Positions 1-56,532 of a stretch of 56,532 nt of DNA are shown here, piece after piece. The stretch comes from Candidatus Nanohaloarchaea archaeon. Lineage in GTDB: Archaea; Nanohalarchaeota; Nanosalinia; Nanosalinales; Nanosalinaceae. A program made the position numbers and the translations under genes. Under the pieces are notes generated by a model. The model saw nothing but the letters and a program-made list of their open reading frames with translations. It had not been told where the DNA came from and did no database searches. The stretch spans positions 1 to 56,532 of the forward strand of contig JBDGRE010000006.1 of the NCBI GenBank assembly GCA_042218325.1. The letters run 5' to 3'. Every line of letters begins with the position of its first letter. Position 1 is the first letter of the stretch.

Positions 1-466
1 TTGGTCTATTCCCAGGAGTTACGACCCATGGCAGAAATTCGTTCAGGACTTCAGGTACTTCCTTTAACGCCATTATGTACTTCACACTCTGGTATTCCTC
101 CGGATCTGCGTTTTTCACCCATTCTACGACTTCTGGAAGCGTACCTGTAATTACTTCTGGAGGCAAATCACCAGCACGAGGCAGAGTTGTCCCTAGATCC
201 TCTACATTTACAGTTTCTTTCCTCCAGGAACAAGATTCGAATACTTCCAGTCTATAGTCGGGATTGCTGTCTAATTTCCGTAACAAGTTTTTCTTCTCTT
301 CAAGATTGTAATCTTTCTTCTGGTATTCCTTCCTGACTTTCTCCACTATTTCTTCTTTCAACTCTTCACCATCAGCAGAACTCTCAGCAATTCTGCTCTG
401 TATATCTTGCTGCTTACAGAGCTCCCACAAAAGATAATTATCAATAGATTCCTCGGTAGCAGTCAT
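1..466 (-). CDS. Hypothetical protein, runs off the left end
   Basis: Own translation from ATG 466: MTATEESIDNYLLWELCKQQ... open to position 1; absent from ORF track because no stop in window. Confidence 0.75.
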   Translation of the reverse strand, partial: MTATEESIDNYLLWELCKQQDIQSRIAESSADGEELKEEIVEKVRKEYQKKDYNLEEKKNLLRKLDSNPDYRLEVFESCSWRKETVNVEDLGTTLPRAGDLPPEVITGTLPEVVEWVKNADPEEYQSVKYIMALKEVPEVLNEFLPWVVTPGNRP

Positions 467-552
467 AAGAAACAGTCTATTACTGGAGATTATAGGTTTA
501 ATCTCTGTATCCTTAACTCAGAGAAAATAGGAAAAGAAAGATTGGATGGCTG

Positions 553-1992
553 CTACTTCATCATTGGGAATAGCAGTACATCTCTGATTGATTCTTGGTC
601 TGTCATCAGCATCACCATTCTGCCTATACCGATTCCCAGTCCGCCTGTAGGAGGCATACCGAGCTCCAGTGCTTCCACGAAGTCCATGTCGATAGGATGT
701 GCTTCATCATCGCCTTCATCCTGACGCCGCTGCTCTTCCTCAAACAGATTCCTCTGCCTAATCGGATCTCGAAGCTCTGTATATGCGTTGCATAGTTCCA
801 TGCCTGCTGCGAACGACTCAAACCTCTCGATCAATCCATCTTCATCCCTATGCTGCATACAGAGCGGAGTAGTCTCTTCCGGATGGTTGATAATGTGGAC
901 TGGCTGAATCAGGTTCTCTTCCGCAACTTCCTCAAACAGTTCGGCGATTGCCAAACCTCTCTCGTAGTCCGAGTTAAGTTCCACACCATATTCTTCCATC
1001 CGCTCTCGGATCTCTTCGTCGCTGAGTTCTTGGACATCGAATCCGCCGTATTCCTGGATGGCTTCTCTCATCGTCATTCTTGGCCATGGAGTGGAGAAGT
1101 CGAGAACTTCTCCTTGATACTCGACTTCAGCAGAGCCAGTCGCTTCTATCGCAACCCGCTCATACAGCTGCTCCATCAGCTCCATCATGTCCTCGTAGTC
1201 AGCGTAAGCCTGGTAAATCTCCATCATAGTGAACTCAGGATTGTGTGTGGTGTCGATCGACTCGTTCCTGAAGTTTTTCGTGATTTCGAAGATTCTCTCG
1301 TAGCCGCCGATAATCAGTCTTTTGAGGTAGAGTTCTGGTGAAATATTCAGGTAGTGTTCTTGATCCAGAGCGTTGACGTGTGTTGTGAATGGCTCTGCGG
1401 CTGCTCCTCCGTATACCGGCTGGATTGTCGGAGTTTCCACCTCCATAAATTCTCTATCTTCGAGGAAGTCCCTGATTTCAGAGATTATCTGGCTCCTGGT
1501 TCTGAAGGTGTCTCTTGCATCCATATCGGTGATAAGATGGAGGGCTCTGTTCCTGTACTGTAGCTCTTCATCTTCTACCCCAAAGTGTTCTTTTGGCACG
1601 TGTCTGATGCCACGTGAAAGCACCTCTAAGTCCTGTGACATCAGGGAGAACTCTTCTTTATCCGTGTAGGTCAGAGTTCCCTCTACTCCGATAATGTCAC
1701 CTCGGTAGAGGCTTTCAACTTCTTCCAGTAGCTCCTCGTCGTCTCGGACGATTATCTGGATTTCTTCTCTTTCTCCTCTCAGGTCGAGAAATACAAGTTC
1801 TCCGAAGTCTCTTATCTCCATCACTCTGCCAGCGGTTGAAAACTCGTCTTCTGGCAGTTCGTCTTCGTTTCCTTCGTCAAATTCTTGGAGTTCTTCTACT
1901 GTGTGGCTGCGGTCGAAGTTGTAGGAGTAGGCTTCGCTGTTTTCTCTCAGATTTCGTAGCTGTTCTAACCGTTCTTCTCTTTCATCTGTCAT
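553..1992 (-). CDS. lysS: Lysyl-tRNA synthetase, class II
   Basis: OB-fold anticodon domain; FMEVETP, PELYLKRL, FRNE..D.THNPEFTM.E.Y, GMPPTGGLGIG motifs. Confidence 0.95.
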   Translation of the reverse strand: MTDEREERLEQLRNLRENSEAYSYNFDRSHTVEELQEFDEGNEDELPEDEFSTAGRVMEIRDFGELVFLDLRGEREEIQIIVRDDEELLEEVESLYRGDIIGVEGTLTYTDKEEFSLMSQDLEVLSRGIRHVPKEHFGVEDEELQYRNRALHLITDMDARDTFRTRSQIISEIRDFLEDREFMEVETPTIQPVYGGAAAEPFTTHVNALDQEHYLNISPELYLKRLIIGGYERIFEITKNFRNESIDTTHNPEFTMMEIYQAYADYEDMMELMEQLYERVAIEATGSAEVEYQGEVLDFSTPWPRMTMREAIQEYGGFDVQELSDEEIRERMEEYGVELNSDYERGLAIAELFEEVAEENLIQPVHIINHPEETTPLCMQHRDEDGLIERFESFAAGMELCNAYTELRDPIRQRNLFEEEQRRQDEGDDEAHPIDMDFVEALELGMPPTGGLGIGIGRMVMLMTDQESIRDVLLFPMMK

Positions 1993-2840
1993 TCTTGTTC
2001 ACCAATAATATCTGTTTGAAGTTCCCCGGAATATACGGTTTCTGCTGGGCCTGTCATGGCTGCTTGATTTTCTTCTATATCTATCTCTACTTCTCCTCCC
2101 CTGGTTTCAACCGTGATTGGATTTTGCATGCCTCTTAATCTATGGGCTATGATTGCTGATGCTGTGGCTCCCGTTCCACAGGCGAGTGTTTCTTCTTCAA
2201 CACCTCTCTCATATGTCCTGATTCTAATTCTATCTTCGCTTATGATTTCCACGAAATTGACATTTGCACCTGATTCGGGGACGAAGTCTGCGTTTCTGAT
2301 TCTTCTTCCAAGTTCTGATACATCAGTTTCTGAGATGTCGTCCTGAATTACTACTAAGTGGGGTTCTCCCGTGTTGACTCCTGAAATCTCGAAAACTTCT
2401 CCGCCAACTTCGATCTCTTCCTGTAGCAGTGGTTCTTCTGAATCATCTACTGTGAACTCGGATCTTGCGAAACTGCAGCATCCCATGTCGACATGGTAAA
2501 GCCCTGATGTTCTCTCAATTGTTCTGATACCTGCCTGTGTCTCTATGTCAAGTGGGAAGTCGAACCCGTTTTGGTATAGGTAGTGTGCTACGCACCTGAT
2601 GCCGTTTCCGCACATATCTGCTTCTGTGCCGTCTGGTTCGAAAATTCTCATCTCTGCATCTGCTTCATTTGAACTCCCTACGTATAGGATGTCGTTAGCT
2701 CCTATTCCAAAGTTTCTTCTGCAGTATTCTTCTGCCATTTCAGACAGCTCTTCAGGTTCCAACTCGGCTTCGAAATCTTCTATCACTATGAAATCGTTGC
2801 CGAGGCCGTGCATCTTTGTGAACTCTAAATTACTCACCAT
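1989..2840 (-). CDS. dapF: Diaminopimelate epimerase family
   Basis: FTKMHGLGNDF, MCGNGIRC, TGEPH, GANVNF, YERGVEEETLACGTG; both catalytic Cys present. Confidence 0.93.
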   Translation of the reverse strand: MVSNLEFTKMHGLGNDFIVIEDFEAELEPEELSEMAEEYCRRNFGIGANDILYVGSSNEADAEMRIFEPDGTEADMCGNGIRCVAHYLYQNGFDFPLDIETQAGIRTIERTSGLYHVDMGCCSFARSEFTVDDSEEPLLQEEIEVGGEVFEISGVNTGEPHLVVIQDDISETDVSELGRRIRNADFVPESGANVNFVEIISEDRIRIRTYERGVEEETLACGTGATASAIIAHRLRGMQNPITVETRGGEVEIDIEENQAAMTGPAETVYSGELQTDIIGEQE

Positions 2841-3864
2841 AGTTCACCTCTGCCGACCTTACAAGATTGTTCAATAGATTGAGGAAATCTTGCCTACGGT
2901 TTGGTTGATCGTCCGTCTCTGGCTCAAATCGGTAGTCTGATAGAGCTCCGGAATTTTCCGAAGCAACTCCGCTTTCTACATCGAGTTCTCCTTCGTAGTC
3001 CAGTATTCGGTATGCTGCGTTCCAGGCACTTGACTCTCTGTTATGGTGGTCTCTGTCGAAAGGATGAGTAACTGAATAGAACTCAGCGTTTGTCTGGTTG
3101 GAGAGCTCTTCTTCTATTTCTTCTCCTCTCCATTCGGATTCTGGGCCGTAGATGTCGTGGTAGTTTGGAGGATAGAAGGTGACTACTGCATCGTTTTCTT
3201 CGGCCAGTCGCTGTGATCTTACGATTTCTGCTGCTCTGCAGCTGAGCCTATCGCCCTCATAAACAGGTATATTTGTGTCTTCCAGTACTTGTTCGGCAAG
3301 TTCGATTTCCTGCTGAGAGGGGTTTGTTTTAATCTCTCTTTCATCGACAGGCTGAATATCTGCTTCCAGATTCTGTGATGCAATTTCCTGTAGGCTGTTT
3401 ACTGCTTCAGAGTATGTTTCATCAGTTTCTTCGCCGTCCAGAATGCTGACAAGGCTATATTCGCCTGAAAATGATTGCCCCAGCCTATCTGCTACTGTAG
3501 CCGTTCCTATGAAGTCTGAAGGTTCGGTTCTCCCAAGGTTGTAGGGAATTATATCGAAGACTACCTGCTCATAGTTTCCAGCATCAACATCCCTGAACTG
3601 TTCTGTTTGTGGTTCAAGAGGATTTTCTCTTACAGTTTCCCTGATTTCTGAGCGTTCTCCGTCTTCAAGTCGGTAAAGTTCCAGAGCGGTTTCCCATCTT
3701 TCCTCTGAATCCGCCCAGTTTTCGACATGTTCGAGGTTAGATGCTCTCTGTCTAACTACTGTGTCTTGTGGAACATGGTCAGGTACTTCTGTTTCCAGAT
3801 TTTCGAGAGTTTCAATAGAATCTATTACCTCTAGTGGAGGTAATTCTGACCTTAAAGCGTTCAC
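2830..3864 (-). CDS. Hypothetical protein, possibly a degenerate class I aaRS (ArgRS-like) catalytic fold
   Basis: 344-aa acidic ORF overlapping dapF start; three segments fall in ArgRS motif register but HIGH is replaced by PSDF (by-eye alignment). Confidence 0.6.
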   Translation of the reverse strand: MNALRSELPPLEVIDSIETLENLETEVPDHVPQDTVVRQRASNLEHVENWADSEERWETALELYRLEDGERSEIRETVRENPLEPQTEQFRDVDAGNYEQVVFDIIPYNLGRTEPSDFIGTATVADRLGQSFSGEYSLVSILDGEETDETYSEAVNSLQEIASQNLEADIQPVDEREIKTNPSQQEIELAEQVLEDTNIPVYEGDRLSCRAAEIVRSQRLAEENDAVVTFYPPNYHDIYGPESEWRGEEIEEELSNQTNAEFYSVTHPFDRDHHNRESSAWNAAYRILDYEGELDVESGVASENSGALSDYRFEPETDDQPNRRQDFLNLLNNLVRSAEVNYGE

Positions 3865-3951
3865 CTGAAGTTGTTCGGCTCATACTCAACTATTTGTTTG
3901 TATGATTATTATAGTTAAAGTTTTAAATCAAACAAAATACAAATTTAGTAT
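3865..3951. promoter_or_regulatory. Divergent AT-rich promoter with inverted repeat TTTGTTTG/CAAACAAA
   Basis: IR arms 3893-3900 and 3929-3936 flank TATA-like TTTTAAAT. Confidence 0.5.
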
Positions 3952-4650
3952 ATGAAATCAGACAAAAATGATGTTTCAGTAGCCGAAGCAACCAGAGAAT
4001 TACTGGACAAAAAGCCGTTTCTGAAGGAATTAATGGATATGGACGCAGTCAACTACCGAGGACTTGCCAGAAACTTCAAAGAACAAGTCAAGGAGAAAAC
4101 AGGCAAAGAAAAAGTAAACCTAGACTCAATAGTAGTAGCGATCCGAAGATACGAGGAAGACCTATCACTGACTGATAGCTGGACGGAAAGAATACAGAGA
4201 GTGCTTCAAGACTCCGAACTATCCATGGCTGGAGACATAATCTACTACACACTACCAAGAGAAAGAAAATACCACGAACTCGCACTAGACCTCTATGACC
4301 AGATAGACCGCAGAAGCGGAGACCGGATATACCTACTACAATCAGACGCCGAAATCGGACTTGTAACAAACAAAAGCAACCTTGACCTCATCGAAGACAA
4401 AGTAGACGAAACAGATATCAAACATGTCGAGCGAAACGCAGCCATGGTAGTAATGGATTCCCCCGAAGAAATACTCGAAGCAAACGGAATACTATCCTAC
4501 CTCACAGAAAAAATAATCTCCAACGGCATAGGCGTCCTTGAAATGTTCTCAACCTACACAGAAACAGTATTTCTGGTAAGAGAAGAACAAAGCACACAGC
4601 TATATTCTACACTGAGAGGATTGATAAATCAGAACAGCGATCAGTCCTGA
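3952..4650 (+). CDS. Archaeal ACT-domain amino-acid-sensing regulator
   Basis: N-terminal VNYRGLAR/SIVVAIRRY helical domain; C-terminal ACT (GILSYL...STYTETVFLV). Confidence 0.8.
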   Translation: MKSDKNDVSVAEATRELLDKKPFLKELMDMDAVNYRGLARNFKEQVKEKTGKEKVNLDSIVVAIRRYEEDLSLTDSWTERIQRVLQDSELSMAGDIIYYTLPRERKYHELALDLYDQIDRRSGDRIYLLQSDAEIGLVTNKSNLDLIEDKVDETDIKHVERNAAMVVMDSPEEILEANGILSYLTEKIISNGIGVLEMFSTYTETVFLVREEQSTQLYSTLRGLINQNSDQS

Positions 4651-4922
4651 TTTTCTATGTAGTCGAGCTTTTTCTTATGAAGTCTATTGGCTCTCTTGAG
4701 TCTGGTTACGCTGGTTAATGCCTTGGTCAGCTTATCTCCGAAGGAATTGTCCCTATTTCTTTCCTTGCCGTTTAGCAGGTCGAGTATGAAGTTGAGTTTT
4801 CGTTCTTCTCCCCAGTCTCCGATCTCTTCCGCTACATCTTTTAACGGTATATCTTCCTCTATCAGTTGTTCAGGTGAAAAGGAGTTCTGGTCTCTCCATT
4901 CGTCCAGTATGTCTCGGTTCAT
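4641..4922 (-). CDS. Hypothetical protein
   Basis: 93-aa ORF coupled (ATGA) to the upstream gene. Confidence 0.7.
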   Translation of the reverse strand: MNRDILDEWRDQNSFSPEQLIEEDIPLKDVAEEIGDWGEERKLNFILDLLNGKERNRDNSFGDKLTKALTSVTRLKRANRLHKKKLDYIENQD

Positions 4923-5215
4923 TCTGTCAGCCTCCAGTAGGTTGTATCTGATACTTCTTCGCTGTCTGGTTCGTATTTGATTGCTACTCCCAGTTTCTGC
5001 AGGTGTTTCAGGGCTTTCTGAACCGTTCTTTTGTCTGCGTCTATTGCTTTTTGGAGTTCGTATTCGGTTTTTGGTCTTTTCTTCAGTTCTTCCTGTATCA
5101 GGTCTCGTATTAGGTTCTGGCTTCTTCGACCATCTGTTTCGTGTTTGGAGAGTTCTTCTCGCACCATTTCTCTGATGACTTCGTGGACTTCGTCAAGTTC
5201 CTCCAGCTTAACCAT
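4919..5215 (-). CDS. Winged-HTH protein
   Basis: KTEYELQKAIDADKRTVQKALKHLQKLG followed by wing TYWRL. Confidence 0.75.
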   Translation of the reverse strand: MVKLEELDEVHEVIREMVREELSKHETDGRRSQNLIRDLIQEELKKRPKTEYELQKAIDADKRTVQKALKHLQKLGVAIKYEPDSEEVSDTTYWRLTE

Positions 5216-5325
5216 GCTTCAACACACCTCTCCAGGTTTTGTCCGAGGTAACGGAGACCTGTTTATAAAGCAGTCATAGGTTAAGCACCGTATCTGGCGG
5301 TCGAAAACCAGGTATGAGTGACTTG

Positions 5326-5502
5326 TCATCTTTCTACCTCCGTCAGGGTCTCGCCCCACATTTTGGAAATTGCCCATCTTTTCCCGCAGTTCTTGCATTT
5401 CTTTCCATGTCCTCCTGCCTCTCCCTCCAAGTTAACTAAGTCAGAGCTCTGGCAGTAGGGACAGACATCATATCCGAAACCGTACTCTCTACCTGCTTTC
5501 AT
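5326..5502 (-). CDS. Small zinc-ribbon protein (58 aa)
   Basis: Own translation MKAGREYGFGYDVCPYCQSSDL...KKCKNCGKRW; SD GGAGGTGA upstream. Confidence 0.7.
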   Translation of the reverse strand: MKAGREYGFGYDVCPYCQSSDLVNLEGEAGGHGKKCKNCGKRWAISKMWGETLTEVER

Positions 5503-5950
5503 TAGATCCTGTCACCTCCTTCAGTTGCTGGTAGGCTTTCCAGAATCTACAGTCGTCGCCATGGTTATTGATTACCTGGATATGGTTCCCGCAGCTTTCA
5601 CAAGTTCCGTTTTCTGCCTTAGGAAACCGAGTGCATTCTACAATATCGCCGTCCGAGTCTACAGGGGCAAGAAACACTCCTGCTCCCGTAACGGAACGCT
5701 CTATATGAAGCTGACCGCATTCCAGGCATCTGTAGTCCCAATCACGATCATCGTCAAAGTCAGCAGTTCCTACAAAGTTTAGCATCCAGTTTCTCAGGTT
5801 ATCGTGACGGCTACTCCTATCTTCCGAGGTAGGAGGATTATCTTGGAACAAATCTTGTCTGCATCTCTGGCACTTACGACCCTCTAATATGACGCATTTC
5901 TCACAGACCGAGTGTTCGCCGCAACAGTTCTGTATATCAACAAACTTCAC
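5489..5950 (-). CDS. Cys-rich zinc-binding protein
   Basis: CCGEHSVCEKC..CQRC, CLECG, CESCG motifs. Confidence 0.7.
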   Translation of the reverse strand: MKFVDIQNCCGEHSVCEKCVILEGRKCQRCRQDLFQDNPPTSEDRSSRHDNLRNWMLNFVGTADFDDDRDWDYRCLECGQLHIERSVTGAGVFLAPVDSDGDIVECTRFPKAENGTCESCGNHIQVINNHGDDCRFWKAYQQLKEVTGSNESR

Positions 5951-6336
5951 GGTTTATCACCTCCATGACTATCTTCGGAAGGGCTTACTTCATCTAACAG
6001 TTTCAGGATAATTTCTCCGTGGCATAGTTCGTCCGGTGAGCAGTGTCTGCCCAGCTTCTTGCCCTGTAACTGGTTGAAACGGTTTCTGAAGTCTTTGTCG
6101 TGTTTGAGTCGGGTGCGGAGAATTGCTTCATATAGCCTGACTGCTTCTTGGCGAGAATGCTTTCTGTCGCAGGTAGGACATTTCAGCCATATGCTGTCGT
6201 CTTCTTCCGTTACTGTGTGCGGGTTTCCGAGCCAGCCCTGCTTCCCTGGTTCTGTGTTTAAGATGTGTTTTTGTCCACTTTCGGCTCTGCCGATGTATTC
6301 ATCGAAGTCTTCTGAAACGTTGACAAGTTCTGCCAT
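5947..6336 (-). CDS. DUF4326-like protein (virus/plasmid associated)
   Basis: YIGR..WLGNP..LQGKKLG.HC.P..CHGEII pattern. Confidence 0.8.
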   Translation of the reverse strand: MAELVNVSEDFDEYIGRAESGQKHILNTEPGKQGWLGNPHTVTEEDDSIWLKCPTCDRKHSRQEAVRLYEAILRTRLKHDKDFRNRFNQLQGKKLGRHCSPDELCHGEIILKLLDEVSPSEDSHGGDKP

Positions 6337-6343
6337 TCCCTCT

Positions 6344-7207
6344 TCACCTCAAAAGTTCAGCCTGAAGATCATTCCAGAATTTTTCTTCCTCTTCATTTTT
6401 GGCCTGAGCAGCGAGGTCGCCGATTATTGTTCCTCCGCTTAGCTGGTATCCGCAGCCTGGACAGGTAACCATGACCCAGAACTTGTCTGCCGATTCAAGG
6501 TGAGGATAGGATGTTCTTCCAGAAATGCCTACGCCTCCAAAGTAAGTTATCGGCGTATCCTCTCCGATGATGAACTTCTGCGGTTCTTTATCCTCCAGAG
6601 GAAGTGGTTCGCTGTATTTACAGTTGCTGTTGTGTTGGCAGTGAAGTGCCTCCCCCTCTATCTCTGCGATCATCTTTCCGAGTTTGCCTGTTTCCTCTCC
6701 GTTGGCAATCACAGTTCCTCTGTTGGGATAACCTCTCCTTGATTTGAGCTCTGATTCCAGTCTTCCGGCTGCCTTATCACTCAGGCTGTACCTCCAGAGC
6801 TCGAAGTCTTCAGCCCTGTTCAGGTAGCTTTCTACTTTTTCTACGACTTCTTCCGATGCTGGCCTTATTTCAGCATCTGTGCCGGGCACGGTTTCTGCAG
6901 GTGCTTTGAGTTTGTCTCCGTCTTCCCGGAGTTCGCCGAGGATTTCAAGCTCTGCTTTCCAAGGCGAAATCATGGTTTCCTTGTGGAAGAAGGCTGGTGC
7001 TTCTGTTCTCTCCTTATTCAAGGATTTGACTTGAGAAAGGAACTTTTTCTCCCTGTCTTCCAGTAACAGGATGTCATCGATTTCTGGATGGTTTTCGAAG
7101 ACGGCTTTAACACCGTCTTTAGTGCTTGCGTAGGTAATTTGTGGTTCTTCGAGTTTCATGGGTAGTAATTCACCTATAGTATCATTTTTCGAGTCTAAGC
7201 TTCGCAA
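6344..7207 (-). CDS. Hypothetical protein with C/H zinc-ligand motifs
   Basis: 287-aa ORF, CQH..C and CPGCG; true start may be internal (MKLEEP). Confidence 0.7.
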   Translation of the reverse strand: MRSLDSKNDTIGELLPMKLEEPQITYASTKDGVKAVFENHPEIDDILLLEDREKKFLSQVKSLNKERTEAPAFFHKETMISPWKAELEILGELREDGDKLKAPAETVPGTDAEIRPASEEVVEKVESYLNRAEDFELWRYSLSDKAAGRLESELKSRRGYPNRGTVIANGEETGKLGKMIAEIEGEALHCQHNSNCKYSEPLPLEDKEPQKFIIGEDTPITYFGGVGISGRTSYPHLESADKFWVMVTCPGCGYQLSGGTIIGDLAAQAKNEEEEKFWNDLQAELLR

Positions 7208-7388
7208 CGTGGTAGGCGTAGTCTTCTCCGACCACGGGCTCTAAACTGATTTTATCCGAGTTATCCAGAGAATCAACGACTTCCATCCGTGGCTCATCCT
7301 CAAGCTCTTTATCCAGGTCAGGCAACGGCATCTCCTGACTTTCCTGCTGGTTAAGGACGCCGATAGCTTTTGCCTCGATCCTATCCAT
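7182..7388 (-). CDS. Hypothetical protein
   Basis: 68-aa ORF overlapping helicase stop. Confidence 0.65.
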   Translation of the reverse strand: MDRIEAKAIGVLNQQESQEMPLPDLDKELEDEPRMEVVDSLDNSDKISLEPVVGEDYAYHVAKLRLEK

Positions 7389-9528
7389 TCTTTTTCACCC
7401 TGTACTGCTCCTGATCTCCCTCTTTACGTGTTTCGAAGGCGTCGTTTCCGTGGATAGCGTCGAGAACCTCTACCTTGTCATACTCTTCAGCGAGATACTG
7501 AGCGTTCTTGACGGGATTCCAGCCGTCGCCTTGGGATGCTTTGTGGATAGTTTTGGCTGGTTCTGTTGCCGGAGTTAAATCGTCATCAGAAAGCTGCGTT
7601 CCTTCATCCTTACCATTTGGAAAACACGAACTTTGTCGGATTCGTGTAAAAGAAGGATTTTGGACAAATTTCCAGCGGTCTAACTCCCATATCTCTTCTT
7701 CAGATAATACTTGAATGCTGGAATTCCCTACGGAAGACAAGATTTCCTCCAGATCACTATCGAACAGTTCATGTAAGATTTCGAACTCCTCTGTGCTGTC
7801 ATCGGCGATTATGTCTCTTCCTTCGACTATTTCCTGTATTTCGAGTTTCTCCAGAATCTCTTTTATTGCGTCTTCGGACTTTTCAGAGCTTAAACACTCT
7901 TCAAAAGTAGGAATATGTATTTTTTCGTGCTTTTCAGCCTCGCTTAACTTGTATATTCTCTTTCTTCCATCGGAAGGATGGTAGTCTTTATCCAAGTACC
8001 CGTCCTCTACCAGGTTATTCAGGTATTTTCTTGCTGTGCTTTCAGCGTTATTGGTGTAGCTGGCGACTACTCTGGGCGTTACTCCTTCTATCTCTGTCTC
8101 TTCGTCGGCAAAAGGCGACTCTTTCTCACGGACTGCTTCAAGCGTGTCTTCGAGGTGTGAGTCGAGGTCTGTTACTGTAAGCGAGAAGCTTTCCTGAATC
8201 AAGTTTCGGACTGATTCGTAGTCCTCAGGAGTGGAAAGAACAGCCTCTCTATCATTTAATTTGACAACAGGGCGGTTATACTGGTTCAGAAAGGTGTGAG
8301 CCTTGATGAATGCCAGTATTTTCTTGAAGTCTCTACGCATCCTGACTGTATGTGCGGGCAGATTCTCTGCGAGTAACAGGCTGTATGGGTTGATGACATT
8401 CCGTATCCCTTCATCTCTCAGCAATCTTATTGCGTCTTTTACTCTGGTTTCTCCCTGGCTTTCTACATCGACCTCAAGCTCGTTCTGTGCCTCGTGTCTC
8501 AGTATTCGCCGTGTTTGTTGCTCTGATTCATCTATTTCGGTCTTCCAAGTTCTGGTCTCAAATTCGTGGTCAAGCTGTAGTTGTGTTGAAGCTGTCTGGA
8601 ATACTGGTTTTCCTGATGCTTCGAGGTCTCTTGGCTTTATCTCTCCTGCTCCTGTATCGACTATGCCTGCACTGATTCCGTCCTGATCTCCTGATAGCAG
8701 TGGTCGAAGACTTACTATAGCATCTTCCGCTCCTTCGAACTCTTGAACTTCAATTATTTTCCCGTCCAAGTCCTGGCCTTGAAGCTTGTATTCGAAGTAT
8801 GTTGCGGAGACTCTGGTTTTTCTCAGGGCGAACATTTCTTCCGGGAAGAAGTCGCTGACGGTGTTCATTACATGGCTTTTTCCGCCTCCGGAAGCTCCTT
8901 TGCTGCGGTAGTGTACCTTGTCTTCAAGGAGTGCTGTAAGTTTGGATAGGAAGCACAGTTGTCGGTTTTCTTCCTCTCCGACGATTTCTTCTCCTAGTTT
9001 CTGATTGACTTCTTCGTGAACCTGGTTTCGGTTGAGGAATTTGAGTGCTTTCTCTCTTCTCTCGCCTTCTATCTTCTTCTTTTCTTCTTTCTGTTCTGTT
9101 GTTTCTGTCTGGTTTTCTATGGTGGCGAGGTCTTCCTCCATGTCTCCTACGCCGACTTCCGGCAGACCTTCCTTTTCTTTAGCTGTTTTCTTGATCTGCT
9201 TGAGGAACGCCTTCTGCTGTGTAGAAGTTATGTCAGCCGAGGCAATTTCCTGGAGAACATCCTCTATATCCTGAACACCTTCTATATCTTCGATTTTCTG
9301 CTCAATTACCTGTCGTTCGTGTTGTTTCAGTGTTTGCTGAACTTCGTGGACGTAGTCTGTTATGAGGGTTGATTCTTCTGTGAATTTTTCTCGCCATTCG
9401 AGGAACTGGTCAGAGCCGACTGCCTGTCTTGCAGGTGTTGTCTTTATCTGTTGTTTGAGTTCTTCATTTTCTGCCTCTTCTGAGTATCTGTCTCTGAGTT
9501 CTTGGAGTTTCTTCTGGTATTCCTTCAT
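7381..9528 (-). CDS. AAA+ (MCM-like) replication helicase with wHTH
   Basis: IVGEEEN, Walker A GASGGGKS, Walker B IEVQE, EFETR, RMRRDF; wHTH STARKYLNNLVEDGYL. Confidence 0.75.
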   Translation of the reverse strand: MKEYQKKLQELRDRYSEEAENEELKQQIKTTPARQAVGSDQFLEWREKFTEESTLITDYVHEVQQTLKQHERQVIEQKIEDIEGVQDIEDVLQEIASADITSTQQKAFLKQIKKTAKEKEGLPEVGVGDMEEDLATIENQTETTEQKEEKKKIEGERREKALKFLNRNQVHEEVNQKLGEEIVGEEENRQLCFLSKLTALLEDKVHYRSKGASGGGKSHVMNTVSDFFPEEMFALRKTRVSATYFEYKLQGQDLDGKIIEVQEFEGAEDAIVSLRPLLSGDQDGISAGIVDTGAGEIKPRDLEASGKPVFQTASTQLQLDHEFETRTWKTEIDESEQQTRRILRHEAQNELEVDVESQGETRVKDAIRLLRDEGIRNVINPYSLLLAENLPAHTVRMRRDFKKILAFIKAHTFLNQYNRPVVKLNDREAVLSTPEDYESVRNLIQESFSLTVTDLDSHLEDTLEAVREKESPFADEETEIEGVTPRVVASYTNNAESTARKYLNNLVEDGYLDKDYHPSDGRKRIYKLSEAEKHEKIHIPTFEECLSSEKSEDAIKEILEKLEIQEIVEGRDIIADDSTEEFEILHELFDSDLEEILSSVGNSSIQVLSEEEIWELDRWKFVQNPSFTRIRQSSCFPNGKDEGTQLSDDDLTPATEPAKTIHKASQGDGWNPVKNAQYLAEEYDKVEVLDAIHGNDAFETRKEGDQEQYRVKKNG

Positions 9529-9827
9529 TCTTCCACCTCTCTCGGCTCTCTGCTTTTCTGAGGTAGTTTGTCTTCAAGCTGCTCTACCCTGTTCTGGGCG
9601 TGTTCGACCAGTTCTTTCACATCTTTCTGATAGTTAAGCCTGCCAGAAATCTGTTTGACTACTTGTCCCCAGTAGAGAGTGGTCATGGTCAGATGTGGAG
9701 GTTTATTGGCGTAGAGTCTGTAGACGAGTTCCCATTTGAATCTCTCGGTCGTTATTTCTACTACGAATCTCTGGCGGTATTGTCTTGACTTCTGCATCTT
9801 GCTGACAGCATCAATTATCTCTGCCAT
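9525..9827 (-). CDS. Hypothetical protein
   Basis: Start reassigned to MAEIIDAV (TAATG overlap, SD GGAGGTGA). Confidence 0.65.
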   Translation of the reverse strand: MAEIIDAVSKMQKSRQYRQRFVVEITTERFKWELVYRLYANKPPHLTMTTLYWGQVVKQISGRLNYQKDVKELVEHAQNRVEQLEDKLPQKSREPREVEE

Positions 9828-9994
9828 TAGAAACTCACCTCCTTCCAAACACTCTCCTGACCAAGAAATGGCTCTTCGTGGATGTGCTTCCAGAGTTGTC
9901 CACATTCTTGACACTTCCAGATGCTCTCAGTTTCGAATCTGCCAACATCTTCGAACTTCAGTTCTCCACCGCATTCACAGTTCTTTTCCGCCAT
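9827..9994 (-). CDS. Small zinc-ribbon protein (55 aa)
   Basis: Own translation MAEKNCECGGEL...WKCQECGQLW; TAATG overlaps at both ends. Confidence 0.75.
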   Translation of the reverse strand: MAEKNCECGGELKFEDVGRFETESIWKCQECGQLWKHIHEEPFLGQESVWKEVSF

Positions 9995-10251
9995 TACTTA
10001 CCGCCCTCCTTACTTTCTACGAAAGCTTTCGCTTGCTTCTTCGCTTCTTCCACTGTATTTATGTGGAGGAAGTAGATCGAACGGTGATACTCCACTTCTT
10101 CTGAGATTTTCAGAATCTGGAAGAGCGTGAAACCGTTCTGAGGAAGGAAGATGTTGAACTCGTAGAATGCATCTTCCAGAGCTACGGTCTGGTTCAGCTT
10201 CTTCCAAGTTCCGTTACTGTAGACACGGCAGTTAATGTCCACAGCAATCAC
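9994..10251 (-). CDS. Hypothetical protein
   Basis: 85-aa ORF in operon; start uncertain. Confidence 0.6.
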   Translation of the reverse strand: MIAVDINCRVYSNGTWKKLNQTVALEDAFYEFNIFLPQNGFTLFQILKISEEVEYHRSIYFLHINTVEEAKKQAKAFVESKEGGK

Positions 10252-10301
10252 CCTCAGAAGTTACCGAACTTTTAATAGAGGATATAGTGAGAAGTTCCAT
10301 G

Positions 10302-10832
10302 TTAGAGTTCACCTCTCTCCTTGGCGGGTTGGACGGTGCTCCCGGCGGACGTATTTTCGTCCGCCTTCTCTTCCACTTCCAGTTGATACACTTGGTCTGG
10401 TTCTCTACTGTTGAAGTGTTCAGGATGATCGGCGTTCTCCAAGTCTCTAACGCTGTAATGTTCGATTGTCTTCTCGTCAAGCTTGACGATGTAGAAATGG
10501 CTTATATCCAGATGTAGGTGCTCAGAGCCACAGATGCGGACTCCACATGTTACAGGACTGACGGAGCGTACTTCCTTCTGCTCCACTGGATCGGTTTCTA
10601 GCTCTTTCTCTTTTCTACGCTTGACGAAGTAAGTCCAGGTTGAAGTGAAGTTTTCCAAATCGTGTCTCGGCATCCACTGGAAATATTCCTGAAGTAGAGA
10701 GACTACATTCCAGGGGTAGCCGTTCCAGTGCTTATAGGTCAGAACTTCTTCTATTCTTCGCTCTGTCTCTTCTGTTTCCTGATTCTTCCAACTTCTTTCC
10801 TGCTGGAAGAGAATCTGGCATCTAGTTGCCAT
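10302..10832 (-). CDS. Hypothetical MGE protein (YxHWxGYP motif)
   Basis: MATRCQI...YKHWNGYP, a pattern recalled from phage/plasmid hypotheticals. Confidence 0.7.
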   Translation of the reverse strand: MATRCQILFQQERSWKNQETEETERRIEEVLTYKHWNGYPWNVVSLLQEYFQWMPRHDLENFTSTWTYFVKRRKEKELETDPVEQKEVRSVSPVTCGVRICGSEHLHLDISHFYIVKLDEKTIEHYSVRDLENADHPEHFNSREPDQVYQLEVEEKADENTSAGSTVQPAKERGEL

Positions 10833-11244
10833 TCTTTACCACCTTTTCTTGTAGTTCCTCCCAGTCGTTGAAACTGTAGTTTCTACCTCGGAGAAATTCT
10901 GTAATCGGTTCTCGGAGTTCCTGTCCAAGTTCTCTTACCTGTCTGTTCCTGTCATTACAGAAGGACTCGATCAACTTCAGGAACGCCTGAAGCTCATCTC
11001 CGATTTCAGGCCGTAGTTCCTCGGCGTCGCTGGCTTTCTGCCATCCGTTCTCGAAGCACTGGATGATATAGATTTTTGCTTCCTTCTTGCTGCATCCATC
11101 TTCACGGACTCTCTCGGCATACTTCTCTACTGTGCCTCTGAGCCAGTTCTTTTGACCTTCAGCCGAGTTAAGTGGGTTGCAGAACTCTTCACGACCTTTG
11201 CCATTTCCGTCCTCTTCCGTGTCGAAGAAGTTGTAGTTACTCAT
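10822..11244 (-). CDS. Hypothetical protein
   Basis: 140-aa acidic ORF in operon. Confidence 0.7.
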   Translation of the reverse strand: MSNYNFFDTEEDGNGKGREEFCNPLNSAEGQKNWLRGTVEKYAERVREDGCSKKEAKIYIIQCFENGWQKASDAEELRPEIGDELQAFLKLIESFCNDRNRQVRELGQELREPITEFLRGRNYSFNDWEELQEKVVKNGN

Positions 11245-11374
11245 CTGCCATCCCCCGTGCTTTCTGAACTTCTTCTCTGAGAATCGGGTTCTGTAGGTTC
11301 TGCACAGCTTCCTCGGAAGCTTTCAGAATTACTTCAAGGGCGTCTTCCAGTTTCTCCTCCTCTCTGTGTTTCAC
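11237..11374 (-). CDS. Small hypothetical protein (45 aa), probable first gene of the operon
   Basis: GTG start with SD GAGGTGG; MKHREEEKLEDALEVILKASEEAV... Confidence 0.55.
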   Translation of the reverse strand: MKHREEEKLEDALEVILKASEEAVQNLQNPILREEVQKARGMADE

Positions 11375-11472
11375 CGCAGACCACCTCTGAGGCAGGTATA
11401 GCCTGCTGCTGAGAGAAGTGTAAGCTGAAACCGACAGAAATAAAATATTGAGTCTACATTAGCCATTTGTAT

Positions 11473-11565
11473 CGCCTCGTTTTCCGTGATTCAATCCACA
11501 GCGGGGCGGCAGCGACGGCTGGTAGTTCCTTGGCGGGGGCACCAGTCGCCGCTTCACACTTTTTC
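11473..11565 (+). ncRNA. Candidate two-hairpin antisense RNA
   Basis: Stems 11473-11508 and 11512-11552 with six G-U pairs valid only on + strand; BRE/TATA-like CAGAAATAAAATAT upstream; T-run downstream. Confidence 0.5.
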
Positions 11566-11985
11566 AACTGATTTTCCTCGAAATTCTCGTGTATAGAGTT
11601 CACCGGTAAGCAAATCATCTTCACCATGGCATACATACCGAAGTTAAACATTAAATATTCGTTGCTCTTCATTCCTTACGTTAGGAGACTGTATGCCTGA
11701 GCAGACACACTCTTTTCAACTGTAAGAAAATGTAAGATAATACTGACACTATAAAAGCTCAAAAATTGGGATTTAGATTATAATCGAAGATTTAAGATTG
11801 CTTCAAACACGAAGACACTCTATTTTAGCTTCTTCAAAGTTCCAGAATTAAGAAAATGATACAGGCTTTCTCAAGAAAAAGCTGAGACAGATTCGTTGAG
11901 AATCTAAACACAAATTTAAGAATTTATGACGAACGATTGGTTACAAAACCTATTTCCCTATCCCGCATCGTATCAATAGTAAGGT

Positions 11986-12129
11986 TGCGGCGTCCGGGAT
12001 TTGAACCCGGGTCACCGGCTTGCTTCACCAACGAAGCTCACATCCGTTCGCTTCTGGGTCCTCGTTCTCCCAGAAGGGGAGAACTTGAGGTTTGGAAGGC
12101 CGGGGTCTTAGCCACTGGACCAACGCCGC
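11986..12129 (-). tRNA. tRNA-Gly(TCC) with a 72-nt intron at position 37/38; CCA not encoded
   Basis: Acceptor GCGGCGT/ACGCCGC, anticodon arm CCGGC-CTTCCA|A-GCCGG, T arm CCGGG-TTCAAAT-CCCGG. Confidence 0.95.
12021..12092 (-). other. Archaeal BHB tRNA intron
   Basis: Central helix CTTC/GAAG, two 3-nt CAA bulges, outer helix ACC/GGT. Confidence 0.92.
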
Positions 12130-12206
12130 GCTGTCGGTCTCTGGGACAAAGAAGGTTGCGGCTGTTATTTTCTTAAATAGCTCGGGCCCCTGGTGGCTGT
12201 CGAAGC

Positions 12207-12398
12207 TCAGATCTTGCTGAAGATGAAGCCCAGTGAGTCGACGGGGCCGCTGCAGTCGATATACTCCGGGTTTTCGCAGCAGTTCGTCTCCCTGGAGAGC
12301 TTGAGCGCGGCCCCCATGATCGCGTGTTTCATGGGCAGTATATCGCGGACGTGGGCCTCTCCACAGTTGTCGCACCTGAACTCTATCTCTGTCAACAT
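12207..12398 (-). CDS. Small CxxC...LPxKH...CC protein, paralog 1 (63 aa)
   Basis: FRCDNC..ILPMKH..CCENPEYID; start set by alignment with paralogs. Confidence 0.8.
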   Translation of the reverse strand: MLTEIEFRCDNCGEAHVRDILPMKHAIMGAALKLSRETNCCENPEYIDCSGPVDSLGFIFSKI

Positions 12399-12476
12399 AC
12401 TTCCCCTTCCCCGGTACAGCATTCCCCCCCCGCCTTTTGAGGGGATGTTGTAACCAGCCACAAACAAAAACGTTCT

Positions 12477-12665
12477 TCAGCCGTGGTAGAAGAAGCCGAG
12501 AGCGCCTGCGTGGCCGCTGCAGTCGACGTACTGCGGGTTGTCACAGCAGCCGGCTTCCCTGGTTATCTCGAGAGCGGCGCCCATGACGTTGTGCTTCGCC
12601 GGCAGAACGTCTTCCTTCCGGGTAGTTTCACAGTTCTCGCACCTGAAGACTATCTCCAACCCCAT
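12477..12665 (-). CDS. Small CxxC...LPxKH...CC protein, paralog 2 (62 aa)
   Basis: FRCENC..VLPAKH..CCDNPQYVD. Confidence 0.8.
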   Translation of the reverse strand: MGLEIVFRCENCETTRKEDVLPAKHNVMGAALEITREAGCCDNPQYVDCSGHAGALGFFYHG

Positions 12666-12777
12666 CCCCCGTTTATCTACTTGGTCTCCGATTTTTTCAT
12701 GCGATACTGTGGTGGAGTACATGTTTTCCGCGGCCGGCTGTCCAAGAGATTAAAGGATACGTGGTCAAACAGAGGGT

Positions 12778-13260
12778 ATGATGGAGGACGAGGAGTACGA
12801 GGACTATCTCGTGGACAAAGCCAAGGAGATACTGAACGAGGAGATCACGGAAACGGACGGGGAAGGCGTGGAAGCCCCGGATATCGAAGACAAGCCCGGT
12901 ACCACAGGCGAAAAACCCGCGGGCCTCGAGAAACGTAATCATCTGGACGAAAAGGCAGAGAAGGATTCGACCTCGAAGATACCGTACTCGTGGGACCCCC
13001 AGGAGGTCGAGTTCCTGACCCGTAACCGGGAGAGGATGAGCAACGAGGAGCTAAAGGAGTTCATGGAGCGCGACTCCGAGTTCCAGGAGAAGATGGACGA
13101 ACTCGACGAGTGGAACGGTTTCTCCCGGTGGGAGGAAAGACTTATGGTGCAGCAGCACTCGATGAAGACCTCTGAGGAAATCGCGGAGGAGCTCGACCGG
13201 GACCAGAGAGAGGTCGAGCTGAAGATGCATATGATGGGCCTGCTGAGCGACCAGGGGTAG
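12778..13260 (+). CDS. Hypothetical protein with Myb/SANT-like HTH repeats
   Basis: WDPQEVEFL and FSRWEERLM..EEIAEELDRDQREVELK. Confidence 0.65.
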   Translation: MMEDEEYEDYLVDKAKEILNEEITETDGEGVEAPDIEDKPGTTGEKPAGLEKRNHLDEKAEKDSTSKIPYSWDPQEVEFLTRNRERMSNEELKEFMERDSEFQEKMDELDEWNGFSRWEERLMVQQHSMKTSEEIAEELDRDQREVELKMHMMGLLSDQG

Positions 13261-13266
13261 TCCTCC

Positions 13267-14004
13267 ATGAACGACCGTAGAGAGGAAGCCCTGGAGAAGT
13301 CGAGGGAAGAACTGGCGGAGATAGACCGCAGCCGAGTCATAGTTAGAGCGGTCAGGCAGCTGGAACAGGCCGAGAAGAACCGGAGGAAGGAGATAGAGAG
13401 TTTCAGGGACTGGTACTCGCTGCACTTCCCGGAGTTTGAGCAGGAAATCGAAGACGACGAACAGCTCCTCGAGGTATTTTCTGGAGGAGCCGAGCGGGAC
13501 GAGCTCGACGCCTTCGAATCGCTCGCGGAAGACTCAAAGGGCGTGAAGCTTCCAGGCAAAGATATCGAGATGATAGAAAAGACTGTCGAGAAACTTTCTC
13601 GCGACCTCGAGTACCGGGACGAGCTGGAAGATTACATAGCCGAGATGTGCGAGGAGGAGATGCCGAACGTATCCGAGCTTCTCGGCCCCGTACTGGCCGC
13701 GAAACTCGTTTCACTGGCAGGCGACCTCGAAGACCTGGCGAAGAGCCCCGCGTCGACCATACAGATGCTCGGAGCGGAGAGCGCGCTCTTCCGCCACCTC
13801 TCTGGAGAGGGAAGCGCCCCGAAGCACGGCGTGCTTTTCGAGCACCGGTTCGTCCGTACGCTGCCGGAGGACGAGCGCGGCAAGATGGCCCGTTTCCTTG
13901 CGAACAAAGCCGCTATCGCGGCCCGGCTCGACTCCTACGGAGACAAGCAGAAAGGTGGGGAGCTGCGACAGGAAGCACAGGGAAAGTTCGAGGAGCTCAA
14001 GTGA
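13267..14004 (+). CDS. nop5: Nop5 (C/D box RNP), short form
   Basis: WYSLHFPE, MPNVSELLGP, PASTIQMLGAESALF, PKHG, RGKMAR. Confidence 0.92.
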   Translation: MNDRREEALEKSREELAEIDRSRVIVRAVRQLEQAEKNRRKEIESFRDWYSLHFPEFEQEIEDDEQLLEVFSGGAERDELDAFESLAEDSKGVKLPGKDIEMIEKTVEKLSRDLEYRDELEDYIAEMCEEEMPNVSELLGPVLAAKLVSLAGDLEDLAKSPASTIQMLGAESALFRHLSGEGSAPKHGVLFEHRFVRTLPEDERGKMARFLANKAAIAARLDSYGDKQKGGELRQEAQGKFEELK

Positions 14005-14005
14005 G

Positions 14006-14656
14006 ATGAAACAGGTACAGCCCGGCATCTTCCAGGAGAGCGAACGCCTTTTCACGAAGAACGCGACACCCGGCGACGAAGTTTACGAGGAGGAACTTGT
14101 CACACGCAGCGGCGAGGAGGTCCGGGAGTGGAAGCCCTCGCGCTCGAAGGCCGCGGCAGCGATAAAAAAAGGGGTCGAGCTGGGGATCGAGGAGGACGAC
14201 GAGATACTTTACCTTGGAGCGGCTTCAGGTACCACTGTTTCCCATTTCTCGGATATCGCCCGGTCCGGTTTCGTAGTGGCGGTGGAGTACTCGAAGGAAG
14301 TGGCCCGGGACCTCGTATCGCTGGCGGAGGAACGAGACAATATCGCGCCGGTGATAGCGGACGCACGGAAGCCAGGGGAGTACGAAAACCTGGTCAAGGA
14401 GGCGGATATCGTCTACCAGGACATCTCGCAGCGCGACCAGGCCGCGATACTGGCGAAGAACTGCGAAAAGTTTCTCAAGGACGATGGCGCCGCCCTGGTA
14501 GCGGTGAAGGCGCAGTCGATTTCCTCTACACGCGACCCGGGTGATATCTTCGAGGAGGTAAAGGAGGAACTCTTGAACAATTTCGAGATACTGGCGGAAG
14601 CGCGGCTGGAGCCATACGAGAAAGACCACCTGTTCCTGAAACTGGAAAGAAAATAA
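14006..14656 (+). CDS. flpA: Fibrillarin 2'-O-methyltransferase
   Basis: W.P.RSK, LYLGAASGTTVSHFSD, YQDISQ, LEPYEKDH; start reassigned to ATG 14006. Confidence 0.95.
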   Translation: MKQVQPGIFQESERLFTKNATPGDEVYEEELVTRSGEEVREWKPSRSKAAAAIKKGVELGIEEDDEILYLGAASGTTVSHFSDIARSGFVVAVEYSKEVARDLVSLAEERDNIAPVIADARKPGEYENLVKEADIVYQDISQRDQAAILAKNCEKFLKDDGAALVAVKAQSISSTRDPGDIFEEVKEELLNNFEILAEARLEPYEKDHLFLKLERK

Positions 14657-14676
14657 GAAGCGGAGACAGTCCTCCT

Positions 14677-14886
14677 TCAGGCCTTGAGGCCGGGTATGAA
14701 ATCCCTGAAGGACTGTCCTGCCATATTCCGTCGGTAACCTTCCGTGTCCTCGTACTCCGGTTCTTCGCAGCAGTCAGCATGCTTGTTGACTATCGGCAGC
14801 GTACCGAGTACAGTGTGTTTCCCGGGTAGCAGCTCTTTCTCGACTGTTTCCCCGCAGTTAAGGCACCGGAACTTTACGTTTTCCAT
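14677..14886 (-). CDS. Small CxxC...LPxKH...CC protein, paralog 3 (69 aa)
   Basis: FRCLNC..LLPGKH..CCEEPEYED. Confidence 0.8.
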   Translation of the reverse strand: MENVKFRCLNCGETVEKELLPGKHTVLGTLPIVNKHADCCEEPEYEDTEGYRRNMAGQSFRDFIPGLKA

Positions 14887-15014
14887 ATCCCCTCTCACCT
14901 CGTAACCATGTATTCCCGGGACTCGGTTTATAAAGAAGCGGAGGTCTTTCCGGGAATTCCGCTAACGGAGCCAATATTTAAATTGTGGCCGTCACCAGTC
15001 TCTACCGTGATAGT

Positions 15015-15158
15015 ATGACGAGATGGGAATGCCAGGACTGCGGTAACACTGTCGAGGCTCCGCAACAGCCGGAGCAGTGTCCTTGTGGCTCGGAGAACAT
15101 CGAAGAAGTCGAGGAGCAGGGCCTTCTCCAGTCCGTAAGAGAAAGACTCGGGATGTAA
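15015..15158 (+). CDS. Rubredoxin-like/zinc-ribbon microprotein (47 aa)
   Basis: Own translation MTRWECQDCG...PEQCPCGS; TATA-like TTTAAAT upstream. Confidence 0.75.
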   Translation: MTRWECQDCGNTVEAPQQPEQCPCGSENIEEVEEQGLLQSVRERLGM

Positions 15159-15197
15159 AGCCGGAAAGGATTTAAGACAGGTAGAGATATCAGGTAC

Positions 15198-15781
15198 GTG
15201 GGGGAGGCAGGCTTACCATGGGTCTCGGAGAGGTACAGGAACCTTTCTATAAAAGTAGACCGGTCGGTATACGAATACAGCGGGGAGACCCTCCATGGTT
15301 CTATAGTTTACGGAATCGGCAAGGAACTTGAGGGGCCCCGCTCGGAGTTCAACGATATTTTTCGTATAGACGACCTTAACCGTATCCTGCCCGAGGGCCA
15401 TTATCCCCAGAAACTACCGGGTCCGGTCGAGGACTGGGCTCTTACAGACTCCGATGGAAAACTCTGTATCGGCCAGTCGGTTCGAAAGATAGCAAGGACG
15501 AGGTGCCTTTCATAGACGTCCGCAGGGATTTCCAGCAGGCGAGACATTTCGAACACCAGATAAAGCCATACCAGGGGGTCTATGACAGGTTAACAGGAGT
15601 GTTCGTCGTAAACGTAGAGGAAAAGATACCCGACGAGAAAGCCTACCGCGCAGAGAAGGAGCAAGAGATACTTGAAGACGGTGAAACGGATATCTCGATA
15701 GCAGTGACACGGCTGGAACCTTCCGACCGCGACCCCTTGCAGAAAGGCGCGAACGGCCTCGGCCACTTGATGGGGGATTAA
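15198..15781 (+). pseudogene. Probably one frameshifted orphan gene (two track ORFs)
   Basis: Second frame is open upstream of its GTG (KDSKDEVPF) while the first ORF's tail loses acidic character. Confidence 0.45.
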
Positions 15782-16524
15782 GCCTCTATCTTTTTCTTGA
15801 CCCAGTCGTAGCCCTCATCCTCCAGCCTGTGTGCGAGCTTGGGGCCGCCGGACTCCTCTATTCTGCCGTCTATCATGACGTGCACCCGGTCCGGCTCCAC
15901 GTAGTCGAGGATGCGCTGGTAGTGAGTTATCATCAGCAGGCCGATATCCTGCTGCTCCGTGACCGTATTGATTCCCTCCGAGACCGTCTCGAGCGCGTCG
16001 ATGTCGAGGCCGGAGTCTATCTCGTCGAGGATGGCGTACGATGGTTCGAGTACGGAGAGCTGCAGTATCTCGGTCCGCTTCTTTTCTCCACCGGAGAAGC
16101 CGTCGTTGAGGTAGCGCCGTGCGAAGTCGTCGCTCATATCGAGCAGGTCAAGCTTGTCCCGGAGGTGCTCCCGGAACTCCGAGTCCTTCATGGGTTCGTC
16201 GCGCTGGGCGTTCAGGGCCTCCTTCAGGAACTCCGCGACGGAGATACCCGATATCTCGGAGGGGTACTGGAACGCAAGGAAGAGGCCTTCTTCCGCGCGC
16301 TCGTCCGCCTCTTTAATTGTAACATCTTCGCCGTCTATGACTATCCTGCCCGCGTCGACATCGTACTTCGGGTTGCCCATCAGGGCGTGTGCGAGCGTTG
16401 ACTTGCCGGAGCCGTTCGGCCCCATCAGGGCGTGAATCTCGCCCGGCTTGATCTCAAGCGATACGCCGCGAACGATTTTCTCTCCCTCTATGGATACTTC
16501 CAGATCTTCTATTTCAAGCGACAT
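15778..16524 (-). CDS. sufC: Fe-S assembly ATPase SufC
   Basis: GPNGSGKST, FLAFQYP, GFSGGEKKR, LDEIDSGLD, ITHY. Confidence 0.95.
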   Translation of the reverse strand: MSLEIEDLEVSIEGEKIVRGVSLEIKPGEIHALMGPNGSGKSTLAHALMGNPKYDVDAGRIVIDGEDVTIKEADERAEEGLFLAFQYPSEISGISVAEFLKEALNAQRDEPMKDSEFREHLRDKLDLLDMSDDFARRYLNDGFSGGEKKRTEILQLSVLEPSYAILDEIDSGLDIDALETVSEGINTVTEQQDIGLLMITHYQRILDYVEPDRVHVMIDGRIEESGGPKLAHRLEDEGYDWVKKKIEA

Positions 16525-16613
16525 GTGTAGTAGCTGGTACTGAAGTTTCTTAAGGACCGGTTCCGCCATCAAGACACCTATTTATAGCTTCTCGCTCACC
16601 TTCTCTTCCACCG

Positions 16614-16826
16614 ATGCAGACAGAAGATATACTTGCTACCCTGGATGACTGCGTGGACGCGATCTCCACAGAGTTCTACGAGAGCGACGGCTACCTCCAC
16701 GTCAGCGTGAGAACGGATTACGACGCGTTAGAGGATGTCAACAAGGCCAGTCTTGAACTCGAGTCCTATGTCATGTCGGTTCTGAACGGTGGCGAAAGGT
16801 ACAGGCTCGCGTTCAGGCGGGACTAG
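16614..16826 (+). CDS. Small orphan protein
   Basis: 70-aa acidic ORF with TTTATA upstream. Confidence 0.55.
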   Translation: MQTEDILATLDDCVDAISTEFYESDGYLHVSVRTDYDALEDVNKASLELESYVMSVLNGGERYRLAFRRD

Positions 16827-17173
16827 CTCTCAAGGGCTTCCTGAACGGTTTTCAGTCCGAGAACCGCGCACTTGACCCGCATCGGCGACACATCGATTCC
16901 GAGTTTCTCCACCATCCATTCGCGGTCGAGCTCTTTCACCTGATCGACGTCCATTCCTTCCAGCTCTTCGCTGAGCACGGACATCGCGGCGGTCGATATG
17001 GCGCAGCCGTCTGTCTCGTGTCTCACCTGATTCACTTTCCCTTTCTCGACCTCCACGTATACGTGAGTGTGGTCGCCGCAGCTCGGGTTCTCGCCCTCCG
17101 CGTCAAAAGCATCTTCCAGCCTCCCGGAGTTCCGCGGGTTCCTGTAGTGGTCGAGTATCTCCTCCCTGTACAT
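16823..17173 (-). CDS. sufU: SufU/IscU-like protein
   Basis: YREEILDHY.NP.N, NPSCGD, GCAIS, RVKCA. Confidence 0.93.
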   Translation of the reverse strand: MYREEILDHYRNPRNSGRLEDAFDAEGENPSCGDHTHVYVEVEKGKVNQVRHETDGCAISTAAMSVLSEELEGMDVDQVKELDREWMVEKLGIDVSPMRVKCAVLGLKTVQEALES

Positions 17174-17255
17174 CAGTCGAAAACACCCTGGTGTTCGGAG
17201 ATTCCCTCTGGAATCTTCTGCAAGAAAATCCGTCCCACGGATTTTCGTTTTCTCG
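17171..17255. repeat. Multi-hairpin repeat core, copy 1
   Basis: 77/85 nt identical to 31520-31604; three internal hairpins. Confidence 0.95.
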
Positions 17256-17286
17256 GCTGATAGAGAAAATCTGCGATTTTCGTCAT
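17173..17286 (-). CDS. Repeat-encoded bridging mini-ORF (37 aa)
   Basis: MTKIADFLYQPRKRKSVGRIFLQKIPEGISEHQGVFD; TGATG overlaps with sufS stop and sufU start. Confidence 0.65.
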   Translation of the reverse strand: MTKIADFLYQPRKRKSVGRIFLQKIPEGISEHQGVFD

Positions 17287-18479
17287 CAGTCGAACACCTC
17301 CCTGACCTTTTCCAGCGCGAGCAGGAACTTTTCCACGTCCTCTTCCGTGTTGTAGAGGTACGGCGAGGCCCGGGCAGTGGAGGAGACGCCGAGCGACTCC
17401 ATCAGCGGCTGGGCGCAGTGATGGCCCGCTCTTATAGCGACGCCCTCCCTGTTGAGTATCTCGGAGATATCGTGCGGGTGCGCAGTCTCCATAGTGAAGG
17501 ACATCAGCGACGCGTCGCGGGGTGAGTAGACGGTTACACCTTCCATCTCTTCGAGGCCCTCTATCATCCGCGCGGTGAGCTGCTCGTCGTGCTCCCGGAT
17601 GTTCTCCATACCATGATTTTCGAGGTAGTCGATGGCCGCGGCGAGGCCGACGGCGCTGGAGACGTTCGGTGTCCCGGCCTCGAACTTCGCCGGCAGTTCC
17701 TCCCACTCCACCGAGTCGTGCTTCACGGAACGTATCATGCCGCCGCCGACCTGGTACGGCTCCATCTCCTCAAGCAGTTCTCTCCGGCCGTACAGCACGC
17801 CGATCCCGTCGGGTCCGAGCATCTTGTGGCCGGAGAAAGCCAGGAAGTCCGCGCCGAGCCCCTTCACGTCGACCGGCATCCTGGGAACAGACTGGGCGCC
17901 GTCGACCATGACGTACGCGTCGTACTCGTGCGCTACCTTCGTGATACCTTTAAGCGGGTTGCGGGCGCCGAACACGTTGGAAATCTGCGGGACCGTTACC
18001 AGCCCGACATCTTCGTCCATCATACCGCGGAACGCTTCCATGTCGATGCGGCCGTTCTCGTGCGGGATGAACTCGATGTCGAGGTCGTCCCGTTCGGCCT
18101 TCCGGCGCCACGGCAGCTGCTCGGAGTGGTGTGAGAACTCGGGTACAAGGATGCGCCCTTCAAGCTCCAGGGAGGAGGCCACAAGGTTTATCGACTCGGT
18201 GGTGTTGCGGGTGAAAACCGTTTCCCCGGGAGTTGCGCCGATGAAGTCCGCGACCGTCTTCCTCGATTCACGGTACCGCTCAGTCGACCTGCGGGCGAGT
18301 TCGTGTAGCGACCTACCGGGATTTGCGTTGTCCTGCTCGTAGTAATCCTTCACCGCCTCGATGACCTGCTCCGGTTTCTGGGTGGTCGCCGCATTGTCGA
18401 GGTAGACCAGTTCCCCGGAATTGACCTTCTGCTGCAGAGCTGGAAAATCCTTCCTGAGCTCCCCTGCGTCGAGAGACAT
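17286..18479 (-). CDS. sufS: Cysteine desulfurase SufS
   Basis: YLDNAATTQKP, DGAQ, SGHKMLGP, RAGHHCAQP. Confidence 0.96.
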   Translation of the reverse strand: MSLDAGELRKDFPALQQKVNSGELVYLDNAATTQKPEQVIEAVKDYYEQDNANPGRSLHELARRSTERYRESRKTVADFIGATPGETVFTRNTTESINLVASSLELEGRILVPEFSHHSEQLPWRRKAERDDLDIEFIPHENGRIDMEAFRGMMDEDVGLVTVPQISNVFGARNPLKGITKVAHEYDAYVMVDGAQSVPRMPVDVKGLGADFLAFSGHKMLGPDGIGVLYGRRELLEEMEPYQVGGGMIRSVKHDSVEWEELPAKFEAGTPNVSSAVGLAAAIDYLENHGMENIREHDEQLTARMIEGLEEMEGVTVYSPRDASLMSFTMETAHPHDISEILNREGVAIRAGHHCAQPLMESLGVSSTARASPYLYNTEEDVEKFLLALEKVREVFD

Positions 18480-18483
18480 GGAT

Positions 18484-19575
18484 TCAAGCCTCCAGTTTCT
18501 GTTTTACCTGTTCGCGGAGTTCGTCCTTGAGACCGGGGAGCTCGATCTCCTCCATCAGCGGCTCGAAGAAACCCTTCACGACCAGTCTCCGGGCCTGCTC
18601 CTCCGACAGGCCGCGGCTCTTCATGTAATGCATCTCGTCCTCGGGGACTCTTCCCGCGGCCGCGGCGTGGGTGGCCTCCACATCGTTGTTGTCAATCATC
18701 AGTTTCGGCGAGGCGTCGGCCTCCGCCTTCTCGGAAAGCATCAGGGTGTTCTCGTGCTGGAAGCTGGAAGTTCCTGAAGCCTCCTGTCCAACATCCTGTA
18801 AACCCTCGTACGCGGACCGGGCGCTATCGTCCACGACGCCGCGGGTGTTCATGTCGCACGTCGTGTTCTCACCGCGGTGCCTGACGCGCATCGAGATGTC
18901 GTGGTGCTGCTCGCCGGTCGGGTAGAAAGCCGATATCATGTCGGTGGAAGAATTGTCGCCCTTCAGGACCGTCTCCAGCCGGTGCTTCGCCAGGTCTGCG
19001 CCGAATACGGAGTTCAGCCACTCCATGCTACCGTCCCGGGACACGACCGCGCTCCTGGCAACGTAGTTCAGCCCGCACCCGCCGGTCTGCACGGAGCCGT
19101 AAGTCACGGAGGCGTTCTTCCCGACGTAGAACTCTCCTATCGAGCTCGTTATCCTCCCGGAGCCGCGGAAGTACTCCTTGACCGTGACTTCTGCGCTCTC
19201 TCTCGCGTCGACGATGAGCTGCGCGAACGTCGCCGCGTCTTCGTTATAATTTATCTCGACCTCCGACTCTCCAGAGGCCTCGACGTACACCAGCGAATTC
19301 ATCTCCGCGGCGTGGAGCGCGGTCATCCTGTTCTCGTCGAACTTCACGGCGTCGAGCAGCTTATCGCCTGCCTGCTCCGCCGCTTCTTCTCCGGTGAATA
19401 CCTCCGCATCTCCCTCTACCTCGATTTCGGGTTCCAGCCCGGTCGCTCCGTCCGACAGTTCTTCGAGGTCGTCCGGCAGCCGGGTCCACGTCCTTCCCGG
19501 GGTCCTGATGGATTCAGGCATATCCAGCTTCGAAAGCTCCTTGCCGGCCTCCTCCTTCACGTTTTCCGGTCTCAC
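18484..19575 (-). CDS. sufD: SufD
   Basis: Beta-helix; PKLMIDNNDVEATHAA, YMKSRGL. Confidence 0.9.
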   Translation of the reverse strand: MRPENVKEEAGKELSKLDMPESIRTPGRTWTRLPDDLEELSDGATGLEPEIEVEGDAEVFTGEEAAEQAGDKLLDAVKFDENRMTALHAAEMNSLVYVEASGESEVEINYNEDAATFAQLIVDARESAEVTVKEYFRGSGRITSSIGEFYVGKNASVTYGSVQTGGCGLNYVARSAVVSRDGSMEWLNSVFGADLAKHRLETVLKGDNSSTDMISAFYPTGEQHHDISMRVRHRGENTTCDMNTRGVVDDSARSAYEGLQDVGQEASGTSSFQHENTLMLSEKAEADASPKLMIDNNDVEATHAAAAGRVPEDEMHYMKSRGLSEEQARRLVVKGFFEPLMEEIELPGLKDELREQVKQKLEA

Positions 19576-19626
19576 GTGATTACTTGGTCGGGAAAATGTA
19601 AAAAGGGAACATGATGGAGCCGCCTT

Positions 19627-20637
19627 TCACGGTTCAAGGACGGCCCTGAACCTGACTTCTCCCTCCATCATCTTCCCGTACGCCTCCTCGTAGTCCTCGA
19701 GGTCGAAAACCTCTGTTTCCGGGGTTACGTTCCTCAGGCTGGAGAACTCCATCGTGTCTTGGCTGTCTCTCGCGCTCCCGGAGGCCCAGCCAGAGACTGA
19801 AGCGTTGCGGGCTATCAGGTCACCAGCCTCGACCTCTACCGGTTCACCGGGCCGACCGACGACCGTCAGGTCCCCGTCTATCCCGAGGCCGGGTATGACT
19901 TCTTCCACGGCCTCTTTTACCGGTACCGTGGAAAGTACGACTTTTACGCCGCCGAGCTCCTGGAGCGTCTCGGCCACGTCCTCTTCCTCCGAGTTTATGA
20001 AGTGGTCCGCGCCGAGCTCTTCAGCGTAGTCCTGCTTGTCGCTGTGGGATATCGCGACGGTCTCGAAACCGGCCTTCGAAGCGTACTGGACACCTAGATG
20101 GCCGAGGCCTCCTATACCGAGGATCGCTACCGTGTCGCCCGGCCTCGCACCCGTGTGGCGGAGGGAGTTGTACGTGGTGACGCCGGCGCAGAGCAGCGGT
20201 GCAGCATCGACAAAATCCAGGTCTTCAGGTACCCTGGCGACCGCTTCCTTCCTCGCCGTCATGTACTCGGCGTGGCCGCCGTCCCGTGTGAGGCCTGTTA
20301 TCTCTGCGTTCTCACACTTCTTGAACTGGCCTCTGCGACATCTCTCACAGCTGAAGCAGTGGCCCGCTTGCCAGCCGACACCCACACGGTCGCCCTCGTG
20401 CCAGTTCTCGACGTTTTCCCCGGTCTCTTCCACGACACCCGCTACTTCGTGGCCGGGAATCCTGGGGAACTCCGCTTCGGCGTTCAGGCCCTCGACAGCG
20501 TACTTGTCGCTGTGGCATACGCTGGACGCCTTCACCTTGACCAGGACTTCGTCTTCGCCCGGCTCCGGCACTTCTCTCTGCTCTATCTCGATTTTTCCGG
20601 GTTCTTCCACTACTGCAGCCTTCATCTTGTCTCTCAT
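19627..20637 (-). CDS. Zn-dependent alcohol dehydrogenase
   Basis: CHSD, GHEVAG, four-Cys structural Zn site, GIGGLGH. Confidence 0.93.
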   Translation of the reverse strand: MRDKMKAAVVEEPGKIEIEQREVPEPGEDEVLVKVKASSVCHSDKYAVEGLNAEAEFPRIPGHEVAGVVEETGENVENWHEGDRVGVGWQAGHCFSCERCRRGQFKKCENAEITGLTRDGGHAEYMTARKEAVARVPEDLDFVDAAPLLCAGVTTYNSLRHTGARPGDTVAILGIGGLGHLGVQYASKAGFETVAISHSDKQDYAEELGADHFINSEEEDVAETLQELGGVKVVLSTVPVKEAVEEVIPGLGIDGDLTVVGRPGEPVEVEAGDLIARNASVSGWASGSARDSQDTMEFSSLRNVTPETEVFDLEDYEEAYGKMMEGEVRFRAVLEP

Positions 20638-20710
20638 AGAAAAACTGGCACGTTCTAATATAGGATTTCAACAGCCAGAGTTTTTAGAACCGGCCTCGAA
20701 AGCCGCGACT

Positions 20711-22108
20711 CTACCCGAGGCTTCCTTCCATCTCGAGCTGTATAAGCCGGTTCAGCTCCACCGCGTACTCCAGCGGCAACTCCTTCGCGATAGGCTCTAT
20801 GAAGCCGCGGACAATCATCTCCTGCGCCTCTTCCTCCTCGATTCCACGGGACATAAGGTAGTAGATGGCCTCGTCCGAGAGCTTTCCGACAGTGGCCTCG
20901 TGGGCGATGTCGACATCATCCTCCCTTATCTCGACGAAAGGTTCTGTGTCCGAGACGGATTCGTCGTCGAACATCAGCGCGTCGCACTCCACACTGGAAC
21001 TCGCGTTCTCCGCGCCCTCCCCGACCCTGAGAAGGCCGCGGTAGTTGGTGCGGCCTCCGTTCTGCGAAATCGACTTCGACTCGATAGTGCTGGAGGTCTC
21101 CGGCGCGTTGTGTATCACTTTCGCGCCGGTGTCGATGTTCTGGCCCTCACCGGCGTACGCGATGGATATATGGGAGGCCTTCGCGCACTCGCCGTTGAGG
21201 TGCGAGCTCGGGTAGAGCATCGTGACCTTGCTGCCCATAGAGCCGGAGACCCATTCCATGGTCCCTTTCTCCTCCACGAGGGCGCGCTTGGTGTTGAGAT
21301 TGTATGTGTTCTTGCTCCAGTTCTGCACCGTCGAGTACTGGACATGCGCGCCTTCACCGACGTAGACCTCGACGCAGCCGGAGTGGAGATTGTGTCTCGA
21401 ATAGGTAGGCGCGGAGCAGCCCTCGATGTAGTGGACCCTCGAGTTCTCCTCAGCGATTATCAGGGTGTGCTCGAACTGGCCCATGCCCTTCGAGTTCATA
21501 CGGAAGTACGCCTGGACCGGTATCTCGACTTCGACGCCCTCCGGAACGTAGACGAACGAACCTCCGGACCAGACCGCGCCGTGGAGAGCGGCGAACTTGT
21601 TGTCCTGAGGAGGTACACACCGGGTCATGAAGTGCTCTCGCACCAGCTTGGGATGCTCCTGCACGGCCTCATCCATGTCACAGAAGATGACACCCTTCTC
21701 CTCCCATTCCTCCTTCATGTTCTGGTAGACGACTTCCGATTCGTACTGGGCGCCGACACCGGAAAGAGCCTCGCGCTCCGCCTCCGGTATACCCAGCCGG
21801 TCGAACGTTTCCTTGATATCGTCCGGTATCTCGTCCCAGTCATCGCTCTTGGTATCATCCGCCTTCAGGTACGGCGTTATCTCGTCGAAATCAAGCTCGG
21901 AAAGGTCCGGACCCCAATCCGGCATCTCGCGTCTTTCAAAGTGGCGAAACGCCTTCAATCGCCGTTTTAACATCCATTCCGGCTCGTCCTTCTTCTCCGA
22001 GATGTCGCGTATAAGCTGCTCGGAGAGGCCTTTGTCGGCACGGTAGACCGCCCTGTCCTCGTTGGCGTGGTCGAACCTTTCGCGGTTTTTGGATATTTCC
22101 TCAGACAT
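20711..22108 (-). CDS. sufB: SufB
   Basis: GAQYESE, GQFEHTLI, YIEGCSAP, YSTVQNW, ELPLEYAVEL. Confidence 0.96.
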   Translation of the reverse strand: MSEEISKNRERFDHANEDRAVYRADKGLSEQLIRDISEKKDEPEWMLKRRLKAFRHFERREMPDWGPDLSELDFDEITPYLKADDTKSDDWDEIPDDIKETFDRLGIPEAEREALSGVGAQYESEVVYQNMKEEWEEKGVIFCDMDEAVQEHPKLVREHFMTRCVPPQDNKFAALHGAVWSGGSFVYVPEGVEVEIPVQAYFRMNSKGMGQFEHTLIIAEENSRVHYIEGCSAPTYSRHNLHSGCVEVYVGEGAHVQYSTVQNWSKNTYNLNTKRALVEEKGTMEWVSGSMGSKVTMLYPSSHLNGECAKASHISIAYAGEGQNIDTGAKVIHNAPETSSTIESKSISQNGGRTNYRGLLRVGEGAENASSSVECDALMFDDESVSDTEPFVEIREDDVDIAHEATVGKLSDEAIYYLMSRGIEEEEAQEMIVRGFIEPIAKELPLEYAVELNRLIQLEMEGSLG

Positions 22109-22143
22109 ACGAAGCTAGTTATGCCTAAAGCTTTAAACACTGG

Positions 22144-22542
22144 CTAGCGCGCGGAGCGCTTGATGTCGCTGGAAGAATAGCCCTCCTTCTCACCTATCCT
22201 CACTACCTCAACTTCGTGGTCGGTGGCGTCTTCCGCCAGCTCCTCCACCTCGCGCTCTTCATGGGCCTGGTCGTAGCCAAGTGTGATGACATCCGGGTTG
22301 ACGCTTCCAACCGTAGAGTAGATGTCGCCCTTGCTGCCGATTAAAGCCCTGTCAACGGTTTCGAGAGCCCCGAGCAGTTCACGTCGTTCTTCCTCGTCGA
22401 ACGCCAATTGCTCCTTCTCGACACGGGAATCTCTCGCGACCACCACGACAAGCTCGTCGCCGAGCTGCGCACTCTCCCGGAGGTAGTGCAGATGACCGGG
22501 ATGCAGCACATCGAACGTGCCCTGGGCCATCACTGTCTTCAT
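22144..22542 (-). CDS. ribL: Archaeal FAD synthase (cytidylyltransferase family)
   Basis: GTFDVLHPGHL, VVARD, LGYDQ, SSSDI. Confidence 0.85.
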   Translation of the reverse strand: MKTVMAQGTFDVLHPGHLHYLRESAQLGDELVVVVARDSRVEKEQLAFDEEERRELLGALETVDRALIGSKGDIYSTVGSVNPDVITLGYDQAHEEREVEELAEDATDHEVEVVRIGEKEGYSSSDIKRSAR

Positions 22543-22562
22543 GTAACCGGTTGGCGCCTCGG

Positions 22563-23168
22563 CTAATAAATAGGCCCGGTGCTGAGCACCTCAAGCGCGA
22601 CCGGTCCGAGCGCATTGAAAAGCAACAGGTTGAAAGCGACGTTGAAGGCGGCATACTGGAAGTAACTTCCCAGCCTGGAGCGCGACATAAATAACGTGAA
22701 GAACACGAATATTCCCTGTAGACCCGCGGCAAGTAGCGGGCCGAAAAGCGTGATATCCATGCTCGAGAACGTTCCTGCCGCGTAGCCACCAGCGACGAAA
22801 GACGGTATCACCCAAAGCATGTAAACACCAGGTCTACCCGTGAAAACCTGCGCCACTATAAGTGGCAGGGCGAGTATTGCGCCGGTCTCCGGCCCGAAGT
22901 GGTAGCCTGCGACCACGGTGAAGAAGGTGGATGTCTCGATACCGAGCTTGTTCAGGCTAGCCCTCCTGACGAGGAAGGAAACAGCAGCGGTCGTGGCCAC
23001 CATAAGGAATCCTATGAGGTAGTCCTGCCGGAAGACAGAAGCCAGGATGAGTAAAGCGGCTGCAAGAGGATACTTGAACTCGACATCCTGCAACTTCTCC
23101 CTCAAGGGTTCAAGCCTGAGGGCTGCCTGCCTGAGTCTCCTGCAGGCGTCACTGGCTGCTACAGACAT
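22563..23168 (-). CDS. Membrane protein, ECF S-component-like; paralog of 39673-40224
   Basis: About 6-7 hydrophobic segments; FGPETGA, WVIPSF. Confidence 0.7.
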   Translation of the reverse strand: MSVAASDACRRLRQAALRLEPLREKLQDVEFKYPLAAALLILASVFRQDYLIGFLMVATTAAVSFLVRRASLNKLGIETSTFFTVVAGYHFGPETGAILALPLIVAQVFTGRPGVYMLWVIPSFVAGGYAAGTFSSMDITLFGPLLAAGLQGIFVFFTLFMSRSRLGSYFQYAAFNVAFNLLLFNALGPVALEVLSTGPIY

Positions 23169-23204
23169 AACCCGATTTTGGGCTACAACGGTTAAAACCC
23201 CTGT

Positions 23205-25067
23205 TCAGAAGAAATCCTCGAACTCGTTCCACGGCGCCCGTGTCTTCTGCAGGTCCATGCCGGGCGGGAAGACCTTCCGGTAGTTGCTCCACTCGTACCT
23301 CTCATCCATGTAGATAACGGCACCGCGGTCATCCTTCGACCTTATCACCCTGCCCGCGGCCTGTATCGCCCGGTTGACCGCCGGGTAACTGTAACCGTAG
23401 TCCCAGCCCTTGCCGAACTTGTAGTCGTAGAAGTTGATCAGTGCCTTGGTCTCCAGATCCGGCTTCTGGAGCGGCAGGCCCACGATGAACGCAGCCTTCA
23501 TGATATCGCCCGGGTAGTCGATACCTTCACCCAGGCTTCCCGCGGCGACGCCGAGCAGCACGGAGTCGTCCTCTTCCTTCCTTGACGCGAACTCCTCGAA
23601 GAGCCGCTGCTTGGCCTCCTTGTTCATCGACTGCTTCTCGACGAACAGCTTCCGGTCGCTCTGCTCCTGGAGAAGTTCCTTGACCCGGTGCATGAAGCTG
23701 TAGCTCGGGAAGAACACCCCGGCGTTACCGGGCAGCGACTTCAGTGACTTCGACAGGTACCACGCGTACTTGTTATACATCGAGTCGTCGCGCTCCGAGT
23801 ACCGGGTCGTGACCGTCGGGACAAGAAGACTTAACTGGTTCTCGTCCGGGAAAGGTGACTTGAAAGCCTCCGTGCGGGCAGAACTCTCCAGGCCGAGCAG
23901 GTCGGTGTACATCTTCTGCGGCGTCAGGGTGCCTGACATCAGTATGCTTGAATGACAGTCGTTCAAAGGTTCCCGGGTCGAGACCTGCGGGTCGAGGCAG
24001 GTGTACTTGACCTCGATGTACCTGTTTCCCGAGGAGCTTCTCGAACGCTTGATGCCACGGAAGAATCCGTTGTCGTCGCCGCTCCAAGCGTCAAGGAACT
24101 CCGCGATTCCGCCGCAGTAGGACTTCTCCCGCTCATCTCTGACCTCCTCCGCGATGGCCTCGAGGTCGACGATGAACTCGCCGTAGTCCTGTATCGACTC
24201 TATCGAGTCCTTCAGGTCCTTCTTCTGTATCTTCTCCTCATGAGAACCTGATTCGAACTTTTCCGCCGCGATCGACTTGATGGCGTTCGCCAGCTGCTCC
24301 AGCTTCTCCTCCATCCCGTAGAACCCGAACTTCTCCGCCTCGGTTATCGCCCGGTCGAGCTGGGGGATGGACAGCGAGTCGGAGAACAGGGACCGCGTCC
24401 TCGAGGGAAGGTTGTGGGCCTCGTCGACTATCAGTATGGTGTCCTCCAGCTTGACATCGGCGCGCTCGAAGATGCTCTCCCGGACGCCCGGGTGGAAGAT
24501 GTGGAAGTAGTCCGCGATTATCAGGTCGCTGCGGCGGGCGAGTTCCATCATCATGTAGTACGGGCAGAAAGTCGGCTCCGACGACTTGAACTCCTCCGCG
24601 TGCTGCGGATTGCCCTCCAGCTCCTGTAAACGGTCTTTCGCCTCGTCCTTCAGCTGGTGCTCGTCCATGTCGTACATAGCAGTATAGAAGTCGCAACGCT
24701 CCTCGTCCCGCAAAGTCTGGCAGTAATCCTTGAAGTCACGCGACGTCATCTCCTCGACGCCGTCCACGTTACACAGCCACTTCTTACCGAGCAGGTCGAT
24801 AACCGTCAGCTCCACATCGTGACGCTCCTGCATCTTCTTCACTGTCTCCACGGCTATCGAGTGCTGCGAGTGCCTCGGTGTCAGGAAGAACACTTTCTTG
24901 TTGTTCTGCTTGGCGTACTCGATAGCCGGCGTCAGTGTCGCCGCGGTCTTTCCGAGACCTGTCGGCGCGTGCGCGACGAGACCCGTTCCGTCCTCGATTG
25001 CCTTCTCGACCTCGGCCATCAGCTCGTCCTGCCTGGGCCTTACCTCTGAGAACGGGAACAGCTCCAT
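23205..25067 (-). CDS. xpd: XPD/Rad3-family helicase
   Basis: APTGLGKT, four Fe-S Cys, DEAH, SGTL, EGID, QAAGRVIR; start MELFPF. Confidence 0.92.
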   Translation of the reverse strand: MELFPFSEVRPRQDELMAEVEKAIEDGTGLVAHAPTGLGKTAATLTPAIEYAKQNNKKVFFLTPRHSQHSIAVETVKKMQERHDVELTVIDLLGKKWLCNVDGVEEMTSRDFKDYCQTLRDEERCDFYTAMYDMDEHQLKDEAKDRLQELEGNPQHAEEFKSSEPTFCPYYMMMELARRSDLIIADYFHIFHPGVRESIFERADVKLEDTILIVDEAHNLPSRTRSLFSDSLSIPQLDRAITEAEKFGFYGMEEKLEQLANAIKSIAAEKFESGSHEEKIQKKDLKDSIESIQDYGEFIVDLEAIAEEVRDEREKSYCGGIAEFLDAWSGDDNGFFRGIKRSRSSSGNRYIEVKYTCLDPQVSTREPLNDCHSSILMSGTLTPQKMYTDLLGLESSARTEAFKSPFPDENQLSLLVPTVTTRYSERDDSMYNKYAWYLSKSLKSLPGNAGVFFPSYSFMHRVKELLQEQSDRKLFVEKQSMNKEAKQRLFEEFASRKEEDDSVLLGVAAGSLGEGIDYPGDIMKAAFIVGLPLQKPDLETKALINFYDYKFGKGWDYGYSYPAVNRAIQAAGRVIRSKDDRGAVIYMDERYEWSNYRKVFPPGMDLQKTRAPWNEFEDFF

Positions 25068-25185
25068 GGCACTACCCGCGGAGCGAAGTAACATAAAACT
25101 GCGCACCCCGGAGTTCCGGTAGCTCTGGTAGCCTTCACGCGAGCTTTCAGAAACTTGTTTAAATCATGTGTACTGAAACCTGTCT

Positions 25186-26148
25186 ATGGGCTGGTACGCT
25201 TCCGAGGAGCTGGATAACGCCTACGAGGAGGCAAAGGATTTGCTGTTACCCTTCGACCTCGGGACATGGGCCCGGCTGTTCCTGATAGTTCTACTGACGG
25301 GCAACGGTTTCAGCATGCCCAACATGCCGTCTTCTCTTCCCAGCGACACAGGGGATACAGGTACCGGTAGTTTCGAATCGACGTACGGGACCGCGAGCGA
25401 TGACCCGGTAAGAAGCGCCGCGTCCGATCTATCCGTACCGATGACCGGGCTCGCTGCAGCATCACCAACCGGGACCGGCATCGTAGCCGCCATCATAGGC
25501 CTTGTACTCGTTTTCGTACTCGGTTTCCTCTACCTCAGCAGTGTTTTCGAGTTCATATACTACCAGTCCCTGCTCGACAAGAAAGTCAGTATAAGAGACA
25601 ATTTCCGGCGTCACAGCGGCCGGGGCGCGAGGTACTTCGGTTTCAGGCTCGGCATGATGGCGCTGGTGATCCTGTCAGTAGCGGTGGGCGTCGCGGGCCT
25701 GTTCGCAAATCCTATCATGGGAGGCCTCATGCTGTTCACGCTGATATTGCTGCTGATACCGGTGATGGTCTTCATGGGGCTGACGCAGAACTTCGTCCTG
25801 CTCGGCATGATGGAGAACAGTACCGGCCTTGTACAGGCATGGAAAGACTTCTACCCCGAACTCCGGGAGCAGTGGAAACAGGTCGGCGTCTACATACTGG
25901 TAAGGTTCGCGGTCAAGATAGCTACCGGCGTCGCGAGCCTCATCTGGGCTTTCGTAAGCCTGCTACTCTTGTTCGTTCCGTTCGGGATCCTCGCCGCACT
26001 GTTCTACATGATCGCCCCGGTGCTCGCGGTCATCCCCGTCACGATCGGGTTCATCACGTGGATAGTTCTGCTCATAGGCCTGCAGGTGGTGTTCCAGACC
26101 TACCTCTACTACTATGCCATCCTGGTCTACCACGACCTCACGGCCTGA
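25186..26148 (+). CDS. Conserved archaeal membrane protein
   Basis: Multi-TM; LLPFDLGTWARL N-terminus. Confidence 0.8.
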   Translation: MGWYASEELDNAYEEAKDLLLPFDLGTWARLFLIVLLTGNGFSMPNMPSSLPSDTGDTGTGSFESTYGTASDDPVRSAASDLSVPMTGLAAASPTGTGIVAAIIGLVLVFVLGFLYLSSVFEFIYYQSLLDKKVSIRDNFRRHSGRGARYFGFRLGMMALVILSVAVGVAGLFANPIMGGLMLFTLILLLIPVMVFMGLTQNFVLLGMMENSTGLVQAWKDFYPELREQWKQVGVYILVRFAVKIATGVASLIWAFVSLLLLFVPFGILAALFYMIAPVLAVIPVTIGFITWIVLLIGLQVVFQTYLYYYAILVYHDLTA

Positions 26149-26152
26149 TACC

Positions 26153-26479
26153 ATGATGTCGATAAAGTTCGAAGATTCTCTAATATCGAAGATACAGGAA
26201 GGCGAGAAAGACACGATCTGGCGACTATGGAGTAAACGGGACGTGGAGCCCGGCCAGAAGGTTTCGCTGCAGGACACGGAAGGCAGCGAGTTCGCGAAGG
26301 CGGAGATAGTCTGGGTCAAGGATACCACGTTCGGGGATCTGACCCCCGAGGACTGCGAGGGCCACGAACCCTTCGAGTCAGAAGAGGAGATGTACAGCAC
26401 TTACGAGGATTACTACAGCCGGGAAGTCGGGCCCGGCACACGTGTCAAGGTCATAAAGTTCCGGCTCCTGAGAGGATAA
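26153..26479 (+). CDS. ASCH domain protein
   Basis: IQEGEKDTIWR (GxKxxxxR), VIKFRL. Confidence 0.8.
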   Translation: MMSIKFEDSLISKIQEGEKDTIWRLWSKRDVEPGQKVSLQDTEGSEFAKAEIVWVKDTTFGDLTPEDCEGHEPFESEEEMYSTYEDYYSREVGPGTRVKVIKFRLLRG

Positions 26480-26535
26480 GAAAAAGGAAATGAGGGGAGG
26501 GGGGAAGATGAGCCAGGTGAGGTGAGATCAAGTGA

Positions 26536-26682
26536 TCAAAGCTCGAAGTCGTCGTACTGTAGCATCAGCAGGCGCACGGCCTCGTGGAACGCGTCCGTCT
26601 TGTCCTTGAACAGTCCCTCTTCTACCATCCTGTCCAGCTCGTCGTTCAGTGCATCCGATAGTCTTACAGAGACCGTCGCCAT
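26536..26682 (-). CDS. Ribbon-helix-helix (CopG/Arc/MetJ) regulator, 48 aa
   Basis: Own translation MATVSVRLSDALNDELDRMVEEGLFKDKTDAFHEAVRLL. Confidence 0.85.
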   Translation of the reverse strand: MATVSVRLSDALNDELDRMVEEGLFKDKTDAFHEAVRLLMLQYDDFEL

Positions 26683-26690
26683 CTGATTCT

Positions 26691-26771
26691 TGTACTACAA
26701 TTATCGACAGCTTTTATAAAAGAACCGGTTTCTGTATTATCAGAATCGAGAAAATCGAAATTTGTAATGCG
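26691..26771. promoter_or_regulatory. TGTAnTAC(A)-like sites flanking the RHH gene TATA box
   Basis: TGTACTACA 26691, TGTATTAT 26733, TGTAATGCG 26763 around TTTTATAAAA. Confidence 0.45.
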
Positions 26772-26777
26772 AAAGTA

Positions 26778-27245
26778 TTATGACTGGCCTTTCCATTCCC
26801 CGGTGCGGTAGTACTCCTTCAGGTAGTCGGTCCACTTCCTGAGCTCGCGGGCTATATCTTCATCACCGAGCCTTTCTCCTGAGGCCAGCCTGCCCGATAC
26901 TATCCGTGCGGCGTCGTGTCCCGCGGACTGCCGGGTTATGCGGACATCGGTCTCTGACAGGGGCCGGGAGTCGCCTATCTTCGTCTCGTCCGGTTCCTCG
27001 TCTATCTCTTCGACGAAGCCGTGAAAGTTGACGAAGCCTTCATCCGTCAGCGACCACTTGATCTTCCACGTGCGGCCTATGTACTTCTCACGATTCGCGG
27101 GGACTTCGCGGACGAGGTCGTCTCTCAGGGTGGTATACTGGTTGCCCCCCGAGTCCTCCACCACGAGCACCTCGTGGCCACTGCGCTCCTCCACTTCTAT
27201 GCTGACCGGTTCTATCACACGGATCCTGACCTCTTCCTCTGTCAT
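26778..27245 (-). CDS. Hypothetical protein, OB-like N-terminus plus ITRQSA helix
   Basis: Start reassigned to MTEEEV; 155-aa acidic ORF. Confidence 0.7.
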   Translation of the reverse strand: MTEEEVRIRVIEPVSIEVEERSGHEVLVVEDSGGNQYTTLRDDLVREVPANREKYIGRTWKIKWSLTDEGFVNFHGFVEEIDEEPDETKIGDSRPLSETDVRITRQSAGHDAARIVSGRLASGERLGDEDIARELRKWTDYLKEYYRTGEWKGQS

Positions 27246-27283
27246 GGAAAAGCCTTGTGCCTGAAAACTTATCTTTGTGCCGG

Positions 27284-28489
27284 CTAAAAGTCGGTGAGGC
27301 TGGCCTGCCGCCCGTCTATCATGTTGCTCTTCCTCCGTATACGGTCGTACAGGAACCTGAACTCCCGGGAGATACACCACTGCACTTCCCTGAAACTTTC
27401 CAGCTCCTCGCCACCGCGTTCTACTCCTCCATTACCTGCGTCCTCGAACGCGTTCCTGACCGTCTCCCGTATTATCCAGACGCCGAGCGGCGCCCAGTAC
27501 TCCGGCGTGACCTCCCGGACGACGAGGGCCTTCGCCTGCCTTCGCCGGGACTGGAGGTGCTCAAGGACGCCGAGCCTGGAGGCGTAGTAGGCTCCCGAGG
27601 TCTCCTCCGCGTACTGGGTCCTGCCCGTGTACGGTTCATGGTCGACCCCTATGTGCGTGTTCTGTGCAGCGTTCCAGGTCGAGCCCGGCCGTTTCAGCTC
27701 GATGAGTTCGTGTTCCCATTTTCCTGGTATAAGGAACACGTCGAAGTGGTTGCCGAGGTAGCTGTTGCGGTAGTACTCGATGCGGCCGATCTCCTGGTAC
27801 TGCTTGATCTCCTCCCTTAGCTTCTGTGATATCATGTCGTCGCTCGCAGTTATACTCCACCGTGTCGGCACCAGCTTCCGGTTCTCGACCTCGCCGAGCA
27901 TGCCCGCGCTCAGGGCCTGCTGGAGCCGGTAGTTGTCGACTCCTCTCGAGTAGAGTTTCCTGACCGCGTTCTCCGCCTTCCAGTCCGTGTCGTAGAACGC
28001 GTCCTCCAGCTTTCGTTCGACCGAGGGGTTCTCGCCGAGCACGAACTCCTCGACGTTTCCCGAGGCGGATACCGGTTTTACCCGGCCGCCGGATACCGAA
28101 TTTGCGGGCGCTTTCTCCAGCGATACCTCGATGTCGACAGGCTTCCGGGCCATCGCGACCTCCCGGGTGTTGTCGAGAAAGTTCCCGGTGTCCTGCACCT
28201 TCAGCCTCTGCTTGGAGTTCACCAGCGAAGTCCTCATCTGCGCTATCTTCTCTATGCTGTAGTTCTCCCGGTACCAGTCGTCGGGCGAATCCAGTAGCTC
28301 GGTGCTGCCCGGATGCTGCGGCGACAGTATCCCGGTGTTGACCTTTGGATAGTTCGAGGAGCCGATGAAAACCGACGGCGGCGAGGCACCCTGGAAATCC
28401 TTCCTCCGCTTCTGCGACGGCATCACCTCCTGCAGCTTTCTGCGGGCCTCCGCGGCCGTCATTCCTTTCGCGAGTTTGCCGTAGCTCAT
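27284..28489 (-). CDS. nreA: Archaeal DNA repair protein Nre
   Basis: SPPSVFIG, LVPTRWSITA.D, YWAPLGVWIIRE, C-terminal PIP QASLTDF. Confidence 0.92.
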   Translation of the reverse strand: MSYGKLAKGMTAAEARRKLQEVMPSQKRRKDFQGASPPSVFIGSSNYPKVNTGILSPQHPGSTELLDSPDDWYRENYSIEKIAQMRTSLVNSKQRLKVQDTGNFLDNTREVAMARKPVDIEVSLEKAPANSVSGGRVKPVSASGNVEEFVLGENPSVERKLEDAFYDTDWKAENAVRKLYSRGVDNYRLQQALSAGMLGEVENRKLVPTRWSITASDDMISQKLREEIKQYQEIGRIEYYRNSYLGNHFDVFLIPGKWEHELIELKRPGSTWNAAQNTHIGVDHEPYTGRTQYAEETSGAYYASRLGVLEHLQSRRRQAKALVVREVTPEYWAPLGVWIIRETVRNAFEDAGNGGVERGGEELESFREVQWCISREFRFLYDRIRRKSNMIDGRQASLTDF

Positions 28490-28544
28490 ACTCGAAACTG
28501 TAGTTCTCAACTGATTTGAAGCTTGATATCCAACGCAGGTACAG

Positions 28545-29036
28545 ATGCACATAGATGAGACTGGAAGACGGTCGCTCCTGGAAAACATCAGGGTTATAGC
28601 GGAGTACGAAGGCGCCAACTATGAGAGGGACGAACCGCTTTACCAGAACAGGGAGGAATGGCGCGAGATATACGGACTTTCACGGGAAATCTCCAAGCAA
28701 ACAGACGCCGAGAGCATCAACCCGCTTTACGATATAGAGAACGCAGGTAAGCGATTCGAGGATTTCTGCGAGGAGCTGGAATCGAGCCTGGGACGACAGT
28801 GGAGTGTTTCAACCCTCGAACTGGCGATGCTTTCCTCGCTCTACACTTGCATAGCAGAAGAAAATGATATGGATTTTTCCCAGCTGAGAACAGAGAACGA
28901 CCCTCTAGTCAACCTTGACGGCGGTGCTGGCTGGGAAAGTAGAGTGGAATACGTTCTTGATCTGACCGAGTCAGTCTCGGAAAGCCTGGAGCCCAGAACT
29001 AGCCAAGCTTCCAGTGCGGGTCCTTCGAGTCCTTGA
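28545..29036 (+). CDS. Orphan hypothetical protein
   Basis: 163-aa acidic ORF. Confidence 0.6.
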   Translation: MHIDETGRRSLLENIRVIAEYEGANYERDEPLYQNREEWREIYGLSREISKQTDAESINPLYDIENAGKRFEDFCEELESSLGRQWSVSTLELAMLSSLYTCIAEENDMDFSQLRTENDPLVNLDGGAGWESRVEYVLDLTESVSESLEPRTSQASSAGPSSP

Positions 29037-30756
29037 TGTCGAAAATCTCTTCGAGCACGTTCTTCTCGCCCTGTCCTATTTGGTCCCCGAGCTGCTGCAG
29101 TCTCTGGTAGTCGTCGCTGGTCAGATCAGTGTAAAGGGTCTGTCCCTCCTCGAAATCTCTTCCGACCGTGGCGTTGGCGATCGATACAGCGACCTCCTCG
29201 CCTTTCTTGGCCCGGTCCACGCTCTCATTCTCCTTCTGCACGCTCTTGATGCGGCCTATCTTGTCTCCATCCGCGTCGAGAAGGTATCCTCCCGGCTTCA
29301 GGACGCCTTCAACGACTCTCACTCCAACAACGGCCGGATCCGACTGCCGGAACACGTGCCCTTCAAGGACTCGTATGCGGGCAGGCCTTGCGATAGCCTC
29401 GAGGGCTTTTTCGCGCTGTTTCTGCTGGAGCTCCTGTTTCCAGTCCTGGTAGTCCTCTATTATCTCGTAGATGACCGGGCTCTGGAAGACCTGTATGGAT
29501 TTGTCCTTCGCCGCTTTCTCGCCCTGCTCGTTGAACTTCGTGTTGAACGCGAGTATCGCGCGTTCCCCCGGTTCCTCTTTCTGGACCTCTATGACGTCGC
29601 TCTTGGTTATCTCGCCCACGGAAGCTTTTTGGACCGGTATCTCGTTCTCCTGCAGCTCAGACATCAACGCCTCGAGGGAGCCGAGGGAGTCGGCCTTCGC
29701 GATGACGCCGTGGTCCTGCGTCTCGAACCTTGCCGCTTCCAGTTCCTCTTCAACCTCTTTTTTCGCCTCCTCGAGCTCTTCCTCCGACGCGGCACGTACG
29801 GGCGCGCCCGATATAACGCCTTCGAGGTCCTTTCCTGTTATCTTGACCCCTGCTGCGGGCATGACTTCTTCGACATGGTCGAACTTCTTGTCGACGCGTA
29901 TCTCTTTCAGCGGCCGGGGCCCCAGCAGCGCGCGTATGTCCGTGACTTTCACGCCTTCGGAGGTGCCGTAGACCAGCCTGTCGGTTTCCTTTATCTTGCC
30001 GTCGTAGTGGATAACGTCGATAGTGGTGCCGAGACCTTCCTCCTGTGAGACCTCGAGCACCGTTCCGCGGCCGATGCCCTCGTGCACCTCCAGCCTGTCG
30101 GCGAGATACCGCTGAGAGAGGCCGGTTACGGTCATTAGAAGGTCGGGCACACCCTCGCCGGTCTTCGCCGATATAGGCACCACCGCGACCTTCTTGCGGA
30201 AGTCGTCGACGCGGTCGTACCGGTCGATTACCATGTCGAACTCGTCGAGCTCACCCATAAGTTCATAGATACGTTCGTCAAGCTCCTGCTGCAGTTTATC
30301 GGACTGCTGCTGCAGGTTCTCCAGGAACACGTTACTCTCGCTTTGCCAGCCGTGGAGCTTGTCTATCTTGTTCAGTGCTATAACGAAAGGTGTCTCGGAG
30401 TCCTGCAGTATCTCTATGGCCTCCTCCGTCTGTGGCTGGACTCCCTCCTCTACATCGACCACAAGTATGGCGATATCGCTGATGGAGCCGCCGCGCTTAC
30501 GTAGCGAGGAGAAAGCCGCGTGTCCCGGTGTGTCGATGAAAAGCAGGCCAGGGATGGTTATGTCAACATCGAGTCTTTCGAGCAGGTCGCCGCAGACCTC
30601 CTCTACGGTTTCTAGAGGCACCTCAGTGGCGCCTATCATCTGGGTTATGCCGCCGGCCTCTCCCTCTACTATACGGGATTCACGGATGCGGTCGAGCAAC
30701 GTCGTCTTGCCCGAGTCGACGTGTCCCAACACGGATAGTATCGGCTGGCGCGGCAT
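28999..30756 (-). CDS. infB: Translation initiation factor aIF5B
   Basis: GHVDSGKT, EAGGITQ, DTPGH, NKID. Confidence 0.96.
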   Translation of the reverse strand: MPRQPILSVLGHVDSGKTTLLDRIRESRIVEGEAGGITQMIGATEVPLETVEEVCGDLLERLDVDITIPGLLFIDTPGHAAFSSLRKRGGSISDIAILVVDVEEGVQPQTEEAIEILQDSETPFVIALNKIDKLHGWQSESNVFLENLQQQSDKLQQELDERIYELMGELDEFDMVIDRYDRVDDFRKKVAVVPISAKTGEGVPDLLMTVTGLSQRYLADRLEVHEGIGRGTVLEVSQEEGLGTTIDVIHYDGKIKETDRLVYGTSEGVKVTDIRALLGPRPLKEIRVDKKFDHVEEVMPAAGVKITGKDLEGVISGAPVRAASEEELEEAKKEVEEELEAARFETQDHGVIAKADSLGSLEALMSELQENEIPVQKASVGEITKSDVIEVQKEEPGERAILAFNTKFNEQGEKAAKDKSIQVFQSPVIYEIIEDYQDWKQELQQKQREKALEAIARPARIRVLEGHVFRQSDPAVVGVRVVEGVLKPGGYLLDADGDKIGRIKSVQKENESVDRAKKGEEVAVSIANATVGRDFEEGQTLYTDLTSDDYQRLQQLGDQIGQGEKNVLEEIFDIKDSKDPHWKLG

Positions 30757-30823
30757 AGAACATCACCTGTAAAACTGCTATCCGCTGGAAATCTTATAAA
30801 ACGATTTATTTCAAGCTTGAATT

Positions 30824-31363
30824 ATGGAGCGCAGACACCTGCTGATGGTTGTAGGTGCAGTGCTGATAGCCGGAACAGGCATCACAACTCACATGTACAT
30901 AAACCAGAACGTGGAACTTATCGCGGGTATGACCCCCAATGAGTACCAGCAGAAGCTTTCTGAATTCGAGGAACAGAGAACAAGTTTTGAGAAAATCAAT
31001 GAAAGCCCAGAAAGTTTCAGGAGCGAGACGGTCGTGGTCAAGGGCCAAGTAGATATTTCTCTAATTCAGGAAAACCGCTACCTCATATACCCGTTGCTCG
31101 AGAGGGAGAAGAGCCTTTACTTCACCGAGTGCGGAGGGAACGAACCCATAGGAGAGACCGCATACCTCAAAGGCATCCTGAAACGTCTGGATTCGGAAAG
31201 CATGGCGAGATTCGACAAGTCCAACTTCACGGACGAGGAACTGGAGAACATAGAGGAGAGCCGAGAGTACGCCAGAAAGAACAACCTCACGACCCGCAGG
31301 TATCTCGAAAATGAAAGCAGAAAGATATGGGGCATCGAGTGTCGGAAAATAATCCCGGCCTGA
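30824..31363 (+). CDS. Membrane-anchored hypothetical protein
   Basis: N-terminal hydrophobic helix followed by soluble domain. Confidence 0.7.
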   Translation: MERRHLLMVVGAVLIAGTGITTHMYINQNVELIAGMTPNEYQQKLSEFEEQRTSFEKINESPESFRSETVVVKGQVDISLIQENRYLIYPLLEREKSLYFTECGGNEPIGETAYLKGILKRLDSESMARFDKSNFTDEELENIEESREYARKNNLTTRRYLENESRKIWGIECRKIIPA

Positions 31364-31369
31364 CCCCGC

Positions 31370-31522
31370 TTACTCCTGCTTGTCGGTGTAGCGGTGGCCG
31401 CGGTCGTTCTCGTAGTTCTTCTCGCACTTGCCCGAGCAGAAATGCAGCTTCTCGCCGGACTGGCGTACCAGCATCTTGCCCTCGGTCTTCCCTATCGCGT
31501 CGCCGCAGTAGTCGCACTCCAT
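31370..31522 (-). CDS. rpl24e: 50S ribosomal protein L24e
   Basis: Own translation MECDYCGDAI..GKMLVR..G..LHFCSGKCEKN. Confidence 0.92.
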   Translation of the reverse strand: MECDYCGDAIGKTEGKMLVRQSGEKLHFCSGKCEKNYENDRGHRYTDKQE

Positions 31523-31604
31523 CAGTCGAAAACACCTCCGTGTTCGAAGATTCCAGAGGGAATCTTCTGCAAGAAAATCCGTCCCACGGATTTTCGTTTT
31601 CTCG
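31520..31604. repeat. Multi-hairpin repeat core, copy 2
   Basis: 77/85 nt identical to 17171-17255. Confidence 0.95.
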
Positions 31605-31632
31605 AGTTCCTGAATTCCATGAATTCAGTCAT
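31522..31632 (-). CDS. Repeat-encoded bridging mini-ORF (36 aa)
   Basis: MTEFMEFRNSRKRKSVGRIFLQKIPSGIFEHGGVFD; ATGA overlap with rps28e stop, TGATG overlap with rpl24e start. Confidence 0.65.
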   Translation of the reverse strand: MTEFMEFRNSRKRKSVGRIFLQKIPSGIFEHGGVFD

Positions 31633-31805
31633 CCTTCCATCTCCGTCTCCTTGATGTGGACGACGTCGTCCTCACGGACCGGGCCCCTGACGTTGCGGAC
31701 GAGGATCTTTCCTTCCTCGCTGCCTTCCACGATGCGGCACCGGACTTTCCGGACGCCTCGCGGGCCCTGGTCTCCTATCACTTCGACGATTTTGGCGAGG
31801 ACCAT
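31629..31805 (-). CDS. rps28e: 30S ribosomal protein S28e
   Basis: Own translation MVLAKIVEVIG..VRCRIVEG..RNVRGPVREDD; rpl7ae-rps28e-rpl24e synteny. Confidence 0.93.
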   Translation of the reverse strand: MVLAKIVEVIGDQGPRGVRKVRCRIVEGSEEGKILVRNVRGPVREDDVVHIKETEMEG

Positions 31806-31812
31806 GAACTAT

Positions 31813-32190
31813 CTATTCCTCTTCTTCTTTCTCGAGTAGCTCGAGTGCTTTTTGTGCGATGTCTTCGATGTCGCTCTCCGCGTTGCCGCTCGCGGTTACG
31901 GCTACCGCGGCGGACTGGACGTTGATGCCTGCGGCGAGGCCGAGCTCCTCCTTGTCAGGAACGAAAGTGTAGGGGATGTCCCTTTCTTCACAGAGCGCGG
32001 GGAGATGCATCACGATCTCCTCTGGTGAGACGTCGCTCGCGATGACCACGAGCTCTGCCTCGTTTCTCTCTATAGCCTTTGTTACCTCATTGGTCCCTAT
32101 CTCGACGCTTCCGGAGCTGTCTGCCTCCTCTACTGCGTCGTAGGTTTTCTCTGCGAGCGATTCGCCTGGTTCAAATTTCTGGTATGCCAT
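31813..32190 (-). CDS. rpl7ae: Ribosomal protein L7Ae
   Basis: GTNEVTKAIER, DVSPEEIVMHLPALC, LGLAAG. Confidence 0.96.
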   Translation of the reverse strand: MAYQKFEPGESLAEKTYDAVEEADSSGSVEIGTNEVTKAIERNEAELVVIASDVSPEEIVMHLPALCEERDIPYTFVPDKEELGLAAGINVQSAAVAVTASGNAESDIEDIAQKALELLEKEEEE

Positions 32191-32264
32191 CAGTTGTGCA
32201 CCTCGAATAGTGTCATCGGTTAGGAAACAGAGGCCGTCAAACTTTTTTATATACGAGGCGGGGT

Positions 32265-32570
32265 CTATCCTCCGCCACTGGTACCGCTGCCCATCAGAAC
32301 GTCTTCATCGGCATCGTACTGATCGGCCAGCAGTTCGGAGAGGTACCTGGTAGGGTCTGCAGACCTCAGAAGCTCTACGACCTCGGCCTGGAAGCCCTGC
32401 TCGTCCGCCCTCACCTCTATCCCGTAGGTCCGTATGTAAAGACTGCCGTCGGAAACGAAGGCCGCCTGGAAATCACCGTTTTCCTCCAGACTTTTCTTAA
32501 CGAAATCCAGGTCCGGTTCTCCTTCCGCACCCTTGCTCAACTCCACAGGCGTGTAGCTGGCTGCGCTCAT
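32265..32570 (-). CDS. Orphan hypothetical protein
   Basis: 101-aa acidic ORF. Confidence 0.6.
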   Translation of the reverse strand: MSAASYTPVELSKGAEGEPDLDFVKKSLEENGDFQAAFVSDGSLYIRTYGIEVRADEQGFQAEVVELLRSADPTRYLSELLADQYDADEDVLMGSGTSGGG

Positions 32571-32598
32571 GCAGATATACAGGGTTCAAAATCTTAAA

Positions 32599-32826
32599 TT
32601 ACTGCTGCTCGGGGTCGAACTCGGCGAGCTTGTCGGATTCGACGTAGTCCAGCTCTTCCTCGAGGTCACGGATGAGGAGGTTGAGGTCGTGTTTCTGTCT
32701 TTCGGTCGCGGCCTCGTGGGATTCCAGCTCGTTGACGAGCTTGTCCTTCAGGAGCTGCAGGAGCGCGTGCTCGGAGTTTGCGTCGCGGTACTCGTTGAGG
32801 ACTTCAAGTACTTCTTCTCGTTCCAT
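32599..32826 (-). CDS. Small helical hypothetical protein
   Basis: 75-aa acidic ORF. Confidence 0.7.
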   Translation of the reverse strand: MEREEVLEVLNEYRDANSEHALLQLLKDKLVNELESHEAATERQKHDLNLLIRDLEEELDYVESDKLAEFDPEQQ

Positions 32827-32851
32827 ACGGAAAGTTGTCGAGAGCAGTTTT

Positions 32852-33586
32852 TTATTCTTCCCGCGGCGAGATGATGTCCTCTACCTCGGTCCTGTTGTCC
32901 TCGAACTCACGGAGAATCTCCACGACATCGCGCTCGATATCTTTGTCCTCCTGCAGACCGGCCTCAAGGTCGTTGACCGTCTTCTCCATCTCCTCGGAAA
33001 GGTACAGCATGTCTTCGATCATCTGCTTGGCCCGGAGGAACTTTCTCTGTCTCAGGAACAGCGGGCCCCGGTCGATATCAGGAACGTTCAGCTCCCGGGT
33101 CTCGGGCGGAGAGGGAACTTCACGGCTGAGCTGCTCCGTTCCACGTGAATCCGTCAAGCCTTCCTGCGTAGAGCGTGAACGTTGCTGGTCCGGTGGCGGA
33201 GTGTTCGGCGCAGTGTTATCTACGTCCTGGGCCTGAGGCTGCTGTTCTTCGCCCCCAAACTTCTGCTCGAATTCATCGAGTTCTTGCTCGACCTCTTCCT
33301 CCTGCGGTGAACTGAACCCAGAGGCTTCCTGCCGCGTATCCTGTCCGGGCTGGTCGAAATCGTGTGTACGTTCATCTCTTGGCTGCTGGCCTTCGTTATC
33401 CTCTTCGAACCCTTCTTCGAAGCCGCCTCCGGTATCTTCGACTTCCTGCTGCTCTTCGAATCCCTGGTCGAAACCTTCCTGCGGCTGCTGTTCCTGGCCG
33501 ATGCCTTTCCCTTCGTTGACCATGTCCTTTATCTGCTCCATGTTTTCCCGGAGCTTCTCCTTGTCGTCGTTCCCGAAGTCGAACAT
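32852..33586 (-). CDS. Acidic low-complexity protein with C-terminal coiled coil
   Basis: E/Q-rich N-terminus, GPLFLR motif, heptad tail. Confidence 0.75.
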   Translation of the reverse strand: MFDFGNDDKEKLRENMEQIKDMVNEGKGIGQEQQPQEGFDQGFEEQQEVEDTGGGFEEGFEEDNEGQQPRDERTHDFDQPGQDTRQEASGFSSPQEEEVEQELDEFEQKFGGEEQQPQAQDVDNTAPNTPPPDQQRSRSTQEGLTDSRGTEQLSREVPSPPETRELNVPDIDRGPLFLRQRKFLRAKQMIEDMLYLSEEMEKTVNDLEAGLQEDKDIERDVVEILREFEDNRTEVEDIISPREE

Positions 33587-33628
33587 CCTGTTTCAGGTTG
33601 GTTCTGGCTCGGGTTTAAATATTCCGGT

Positions 33629-34674
33629 TCAGAAAGAGGAGAGAGCAGTTTGCCTGTCAGTATCCACCAGGCCGGAGACCCTTATACCGACCCTTCTCAG
33701 GACCGGTTCTTCACGTGCCATGAGTTCGTCGAACAAGTGTTCTGCCTCGCTGAAGAGCGGGGGCCGGGCCGGGAAGTCTTGACCGAACGCGACCGGGTTT
33801 ACTCCTGCATACCGGTGTCTATGGCGGTTATACCGATCCGTGTGAAAGCCAGGTCCTTCTCTTCGAGACGTTGCACCAGTTCGTGGCATGCGCGGGAGAG
33901 CTCGCTGCTGACGTACCCGAAATCTGACGAGTCGTGTTCCATAGTCACTATACGGGATACCTGCTTCCTGCCGTCCTCCCGGAGGTCGTTTGAACCTTCC
34001 CCTCTCGCCTTCGCCTTCAACGATTCCGCCCCGTTCTTGCCAACTTCGTCGACGAGAAGCGCGCTGTTGGCCTTGCCCAGCTCCCTGACCGTCTCTATTC
34101 CAAGCTCGAGGAGTTTCTGCTCCATCTTGTCGCCGACGCCGTGGATATCTCCAACTGGTTTGTCCGCGAGGAACTCCCCGGCATCGCTGGCCTCCACCTT
34201 TGTCAGGCCGTCAGGCTTGTCTTCCTCGGACGCCATCTTCGCAACGAACCTGTTGGGCCCGATGCCTATGGAGGATGAAAGGCCGAGCGCTTCTATATCC
34301 GACTTTATCTTCTTCGTTGTCACTACCGGTTCTTTTTCTATCCTGAAGAACGCCTCGTCGATGCTGTACTGCTGTACCTCCGGTGAACGGTTACGGAGGA
34401 CTGAAAGCACTCTATCCGAGATATCCCTGTAGTAGTCATGGTCTACCGGCAGGAAGACTGTTTCCGGGTTCGCCCGGGCCTTCGCCTCCTGCAGCGGCAT
34501 GGCCGACGATATACCGAGTTCACGGGCCATGTAGTCGCAGGTGGATACAGCCCCGGAGCTGCCACCTCTCGTATATACGCACACGACGACCGGTTTGTCC
34601 TCAAGTTCCGGGTCTCTAAGTTCCTCGCATCTTGCGAAAAAAGCCTCGAGGTCCACGTGGCCTATCCAGCTCAT
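33629..34674 (-). pseudogene. dinB: Y-family DNA polymerase IV, interrupted
   Basis: HVDLEAFFA, SIDEAF, AKMAS; TAA at 33799-33801 just before TRSRS, then a frameshift before LRRVGIRVS and PIP QTALSSF. Confidence 0.88.
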
Positions 34675-34732
34675 GGAGAAAGCGTCAAGTACCAGTTATA
34701 ATGCAGTATCCGGCGGGTTTCCGCGGCTTCCG

Positions 34733-35266
34733 CTAGTATCTTTCCGCGTGCTCCAAGACCTGCTCACAGAACTTCTCGAAACGCCCCCGGTAGTTCTCGT
34801 CGATTATGTCGCCGTCGCTGGAGAACACGTCGCCCACGTTCGATACAGCGAGCGACGGACCCACTATGCTGCCGACCTCTATAAGGATGTTCTCAAGGTG
34901 CATCTGGGCCCTTACTCCGCCGAAGCCCCCACCAGAAACCGTCACAGAGGCGAACGGCTTGTCCTCGTATTCAGGGTAGAGGTAGTCGAACAGGTTCTTC
35001 AGCGCGCCGGTTATAGAGTGGTTGTACTCGGGCGTTACCAGGACGACACAGTCTGCTTCCTCTACCTTCCTGCCGTACTCCTCCACATCTTCCGGGACTT
35101 CACCGGAGTCGCCGTATCGGGTGTGCTCCATCATCGGCACATCCCTCTGCTTCAGGTCGAAAAGCTCCGCGTCGTGCTCCTCGTCAAGTATACTGGTCAC
35201 GTGGCGCGCCGCGTGTATGCTCTTCCGGCCTTCCCGGACCGTACCCTCCACGACCAGGAAATCCAT
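34733..35266 (-). CDS. NADPH-dependent FMN reductase
   Basis: GTVREGRKS, TPEYNHS..GALKN, SGGGFGG. Confidence 0.9.
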   Translation of the reverse strand: MDFLVVEGTVREGRKSIHAARHVTSILDEEHDAELFDLKQRDVPMMEHTRYGDSGEVPEDVEEYGRKVEEADCVVLVTPEYNHSITGALKNLFDYLYPEYEDKPFASVTVSGGGFGGVRAQMHLENILIEVGSIVGPSLAVSNVGDVFSSDGDIIDENYRGRFEKFCEQVLEHAERY

Positions 35267-35270
35267 CTTT

Positions 35271-35510
35271 TTACTCCTGCTCCTGCAGGTAGTCCGCGAC
35301 TTCCTGGTTTATGTCGCTGACAGAAAAATCTTCCTCGTCCAGATCGAAAACTACCTCGCTCTCGATAGAAATCCTGAGAACCCCTCCTTCCGAGGGAACA
35401 AGCTCCAGCTTCTCGAAGCTCTCTCCGTGCTCCGCAAGTATCTCGCGGGCGGCCTCGACAGCCTTGTCGAGGTGTCCGCATTCGGTGCAGTAATCGATGG
35501 TCACGTCCAC
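35271..35510 (-). CDS. Rdx (SelT/SelW/SelH) family protein
   Basis: IDYCTECG, LVPSEGG. Confidence 0.85.
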   Translation of the reverse strand: MDVTIDYCTECGHLDKAVEAAREILAEHGESFEKLELVPSEGGVLRISIESEVVFDLDEEDFSVSDINQEVADYLQEQE

Positions 35511-35514
35511 GGCG

Positions 35515-36132
35515 TTACTCCTCCGTTGTCTCGGGCTGGAAATCCTCTATCTCGTAGTCGAAATCTTCTCCCTTCTCCCCGGCCATCTGCTGCGCAAGCA
35601 GGTAGAAGACCATGCCGAGAGCGTTACAGCTCTTGTTGTTCGCCGGCACCGCAAGATCGACGTCCTCGAGGGAGTTCGCCGAGTCAGCGATGGCGACGAC
35701 AGGTATCCGTGCATCGACGGCCTCGTCGATGGCCTGGCCGTCCTCCTCCGGGTCGGAGACGACTATGACCTCCGGCTCAACGAAGTCGTCGGACCGCGGG
35801 TTGGTAAGCGTTCCCGGCGTGAAACGGCCCGCGTTCCTCTCGGCACCTGTGACATCCGTGAACTTTACGAGAGGCAGCTCTGCCTCCGGTTTCCGCGCGA
35901 CGACGAGGATGTCCTCCGGCTCGTAGCCAGCGAGGAACTTCGCGGCATCTCTTATCCTTTCATCGGTCTTCTCGAGGTTGAGGACCGAAAGCTGGTTCTT
36001 CTTTACGTGAAATATGTATTTCTCCATGTCCTTGTGCTGGGCTTTCGTACCGATATGCACTCCGTTCGATAGGTATTTCTCGCGGTCGACGAGAAGTTCT
36101 TTCTGCTGTTGTTCGGCCATATATCTTGTCAT
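35515..36132 (-). CDS. rps2: 30S ribosomal protein S2
   Basis: YLSNGVHIGT, GRFTPGTLTNP, PANNK; start is 36132 or 36120. Confidence 0.95.
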   Translation of the reverse strand: MTRYMAEQQQKELLVDREKYLSNGVHIGTKAQHKDMEKYIFHVKKNQLSVLNLEKTDERIRDAAKFLAGYEPEDILVVARKPEAELPLVKFTDVTGAERNAGRFTPGTLTNPRSDDFVEPEVIVVSDPEEDGQAIDEAVDARIPVVAIADSANSLEDVDLAVPANNKSCNALGMVFYLLAQQMAGEKGEDFDYEIEDFQPETTEE

Positions 36133-36208
36133 TGATGAACAAGTATTAAATAAGGAATATCCGGGGCCCGAGAAGATATTAAATACGGGCAGCGGCAAGC
36201 AGTAAGGT

Positions 36209-36445
36209 ATGAGCACCGAAGGACTTCTACAGTGGAAAGAGGACGACAGGGAGACCGTAGATATGATACAGGAACACCTTACACCCGGCGGAAACAGCTA
36301 CGACACCATCTCCAGCCTGGATGACAACGACGTCTACTTCCTCCCGGAAGATGGGACCGTGGAGGTCGAGGCGGACAAGGCCATCGTGGAGTACAGGAGC
36401 TGGGAAGAGTTCCGCCAGGACCTCAGGGGCTACGACGGTCAGTAA
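36209..36445 (+). CDS. Orphan hypothetical protein
   Basis: 78-aa acidic ORF with TATA-like sequence upstream. Confidence 0.6.
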   Translation: MSTEGLLQWKEDDRETVDMIQEHLTPGGNSYDTISSLDDNDVYFLPEDGTVEVEADKAIVEYRSWEEFRQDLRGYDGQ

Positions 36446-37560
36446 CCGTCGTTCATCTTCCCGCCCTGCTGGTCCCAGAGCCTTATGAGCCTGTTAAGCT
36501 TCGCGATACGTATATCCGCGATACCGGCCTTGATGAATGGCGCCTCCCATTCAAGAGCGAGGTCGCTGATGGTCGCGTCACACGTCTCGCCGGAGCGGTG
36601 GGATACCACAGGAACGTAATCCTCCTGCTGCGCCAGCTCCACGGTTTCTCGGGCCCGGGAAACCGTCCCTATCTGGTTCGGCTTGACTATCAAAGAGTTG
36701 CACGCACCTTTCTCGATACCGTCCTGCAGGCGCTCGTGGTTGGTGGCGAACAGGTCGTCGCCGCAGACCAGCACGTCAGGGTTCTTCGAGGTCAGCTTCG
36801 CGTGCAGCTCGAAGTCCTCCTCGTCGAACGGGTCTTCCACGTAAAGAAGGTCGAACTCGTCTATCAGCTTCTGGACGAACTCCAGCATCTCGTCACCCGA
36901 GAAAGTTTCATGCATCGACGAAAGATGGTACTTCCCGTCCTCGTAGAACTCGGAGGCGGCGAGGTCGAGACCCAGGCGGGCGCCGTGGTCGTCCGCCACC
37001 TTCTTCACCGCCTTCAGGGTCTGCTCGTCGTCCATCGACGTTATCAGCGCGCCCTCGTCGTTTATGCCCTGTACCTTCCTGGAGTACCTTTCCTTCAGCT
37101 CCCGGTAGATCTCGGCGTTCGTCTCCACGGCCTCCGGGAAGCTTTCCGCCTCGACCGGGATGACCAGGAACTCCTGTATCGCCGTGTTGCCGCCGTGCTC
37201 GCCGCCGCCCACCACGTTCGACAGCGGGTACGGGAACTTGCTGCCGTGGTCGAAGCCGAAGGCGTTCTTGAACGCGAAGCTCGCCGCGATGGATGCGGCC
37301 CCGATACGCGAGAAGTCCGCGGTACCATCCAACTCTTCCAGCTTTTCGTCGAACTCCTGCTGCGACAGGTCGTCGCCGACCAGCTTCCCGAGCAGCTCCC
37401 CGGCGGCGTCGAGATGCTCCGGCACGGAGCAGTCCACCTCGTACTTTCCTGTGGAGGCGCCAGACGGCGCCTTGCCGTAGCTTCCGTTTATCTCCGCTTC
37501 CAATGTCGGGTTTGTGCGTGAGTCGATTATCTCCCGTAGATGAAGGGATACTATCTTCAT
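36439..37560 (-). CDS. eno: Enolase
   Basis: PSGASTG, DLAASEF, EDPF, GDDL, KPNQIG, SHRSGET. Confidence 0.95.
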   Translation of the reverse strand: MKIVSLHLREIIDSRTNPTLEAEINGSYGKAPSGASTGKYEVDCSVPEHLDAAGELLGKLVGDDLSQQEFDEKLEELDGTADFSRIGAASIAASFAFKNAFGFDHGSKFPYPLSNVVGGGEHGGNTAIQEFLVIPVEAESFPEAVETNAEIYRELKERYSRKVQGINDEGALITSMDDEQTLKAVKKVADDHGARLGLDLAASEFYEDGKYHLSSMHETFSGDEMLEFVQKLIDEFDLLYVEDPFDEEDFELHAKLTSKNPDVLVCGDDLFATNHERLQDGIEKGACNSLIVKPNQIGTVSRARETVELAQQEDYVPVVSHRSGETCDATISDLALEWEAPFIKAGIADIRIAKLNRLIRLWDQQGGKMNDGY

Positions 37561-37723
37561 GCCGGAAAAATGGCGTCGACTCGTTTAAACCAGCTTCGAT
37601 GGCCCGCGCAGTACGGATTTGTAATACAGTAAAGGATAAAAACTTCCTAAAAGCGGTTTTTGTAATACGAATGGATTACGGCACAGGAGCTGCACGGCGC
37701 AGGAAAAAGATAGAACAGGAGTG

Positions 37724-37891
37724 CTAGTTATCCTTGACGGTGATAGGCAGCTTGCCTTCCTCAAGCTCTCGCTTCGCGATATCTCTCGGGTCCTCGTCAC
37801 CGGCCTCTACGAAAACCGGCGCTCCCATCGCTATCTGGAGGCTCCTGGCGCCTATCATCCTTGCTCTCTCGTAACGCGTGTAGTTGGTCAT
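37724..37891 (-). CDS. rpoK: RNA polymerase subunit K (Rpo6)
   Basis: Own translation [27 protein letters not shown]. Confidence 0.95.
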
Positions 37892-37958
37892 TCTAAAATC
37901 ACCTCCTGATTTTCTGTATGCCCAGAAACTCTTTGAGTTTCGCTCATGTATCTTTACC

Positions 37959-38726
37959 TCATCCTATGTAGCCCAGCTCCTGTTGTGAAGTCTCCTGTTC
38001 CTGGCCCTGTGATTGTTGAAGGTTCTGAAGTTTTTTAAGTACTTCCTGTGATTCCTCGACTTTCTGGTCAAGCTCGGTGTAGTCCAGCTCGAGGTCCAGC
38101 ATATCCTCCATTACGTTGAGCACGGCCTCTGTAGCCTTAGGGTCGCTGAGAAGGAAGCCCGGCGTCTCTCCCAGCAGGCAGATACCGTCGAAGCCCCGCT
38201 CCTCGCCGAGGCCTAGCAGGAGCCCTGAGGCGCCGACTATCTGGCCGACATCATGGTCGAACTCTATATCTTGGTCGCTATATTTCTCCCTGATGTCCGT
38301 GGAGCTGACCGCCCCGAAGACATCCGGTTCCTCGACCACGTCGCCGGTGCCGTAGCCGCCTATCGTGAGTATCTCCGATGCGCAGGAGTCCTCGACGAGT
38401 TCGAGTATCTTCTCCGCGACCTCGAAGTGGCCTTCCGGTGTCTGGGCCTGCGCGTTGCCCTCTATGATGAGCAGGTCGCGGCCTTCATCCCGGCTGAGCT
38501 CGTAGATGTTGTTTTTCAGGAGATCGACAGTCTTGTCGTCTTTGATTATGGTGTAGGGCGGGAAGTGATGGGAGTAAAGCTCTCCGATCTTGTCCGCGTC
38601 CAGGTGATCTGCGAGGTAGCTGACGCAGGTCTTGCCTATGTGTCCGATGCCTGCGAGCCCCTCTATGAATACCGGGTTTTCGACTTCCGGTTCTCTTTCA
38701 AGTTCTATCTTCGTTGTTTCCATCAT
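37959..38726 (-). CDS. Proteasome assembly chaperone (PAC2) family
   Basis: [31 protein letters not shown]; eIF2a-nop10-PAC2 synteny. Confidence 0.9.
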
Positions 38727-38869
38727 CCTTCGACCTCTTCTCTTGTCCTACGCCGGTACTCGCCGTACCTGTCCGGGAACGAGAACTTCGGCGGCCGGGC
38801 GAGCCGGGTCTCGACGCAGTGTTCGTCCTTCAACGTGTAACTGTTGCACTCTGGACACTTTTTAATCAA
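38723..38869 (-). CDS. nop10: Nop10
   Basis: Own translation from TTG: MIKKCPECNSYTL..PPKFSFPDRYGEYRR. Confidence 0.9.
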   Translation of the reverse strand: MIKKCPECNSYTLKDEHCVETRLARPPKFSFPDRYGEYRRRTREEVEG

Positions 38870-38880
38870 GGGTTCCCACC

Positions 38881-39636
38881 TCAGGCCCTCGAGAACTCGA
38901 AATCGCCGGCCTCATCCTCTACCCTTTCACGCAGGATCTCGACGGCGTCGTCCATCCTTTTCTTGGCGAGCCTCGAGTTGCGGCCCCACGCTGTTATCGA
39001 GTACTCGGGCGCGGAGACGTACTTGACCTCGACGCCTTCCGGGACGTTCTCGAACACCTTCTTCAGGCGCTGGACACCGTCTCCCTGCGGGAACGAGACC
39101 TCGAGTTCGCCCTCCAGTTTTTCCTGGCGGAGGTTGATGTTCTCTTTCGCGACCTCCTGTACCGCCTCCACTATCTCGTCGTCGAGCATATCCTTCAGCT
39201 TTTCCTCCTCTCCGACCGCTATCTCGAAGCCGGTGAAAGAGGACTCGAATTCTCGCTGCAGCGGGAACACGACCTCCTCGTACAGGTCTTCCTTGTCTTC
39301 GTCAAGTATCTCTGCGAGGTAGTCGAGGAACTCTTCCGCCTTTTTCTCCCGGTTCCAGCGGGACATGGTTTCCTTCTTCTGGTTATCGTTCACGCGCTTC
39401 AGCGACAGGTCGACCGGGTCGCTTCCGGCGTCTATGACCTGAGCCACGGTCTTCTCTCCCTCTCCGAGCTCCTTTGTCAGATCCTGGACCCATGAGCGGG
39501 AGACCTCGGATATGTGTATAAGACCTTTCTGGTCCTTGTACTCCTCTAGTTCGGCATAGGCGGAGTTCTCGTCGACGTCTGTTATCGTGACCACGACGAA
39601 GTCTCCTTCCTCGGGCCTGTCCTTGTACCAGCGCAT
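38881..39636 (-). CDS. eif2a: Translation initiation factor 2 alpha
   Basis: S1 domain PEEGDFVV, LIHISEVS, DLSLKRV; YVSAPEY. Confidence 0.93.
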   Translation of the reverse strand: MRWYKDRPEEGDFVVVTITDVDENSAYAELEEYKDQKGLIHISEVSRSWVQDLTKELGEGEKTVAQVIDAGSDPVDLSLKRVNDNQKKETMSRWNREKKAEEFLDYLAEILDEDKEDLYEEVVFPLQREFESSFTGFEIAVGEEEKLKDMLDDEIVEAVQEVAKENINLRQEKLEGELEVSFPQGDGVQRLKKVFENVPEGVEVKYVSAPEYSITAWGRNSRLAKKRMDDAVEILRERVEDEAGDFEFSRA

Positions 39637-39672
39637 ATCGTGAAACAGAAAAGTGAGCTTTAAAAGCGAAAC

Positions 39673-40224
39673 TCAGCTCATCAGCGGCAGAAGGGCGGGC
39701 GCGACGTACATGAAGACCGCGAAGTTGAACAGCACGTTCGTGACCGCGTAGGGCAGGTAACGGGAAAGGTTGCCGGACGCCATCAAAGATGTGAGTGCGG
39801 CGAAGACCCCCTGCATGCCGGCTGTCAGCCCGAAACCGAGGGTGAAGATGCCCGCACCAGATAAACTGCCGGCGATGAAACCCGCTATACCGTAGGAGGG
39901 TATCACCCAGATGATGTAGCTCCCGGTGTACTGCCCGGCTGTCACCTGAAGCATTATCACCGCCAGCCCCACAACAGCGCCTACCACCGGGCCGTAAGTC
40001 ACCGCTATAAGTATCGTGGAGAGCGTGGCCAGCTCGACGCCGACCTGCTTCATGTTAAGCTTGTTCATCATGAAAGCGGTTACTGCCGTCCCTACCACGA
40101 GGGCGGCTGTCACGACGTAGCTCGTGAAGTACAGGGCCGCGACCGCGGCAGCGGCTATCGCTACAAGCGGACGGTATACCTTCGGCTGCGTGAAAACATC
40201 TTTCAGGTTCTGCAGCCTCTCCAT
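39673..40224 (-). CDS. Membrane protein, ECF S-component-like; paralog of 22563-23168
   Basis: YGPVVGA, WVIPSY, TNVLFN. Confidence 0.7.
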   Translation of the reverse strand: MERLQNLKDVFTQPKVYRPLVAIAAAAVAALYFTSYVVTAALVVGTAVTAFMMNKLNMKQVGVELATLSTILIAVTYGPVVGAVVGLAVIMLQVTAGQYTGSYIIWVIPSYGIAGFIAGSLSGAGIFTLGFGLTAGMQGVFAALTSLMASGNLSRYLPYAVTNVLFNFAVFMYVAPALLPLMS

Positions 40225-40255
40225 GCTGGAAAATTCGTGAAGAACGCCTAAAAAC

Positions 40256-40429
40256 TTATTCCGGGCTGAGCTCTTCTACTATATCGGCCTGGATTTCGAC
40301 TTCGCCGCCTGTCGGCTTCGCGAGAGGTTCTCCGCAGACGAGGCATTCGGCCTCGCTCGATGCGCGGGAGAAAATCTTCTGCTCATTGCCGCACTCCTGG
40401 CACTCCACCCTGTAGAATTCACGCGCCAT
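40256..40429 (-). CDS. rps27e: 30S ribosomal protein S27e
   Basis: Own translation FYRVECQECGNEQKIF..CLVCG..LAKPTGG. Confidence 0.93.
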   Translation of the reverse strand: MAREFYRVECQECGNEQKIFSRASSEAECLVCGEPLAKPTGGEVEIQADIVEELSPE

Positions 40430-40434
40430 CTATA

Positions 40435-40737
40435 CTACCTCTCTATCTCTAGGCTTGCCGCCCTGAGCGGTTCGCTTGGCTTGTTGGATTTGCCGCACTC
40501 CTTGCACGTGAACTGGAGGTCCTTCTTCTCCGAGGTCGGGTTCTTTCTACCGCGGGACCTTATCGCAGGGTTCTCGAAGGGGAACGAGCCGTAGCCCTTG
40601 TCGACCTTTCTCTGCCGCTTCCTGTGCTTCTTCTTGAACGGAGAGGGAGAACGGTTAGTGACTTCCTTGACTGTCTGCTCCGTGTGAGCGTCGCAGTTCG
40701 GGCAGTAACGGTTCTGCTCTTTTGGAATCTTGACCAT
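40435..40737 (-). CDS. rpl44e: 50S ribosomal protein L44e
   Basis: MVKIPK..YCPNC..HT, KKDL.F.CKECGK; start reassigned. Confidence 0.92.
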   Translation of the reverse strand: MVKIPKEQNRYCPNCDAHTEQTVKEVTNRSPSPFKKKHRKRQRKVDKGYGSFPFENPAIRSRGRKNPTSEKKDLQFTCKECGKSNKPSEPLRAASLEIER

Positions 40738-40774
40738 ACTTTTCTCCTCGGGCTTTAACTTTAAAAGAGGTGAC

Positions 40775-41410
40775 CTACCCCGGGACCACGTCGGTACCGG
40801 GCGCGTCCTCCGGGTTCTTGAGGTTCTCCAGGCTGCCCTCAAAGATGCGCGCCGGTATGCTGGAGCGTTTCGCTATCTTGACCGCGGTCTCGTCCATCAG
40901 TTCGTAGCTGCCGGGCTCGTAGTCGCCGCCGACTATCTGCATAAGCCGGTCGTGCGAGACCCTGTCGAGCTTCTCCGCCTCCGGATCTTCGGGGTGAGCG
41001 GTGTAGACCCCGTCGACCGTGGTCGCGACGTATAGCTCGGCGTCGAGAAGTTCGGCGGCGGTGGCGGCGACCGCGTCGGTGGAGTAGCCGGGAACCATTC
41101 CGCCCATGACCACGTCTCTGCCTGACTCTGCGGCCACCTGTATCTCTTCCGGCGTCTCCGGGACCTCTGGATACGCGTCCATCGCCGTGAGCAGGGTCTG
41201 TGCGTTAAGTCTCGTGGCTTTTACGCCGACGAGGTCGCGCTCGCCCTTGTTCGCCAGGCCTTCCAGAGCGTCCTGGTGCTGGCTTAGGTCGCCGGCACCG
41301 GTAACGACGAGGACCTGTTCCTCGCCCTGGAGCGCTCCCGCCAGTTCCTCTATGCTGTCGAGGTTTTCCCGTACTATCGAGCCGCCTATAGAGTAGACTT
41401 TCGATACCAT
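40775..41410 (-). CDS. pyrH: UMP kinase
   Basis: SIGGS, MGGMVPGYSTDAVA, VDGVY. Confidence 0.9.
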   Translation of the reverse strand: MVSKVYSIGGSIVRENLDSIEELAGALQGEEQVLVVTGAGDLSQHQDALEGLANKGERDLVGVKATRLNAQTLLTAMDAYPEVPETPEEIQVAAESGRDVVMGGMVPGYSTDAVAATAAELLDAELYVATTVDGVYTAHPEDPEAEKLDRVSHDRLMQIVGGDYEPGSYELMDETAVKIAKRSSIPARIFEGSLENLKNPEDAPGTDVVPG

Positions 41411-41982
41411 TATCCTTTCCTCCTCTCCGCACTGCCCCTGTTCACGAGTATCTCGGCGTTTTCCTCCGGTATCTCGACCTCGTCGCCCTCGTCGAACGGG
41501 CCATACTCCTCGAGGTCGGTTCCCATGAACTCTGGCACGTGTGAAGTTATCTCTATAGATTCATAACCTTCCGCCCCGTCGTCCTCTTCTATCTCCTCGG
41601 CTTCCTCCGCGTCGACCGTTTCCTCGGGCTCGTAGCTTCCGCCGCCGTTGACCTCGCCGTCGATGGAGTCGCGGTGCTCCTCGAAGACCGACTTGAGTTC
41701 ACGGTACAGCTCCTGCTCCCGCGGCAGCATGTCCAGCTCGCCAGGGTTCACATCAGACTTGATGGAGAGCCTGGCGTTCTTGACTATCTTGTCCTCCCGG
41801 AGCGAGATTATCTTGTCGAATATCCTCCGGGCATTACGGTACTCCCGGTCGTCCACTCCGTCGATGCGGTCGAGGTAGTCTCCCACCCGCAGAAGGAACT
41901 TGTCGTCCAGCTCCGACAGTTCGTCGGTCCGGGCCTCCTCCTTCTGTATCTTCCGGAGCCCCGAAAAGTTCAACTCCTCCAT
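41410..41982 (-). CDS. GINS subunit (Gins51-type)
   Basis: REDKIV, PEFMG.D..EYGPF..GD.V.IP.ENAEILV. Confidence 0.85.
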   Translation of the reverse strand: MEELNFSGLRKIQKEEARTDELSELDDKFLLRVGDYLDRIDGVDDREYRNARRIFDKIISLREDKIVKNARLSIKSDVNPGELDMLPREQELYRELKSVFEEHRDSIDGEVNGGGSYEPEETVDAEEAEEIEEDDGAEGYESIEITSHVPEFMGTDLEEYGPFDEGDEVEIPEENAEILVNRGSAERRKG

Positions 41983-42168
41983 AGAGCAATTTGGTGCTGA
42001 AAGATTTTTATCCGGGCCGGCTTCAGGTTCCGGCGCTGCCGTGAGGTACGGCAGTGGTGGGCTACAGGTAAGTTTGTTAAGTCGGGGACGAGAAGTAGAG
42101 GTATGGAGATAGAGTTCGACCCTGTAGGAGGTAAGGACGCGGACTTCAACAGGAAGCGGGATATCAGC

Positions 42169-44040
42169 CTATTCTCGTTCCTCTAGGAAGTACTCGGATA
42201 CCTCCTCGGTTTCGCCGGCCTGTACTTTCCATAGCTTGGCGTAGATGCCGTCTTCTTCCAGTAGCTGCCTGTGGTCGCCTCTCTCGACTATCCTGCCGTC
42301 GTCCAGCACTATTATCTGGTCGGCGTCCTTGATGGTTGAGAGCCTGTGGGCTATCGCGAGCACCGTCCTGTCCCTGATGAGTTCTTCTACGCCTGTCTGT
42401 ATCTTTATCTCGGTCTCGGTGTCGACGTCGCTGGTGGCCTCGTCCAGTATAAGGATATCCGGGTCCTGGAGTATCGCCCTTGCTATACCTATCCTCTGCC
42501 TCTGGCCTCCCGAGAGCTTGACGCCGTCCTCTCCCACCTCGGACTCGTATCCGTTGGGCAGGTCCTGGATGAACCCGTGGGCCTGTGCGGACTTTGCGGC
42601 CTCTACAACTTCCTCCCGGGACGCCTCCGGCGCGGCGTACGATATGTTTTCCTCCACGGTCTCCGGGAACAGAACAGTGTCCTGGCTGACGTATCCAATA
42701 GACTCCCTGAGGCTCTCGAGGTTCACGTCGCGGATGTCCTGTCCGTCTATCCGTATCTCTCCCTTGTCGATTTCGTAGAAACGGAGCAGCAGCTTTACCA
42801 CCGTTGACTTGCCGGCTCCTGTCGGCCCTGCAAGAGCCAGCGTCTCCTCCGGCTCGATGGTGAAGTCGAGGTCCTCGACCACCGGTTCCTCGTCGTAACC
42901 GAAGCTCACGGAGTCGTACTCCACCCTTGCATCAGTGACATCCAGCTTGGGCTTGTCCTCTCCTTCCTCCTCTCTCTGTGACTGATCCATGAGGCCGAAT
43001 ACCCGTTCGGCGGAGGCGTAGGCCTCCTGGTACATGTTGACGAAGTCCCCGAAGTTTGCCATCGGCCATATGAACTCCTGTGTCAGCAGCATGAAGGTCA
43101 CGAACTCCCCGACCGTCAGCGTCCCGGTAAAGAAGAATGGAGCCTGCTCGTTTATCACCCAGTACCCGCCCACGACGAAGGTCAGTATGAAACCTGTCCC
43201 AGCGAGCAGCCGCATCCCGGGGTAGAACTTTATCCGTGTCTTGATGGCGTTCCAGTTGGTGTCGAAGTACTGCTGCGACATGTCCTCGACTTCCTGTCTC
43301 TCGAAGCTCTCCATGGTCGACGCCTTGATGACCTTGATGCCACTGAGGTTGTTCTCCAGTAGCGAGTTCAGCTTACCTACCGACGCCCTGACCTCGGAGT
43401 AGACCGGCTGGACGGTCCTGACGAACCAGTACGTGAAGACGGCTATCAGGGGCGCGGCCACGAGCGAGACCAGGGCCATCTGCCAGTTTATCGAGAACAG
43501 TATGATGGATATACCGACCATGGTGAAGACTATCCGGACGAAGACCGTCATCCCGCCGCTCAGGAACTCCTCCAGGTTGTTGACATCGTTGTTCAGGACG
43601 CTCATCAGCTCCCCGGAGGAATTGTTCTCGAAGAAGTCCATGTCCAAGCGCTGCATCGCGTCGTACGTGTCCACCCTCACATCGTGCTGTATCTTCTGCG
43701 CGAATGCGTTCAGTCCGTAACCCCTCACCCAGTTCAACGCCGCCTCCAGGACGAAAGAAGCCACTATCAGCCCGATTATGAGGCGGAACTGGCCGAGCCG
43801 CGTCCCCGGTATAAACCCGGAGATCAACGGGAGCGAAAGCGCCTTCGACCCGAAGATGGTGTCGATAGCTGTTCCGAAAAGGGTCGGCGGCACGAGACTC
43901 ACCAGGAAACCGGTGATACCGCCGAACAGTCCGACCGCCAGCAGGCCCTTCTTGGGCTCCCCGTAAGCCTCCAGAAGCCGGAGGATAGGATAACTTACAT
44001 CCTCCAGGTCAGTGTCTAGGTCCGGTTCCTGGTTCGCCAT
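42169..44040 (-). CDS. ABC exporter, fused permease/ATPase
   Basis: TMD plus GPTGAGKS, LSGGQRQR, LDEATS, IAHRLST. Confidence 0.93.
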   Translation of the reverse strand: MANQEPDLDTDLEDVSYPILRLLEAYGEPKKGLLAVGLFGGITGFLVSLVPPTLFGTAIDTIFGSKALSLPLISGFIPGTRLGQFRLIIGLIVASFVLEAALNWVRGYGLNAFAQKIQHDVRVDTYDAMQRLDMDFFENNSSGELMSVLNNDVNNLEEFLSGGMTVFVRIVFTMVGISIILFSINWQMALVSLVAAPLIAVFTYWFVRTVQPVYSEVRASVGKLNSLLENNLSGIKVIKASTMESFERQEVEDMSQQYFDTNWNAIKTRIKFYPGMRLLAGTGFILTFVVGGYWVINEQAPFFFTGTLTVGEFVTFMLLTQEFIWPMANFGDFVNMYQEAYASAERVFGLMDQSQREEEGEDKPKLDVTDARVEYDSVSFGYDEEPVVEDLDFTIEPEETLALAGPTGAGKSTVVKLLLRFYEIDKGEIRIDGQDIRDVNLESLRESIGYVSQDTVLFPETVEENISYAAPEASREEVVEAAKSAQAHGFIQDLPNGYESEVGEDGVKLSGGQRQRIGIARAILQDPDILILDEATSDVDTETEIKIQTGVEELIRDRTVLAIAHRLSTIKDADQIIVLDDGRIVERGDHRQLLEEDGIYAKLWKVQAGETEEVSEYFLEERE

Positions 44041-44103
44041 GAGGACAGTTTATACGCGCTGTTTGTAAATGTAGGCCGTTGACACGTTCTGGAGGAAGCA
44101 GGA

Positions 44104-44673
44104 TCAAACCATCGCATCCAACATCTGCAGTCTTTCGCTGAAATCCCTGTCCGGCCTCTCGAAAGCTTCCCGCAGAACCCTTGTGCTTGGCGGGTATACC
44201 GTTATGTAGTCCTCCACAAGAGGTTCTGCTTTCCCTATCTCTTCCTCCAGCATGCCTTCTACGACGCTGGCGTCCCCGCGAATCATTCCGAACGCCTTCT
44301 CGAAATCGGTTATTATATCTGCGAAAACGTCCGGCGCTCTCGTGTTGGCGGAAACGGAGATATCATAGCAGTACTGTGAACCATCTTCCCTGCTCCGGGA
44401 CGCGTGGAGAAGAGACTCCATCTTCTCCAGGTCCGCCATCTCTTCGTCCGCGTATATATCGATGTCCTTGGATGCCCAGCTGTAATCCACACCGTGCCGG
44501 TCAGCCAGAACTTTCAGGCCACCGCTGCCGACCAGTACCCCTTCTAGCCTGAAGTTTTCTGGCTAAAGGGACGGAGAATCACACAGATAGAAACCTATGT
44601 CGCTGTTAGGACAGAAAGGGCTCGTTAAACGTTTTCCCTGTCGGTATGCGCCCTTTTCGAAGCTAAGGGCCAC
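44104..44673 (-). pseudogene. Nucleotidyltransferase-like gene with in-frame TAG (44563-44565)
   Basis: GVLVGSGGL...SKDIDIY motif begins upstream of the track start (44490); frame is open to GTG 44673 except for one TAG. Confidence 0.55.
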
Positions 44674-44715
44674 GCCAGTTTTTATCCATTAACAAATTTA
44701 ACCTTTACCCGATTT

Positions 44716-46095
44716 TTACTCGAAGCATTTCTGGACGTGTTTCCTGTAGTAGGATTCCATCTGGTACTCCTTGCCGCAGTACGGACATTCCAGCTTTTCC
44801 TCATCCTCTTCATCATCCGGGTCGCCGTGGTCGAGGTCGTCGTCGCGTTTGGCCTTCCGGAAGGCGTAGCTGACCGGGTTCGGCACCTTTTCCTCCAGGT
44901 TGTCGCCCTCGTACACCTGCATATCTTTGTAGTAGCCCTTCGCATCGTAGTTGGGTGGCGGGACGTCCTCGTCGCGTTTCTTGTGCCAGTTCAGCTGGGT
45001 CTTGACGTATGACTCCCTCAGCGCCTGCGCATTTTTTTCGTTCCACTCCCATATCTTTGACTCTATCTCCGGCCAGCTGTAACCGACGGTGCGGAAGAAG
45101 TTGATCAGGATGAACAGGCCGCGCTTCCGGCCGTCCTCGAGGCCTTCAAGTATGTTCTCGATGGTCGGCGGCCAGTGCTCCTCCGGTATCGCGTCCTCAG
45201 GCCGGTCGAAGTCGCGGTCCTTCCGCTGCTTCCGTTTCTCCCGCTTCTTCTGCTCGATGCGTTCCAGCCGCTCTACGGCTTTCCTGACAAGGTTCGAGGC
45301 CTCGTTCTCCTCGTAATTCTCAAGGAATCCCGTCTCGAAGTCGACCCTATCGAGCTCGGCCTGTTCTTTCTCGAAATCCTGTATCTCTTCCGGCTCTATC
45401 GGCAGTGCGACCAGCCAGCTGCCGTCGTGCAGCGAATACGGGAGCCGGAACAGGTGGCGCTGGCCCCAGTCGTTCTCGATGTCCGACACCTGGTACGGGT
45501 CCCACCCGGTGTCGACCTTCATCTCCTCCTCAAGGCCGTACTCACGCACTTTCTCCTTCATCTGCGACTCGAGCTGGTCACGGATGTAGTCGACGATGCC
45601 CCGGGCGAGCCTCGGGTAAAGCCTGGCGAGCGGCTCGTCTACCTCCGGAACCTTATCGGGGAAGGCCTCTGACCTGATACCGATGTGGAAGCCTCGATTA
45701 CCTGAAAACTTGACAGAGATGTTCCCGATGCCGTGCTGTCGCATTTCCTCAACGACGAGCTCGGCGGTATCCTTCGCGAGCTCGAAGCTGGCGTCGCAGT
45801 CGATGTCCATGACTAGGTCCCAGCCATCGCGCAGGTCATCGAGGTCTTCGACGTTGTCGATGAGCAGCGGGTTGCGCCATCGCTCGACCGAGGCGTGGAA
45901 CGCGACCGCACCGTCTTCGACCAGCTGGTGGAAGTCGCCCGGGAAGTTGATGGCGTCCGGCCGCTTGCCGTAGCCGCTGGGATACGTCGGCGCTATCTCC
46001 CTGTACTGGGATATCTCCACTACCTTCTCTATGAGCTCTTCCTGCTGGTAGTACTGCCTTATCTTCCAGTCCTGCGGTTTCTCCCTCTCCCCCAT
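44716..46095 (-). CDS. Fused PriS-PriL DNA primase with C-terminal zinc finger
   Basis: DLVMDID, FSGNRGFH, FRLPYSLH; PriL-CTD-like WPPTI..GRKRGLF; CPYCG..H..C. Confidence 0.88.
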   Translation of the reverse strand: MGEREKPQDWKIRQYYQQEELIEKVVEISQYREIAPTYPSGYGKRPDAINFPGDFHQLVEDGAVAFHASVERWRNPLLIDNVEDLDDLRDGWDLVMDIDCDASFELAKDTAELVVEEMRQHGIGNISVKFSGNRGFHIGIRSEAFPDKVPEVDEPLARLYPRLARGIVDYIRDQLESQMKEKVREYGLEEEMKVDTGWDPYQVSDIENDWGQRHLFRLPYSLHDGSWLVALPIEPEEIQDFEKEQAELDRVDFETGFLENYEENEASNLVRKAVERLERIEQKKREKRKQRKDRDFDRPEDAIPEEHWPPTIENILEGLEDGRKRGLFILINFFRTVGYSWPEIESKIWEWNEKNAQALRESYVKTQLNWHKKRDEDVPPPNYDAKGYYKDMQVYEGDNLEEKVPNPVSYAFRKAKRDDDLDHGDPDDEEDEEKLECPYCGKEYQMESYYRKHVQKCFE

Positions 46096-46133
46096 GAGGA
46101 GTTATTCCTGTGGAAAATCTAAAAGAAGGAGGG

Positions 46134-46865
46134 TTACCCGGTCAACGTTTCATAGAAATCCTGGAGATGCTTCGCGGCGGCCTCGCGGTCGCCCTGGTCA
46201 TGGCCTTTCCTCACCGCGTCGAAGTAGCTCTGCGTGGCCTCGCCGACGCTTCCGAGGCCAATTTTAGGAAACCTCAGCTTAAGAGACCTGTGTATGGCGT
46301 ACCATATCTCCTTCTCTTTCTGCGAGACCTCATCCGGGTCGAGTTCCTTCCCGTTTATGTCGCCGTGCGTCCGGTAGAAATCTGTCTCCGCCTGCCCTTA
46401 CTCCTCGGGGAGATGCCTGAAACCGTCCATACCTGTCTCACCGGCATCTATGGCGTCGCCCTCTTTCGCGGAGAAATACCTCACCAGGCCCCATTCCTCG
46501 CCCTCGAAAGCCCGGAAAAATTCCCAGCCCGGCAGTTCCAGCCCATCGTAAACGTTTCCACGGCCGTCCTCAGCGACATCGTGGGAGAGAGAGGCGAGCT
46601 TTCTCATGGCTGCGGCGTCGACGGGCTCGACTTCCGGCCGATCATGGACCGCGTCATTGACATCGGAAAAAGCCTGAAAGGCAGTGCCGTAATCTCGATT
46701 GTCGTGAGATTTCAGGGCGGAGATATGCCTTTTCGCCATCTCACCAGGTTCTTCTGGCGCATCAGGCTCGTAATCTGTATCAAGGCCAAAATAATCCGGG
46801 ACTTCGGATTCCTGTTCCAGTCCAAGGTCATCGAGAACCCTTCTGCCTGTTACCCTCTGCGCCAT
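46134..46865 (-). pseudogene. Orphan gene with internal TAA (46398-46400)
   Basis: Same frame stays open for 87 more codons after the TAA, ending at TAA 46134. Confidence 0.65.
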
Positions 46866-46871
46866 TAGGAG

Positions 46872-47624
46872 TCACTCTTCTTCTATCCTCGGCGCGAGCA
46901 CGAAGCTCAGGTTGGCTTTCTCCGGTACGACGAACTCCATCCTCATCGGGAAGTCATCGCCCAGCTTGATAGCTACGTTGTCGGACAGCTTCTTGGCGCC
47001 GACCATGTTGTCGAGGTAGTCCAGGCTGAACATGGAGTCTGCCTCACCGCCTTCCAGTTCCAGGATGCCCTCCGCGTCGCTGTCGATATGGAAGCTGACG
47101 TTGCTCTGGTCTCCCTCGGATACGATGTCGATGCCGTCCTCGTTCGCGGAGATCCTCACCGAGTCTCCGACTACCATAGCGTCCTTGATAGCGTCCTCAA
47201 GAACCGTTGTTTCCAGCTCACCGTTGACGGAGAACTCCAGATTCTGCGTATCAGGTATGTCGTCCTCTGAAAGGTTCAGGACGGGAAGGGAGAAGTCTCT
47301 GGTGGAGGTGTTCTCCATCTTGATATAGAACTTGGAGCTGTCCTCCTCCATGCTGAGAACTATAGTATCGTTTGAGTTCGCCCTTCGGAGAATCGAGTAA
47401 AAGTTTTCAAGATTAAGTCCTACCGTGGTCTCCTCCTCCAGTTCATAGCTTTCGAAAACGTCTTCCTCGAGCTTGAAGTCGACGAGCGCGACCATCGCCG
47501 GGTCCGCTGCGACCAGTTCGATACCGTCTTCCGTCAGCTGGAACAGACCCTCAGATATCAGGTCTGAAATGGTTTTCATCGAATCCTGAAGAAGTCCTAC
47601 ATCCTCTAGTTCAGCCTTGAACAC
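46872..47624 (-). CDS. pcn: PCNA sliding clamp
   Basis: DPAMVALV, FSLDYL, DFPM, LAPRIE. Confidence 0.95.
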   Translation of the reverse strand: MFKAELEDVGLLQDSMKTISDLISEGLFQLTEDGIELVAADPAMVALVDFKLEEDVFESYELEEETTVGLNLENFYSILRRANSNDTIVLSMEEDSSKFYIKMENTSTRDFSLPVLNLSEDDIPDTQNLEFSVNGELETTVLEDAIKDAMVVGDSVRISANEDGIDIVSEGDQSNVSFHIDSDAEGILELEGGEADSMFSLDYLDNMVGAKKLSDNVAIKLGDDFPMRMEFVVPEKANLSFVLAPRIEEE

Positions 47625-47638
47625 TCCCTTCCACCTTG

Positions 47639-47968
47639 TTATTCTGAAGTGTTAACAACTTTTTTAACCCTGTCGTGGAGTTCCGGGTCGACATCACTGA
47701 AGTCCTGGACTACCTCGCCCTGTATCTCGAACGAGTCAGGTGTCGGCAGCACTCTACCTATGACGCGGACGCGCTGGTTTTCATCGACCTCGTCGAGCTG
47801 GTCATCGTCGAGAAACACTTCCACCGTCCCGGTGCCGTCGTCCACTGCTACCGAGCTGTCTTCCCTTGTTATTACTGTCCCGACCACGCGGACACGTATA
47901 TCGTCCCTCGGATCTATATCTTCGATATCTTTTGGTATCCCTGGTGCTCTTCTCTGGTTCTCTGGCAT
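47639..47968 (-). CDS. Small OB-fold protein (RPA small subunit-like)
   Basis: VRVVGTV, VDDGTG, VRVIGR; start MPENQRR. Confidence 0.8.
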   Translation of the reverse strand: MPENQRRAPGIPKDIEDIDPRDDIRVRVVGTVITREDSSVAVDDGTGTVEVFLDDDQLDEVDENQRVRVIGRVLPTPDSFEIQGEVVQDFSDVDPELHDRVKKVVNTSE

Positions 47969-48048
47969 GTGAACTCCAGGGGTTCTAACTGTTTTAACTG
48001 TGTCGCCACTGTGAGGGTTTGAAATACAGGCAGCGGCAAACTTCAGGT

Positions 48049-48642
48049 ATGGATATCCTCGGCAAGGAGGGTGAACAGGCCCGGGACGCAGTCCAGAACG
48101 TTTCACACCGGGTGGAGAAACTGGAGTCCCACCTGGATGCGCTGGATTCCGCCCTACAGGACTTCATGGACCACTCACAGGACCTGCTGCAGCAGGAGTA
48201 CGGCATGGAGGAGCAGGAACTCGAGCAGATAGAGAGTATCGTGGAGCGCACCGATGAGGAGCGAGAGGACATCAACGAACTGGGCGAGCGTATCGAGGAC
48301 CTGGAACACGACCATCGGAAGCTGGAGCGGAAGATGGATAACTTGGTTGACAGCGAGATAATAGGAGCTATCTCCCACGTTACTGACACAGTGGACAAGA
48401 TGAACCGGGCCACCTCGCGGCTGAGAAGAGACCTGACCGAGCTGGAACAGAGGGTGGACGAAATCGAGAACGACGTTATACTGGAGCTGAACAAGCGGGA
48501 GTACGACTTTGAGCAGAAGCTGGACCGCAGCGAGTTCGAATCCGAGAAGGTCGAGATGATGGACGAGATACGCAAGCTCCGGGCCTCGGTCAACGTGCTC
48601 GCCGACGAGCTCGACAAGAAGGACGAGATAGAGGTCGAGTAG
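48049..48642 (+). CDS. Coiled-coil protein
   Basis: Continuous heptad pattern; start MDILGKE. Confidence 0.75.
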   Translation: MDILGKEGEQARDAVQNVSHRVEKLESHLDALDSALQDFMDHSQDLLQQEYGMEEQELEQIESIVERTDEEREDINELGERIEDLEHDHRKLERKMDNLVDSEIIGAISHVTDTVDKMNRATSRLRRDLTELEQRVDEIENDVILELNKREYDFEQKLDRSEFESEKVEMMDEIRKLRASVNVLADELDKKDEIEVE

Positions 48643-48651
48643 CGATGATAG

Positions 48652-48908
48652 CTAAAATTCAGCAAGTTTCAGCCTGTAAAAATCCGGGCCGCCGAACATC
48701 TCAGCCCTGTACAGATCCGGGTTTGCCGGGCTTCGAAAATTGTTTACCAGGTTCTTTTTAGCAGCATAAACGAGGCTCTCCAGTACGCCTTGTCAGCGTA
48801 TTCTTTCGAACCCGATATCTCTACCTCGCCCTCGTCCTTGAGCTGTTCCATGACTTCGTTCACGAAAACCCCTGGATCCCTGAATTCACCGGTCTCCAGT
48901 ATCTTCAT
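48652..48908 (-). pseudogene. Probable frameshifted orphan gene
   Basis: MKILETGEF...EYADK continues plausibly in another frame as VLESLVYAAKK...LKLAEF*. Confidence 0.45.
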
Positions 48909-48911
48909 AGT

Positions 48912-49247
48912 TCAGTCGTATTCCTTGTGGACGTTGCCGCATTCCTTGCACTCGTAGAACCGCGTCGGGGGCTCGTCGCTGGAACGCGTCTGCTCCATCC
49001 ACCACTCATGCTCGGTTTCTTTACCGCATGACGGGCACTCCTTCTCAGTCACGGGCCGGGTCGAGGAGTCGTCGTCACTGGAAGAGACGTTGAGGCGGTC
49101 CATCGGGTCCTCTTCCTTCTCCTCTGTTACCGTGTAGTCGCCGTCACCCGCGTCCTGTACGTGGCCGCAGTTGCGGCATTTCATTACTGTGTCTCCGTTT
49201 TTCTTCTCAGATACGAGCATCCCTCCGCATTCGTCGCAGAATTCCAT
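48912..49247 (-). CDS. tfs: Transcription factor S
   Basis: FCDECG..C..C; QTRSSDEP.TRFY.C..CG. Confidence 0.93.
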   Translation of the reverse strand: MEFCDECGGMLVSEKKNGDTVMKCRNCGHVQDAGDGDYTVTEEKEEDPMDRLNVSSSDDDSSTRPVTEKECPSCGKETEHEWWMEQTRSSDEPPTRFYECKECGNVHKEYD

Positions 49248-49273
49248 ACTTCCTCACGTTACCAGTCTTACAT

Positions 49274-49807
49274 TTAAAAGGGTTCCCCCCACTTCTGGCT
49301 CAGTGGAACCCTGACTCTGCAGGCGGGATAGCTATCGATAACTACAGGCGCATCTTGAGGCCCGGTGAGACCTGTCAAATCCATAGCCAGCAGTTTCAGC
49401 CCACCGATCCTCGGTATCTTGAACACCACCTTTCCCCGCACCTGGCCCGGCTCCACGTGTTTCTCGAAGTCGAGCTGCGACGGGTTGTTGTCGCCCTTGG
49501 TCTCGAGGTAGCTGTCGTGCTTCCTTATGACGCGGTGCACCACCGGTATATCCATCTCGGGCGTGGAGTAGACTATCACGTCGCCCTCCTCGATATCCTC
49601 GAAGCTGGTCCCCTGGACTATCAGTACGTCGCCGACATGCAGCTCCGGGTACATGGAGCAGGAAACCACGGACACGACCGGTTTGTCGGTCTGGAGAACA
49701 GTCCCCGTGAACTGGAGCGTGCCGAAGGCCAGTATCAACGCGACCGCGAAGAAGTAGAACTCGTCGAAGCTTCTCGACTGCTTCAGCTTTTCCCAACGCC
49801 CGCGCAT
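49274..49807 (-). CDS. Signal peptidase I (Sec11 type)
   Basis: VVSCSMYP, VVHRV, TKGDNN. Confidence 0.92.
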   Translation of the reverse strand: MRGRWEKLKQSRSFDEFYFFAVALILAFGTLQFTGTVLQTDKPVVSVVSCSMYPELHVGDVLIVQGTSFEDIEEGDVIVYSTPEMDIPVVHRVIRKHDSYLETKGDNNPSQLDFEKHVEPGQVRGKVVFKIPRIGGLKLLAMDLTGLTGPQDAPVVIDSYPACRVRVPLSQKWGEPF

Positions 49808-49816
49808 GTGCCAGGT

Positions 49817-50377
49817 TTACCTGTCTTCTTTTTCAATACACACGCCGGAGCGGCCTATCATGTGTGCGACGCGGATCGGCTCCGGCACCTGGCCGTGGAT
49901 GATGGAGTTCCGGACGATCTGCTCCGCTTTTTCCCGGGACGCCCCGGAGTACTGGATGTAGCAGCTTCCGTCCTCGAGCATGACTTCTTCCGCGTCCGCG
50001 AACTCGTCGAAAACCTCGTCGACGTTACCGGTGCGTTCCATCGTATCCCGGAAATCCTCCCGGTCAGGTTCGTTCGCAGTCACCGCCACGACCGGCCTGT
50101 CTATCTCCTCCGAGAACCTGTGGAAGTCGACGATGTTGAAACCCGCAAAACTGACTCCGTCGAGCAGCACCGCCTTTATCTGCCGCGGATTGTTGCAGTT
50201 CCTGAAAAGCTGTATGACCCGTTCGGTCGCGTCCTCGCCGTCGACGGCCACCGGTACCGTTTCTATATCCTCTATGAACTCCGTGCCGCGGTACACAACC
50301 CCTGTCAGGAAAGTTTCCTCTTCGTCGAACTCGAACGCCGCATCGTCTATGCCAAGTATCCTGATGCCTTCCTTCAT
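49817..50377 (-). CDS. DUF99 family (endonuclease V-like)
   Basis: ILGIDD, VDGEDAT, FAGFNIVD, PEPIRVAH. Confidence 0.88.
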   Translation of the reverse strand: MKEGIRILGIDDAAFEFDEEETFLTGVVYRGTEFIEDIETVPVAVDGEDATERVIQLFRNCNNPRQIKAVLLDGVSFAGFNIVDFHRFSEEIDRPVVAVTANEPDREDFRDTMERTGNVDEVFDEFADAEEVMLEDGSCYIQYSGASREKAEQIVRNSIIHGQVPEPIRVAHMIGRSGVCIEKEDR

Positions 50378-50402
50378 GCTTTAGAAGTAGGGCTCCAGAA
50401 AT

Positions 50403-50645
50403 TTACAGCTGGTCCTCGATTTCTTCCATCCACTCCCGCGCAGTCTCCACCGCATCCTCGAGCGTGGATTCCAGTTCGTCGCCCTCGATGATGAGAGTAG
50501 ATTCGTCCCCGAGCGGGTGGCCCTTGTCGTACGCGGCCTCTCCGCCGTTCTCCCAGACAGCCTTGCGGATGAGGTTGCCAAGGGTGTGGTTCTGTTTGAC
50601 GTCTACCATCAGGCGGTCGTCTTTCTCGATAGTTTCAAGCTCCAT
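50403..50645 (-). CDS. rpoL: RNA polymerase subunit L (Rpo11)
   Basis: HTLGNLIR, AAY...HPL. Confidence 0.9.
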   Translation of the reverse strand: MELETIEKDDRLMVDVKQNHTLGNLIRKAVWENGGEAAYDKGHPLGDESTLIIEGDELESTLEDAVETAREWMEEIEDQL

Positions 50646-50646
50646 T

Positions 50647-51240
50647 TTATCTCCTCTCTGTCACGATGAGTCTTATATCGGTCTCCCGCACCTCCTCGGT
50701 GTGGAAACCGTAGCTGGACTCGAGGCCTATACTGTAGTCCTCGGCTCCCAGCAGTTTATGACCATGTTCCCGGGCGAATTCTTTTATACTGTCGTCCCGG
50801 GGCCCGAGCGCGTACACCGCGTCCGCCACAGAGAACGCGGCCCGGTAGAACTCTTCCAGCAGCTCGCTGTGAACCGAGAACGGAGGATTCATCATGCAGG
50901 TGTCGTAGTCGCCGGTAAATTCTTCAACGTCTTTCTGTACAAAATCTATTAGCTCTTGCACGCCGGCATCCCGCGCGTTCTCACGTGCGACCTCCAGCGC
51001 CTCGCTGTCCTTCTCCACCGCGACAACCTTTTCTGCGCCGGCGAGCGCAGCTCCTATCGCGAGTATGCCTGTCCCTGTGCCGAGGTCGACCACCTGCTTT
51101 CCCTCGATGTCGCCCTGCATGTAGGCCGCGTGTATCATGTCGGCAGCTAACTGGGGTGGTGTCGGGTACTGCTCCAGCTGTATCTTCGGGCTGTCGAAGC
51201 CTTCGAGCCGGGACAGCTTCTGGGCGAGTTCTGTTTTCAC
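50647..51240 (-). CDS. METTL5-like SAM-dependent methyltransferase
   Basis: LEQYPTP, DLGTGTGIL, MNPPF; GTG start at 51240. Confidence 0.9.
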   Translation of the reverse strand: MKTELAQKLSRLEGFDSPKIQLEQYPTPPQLAADMIHAAYMQGDIEGKQVVDLGTGTGILAIGAALAGAEKVVAVEKDSEALEVARENARDAGVQELIDFVQKDVEEFTGDYDTCMMNPPFSVHSELLEEFYRAAFSVADAVYALGPRDDSIKEFAREHGHKLLGAEDYSIGLESSYGFHTEEVRETDIRLIVTERR

Positions 51241-51292
51241 GTCTTGACCGGCCAGGTCAGGGATATAAGATTTGCGGTTTATGCCCCGTGGC

Positions 51293-52921
51293 ATGCCCGA
51301 GAGAGAAGACCTGGAGGAGCTTTCCAGGGAGGAACTTGTCGAAAGGATACAGGAGCAGGAGAAGCAGAACGTGGTGTTCTTCGAGCCGCAGCGCGAGATA
51401 GTAGTTTCCTCGCCGAGCGAGGAGACGCTGAACGAGCTTTCGGAAATCGCACACATGGAGACCTCCTCCGGCGAGCACTACAAGTTCGAGGTCCGGGACA
51501 TGGATATCTGGAACTCCGACCTCTCGCTGGAGGAGATGAGGGAGAAGTACACCCGCATCCTCGGCTCCCACCCGCGTTTCCTTGAATGGGTGGACCGGAC
51601 CTACGAGAAGCAGGAGATGTTCTCCATCGAGCACGAGGGCACCTACCACTCGCTGGTCGCCAGCGACCCGGAGAGGATGGAGTGGGCCCGTTCTATCGAC
51701 GACGTAAGAGAAAACCTTTCCGTGGACCTGACAGATACCAAGTCCCGGATAGCGATGGGCGCCAAGTCGCGGGCGAAGATAAAGGAGGCGCTGCTGAAGA
51801 AAGGCTACCCTGTAGAAGACAACTCGAAGTTCAGAGAAAGCGAGGAGAAGATCGGCGCGGACCTGAAGATCGACCTGCGCGACTACCAGCAGGAGTACGT
51901 GCAGCGTGCATACGACGAGAAGGCCGCGGTGCTCGCGAACCCCGCGGGTTCAGGTAAAACCGTTACTTCCATCGGCCTGATGTGCGAGATAGACGGGCCT
52001 ACGCTCGTGCTCGTCCCGCAGCGGTCGCTCGTGGAGCAGTGGAAAAGAGAGATACTTGACAAAACTACAGTTACGGAGGACCAGATAGGAGAGTTCCACG
52101 GCGGCGAGAAGGACATGAACGACGTTACCATCGCGACCTACCACATCGCGGGAGAGAAGACTTCGCTTTTCAGGAAGGACTGGGGCCTGATAATCTTCGA
52201 CGAGGTGCACCACATCCCGTCCAAGCTTTTCCGCAAGACTGCGTCGCTACAGTCCACGCGCCGTATAGGGCTCTCCGCGTCACCGGTGCGTGAGGACTCC
52301 AAGGAGAAGGAGATATTCGCGCTGATAGGCCGGGAGATAGGCGGCGACTGGGCCAGGTTCTTCAGGGACGAGTTCGTGCTGAAGCCTGATGTCCGGATAC
52401 AGTTCTCGGAGTGGGAGAGCGACCACTACCGGCACAAGTACAACGAGGCCTCCGGCATCAAGAAGGCCATAATAGCGTCGAAGAACCCTGCAAAGAAGCA
52501 GAAGCTGGAGAAGCTGCTTGACGAGCACCGCGACGACAAGACCATAATATTCTGCGACTGGATAGAGCAGGGAGAGGACCTGGAAAGCGAGTTCGATGTG
52601 CCTTTCGTCTCCGGGGAGACAGACTTCGATGAACGGGAGGAATACTTCGAGAAGTTCCGCAACGACGAGATGAACACGATAATCGTGTCGCGCATCGGCG
52701 ACGAGGGCCTCGACCTTCCGGATGCGGAGGTCGGTATCATCATGTCAGGCCAGGGTGGCTCCAGGAGGCAGGCCACGCAGCGCGCGGGCCGGGTAATGCG
52801 GCCGTTCGGCGACGCCCAGGTCTACCTCATCGCGACCAAAGGCTCGAACGAGGAGGACTTTGTGAAGCAGCAGGTCGAGCTACTCAAAGAGAAGGGTGTG
52901 CCGGTGACGGTCGAGGGATGA
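51293..52921 (+). CDS. xpb: XPB/Rad25-like SF2 helicase
   Basis: LRDYQ, GSGKT, DEVHH, GLSASP.RED, QRAGRVMR. Confidence 0.88.
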   Translation: MPEREDLEELSREELVERIQEQEKQNVVFFEPQREIVVSSPSEETLNELSEIAHMETSSGEHYKFEVRDMDIWNSDLSLEEMREKYTRILGSHPRFLEWVDRTYEKQEMFSIEHEGTYHSLVASDPERMEWARSIDDVRENLSVDLTDTKSRIAMGAKSRAKIKEALLKKGYPVEDNSKFRESEEKIGADLKIDLRDYQQEYVQRAYDEKAAVLANPAGSGKTVTSIGLMCEIDGPTLVLVPQRSLVEQWKREILDKTTVTEDQIGEFHGGEKDMNDVTIATYHIAGEKTSLFRKDWGLIIFDEVHHIPSKLFRKTASLQSTRRIGLSASPVREDSKEKEIFALIGREIGGDWARFFRDEFVLKPDVRIQFSEWESDHYRHKYNEASGIKKAIIASKNPAKKQKLEKLLDEHRDDKTIIFCDWIEQGEDLESEFDVPFVSGETDFDEREEYFEKFRNDEMNTIIVSRIGDEGLDLPDAEVGIIMSGQGGSRRQATQRAGRVMRPFGDAQVYLIATKGSNEEDFVKQQVELLKEKGVPVTVEG

Positions 52922-53251
52922 AGTCGGGAGATGTAGACAGGAACTCGGAGACGAGAACCGTCGAGGGCGTGGAGCTCGAGAACTGGAAGACTCTCGGCGA
53001 ATTCTACGACGACATAGCGGACGAGGTCTACCAGGGCCCCGCACAGGAGAGATAGCTACAGTGTTTCCGTGGACGGAGAAGAAGTGCTGGCGGTCAGGGA
53101 CGCGGATACGGTCAAGTTGATGGGCGCGCCTGGTATACTGGACAGCTCGGAAAATATACTGGACTCCCGGCACCCCGGGCTGGCATACCAGTGGGAGACG
53201 ACCAGTTACAGGGCCCGGAACGCCCTTGATGAGTTCAGCGACCTTTTCTAG
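52918..53251 (+). pseudogene. Probable frameshifted orphan gene
   Basis: ATGA-coupled ORF MKSGDVD...GPAQER* (TAG 53053-53055); +1 frame DSYSVSVDGEEV.. continues to 53251; shift lies in a GAGAGA run. Confidence 0.5.
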
Positions 53252-53287
53252 ACAGGGTTGAAAAATGCTGCGGCCGCTTCTTTACAC

Positions 53288-54268
53288 ATGCCGCTTATAG
53301 AGGCTAAGAACCTGTCGAAGACGTTCCGCGTCTACCAGCGCGGGGAAGGGATCTCCGGCTACCTGAAGTCGTTCGTCTCAAGGGAGTACAGCGAGGTCGA
53401 CGCGGTGAAGGACCTCGACCTGGAGATCGAGAAAGGCGAGATGATAGGCTACATCGGTGGGAACGGCGCCGGGAAGTCCACCACGGTAAAGATGCTGACA
53501 GGTATACTCGAACCTACCTCCGGGCGTATAGAGGTCGACGGCCGGGACCCGCACCGGCAGCGGAAGAAGAACGCGATGAACATCGGAGTGGTGTTCGGCC
53601 AGAAGACGCAGCTCTGGTGGGACCTGCCTGTGAGAGACAGCTTCCGGCTGCTGAAGGAGATATACGAGGTCGAAGAGCAGGATTACGATGAAAGAGTGGA
53701 GGAGTTCAACCAGGTGCTGGACCTGGACGAGTTCTGGGAGCAGCCGGTCAGGAAGCTGTCGCTCGGCCAGAAGATGCGTGCAGAACTCGCCGCGGCATTC
53801 CTACATCATCCGAAGATAGTCTACCTCGACGAGCCGACTATAGGGCTTGACGTGGCGGTGAAGGAGAAGATACGGGACTTCATACGGAAGATGAACCAGG
53901 AGAAGGACATCACCGTGATGCTGACGACGCACGATCTGGATGATATCGAGGATCTCTGCGACCGCATTGTGGTACTGGACTCTGGCGAGAAGATATACGA
54001 CGGCGAGCTCGACGCTCTGGTAAACCGTTTCACCTCACGCCGGCTGATACTCGACCTGCGAGCCGGCCAGGGGTTCGAGCTCGAGCTGGAAGGTATCGAG
54101 GAAGTCAAGAAGGATAACGGCGAGACAGAGATAGTTTTCAACCGCGAGGAGATATCCGCGTCCGACCTGATGAGAGAGGTCCTGGACCGGTATGACGTGG
54201 CGGATTTCAGGATAAAGGAGCCGGACGTAGAGTCAGTCGTGAAGAAGGTGTACAGCGAGGGTCTCTGA
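53288..54268 (+). CDS. ABC transporter ATP-binding protein
   Basis: GGNGAGKSTT, LSLGQ, LDEPTIGLD. Confidence 0.93.
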   Translation: MPLIEAKNLSKTFRVYQRGEGISGYLKSFVSREYSEVDAVKDLDLEIEKGEMIGYIGGNGAGKSTTVKMLTGILEPTSGRIEVDGRDPHRQRKKNAMNIGVVFGQKTQLWWDLPVRDSFRLLKEIYEVEEQDYDERVEEFNQVLDLDEFWEQPVRKLSLGQKMRAELAAAFLHHPKIVYLDEPTIGLDVAVKEKIRDFIRKMNQEKDITVMLTTHDLDDIEDLCDRIVVLDSGEKIYDGELDALVNRFTSRRLILDLRAGQGFELELEGIEEVKKDNGETEIVFNREEISASDLMREVLDRYDVADFRIKEPDVESVVKKVYSEGL

Positions 54269-55056
54269 TGAACCTCGACAAGTACATCGAGATCACGAGG
54301 ATAGGTTTCCGTGAATCCATCGCCTACCGCCTCGACGCGGTGATGAGCTTCCTGACCTCGGCGTTCTACCTCTTGCTGGCATACTACATCTGGAACGCCA
54401 TCGCCGCGACCGGGTCGCTCGAGAGCAGTTTCTCCGCGGTCATCGCGTACATCTTCGTGGGCCAGGTAGTCTCGAACTCGATGAACGTGACACTGGAGAA
54501 CGAGATAGGCGACCGCGTCCGGGAGGGAACCATCGTCAACGAGCTGAAGCGGCCGATATCCCTCAAGGCGCACCTGTACTTCTACACTCTGGGCCAGTCG
54601 CTGTTCGGCTTCCTCTCCCAAGCCGTCCCTGTAGCGGTGCTCGGCTTCCTCGTCGCGGGCCTGGAGTTCCCCTCGGCGATCAACGCGGCGGCGTTCCTGG
54701 TGAGCCTTTTCCTGGCGTTCAACCTGGTCTTCGCACTGTCTTACATGACTTCGATGTTCGTCTTCTGGACGAAGGTGGGATGGAGCATCCGGTCGATGCG
54801 GTCGACCGTCCAGCAGCTGTTCTCGGGCGTCCTGTTCCCTCTCTACTTGCTGCCGGAGTACCTGAAACCTGTTTTCCATGCCACACCTTTCCCTTCTATG
54901 GTCGACACCCCGATAGGGATATTCCGGATGGAGACAACAGGCAGCGGGATACTGGCGGCCTTCGGCCAGCAGCTTTTCTGGATAGCAGTTTTAACCGTCG
55001 CGGGCCATCTGCTCTGGCGAAAAGCAAGCAAGAAGCTGACGGTGCAGGGTGGCTGA
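54268..55056 (+). CDS. ABC-2 type permease
   Basis: Multi-TM; ends in VQGG. Confidence 0.88.
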   Translation: MNLDKYIEITRIGFRESIAYRLDAVMSFLTSAFYLLLAYYIWNAIAATGSLESSFSAVIAYIFVGQVVSNSMNVTLENEIGDRVREGTIVNELKRPISLKAHLYFYTLGQSLFGFLSQAVPVAVLGFLVAGLEFPSAINAAAFLVSLFLAFNLVFALSYMTSMFVFWTKVGWSIRSMRSTVQQLFSGVLFPLYLLPEYLKPVFHATPFPSMVDTPIGIFRMETTGSGILAAFGQQLFWIAVLTVAGHLLWRKASKKLTVQGG

Positions 55057-55864
55057 AGTGCTGGACGAACCGAAGCGTTACTGGCGTATCTACTGGCTTT
55101 ACTTCAAGCAGTTCTGGAAGACCCGGCTGATATACAAGGCCGACTTCCTGACAGGGTTCGCCGCTCACTCCATCAGCGTGGTGTTCTCACTGCTTTTCCT
55201 GACGCTGCTGTTCACGCAGGTGAACTCTATAGCGGGCTGGACGTTCGACCAAATGCTTTTCCTCGCCGGCGTCGGCGGCTTCATAATGAACCTGCACCAC
55301 ATCTTCCTGTTCAACATCTACCGGCTCGGCGACGAGTACATCGTCACCGGTGACTTCGACCGGTTCCTGCTGCGGCCTTTAAGCCCGCTGTTCCAGGTTT
55401 ACGCTGACGCGGTCAGGGATAACTCGGTCGCCAAGCTGCTGGTCAACATCGGCATACTCGCGTACGCGATTCCGAGGCTGAACGTGACTCTCTTCACACC
55501 GGGGAAGATGCTCTACTCCGTGGCCGCGATCCTGTCGGGCGTGCTTATCTTCGCCGCGGTCTACCTCGCGTTCTCCTCGACCGCTTTCTGGACAGGTCGC
55601 TCGCGGGCGGCCATCTGGCTGGTATTCCGGCTCAGCGACTTCCGCAAGTATCCCTACGGTATCTACGGGAAAGCCGTACAGGCGATACTTGTGACACTGA
55701 TACCGATAGCATTCGCCTCCTTCTTCCCGGCGGCCTACCTGCTGGAGAAGCCAGGCTGGACGAACTTCCAGGTAGGTGCGCTGATCGCGGGCCCGGTGTT
55801 CTACCTGCTGGCGTTGCAGCTCTGGAAACTCGGGCTGAGGAACTACTCGAGCACCGGGAGCTGA
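55049..55864 (+). CDS. ABC-2 type permease
   Basis: GDFDRFLLRP, YPYGIY, ends YSSTGS. Confidence 0.88.
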   Translation: MAEVLDEPKRYWRIYWLYFKQFWKTRLIYKADFLTGFAAHSISVVFSLLFLTLLFTQVNSIAGWTFDQMLFLAGVGGFIMNLHHIFLFNIYRLGDEYIVTGDFDRFLLRPLSPLFQVYADAVRDNSVAKLLVNIGILAYAIPRLNVTLFTPGKMLYSVAAILSGVLIFAAVYLAFSSTAFWTGRSRAAIWLVFRLSDFRKYPYGIYGKAVQAILVTLIPIAFASFFPAAYLLEKPGWTNFQVGALIAGPVFYLLALQLWKLGLRNYSSTGS

Positions 55865-55907
55865 CCGAAACAGTCATATAGTTTCCAGCCTTCATTACAG
55901 CTTTGCC

Positions 55908-56198
55908 GTGAACTCCGAGAGTAACGTCGATATACGCTCCGGGCTTTCAGGAGAGGACGCCTCGAGACCTGTGGAGATCCTGCTTGACAACGACAGGCAG
56001 TCCCAGCTCCACGCCATTAGAAGGACCTACAGGGTAGCCCGAAACGGTTCGGTATATCCGGTCCTTGAATACTGCAGGGGCAGGGACCGGCTGCATATCG
56101 TGGATACAGAAGATGAAAAGGTAAGAAAGATAGTAGAGTTCGACAGCCGGGAGGAAGCCGTCAGCTCCTTCCAGAACTACTCGAACTTCTCCTCGTAG
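55908..56198 (+). CDS. Orphan hypothetical protein or remnant
   Basis: 96-aa ORF with weak start. Confidence 0.35.
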   Translation: MNSESNVDIRSGLSGEDASRPVEILLDNDRQSQLHAIRRTYRVARNGSVYPVLEYCRGRDRLHIVDTEDEKVRKIVEFDSREEAVSSFQNYSNFSS

Positions 56199-56532
56199 AG
56201 CTCCTGAGACCGCTCGACCACCTCCTTTGCGGCCTCGGCGTCGCCCCAGCCCTCGATCTCGACCTCTTTCTTGGGCTCAAGGTTCTTGTAGGTCGCGAAG
56301 AACTCCGCGATCTCCTGCTTTTTATGGTCGTTGACGTCGTCGAGATCCTGTACATCGTCCCATCTCGGGTCTTCAACAGGTACGGCGATGATGTTGTCGT
56401 CCTGCTCGCCGTCATCGTCCATGTACAGGATTCCAACGGGGCGGACCTCGATTACGCAGCCAGGGAAGGTCGGGTTGGTGGTCAGGACCAGGATGTCCAT
56501 CGGGTCACCGTCCTCGTAGTAGGCCTGCGGGA
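56177..56532 (-). CDS. ppa: Inorganic pyrophosphatase, 5' part outside window
   Basis: EDGDPMDILV, DDGEQDD, FFATYK.LE. Confidence 0.93.
   Translation of the reverse strand, partial: PQAYYEDGDPMDILVLTTNPTFPGCVIEVRPVGILYMDDDGEQDDNIIAVPVEDPRWDDVQDLDDVNDHKKQEIAEFFATYKNLEPKKEVEIEGWGDAEAAKEVVERSQELYEEKFE

What the first reader, a model, noticed from the sequence alone, without database searches (positions are those of the whole stretch)
17171..17297. Palindromic insert that relays translational coupling through its own mini-ORF (copy 1, sufS/sufU)
Seen: the sufS stop overlaps (TGATG) a 37-codon ORF whose stop overlaps (TGATG) the sufU start. The ORF is made almost wholly of hairpins: GAAAATC-gca-GATTTTC, GAAAATCCGT-ggg-ACGGATTTTC, GATTCC-agag-GGAATC, AACACC-ag-GGTGTT, with an outer ATCAG..CGA/TCG..CTGAT stem. 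TTCGACTGATG occurs at both ends (17171-17181, 17284-17294); removing one unit restores a direct sufS-TGATG-sufU junction. An 85-nt core recurs at 31520 in the same orientation, frame and type of site. Inference: a non-autonomous repeat family that targets stop/start overlaps and avoids polarity by supplying an open frame, SD and TGATG, or a domesticated translational control device. I know of no description of this arrangement.
Basis: partly seen in the sequence, partly recalled or inferred. Interest (0 to 1): 0.9.

Follow-up and report, generated by a model that had tools for sequence, protein, structure and literature searches.

The report
Translated hairpin cassette between coupled genes
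A short hairpin-forming insert between two coupled genes of a tiny salt-lake archaeon carries its own mini reading frame that appears to hand ribosomes on to the next gene, and it is one of a large family of such inserts that resembles the MIRU repeats of mycobacteria.

Summary
On the minus strand, sufS ends in TGATG, a 37-codon frame made of four hairpins follows, and it ends in TGATG on the sufU start. TTCGACTGATG flanks it, and an 85-nt core recurs between S28e and L24e in the same frame.

It is not a two-copy oddity. It is a composite. The outer part is a roughly 19-codon cassette: a start, hairpin H1 (GAAAATC-NNN-GATTTTC), a linker, and hairpin H2 that pairs part of the next gene's Shine-Dalgarno. 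A 54-nt two-hairpin unit is nested inside it.

Across eight junction types in up to 30 related genomes, 50 of 230 junctions carry such inserts. A relay frame links the flanking genes in 45 of the 49 testable inserts, against 12 of 49 when the insert is reverse-complemented. Presence differs within genera. H1 occurs in 49 of 70 genomes of the phylum and in three other DPANN genomes. No transposase explains this.

The closest precedent is the mycobacterial MIRU. Translation and mobility are inferred, not shown.

The parts
17286..18479 (-). sufS (cysteine desulfurase). Its last codons GAGGTGTTCGACTGA hold the native Shine-Dalgarno and the stop.
   Evidence: Pfam Aminotran_5, E 8e-132; ORF listing.
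17173..17286 (-). Relay mini-ORF, copy 1: 37 codons plus stop. Its start overlaps the sufS stop and its stop overlaps the sufU start (TGATG at both ends).
   Evidence: No Pfam family.
17284..17294 (-). Upstream copy of the direct repeat TTCGACTGATG (native junction).
17171..17181 (-). Downstream copy of the direct repeat TTCGACTGATG (end of the insert, holding the sufU start).
17265..17281 (-). H1 hairpin GAAAATC-GCA-GATTTTC, the family's signature.
   Evidence: Family covariation. Phylum-wide pattern.
17196..17249 (-). Nested 54-nt (18-codon) two-hairpin unit, with hairpins at 17224-17246 and 17199-17216. It sits inside the 5' arm of the last hairpin.
   Evidence: By analogy with the 54-nt difference between G000 and G001 at S28e|L24e. 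Related copies occur in G014, G007, G002 and G023.
17182..17195 (-). H2, the last hairpin (AACACC-AG-GGTGTT). Its 3' arm is the GGTG of a degenerate Shine-Dalgarno (AGGGTG) for sufU.
   Evidence: SD-in-hairpin statistic.
16823..17173 (-). sufU (NifU-like scaffold), the downstream coupled gene.
   Evidence: Pfam NifU_N, E 1.6e-24.
31522..31632 (-). Relay mini-ORF, copy 2: 36 codons between S28e (31629-31805) and L24e (31370-31522). ATGA overlap at its start, TGATG at its end.
31545..31598 (-). The same nested 54-nt unit in copy 2. It is absent from the otherwise matching cassette of the same-genus genome G001.
   Evidence: Pairwise alignment; junction table.
31610..31628 (-). First hairpin of copy 2 (CTGAATTC-ATG-GAATTCAG). 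It is shared with G001 and G055.
37888..37947 (-). Third cassette in the window: a 19-codon mini-ORF between a PAC2-family gene and rpoK. Its stop overlaps the rpoK start (ATGA), and GGAGG sits in the loop of the last hairpin.

Best explanation
The insert is a composite member of a lineage-wide family of translated intercistronic hairpin cassettes.

Anatomy:
- The basic unit is about 46-70 nt and about 13-20 codons.
- It begins with a start codon placed on or just after the upstream gene's stop.
- It then runs through hairpin H1 (GAAAATC, a 3-nt loop that is mostly purine-N-A, then GATTTTC) and a short linker.
- It ends with hairpin H2, whose 3' arm is the GTG/GGTG of a Shine-Dalgarno GGAGGTG. 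A stop codon follows that overlaps or abuts the downstream start.
- Copy 1 is such a unit with a further 54-nt (18-codon) two-hairpin unit nested in the 5' arm of H2. Copy 2 carries the same nested unit in a different outer cassette.

Proposed working (inferred):
1. A ribosome finishing sufS re-initiates at the overlapping ATG.
2. It melts the hairpins as it translates the mini-ORF.
3. It stops on the sufU start.
4. This frees the partly masked Shine-Dalgarno, so that sufU is translated. The insert therefore does not break translational coupling or cause polarity.

The peptide itself is irrelevant. The cassettes are gained, lost and nested on a short evolutionary time-scale, so they behave as a repeat family that copies itself into start-codon junctions, by an unknown route and without a transposase in this genome.

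Shown: anatomy, position, frame statistics, covariation, presence/absence.
Inferred: translation, unmasking of the Shine-Dalgarno, the copying mechanism.
For: - Anatomy of both copies.
- Empty sufS|sufU site in the same genus (G001, TAGTG). 18 of 26 informative relatives have a gap of 25 nt or less. Different hairpin inserts sit at the same site in G046, G023 and G006 (the last is masked).
- At S28e|L24e, G000 differs from G001 by a 54-nt insertion.
- Census: 230 informative junctions of 240 examined. 173 are short, 50 carry inserts of 26-170 nt, and 7 are longer.
- A relay chain is present in 45 of 49 unmasked inserts, against 12 of 49 reverse-complemented and 15.9 +/- 3.0 (maximum 24) in 200 shuffles.
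- The H1 helix is 94% paired, and 5 of 7 pairs show changes on both sides. RNAalifold predicts it independently.
- H1 is read in all three frames (10, 4 and 1 cassettes), so no peptide is conserved.
- H2 stems covary around a fixed CAC...GTG.
- The Shine-Dalgarno lies in the 3' arm of a hairpin in 27 of 49 inserts, against 7 of 173 short junctions.
- The 16S 3' end reads GGATCACCTCC.
- The composite pattern gives 27 matches among about 185,000 species. 19 are in records titled Nanohaloarchaea, Nanosalina or Nanohalobium, and 21 of 22 halo-type matches lie between co-oriented ORFs.
- Contigs from the same lake join 31521 to 31629 and 31522 to 31631 with only 7 or 5 other letters between.
Against: - There are no expression data of any kind.
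- The cassettes are poor in stop codons. All 3 sense frames are open in 15 of 49 and 2 frames in 20 of 49, so part of the openness is compositional.
- The start and the stop/start overlap belong to the family consensus, so copies inherit them. Related genomes are also not independent samples.
- 4 of 49 inserts have no relay chain.
- A Shine-Dalgarno-masking hairpin is found in only 27 of 49. Copy 1's own H2 is weak (6 bp, 2-nt loop) with a degenerate SD.
- The antisense strand folds more stably than the sense strand (z -5.45 and -4.48 against -2.56 and -3.05), so energy gives no sign of a sense-RNA structure.
- No mobiliser was found: Y1_Tnp, TnpB, RVT_1 and DDE_Tnp_1 all score 0 in G000.
- Cassettes at one junction in different genera are more alike (0.84-0.89) than the coding flanks (0.73-0.74). 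This fits a constrained function better than a neutral passenger.
Confidence: 0.6

Rival explanations
1. It is a cis-acting RNA element of operon mRNAs that works without being translated. It could be a processing site, a barrier to exonucleases as REP elements are, or the binding site of a conserved protein. On this reading the open frame is only a by-product of stop-poor A/T-run stems.
For: - The H1 sequence is conserved across the phylum (49 of 70 genomes) and in three Woesearchaeota/Nanoarchaeota genomes.
- The helices show compensatory changes.
- Cassettes are more conserved than their coding flanks.
- Many cassettes are open in 2-3 frames.
- H1-type hairpins also occur next to tRNA genes, where no translation is expected.
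Against: - The relay criterion needs a start at the upstream stop and a stop at the downstream start. It is met in 45 of 49 inserts, against 12 of 49 for the reverse complement, which has the same stems and composition.
- Cassettes that differ by indels each still end on the downstream start (G023/G007 at L1|L10 and G000/G001 at S28e|L24e).
- No Rfam family matches.
Confidence: 0.17
2. It is a DNA-level element. The 7-3-7 palindromes could be operators for a dimeric DNA-binding protein, internal promoter or terminator parts, or recombination sites. The RNA hairpins and the frame would then be secondary.
For: - H1 is a perfect inverted repeat with fixed spacing and a conserved sequence.
- H1 copies lie beside duplicated tRNA 3' ends of the kind left by integrases. 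G000 has 7 tyrosine recombinase genes.
- The antisense strand folds at least as well as the sense strand.
Against: - Half-sites change together to keep pairing: GAAGATC/GATCTTC, GAAACTC/GAGTTTC, GAAATTC/GAATTTC. That is expected of a hairpin and not of a protein operator.
- In the gene's sense, the 3-nt loops of H1-type first hairpins are mostly purine-N-A, for example AAA 6, AGA 6, GAA 2 and ACA 2 among the loops counted. This is a strand asymmetry.
- Orientation follows the genes.
Confidence: 0.08
3. The mini-ORFs are real genes for small proteins or regulatory nascent peptides.
For: - The two copies share RKRKSVGRIFLQKIP.
- Many cassettes begin M(T)KI.DF.
Against: - H1 is read in three different frames.
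- Loop inversion and compensatory stem changes alter the residues.
- Lengths range from 10 to 37 residues.
- There is no Pfam family.
- Presence is sporadic within genera.
Confidence: 0.03
4. The insert is an archaeal bulge-helix-bulge intron that is spliced from the mRNA, restoring the direct sufS-TGATG-sufU junction. tRNA introns are very common in this genome.
For: - aragorn calls introns in 25 of 42 tRNAs.
- Direct repeats at both ends would allow a clean excision.
- The insert's ends pair in the predicted fold.
Against: - No bulge-helix-bulge appears in the predicted folds.
- tRNA introns of this genome do not share the cassette sequences.
- A spliced element would not need a relay frame, yet the frame is kept.
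Confidence: 0.03

Closest known systems
MIRU (mycobacterial interspersed repetitive units)
   Same: Both are short repeats that sit between co-oriented genes. [quoted passage not shown] The review says they 'insert themselves at start codons' with -4 nt spacing (passages read in PMC12548453; the original Supply 1997 paper was not read).
   Different: - The host here is archaeal (nanohaloarchaeal and other DPANN), not mycobacterial.
- The units here are strings of perfect short hairpins, with a Shine-Dalgarno-masking last hairpin and nested insertions.
- From recall, MIRUs are direct tandem repeats used as VNTR markers. Tandem units are seen here only occasionally (G023 at sufS|sufU, and G000 C5:21221-21364).
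- No sequence comparison with MIRUs was made.
REP / BIME intercistronic palindromes of enterobacteria
   Same: Both are repeated hairpins between cistrons of operons, with effects on mRNA stability. REPs within 15 nt of a stop codon are reported to affect translation (passages read in PMC12306157).
   Different: REPs are extragenic and not translated. From recall, they are mobilised by RAYT (Y1) transposases. Here the hairpins lie inside an open frame, and Y1_Tnp is absent from G000 and from 66 of 70 genomes of the phylum.
Rickettsia palindromic elements (RPE)
   Same: Both are palindromic repeats that survive because they keep reading frames open (passages read in the MITE review PMC10969869).
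   Different: RPEs insert in frame inside host genes and become part of the host protein. These cassettes form a separate mini-ORF between genes.
Translational coupling by RNA unfolding (for example MS2 coat-lysis and E. coli rpmI-rplT)
   Same: In both, a hairpin covering the downstream ribosome-binding site is opened by the ribosome translating the upstream frame (passages read in PMC12548453).
   Different: Here the upstream frame is a dedicated mini-ORF supplied by a repeat, not the neighbouring gene itself. The effect is untested.
Synthetic bicistronic designs
   Same: In both, a short leader ORF delivers a ribosome to the downstream start and removes dependence on local structure (mentioned in PMC12548453).
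   Different: Those are engineered. This is a natural, repeated and evolving element.

Membership tests
MIRU-like coupled intercistronic repeat | A short repeated element lying between co-oriented genes of an operon. | tested here: met
   50 of 230 informative junctions carry inserts. 21 of 22 halo-type pattern matches lie between same-strand ORFs of at least 150 nt.
MIRU-like coupled intercistronic repeat | An internal ORF in the genes' orientation whose start and stop overlap or abut those of the flanking genes. | tested here: met
   45 of 49 inserts, against 12 of 49 for the reverse complement and 15.9 +/- 3.0 for shuffles. Copy 1 has TGATG at both ends.
MIRU-like coupled intercistronic repeat | Insertion at the start codon with a -4 nt (ATGA-type) overlap. 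| tested here: inconclusive
   ATGA or GTGA overlaps occur in several cassettes. Others use TGATG, TAATG or a 1-8 nt gap. In G055 at S13|S4 the native ATG appears duplicated.
MIRU-like coupled intercistronic repeat | Sequence relatedness to mycobacterial MIRUs, and tandem VNTR organisation. | not tested
   No MIRU sequence was on hand. Tandem units were seen only in G023 and G000 C5:21221-21364.
MITE (non-autonomous transposon) | A cognate transposase in the genome or lineage. | tested here: not met
   Y1_Tnp, TnpB (PF07282), RVT_1 and DDE_Tnp_1 all score 0 in G000, which is 96% complete. Y1_Tnp is in 4 of 70 genomes of the phylum. Other transposase families were not searched.
MITE (non-autonomous transposon) | Terminal inverted repeats and a target-site duplication of fixed length. 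| tested here: inconclusive
   The ends share CGAAAA/TTTTCG, as every hairpin of the family does. Direct repeats vary: 11-17 nt, about 21 nt at C11:24440, and 3 nt elsewhere.
REP / RAYT system | A RAYT (Y1 HUH) gene flanked by, or co-occurring with, the repeated hairpin. | tested here: not met
   In three other DPANN genomes Y1_Tnp is present, but H1 is not a conserved end of those genes.
Archaeal bulge-helix-bulge intron | Two 3-nt bulges separated by a 4-bp helix at the two ends. | tested here: not met
   Not present in the predicted folds of either copy. This is a weak test, based on prediction only.
Any curated RNA family (Rfam 15) | A match at or above the gathering score. | tested here: not met
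   The only window hit is a tRNA. At the element, the best match is a chance-level hit (20 bits against a gathering score of 55, E 0.29).
RNA-unfolding translational coupling | The downstream ribosome-binding site is sequestered in a structure that upstream translation opens. | tested here: inconclusive
   Sequence part met: the SD lies in the 3' arm of a hairpin in 27 of 49 inserts against 7 of 173 short junctions. The functional part cannot be tested here.

The most novel reading that the evidence does not exclude
The 17-nt hairpin GAAAATC-RNA-GATTTTC is the recognition element of an unknown, conserved DPANN factor, or of the ribosome itself. On that reading, the cassettes are a lineage-wide domesticated system that sets how many ribosomes pass from one cistron to the next in ribosomal-protein and other operons. 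They would spread by a transposase-free route that targets start codons. This would be an archaeal counterpart of MIRUs, with its own hairpin grammar and shared across phyla.
Probability: 0.25. Interest if true: 0.85.

Novelty: new variant of a known kind. Interest (0 to 1): 0.66.

Why it matters
If these cassettes are translated, they show how small, gene-dense archaeal genomes tolerate or exploit repeats inside their most tightly coupled operons. Ribosomal protein genes, an RNA polymerase subunit and iron-sulfur cluster assembly genes are all affected.

The cassettes would provide:
- natural test cases for termination and re-initiation in Archaea, which a 2025 review names as under-studied;
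- an annotation rule, namely that 13-37-codon frames at such junctions are not orphan proteins;
- presence/absence markers for strain typing in salt-lake populations, as MIRUs are used in mycobacteria;
- ready-made relay parts for archaeal operon design.

The cross-phylum conservation of one hairpin, without a matching transposase, is an open question in its own right.

Tried and rejected
Searches and tests that led nowhere:
- Known RNA family: none.
- HUH/TnpA, TnpB, reverse transcriptase and DDE transposase as mobilisers in G000: none found. Y1_Tnp in the phylum: 4 of 70 genomes. Y1_Tnp genes of three other DPANN genomes and of G051/G039 were inspected, and H1 is not a constant feature of their ends.
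- tRNA introns as the source of the modules: their hairpins differ.
- Viral carriers: the composite pattern gives 0 matches in viral contigs.
- RNA evidence: no RNA holder was listed. Only DNA contigs could be laid.
- C/D-box reading of CTGATGA...CTGA: considered and dropped, because the spacing is far too long and no internal boxes exist (read; the box consensus is recalled).
- My first structure string for H2 was offset by one column, and the MAFFT alignment is not structure-consistent there. The H2 rows are therefore meaningless; H2 was assessed per sequence instead.
- My first regex for the 3' motif was wrong.

Literature searches for a prior description in nanohaloarchaea or DPANN found none. 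These searches cover only the held library. PMC10266531 reports four unclassified hairpin-hinge-hairpin-tail ncRNAs whose coordinates are in a supplement that I could not open. Those ncRNAs may bear on this finding.

Rows dropped:
- 10 of 240 locus-junction pairs, because a flank was missing or the gap extrapolated below -60.
- 1 masked insert (G006).
- For alignment A1, I used 22 of the 34 cassettes of 44-70 nt, leaving out the most divergent ones.

Gene names outside the window (L2, S19, L3, L4, S13, S4, S11, L11, L1, L10, uL24, S4e, S3) are my reading of the translations and the operon order. They were not tested with a family search.
Full report
**What is there.** The genes at the finding lie on the minus strand. 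Pfam identifies sufS (17286-18479, Aminotran_5) and sufU (16823-17173, NifU_N). The sufS stop (TGA 17288-17286) shares one base with an ATG (17286-17284). From there a frame of 37 codons runs to TGA 17175-17173, which shares one base with the sufU ATG. TTCGACTGATG occurs only three times in the 1.07-Mb genome: at both ends of this insert and at the end of the second copy. The 85-nt core recurs at 31520-31604 with 8 mismatches, and there are only two copies in the genome. Seven of the eight mismatches lie in or beside loops, and one loop is flipped (AGAG versus CTCT). Copy 2 is a 36-codon frame between S28e and L24e with an ATGA overlap at its start and TGATG at its end. Two details need correction. 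The CTGAT/ATCAG stem encloses only the first hairpin. The outermost predicted pairing joins the sufS 3' end to the insert's CGAACACC.

**The two copies are the tip of a family.** Perfect hairpins with a stem of at least 7 bp are about twice as frequent in the genome as in shuffles (475 against 229-251). Of 409 distinct hairpins, 37 have arms that begin GAAA. Eleven sites carry the exact hairpin GAAAATC-NNN-GATTTTC (confirmed as 11). Reading these sites shows mini-ORFs of 18-36 codons made of hairpins between co-oriented genes. By my reading of the translations the junctions are L11|L1, L2|S19, L3|L4, uL24|S4e, S3|next gene and S13|S4. In the window there is also PAC2|rpoK (37888-37947), and several others exist. 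Each mini-ORF starts on or a few bases after the upstream stop. Each ends with ATGA, GTGA, TAATG or TGATG on the downstream start.

**Comparison with relatives.** I fetched eight junction types from up to 30 genomes of the same family.
- Of 240 locus-junction pairs, 230 were informative. 173 have a gap of 25 nt or less, 50 carry an insert of 26-170 nt, and 7 carry something longer, mostly another gene.
- At sufS|sufU the same-genus genome G001 has a direct TAGTG overlap, and 18 of 26 relatives are short. G046 (whose congener G012 is empty), G023 (two tandem mini-ORFs) and G006 (masked, flanked on both sides by GAGGTTTTCGACTGATG) carry different hairpin inserts.
- At S28e|L24e, 9 of 30 have inserts, and all 9 have a relay frame.
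- G001 carries the same outer cassette as G000 but lacks 54 nt. Those 54 nt are exactly the two-hairpin unit shared with the sufS|sufU copy. Copy 1 is therefore a basic cassette with a nested 18-codon insertion.
- Related copies of that nested unit lie in G002 between two suf genes as a 38-codon mini-ORF, and in G014 and G007 beside tRNA genes.
- Contigs from the same lake join across the whole of copy 2 with only 5 or 7 other letters between. Empty alleles therefore co-exist.

**The relay frame is not chance.** I defined a relay chain as a start within reach of the upstream stop and an open frame whose stop lies at the downstream start, allowing up to a few such steps. It is present in 45 of 49 unmasked inserts. 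It is present in 12 of 49 when the insert is replaced by its reverse complement, which has the same stems and composition. In 200 shuffles the mean is 15.9 +/- 3.0 and the maximum 24. Three caveats apply. The inserts are poor in stops, with 15 of 49 open in all three sense frames. The start and end signals are part of the family consensus. Related genomes are not independent samples. Even so, pairs of evidently orthologous cassettes that differ by indels each end on the downstream start in their own frame (G023/G007 at L1|L10, and G000/G001 at S28e|L24e).

**What is conserved is nucleic acid, not peptide.**
- The consensus of 22 cassettes is: a start, H1, a 7-10-nt linker, then GAAAACAC-GAG-GTGTTTTC, then CGA and the stop/start.
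- H1 is 94% paired, with changes on both sides in 5 of 7 pairs, and RNAalifold predicts it independently.
- H1 is read in three frames (KI.DF in 10 cassettes, RKSKIF in 4, ENHRFS in 1).
- H2 keeps CAC...GTG while the rest of the stem covaries in at least eight versions. The GTG is the 3' part of the Shine-Dalgarno GGAGGTG, which matches the 16S 3' end GGATCACCTCC.
- At least 3 nt of the Shine-Dalgarno lie in the 3' arm of a local hairpin in 27 of 49 inserts, against 7 of 173 short junctions.
- In the gene's sense, the 3-nt loops of H1-type first hairpins are mostly purine-N-A.

**Distribution.**
- The exact H1 pattern is found in 49 of 70 genomes of the phylum, up to 15 per genome, with 0 for the reversed control.
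- The composite pattern (H1, GAAAAC, GGTG) has 27 matches among about 185,000 species. 19 are in records titled Nanohaloarchaea, Nanosalina or Nanohalobium. 3 more are in an 'Asbonarchaeaceae' record and two 'uncultured archaeon' records. 3 are in Woesearchaeota/Nanoarchaeota and 2 in bacteria.
- 21 of the 22 halo-type matches lie between same-strand ORFs of at least 150 nt.
- The three other DPANN genomes hold 23, 11 and 35 exact H1 hairpins with a control of 0. They include junction-type mini-ORFs and a four-hairpin repeat present at least four times.
- No match was found in viral contigs.

**Mobility and mobilisers.**
- For copying: presence and absence differ within genera g1, g12 and g18. 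Nested insertion occurs. Direct repeats flank the inserts. One sub-type (linker ...TTAACAGAAGCACAGAGGTGCTTCG...) sits at different junction types in several genera.
- Against a classical transposon: Y1_Tnp, TnpB, RVT_1 and DDE_Tnp_1 are absent from this 96%-complete genome. Y1_Tnp is in 4 of 70 genomes of the phylum. Where Y1_Tnp exists, H1 is not a constant end. Direct repeats vary from 3 to about 21 nt.
- Cassettes at one junction in different genera are more alike (0.84-0.89) than the flanking coding DNA (0.73-0.74). This points to constraint or recent transfer.
- Whether the family is selfish, domesticated or both is open.

**Mechanism proposed.** A ribosome terminating on the upstream gene re-initiates at the overlapping start. 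It unwinds H1, any nested hairpins and H2, and it terminates on the downstream start. The Shine-Dalgarno released from H2 then supports initiation. This combines the two textbook models of coupling, re-initiation and RNA unfolding (passages read in PMC12548453). Every functional step is inferred, because no RNA run holds this sequence.

**Comparison with the known.**
- The same review describes MIRUs as repeats that insert at start codons so that an internal ORF is coupled to the gene with -4 nt spacing, which limits harm (the 1997 source was not read). That is the same logic, so the arrangement is not without precedent.
- What differs here is the archaeal host, the strict hairpin grammar, the Shine-Dalgarno-masking last hairpin, the nesting, and the conservation of one hairpin across phyla without a transposase.
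- REP elements and Rickettsia palindromic elements share single traits only.
- My searches found no description of these cassettes in nanohaloarchaea or DPANN. A supplement that may list related ncRNAs could not be read.

**Verdict.** The finding is a new variant of a known kind. It is of moderate to high interest because it is family-wide, testable and unexplained in how it spreads.

Noticed in passing
G000 C1:107150-107216 and C31:77310-77400 (outside the window); L002 and L010: Directly after tRNA-Met and tRNA-Ala lies a 46-66-nt insert holding the H1 hairpin in antisense. It is followed by an exact 22-23-nt duplicate of the tRNA 3' end. In G014 and G007 the same layout carries the 54-nt two-hairpin unit nested in it. 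G000 has 7 tyrosine recombinase genes, some beside tRNA genes.
   Followed up: partly
window 11986-12129 and genome-wide: aragorn calls introns of 12-143 nt in 25 of 42 tRNA genes, including tRNA-Gly(TCC) in the window with a 72-nt intron. Some of these calls (tRNA-Stop, and one tRNA-Lys) look doubtful.
   Followed up: partly
window 37888-37947: A third cassette of the family lies between a PAC2-family gene and rpoK, with GGAGG in the loop of its last hairpin.
   Followed up: yes
G000 C1:94906-96012 and C2:3090-3827: The genes I read as uS3 and uL24 share a C-terminal tail (…KNK.RTTFIDWLE…) that is not usual for either protein.
   Followed up: no
G000 C1:96011-96032, C15:9696-9713, C31:77476-77493: A recurring motif (GTGATGAAACTTCCAGAAGTTTC and a near variant) occurs at a ribosomal-protein junction and beside tRNA genes. 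It may be another module or a small RNA.
   Followed up: no
G070 (L207, L211, L215, L220; L217; L222), G071, G072: Woesearchaeota/Nanoarchaeota genomes hold 11-35 exact H1 hairpins. G070 also holds a near-identical four-hairpin string in at least 4 copies and junction-type mini-ORFs beginning MKI.DFQ. All three genomes have Y1 transposases.
   Followed up: partly
L028 (G006:C4, sufS|sufU junction): A run of N covers an insert of about 116 nt that is flanked on both sides by GAGGTTTTCGACTGATG. It was not probed further.
   Followed up: no
window 21300-21840: Summed contig depth is 10-30 times higher here than in neighbouring bins in all four runs laid. This suggests a stretch shared with many other organisms or a repeat.
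   Followed up: no

What the first reader, a model, noticed from the sequence alone, without database searches (positions are those of the whole stretch)
31520..31632. Second copy splits the conserved rps28e-rpl24e junction and is again perfectly coupled
Seen: ATGA overlap with the rps28e stop, 36 codons sharing RKRKSVGRIFLQKIPxGIxEHxGVFD with copy 1, then TGATG into rpl24e. The 5' ~28 nt differ from copy 1 but are again a hairpin (CTGAATTC-atg-GAATTCAG) and keep the frame. There is no flanking duplication here, so TTCGACTGATG belongs to the element. Established: rpl7ae-rps28e-rpl24e are normally adjacent in archaea. Inference: independent frame retention at two loci suggests selection on coupling. 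The basic peptide is unlike this acidic proteome, so it is probably a by-product.
Basis: partly seen in the sequence, partly recalled or inferred. Interest (0 to 1): 0.85.

Follow-up and report, generated by a model that had tools for sequence, protein, structure and literature searches.

The report
Hairpin relay cassette between ribosomal genes
The small open frame between two ribosomal-protein genes is one copy of a repeated hairpin cassette, common in salt-loving nano-archaea, that sits at gene starts inside operons and keeps a short pass-through reading frame so that ribosomes can still reach the next gene.

Summary
A 36-codon ORF (31522-31632, minus strand) overlaps the rps28e stop (ATGA) and the rpl24e start (TGATG). 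It shares 85 nt at 91% identity with a copy between sufS and a NifU-like gene (17173-17286).

It is not an isolated two-copy element. Both copies are composites of a roughly 60-nt two-hairpin cassette. A covariance model finds this cassette 29 times in this genome, 28 times in a congener, and in 45 of 70 Nanohaloarchaeota genomes. Both hairpins show strong compensatory change.

Filled and empty orthologous sites show how a cassette sits. The gene's old ATG opens a 15-20 codon mini-ORF. The second hairpin carries a new Shine-Dalgarno motif. A stop then overlaps a new start, often GTG.

At three orthologous junctions, 15 of 15 readable inserts keep an unbroken relay ORF, and different copies use all three frames. 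So the frame is conserved, not the peptide.

This junction already held a cassette in the sister species. The 3' 85 nt, including CTGATG, were probably copied from the sufS copy.

The closest known analogue is the mycobacterial MIRU. I rate this a new variant of a known kind. Translation and reinitiation are inferred, not shown.

The parts
31813..32190 (-). rpl7ae, first gene of the operon
   Evidence: ORF; Pfam PF01248, E 1e-27
31629..31805 (-). rps28e; its TGA stop (31629-31631) overlaps the ATG of the relay ORF (ATGA)
   Evidence: Pfam PF01200
31522..31632 (-). 36-codon relay ORF plus stop, the frame read through the composite cassette (copy 2)
   Evidence: no Pfam family; 1 borderline hit among 1.84 billion representative proteins
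31610..31628 (-). First hairpin (8-bp stem, loop ATG). It is shared with the same-genus genome G001, where the loop is 1 nt shorter
   Evidence: Fold; comparison
31542..31595 (-). Nested 54-nt (18-codon) module of two 9-bp hairpins (31573-31595 and 31546-31567). It is absent from G001 at this site and sits in the 5' arm of the last hairpin
   Evidence: G001 lacks query positions 46-96; fold; the second hairpin's loop is reverse-complemented relative to copy 1
31528..31541 (-). Remainder of the last hairpin. GGAGGTG (31533-31539) matches the Shine-Dalgarno complement of this genome's 16S 3' end, 10 nt before the rpl24e ATG
   Evidence: Sequence; 16S 3' end GGATCACCTCC on contig C34; fold
31520..31524 (-). 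TGATG: relay ORF stop overlapping the rpl24e start
31370..31522 (-). rpl24e (50 aa, zinc ribbon)
   Evidence: Pfam PF01246
17173..17286 (-). Copy 1: composite cassette with a 37-codon relay ORF between sufS (17286-18479) and a NifU-like gene (16823-17173). It is flanked by an 11-nt direct repeat and matches the cassette model end to end with the 54-nt module as an insertion
   Evidence: the site is empty in G001 (L053)
37885..37947 (-). A third, plain cassette in the window (19-codon relay ORF, ATGA overlap) before a 55-aa rpoK-like gene; the site is empty in G001

Best explanation
The 36-codon ORF is the pass-through frame of a small hairpin cassette, not a protein gene.

The basic unit is about 57-63 nt and sits at the start codon of a gene inside an operon. 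The gene's former ATG, with its own Shine-Dalgarno (SD) motif, now opens a 15-20 codon mini-ORF that runs through two perfect hairpins. The second hairpin carries a new SD in its loop and 3' arm, paired to an arm that resembles the 16S anti-SD sequence. It is followed by a stop that overlaps or abuts a new start (GTGA, ATGA, TGATG or TAATG).

Ribosomes coming from the upstream gene or loading at the old SD translate the mini-ORF, melt the hairpins, terminate on the next start and reinitiate. Translational coupling therefore survives a 60-110 nt insertion that would otherwise abolish it.

The window copy is a composite. An old cassette at the S28e-L24e junction, shared with the congener, acquired a nested 54-nt two-hairpin module and a 3' end shared with the sufS copy. 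A 1-nt change in the first hairpin loop puts the frame back on the new stop.

Shown here: the anatomy, the family, the covariation, the presence/absence pattern and the frame statistics. Inferred: translation of the mini-ORF, reinitiation, selection, and the way copies spread.
For: Family:
- Model R1 gives 29 matches (E<=0.1) in this genome and 28 (E<=0.01) in G001.
- 45 of 70 genomes of the phylum have a match at E<=1e-5. None of 4 genomes of other orders does.

Hairpins (57 aligned copies):
- 97.6% of cells are paired.
- 14 of 16 pairs show changes on both sides, in 154 cells.
- 0 of 500 shuffles reach these values, and slid controls give at most 17 such cells.

Relay ORFs:
- An ATG-started ORF chain joins the upstream stop to the downstream start in 6 of 6 readable long S28e-L24e spacers and 5 of 5 readable sufS inserts. 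The same holds for 4 of 4 L2-S19 cassettes.
- In G000 plus G001, the script finds a relay ORF in 23 of 26 copies between co-directional genes, against 3 of 20 copies elsewhere and 1 of 46 reverse complements (Fisher p 6e-7).
- All three frames relative to the first hairpin are used.

Turnover: 9 G001 sites are clean compact junctions in G000. Four G000 sites are empty in G001.

Start codon supplied by the cassette: S4e and L4 start with ATG in G001 and GTG in G000. L11 is the reverse.

Compensation at this locus: without the extra loop base, the frame runs on into rpl24e with no stop (frame 1).

Background: coupling by termination-reinitiation is almost lost at about 20 nt of spacing in Haloferax and E. 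coli (PMC10666635, abstract read).
Against: - No expression data: no RNA run was listed, and no ribosome profiling or mass spectrometry was available.
- The hairpin sequences are intrinsically poor in stop codons. About 2 of 3 frames are stop-free both in operon copies and in copies elsewhere, so an open frame alone is weak evidence.
- Model R1 was built from five ATG-bearing operon copies, so its hits lean towards that form.
- I assigned the context classes by eye.
- The genomes compared are related, so the p-value overstates.
- Flanking direct repeats of 9 nt or more occur in only 9 of 45 copies.
- No transposase that could move the cassettes was identified, so mobility rests on presence/absence alone.
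- G-U pairs are rare, about 9 of 883 cells. This fits a DNA-level palindrome as well as, or better than, a functional RNA hairpin.
Confidence: 0.7

Rival explanations
1. The cassette is mainly a host regulatory device rather than tolerated mobile DNA. It would be a standard SD-sequestering coupler, a natural 'bicistronic design', that makes translation of r-protein and other genes strictly dependent on, or insulated by, a leader mini-ORF. It would persist because of that function.
For: - The SD, and in some copies the start codon, are paired in the second hairpin, whose 5' arm resembles the 16S anti-SD.
- The hairpins are kept by compensatory change across genera.
- Copies are concentrated before translation and transcription genes: S4, S4e, S19, L4, L5, L11, L14, L30, L24e, rpoB', rpoK and aIF2-gamma.
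- These roughly 1-Mb genomes are streamlined, yet they keep 10-30 copies each.
Against: - Site occupancy is patchy: 7 of 30 genomes at S28e-L24e, 4 of 28 at L2-S19, and two congeners share only 4-5 of about 25 sites.
- Whole genera with near-complete genomes lack the cassette (g17 0 of 3, g16 0 of 2).
- The same hairpin modules lie beside tRNA genes, where no coupling is at stake.
Confidence: 0.25
2. The elements act at the DNA level, as palindromes for a recombinase, a binding protein or a replication-linked process. The relay ORF would then be only the price of sitting inside operons, and RNA structure would be irrelevant.
For: - Pairing is almost purely Watson-Crick, with very few G-U or one-sided changes.
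- The loop of one hairpin is reverse-complemented between the two window copies while the arms stay the same.
- tRNA-adjacent copies are flanked by 23-40 nt duplications of tRNA 3' ends, like attachment sites.
- The genome has seven tyrosine-recombinase matches.
Against: - Operon copies are all in the sense orientation, with the SD and start codon placed exactly for the downstream gene.
- No partner protein has been identified.
Confidence: 0.1
3. The open frame is chance: a stop-poor hairpin repeat that happens to be readable, with no selection on the frame.
For: About 2 of 3 frames are stop-free in copies of any context. For the two window copies alone, my rough estimate is that chance would give this outcome a few per cent of the time.
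Against: - 15 of 15 inserts at three orthologous junctions are bridged.
- An ATG stands at model position 1 in 21 of 26 operon copies against 4 of 20 others.
- Stops fall on or within about 17 nt of the next start.
- In-frame length differences occur between orthologous copies: 54 nt at this locus and 33 nt at rps4.
- A compensating 1-nt change is present at this locus.
Confidence: 0.05
4. The ORF encodes a functional small basic protein.
For: It has a start, a stop and an upstream SD-like context. Copy 1 shares 23 of the 27 residues of the shared motif.
Against: - No Pfam family matches.
- Only one borderline, repeat-derived hit among 1.84 billion proteins.
- Other copies are read in other frames and give unrelated peptides.
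- Amino-acid changes follow base pairing, for example N/F, T/V, I/I and S/D across the first hairpin.
- The sister species reads the homologous bases in another frame.
Confidence: 0.03

Closest known systems
MIRUs (mycobacterial interspersed repetitive units)
   Same: MIRUs are short interspersed repeats between genes of operons. They are thought to be mobile and to insert at start codons, so that an ORF inside the repeat is coupled to the next gene at -4 nt spacing with little effect on expression (review PMC12548453, passage in section 11 read, citing Supply et al. 1997, which I did not see). The filled/empty site comparisons here show the same logic.
   Different: This is an archaeal lineage. 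The unit is built of two perfect hairpins with an SD inside the second. It supplies a new start codon, often GTG. It forms nested composites rather than tandem arrays. From recall only, MIRUs are said to lack dyad symmetry and to occur as tandem copies. No sequence comparison with MIRUs was made.
Rickettsia palindromic elements (RPE)
   Same: Both are palindromic repeats that survive in translated sequence because the reading frame stays open, with the peptide a by-product. (Recalled; only a search listing was seen.)
   Different: RPEs are inserted within host protein genes and add residues to them. Here the element lies between genes and has its own start and stop.
REP/BIME and REPIN elements with RAYT transposases
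   Same: Both are short extragenic palindromes, present in many copies and often inside operons.
   Different: There is no GTAG or CGTC head (the feature named in the abstract of PMC3733652, seen in the search listing). No Y1 transposase was found in this 96%-complete genome. REPs are not organised as relay ORFs.
SD-sequestering coupling hairpins (E. coli rpmI-rplT, phage MS2 coat-lysis) and synthetic bicistronic designs (BCD)
   Same: In these systems a leader cistron contains the SD of the next gene and ends on its start. The translating ribosome unfolds structure around the downstream ribosome-binding site (PMC12548453, passages read; abstracts of PMC5995908 and bioRxiv 10.1101/2023.02.09.527918 seen in the listing).
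   Different: Those are single loci or engineered parts. Here a repeated, apparently spreading cassette provides the arrangement at dozens of genes.

Membership tests
MIRU-like coupled intercistronic repeat (functional class) | Short unit repeated at many places in the genome | tested here: met
   29 model matches in G000 and 28 in G001; 45 of 70 genomes of the phylum
MIRU-like coupled intercistronic repeat (functional class) | Lies between co-directional genes, in their orientation | tested here: met
   By my reading, 26 of 46 copies in G000 plus G001 do; the other 20 lie beside tRNAs, in leaders or after genes
MIRU-like coupled intercistronic repeat (functional class) | The internal ORF's ends overlap or abut the flanking genes' stop and start | tested here: met
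   15 of 15 inserts at three junctions; 23 of 26 by script
MIRU-like coupled intercistronic repeat (functional class) | [quoted passage not shown] | tested here: met
   Filled versus empty sites for S4e, L4, L11, aIF2-gamma and the gene at G001:486610 keep the native ATG and its upstream context
MIRU family proper (Mycobacterium) | Sequence homology to MIRU units; tandem (VNTR-like) arrays | tested here: not met
   No tandem array at either window locus. Homology was not tested because no MIRU sequence was at hand. Not filed as a member.
REP/REPIN-RAYT | A Y1 (RAYT) transposase gene in the genome and a GTAG/CGTC-tagged palindrome | tested here: not met
   PF01797: 0 matches in G000 (96% complete), while controls match in 6 of 14 genomes. 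The unit starts with ATGAGC/ATGACG.
IS200/IS605-derived PATE/MITE | A resident TnpA or TnpB; ends shared with a full-length IS | tested here: not met
   PF01797 and PF07282: 0 matches. No longer element with the same ends was seen in the own-genome BLAST.
Classical MITE | Terminal inverted repeats and a fixed-length target-site duplication | tested here: not met
   Flank repeats of 9 nt or more occur in 9 of 45 copies, with lengths from 9 to 24 nt; the ends are not inverted repeats of each other.
Rickettsia palindromic elements | In-frame insertion inside a host protein-coding gene | tested here: not met
   The window copies lie between genes, with their own start and stop.
Any curated RNA family (Rfam 15) | A covariance-model match | tested here: not met
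   No match in or near the element at E<=10; none in seven other copies at E<=1 apart from a chance C/D-box hit outside the unit.

The most novel reading that the evidence does not exclude
Nanohaloarchaeota carry a spreading, self-contained translation-relay cassette: two hairpins, an internal Shine-Dalgarno motif, and a stop overlapping a new start. It lands on start codons and converts the old start into a leader mini-ORF. This would be a natural, mobile counterpart of the synthetic 'bicistronic design', and an archaeal convergence with mycobacterial MIRUs. It would show that termination-reinitiation coupling shapes which insertions tiny genomes can tolerate. The very highly expressed, unassigned 'hairpin-hinge-hairpin-tail' RNAs reported from a cultivated nanohaloarchaeon (PMC10266531, passages read; their table is a supplement I could not open) might be such units.
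Probability: 0.5. Interest if true: 0.8.

Novelty: new variant of a known kind. Interest (0 to 1): 0.72.

Why it matters
Translational coupling through overlapping stop and start codons is widespread, and experiments show it is lost within about 20 nt of spacing. A repeat family that repeatedly lands inside essential operons and always keeps a relay ORF is therefore a natural experiment on that rule in Archaea.

It also offers a ready-made part (leader ORF, hairpin-embedded SD, stop-start overlap) that could be tested in Haloferax reporters.

For annotation, it explains dozens of unannotated 15-37 codon ORFs and the many GTG starts in nanohaloarchaeal genomes. It also warns against calling them small proteins.

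For genome evolution, it shows a selfish or domesticated repeat thriving in 1-Mb DPANN genomes. My two full-text searches that included 'Nanohaloarchae(a)' with palindrome, repeat or hairpin terms found no description of it.

Tried and rejected
- **C/D-box or K-turn RNA bound by L7Ae.** I considered this because of the UGAUGA/CUGA-like ends. It was dropped: those motifs are the stop-start overlaps themselves, and Rfam gave nothing.
- **H/ACA-like sRNA.** Rejected: the hairpins are short and perfect, with no pocket and no ACA tail (my reading of the sequences), and Rfam gave no match.
- **Covariation between a linker triplet and the start codon (CAC with GTG, CAT with ATG).** Checked by eye. 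It was inconsistent and I dropped it.
- **Viral origin.** Two exact-pattern scans of viral contigs gave 0 hits and 1 hit. The single hit lies inside an unrelated 380-aa gene and lacks the second hairpin.
- **Metagenome scan.** A scan with a 21-nt piece of the nested module gave one chance hit in an unrelated GC-rich contig.
- **RNA evidence.** No RNA holder was listed.
- **Supplement.** Supplementary Table S3 of PMC10266531, with the coordinates of four unassigned RNAs, could not be opened. It may bear on whether such units are abundant RNAs.
- **Second covariance model.** I did not build one for the nested 54-nt module. Its relatives were read from BLAST-level hits only. Of the 8 such copies, I read 7: four are tRNA-adjacent, one lies between genes on opposite strands, and two are intercistronic. 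Both intercistronic copies are bridged, one by a GTG-started 34-codon ORF and one by an ATG-started 38-codon ORF.
- **Script misses.** Three of the 26 operon copies were missed. In two composites the ORF begins upstream of the model hit, and in one I gave a wrong coordinate range. By eye all three are bridged.

Full report
**1. What is at the coordinates**

The window is contig C32 of a 1.07-Mb, 35-contig genome. Its closest named relatives are Nanohaloarchaea MAGs.

On the minus strand lie four ORFs:
- rpl7ae, 31813-32190
- rps28e, 31629-31805
- a 36-codon ORF, 31522-31632
- rpl24e, 31370-31522

Pfam confirms the three ribosomal genes and finds nothing for the small ORF. The small ORF's ATG overlaps the rps28e stop (ATGA), and its TGA overlaps the rpl24e ATG (TGATG).

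Read 5' to 3', it contains:
- an 8-bp hairpin with loop ATG
- two 9-bp hairpins
- a short last hairpin whose loop and 3' arm hold GGAGGTG, 10 nt before the rpl24e ATG

The genome's 16S rRNA ends in GGATCACCTCC, so GGAGGTG is a Shine-Dalgarno (SD) motif.

The only other strong match in the genome is 17171-17255: 85 nt, 90.6% identity, E 3e-24. It lies between sufS and a NifU-like gene and carries a 37-codon ORF with TGATG at both ends.

**2. It is a composite of a much larger family**

A scan of the genome for hairpins of the GAA...TTC type turned up a unit of about 60 nt before rps19, rpl4, rps4e and rps4. Each unit has the same parts, in this order:
- an ATG
- a 7-bp hairpin
- a 10-nt linker
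- a 9-bp hairpin
- GA
- a stop overlapping a GTG start

Each reads as a 19-20 codon ORF.

I built a covariance model (R1) from five such copies. Its matches were:

| Search | Result |
|---|---|
| This genome, E<=0.1 | 29 matches |
| Same-genus genome G001, E<=0.01 | 28 matches |
| Relatives, E<=0.01 | 41 of 61 genomes |
| Whole phylum, E<=1e-5 | 45 of 70 genomes |
| Own family | 35 of 49 genomes |
| Four other families | 4 of 10, 5 of 8, 0 of 1, 0 of 1 |
| Genomes of other orders | 0 of 4 |

Window copy 1 matches the model end to end, with the two middle hairpins as one insertion. A third, plain copy lies in the window at 37885-37947.

No Rfam family matches.

**3. The hairpins are conserved as structures**

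On 57 aligned copies:
- 97.6% of cells form standard pairs.
- 14 of 16 pairs show changes on both sides, in 154 cells.
- 0 of 500 shuffles reach these values.
- Sliding the partner by 1-3 columns leaves at most 17 such cells.

The alignment was fitted to the model, which favours the structure, but the margin is large.

G-U pairs are rare, about 9 of 883 cells, and one-sided changes are almost absent. This would suit a DNA-level palindrome, or arm-to-arm copying, as well as an RNA hairpin.

The peptide changes follow the base pairs, for example N/F, T/V, I/I and S/D across the first hairpin.

**4. The frame, not the peptide, is kept**

I sorted the copies of G000 and G001 by eye, before counting. 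The sorting gave 26 copies between co-directional genes in the sense orientation, and 20 elsewhere: beside tRNA genes, in leaders, after genes, and inside a tRNA gene.

A script then looked for an ATG-started ORF that ends within 22 nt before or 12 nt after the unit's end.

| Feature | Operon copies | Other copies | Reverse complements |
|---|---|---|---|
| Relay ORF found by script | 23 of 26 | 3 of 20 | 1 of 46 |
| ATG at model position 1 | 21 of 26 | 4 of 20 | not counted |

Fisher's test on the relay ORF counts gives p = 6e-7.

The three misses among the operon copies are two composites whose ORF starts upstream of the model hit and one coordinate slip of mine. By eye all three are bridged.

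Different copies use all three frames relative to the first hairpin, giving ENxRFS, KIxDFL or RKSKIF.

Caveats:
- About 2 of 3 frames are stop-free in both classes, so openness alone says little.
- The model was built from ATG-bearing copies.
- The genomes are related to each other.

**5. Three junctions studied without the model**

| Junction | Loci examined | Inserts found | Compact junctions | Relay ORFs in readable inserts |
|---|---|---|---|---|
| S28e-L24e | 30 | 7 spacers of 50 nt or more (G000, G001, G004, G005, G011, G015, and G014, which is withheld as N) | 23, of at most about 30 nt | 6 of 6 |
| sufS-NifU | 29 with both genes | 6 inserts of 56-157 nt (G000, G007, G023, G050, G052, and G006, which is withheld) | 20 | 5 of 5 |
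| L2-S19 | 28 readable | 4 cassettes (G000, G001, G006, G022) | 23 | 4 of 4, in three different frames |

At sufS-NifU, three further loci have more than 400 nt between the two genes. G023 has a two-step relay there.

G050 and G052 belong to another family. Their inserts are unrelated GC-rich hairpins, flanked by perfect 15-18 nt duplications of the junction.

At L2-S19, one further locus (G011) has a different 319-nt insert.

So 15 of 15 readable inserts are bridged.

**6. How a copy sits in its site**

G000 and G001 share only 4-5 sites.
- Nine G001 sites are clean compact junctions in G000: rpoB', L11, aIF2-gamma, L30, L5, L14 and three others.
- Four G000 sites are empty in G001: sufS-NifU, L4, S4e and rpoK.
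- The rps4 site in G001 holds a 9-codon remnant, 33 nt shorter than the G000 copy and still bridged.

Filled and empty sites line up so that the native ATG and its upstream context stay in place as the mini-ORF's start. The cassette supplies the SD and a new start. S4e and L4 begin with ATG in G001 and GTG in G000, and L11 is the reverse.

Where the target was an overlapping stop-start, a duplication of the junction gives the insert its start and its stop at once. This is seen in G050, G052 and window copy 1.

Flanking repeats of 9 nt or more occur in only 9 of 45 copies.

No Y1 transposase or TnpB is present. Seven tyrosine-recombinase matches exist. How copies spread is not known.

**7. This locus in particular**

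G001 has, at the same junction, the first hairpin and the last hairpin with the SD. It also has a 17-codon ORF that is read in another frame and ends in TAA one base before the ATG.

The window differs from G001 by three changes:
- one extra base in the first hairpin's loop
- a 54-nt (18-codon) two-hairpin module nested in the 5' arm of the last hairpin
- ACTG instead of TAAA before the ATG

CTGATG or TGATG is the native sufS junction in at least six relatives without an insert. It is not found in the G001 or G015 cassettes at S28e-L24e. The 3' 85 nt of copy 2 were therefore most likely copied from copy 1 or a common source.

Without the extra loop base, the ORF would enter that block in the frame that runs on into rpl24e without a stop (frame 1). 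The 1-nt change is therefore compensatory.

Modules related to the nested pair occur in seven other genomes at 78-86% identity. Of the copies I read:
- four lie beside tRNA genes, between duplicated tRNA 3' ends
- one lies between genes on opposite strands
- two lie between co-directional genes, and both are bridged (34 and 38 codons)

**8. Mechanism and comparison**

In Haloferax and E. coli, coupling by termination-reinitiation almost vanishes at about 20 nt of spacing (PMC10666635, abstract). A 60-110 nt insert would therefore uncouple the genes unless it is itself translated from the upstream stop to the downstream start. That is exactly what the copies provide.

The second hairpin pairs the SD, and in some copies the start codon, with an anti-SD-like arm. 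This fits the RNA-unfolding form of coupling (PMC12548453, passages read).

The closest known case is the MIRU of mycobacteria. The same review describes MIRUs as mobile repeats that insert at start codons with an internal ORF coupled at -4. The present family differs in four ways: its host domain, its hairpin build, its embedded SD and new start, and its nested composites.

It is not a REP/RAYT, IS200/IS605 or classical MITE element; their defining features were tested and not met.

Translation of the mini-ORFs, reinitiation, and any benefit to the host remain inferences. No RNA run was listed.

Noticed in passing
G000 C31:77333-77386, C1:107170-107202, C7:6310-6520; loci L002, L006, L008, L009: Hairpin modules of the same kind lie just after tRNA genes and are followed by a second copy of the tRNA's 3' part (23-40 nt direct repeats starting in the T-loop). 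The pattern resembles attachment-site duplications around a roughly 90-nt insert.
   Followed up: partly
G000 C16:5969-6021 and G001:C1:41474-41526 (L212): A hairpin unit sits inside the D-arm region of a tRNA gene, flanked by a 9-nt repeat (AGTGGCTAA), in both congeners. It could be an intron or an insertion.
   Followed up: no
window 31546-31567 versus 17197-17218: The 4-nt loop of one hairpin is reverse-complemented between the two window copies (CTCT versus AGAG), while the arms match apart from one base. This looks like a DNA-level flip of the palindrome.
   Followed up: partly
L078 (G052) and L079 (G050), sufS-NifU junction: In another family of the order, the same junction carries unrelated GC-rich hairpin inserts of 79-97 nt. 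They are flanked by perfect 15-18 nt duplications of the SD-stop-start junction, and the duplications themselves create 25- and 27-codon relay ORFs.
   Followed up: partly
window 37885-37947: A third, plain cassette (19-codon relay ORF, ATGA overlap) lies before a 55-aa rpoK-like gene; the site is empty in the congener.
   Followed up: yes
L044 (G014, S28e-L24e) and L063 (G006, sufS-NifU): Spacers of 104 and 119 nt at the two junctions read as N (withheld). Their flanks look like further filled sites.
   Followed up: no
L232 (G011), L2-S19 junction: A 319-nt insert with an ORF of about 100 aa of unknown kind lies between rpl2 and rps19.
   Followed up: no
G000 C1:99803-99875; G001:C1:585834-585987 (L211): One or two cassette-like hairpin units without a relay ORF lie in the leader upstream of rpl3, the first gene of the large r-protein cluster, in both congeners.
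   Followed up: no
P0001: The only library protein resembling the 36-aa peptide (E 7.5e-4) is a 224-aa ORF made of a repeated unit of about 25 aa. It is probably itself a translated DNA repeat.
   Followed up: no
G000 C5:16396-16974, C26:3346-3882, C13:14394-14912 and four more: There are seven tyrosine-recombinase (phage-integrase family) matches in a 1.07-Mb genome. Several lie on contigs with lower G+C (C26 at 42%, C5 at 52%), suggesting integrated elements.
   Followed up: no
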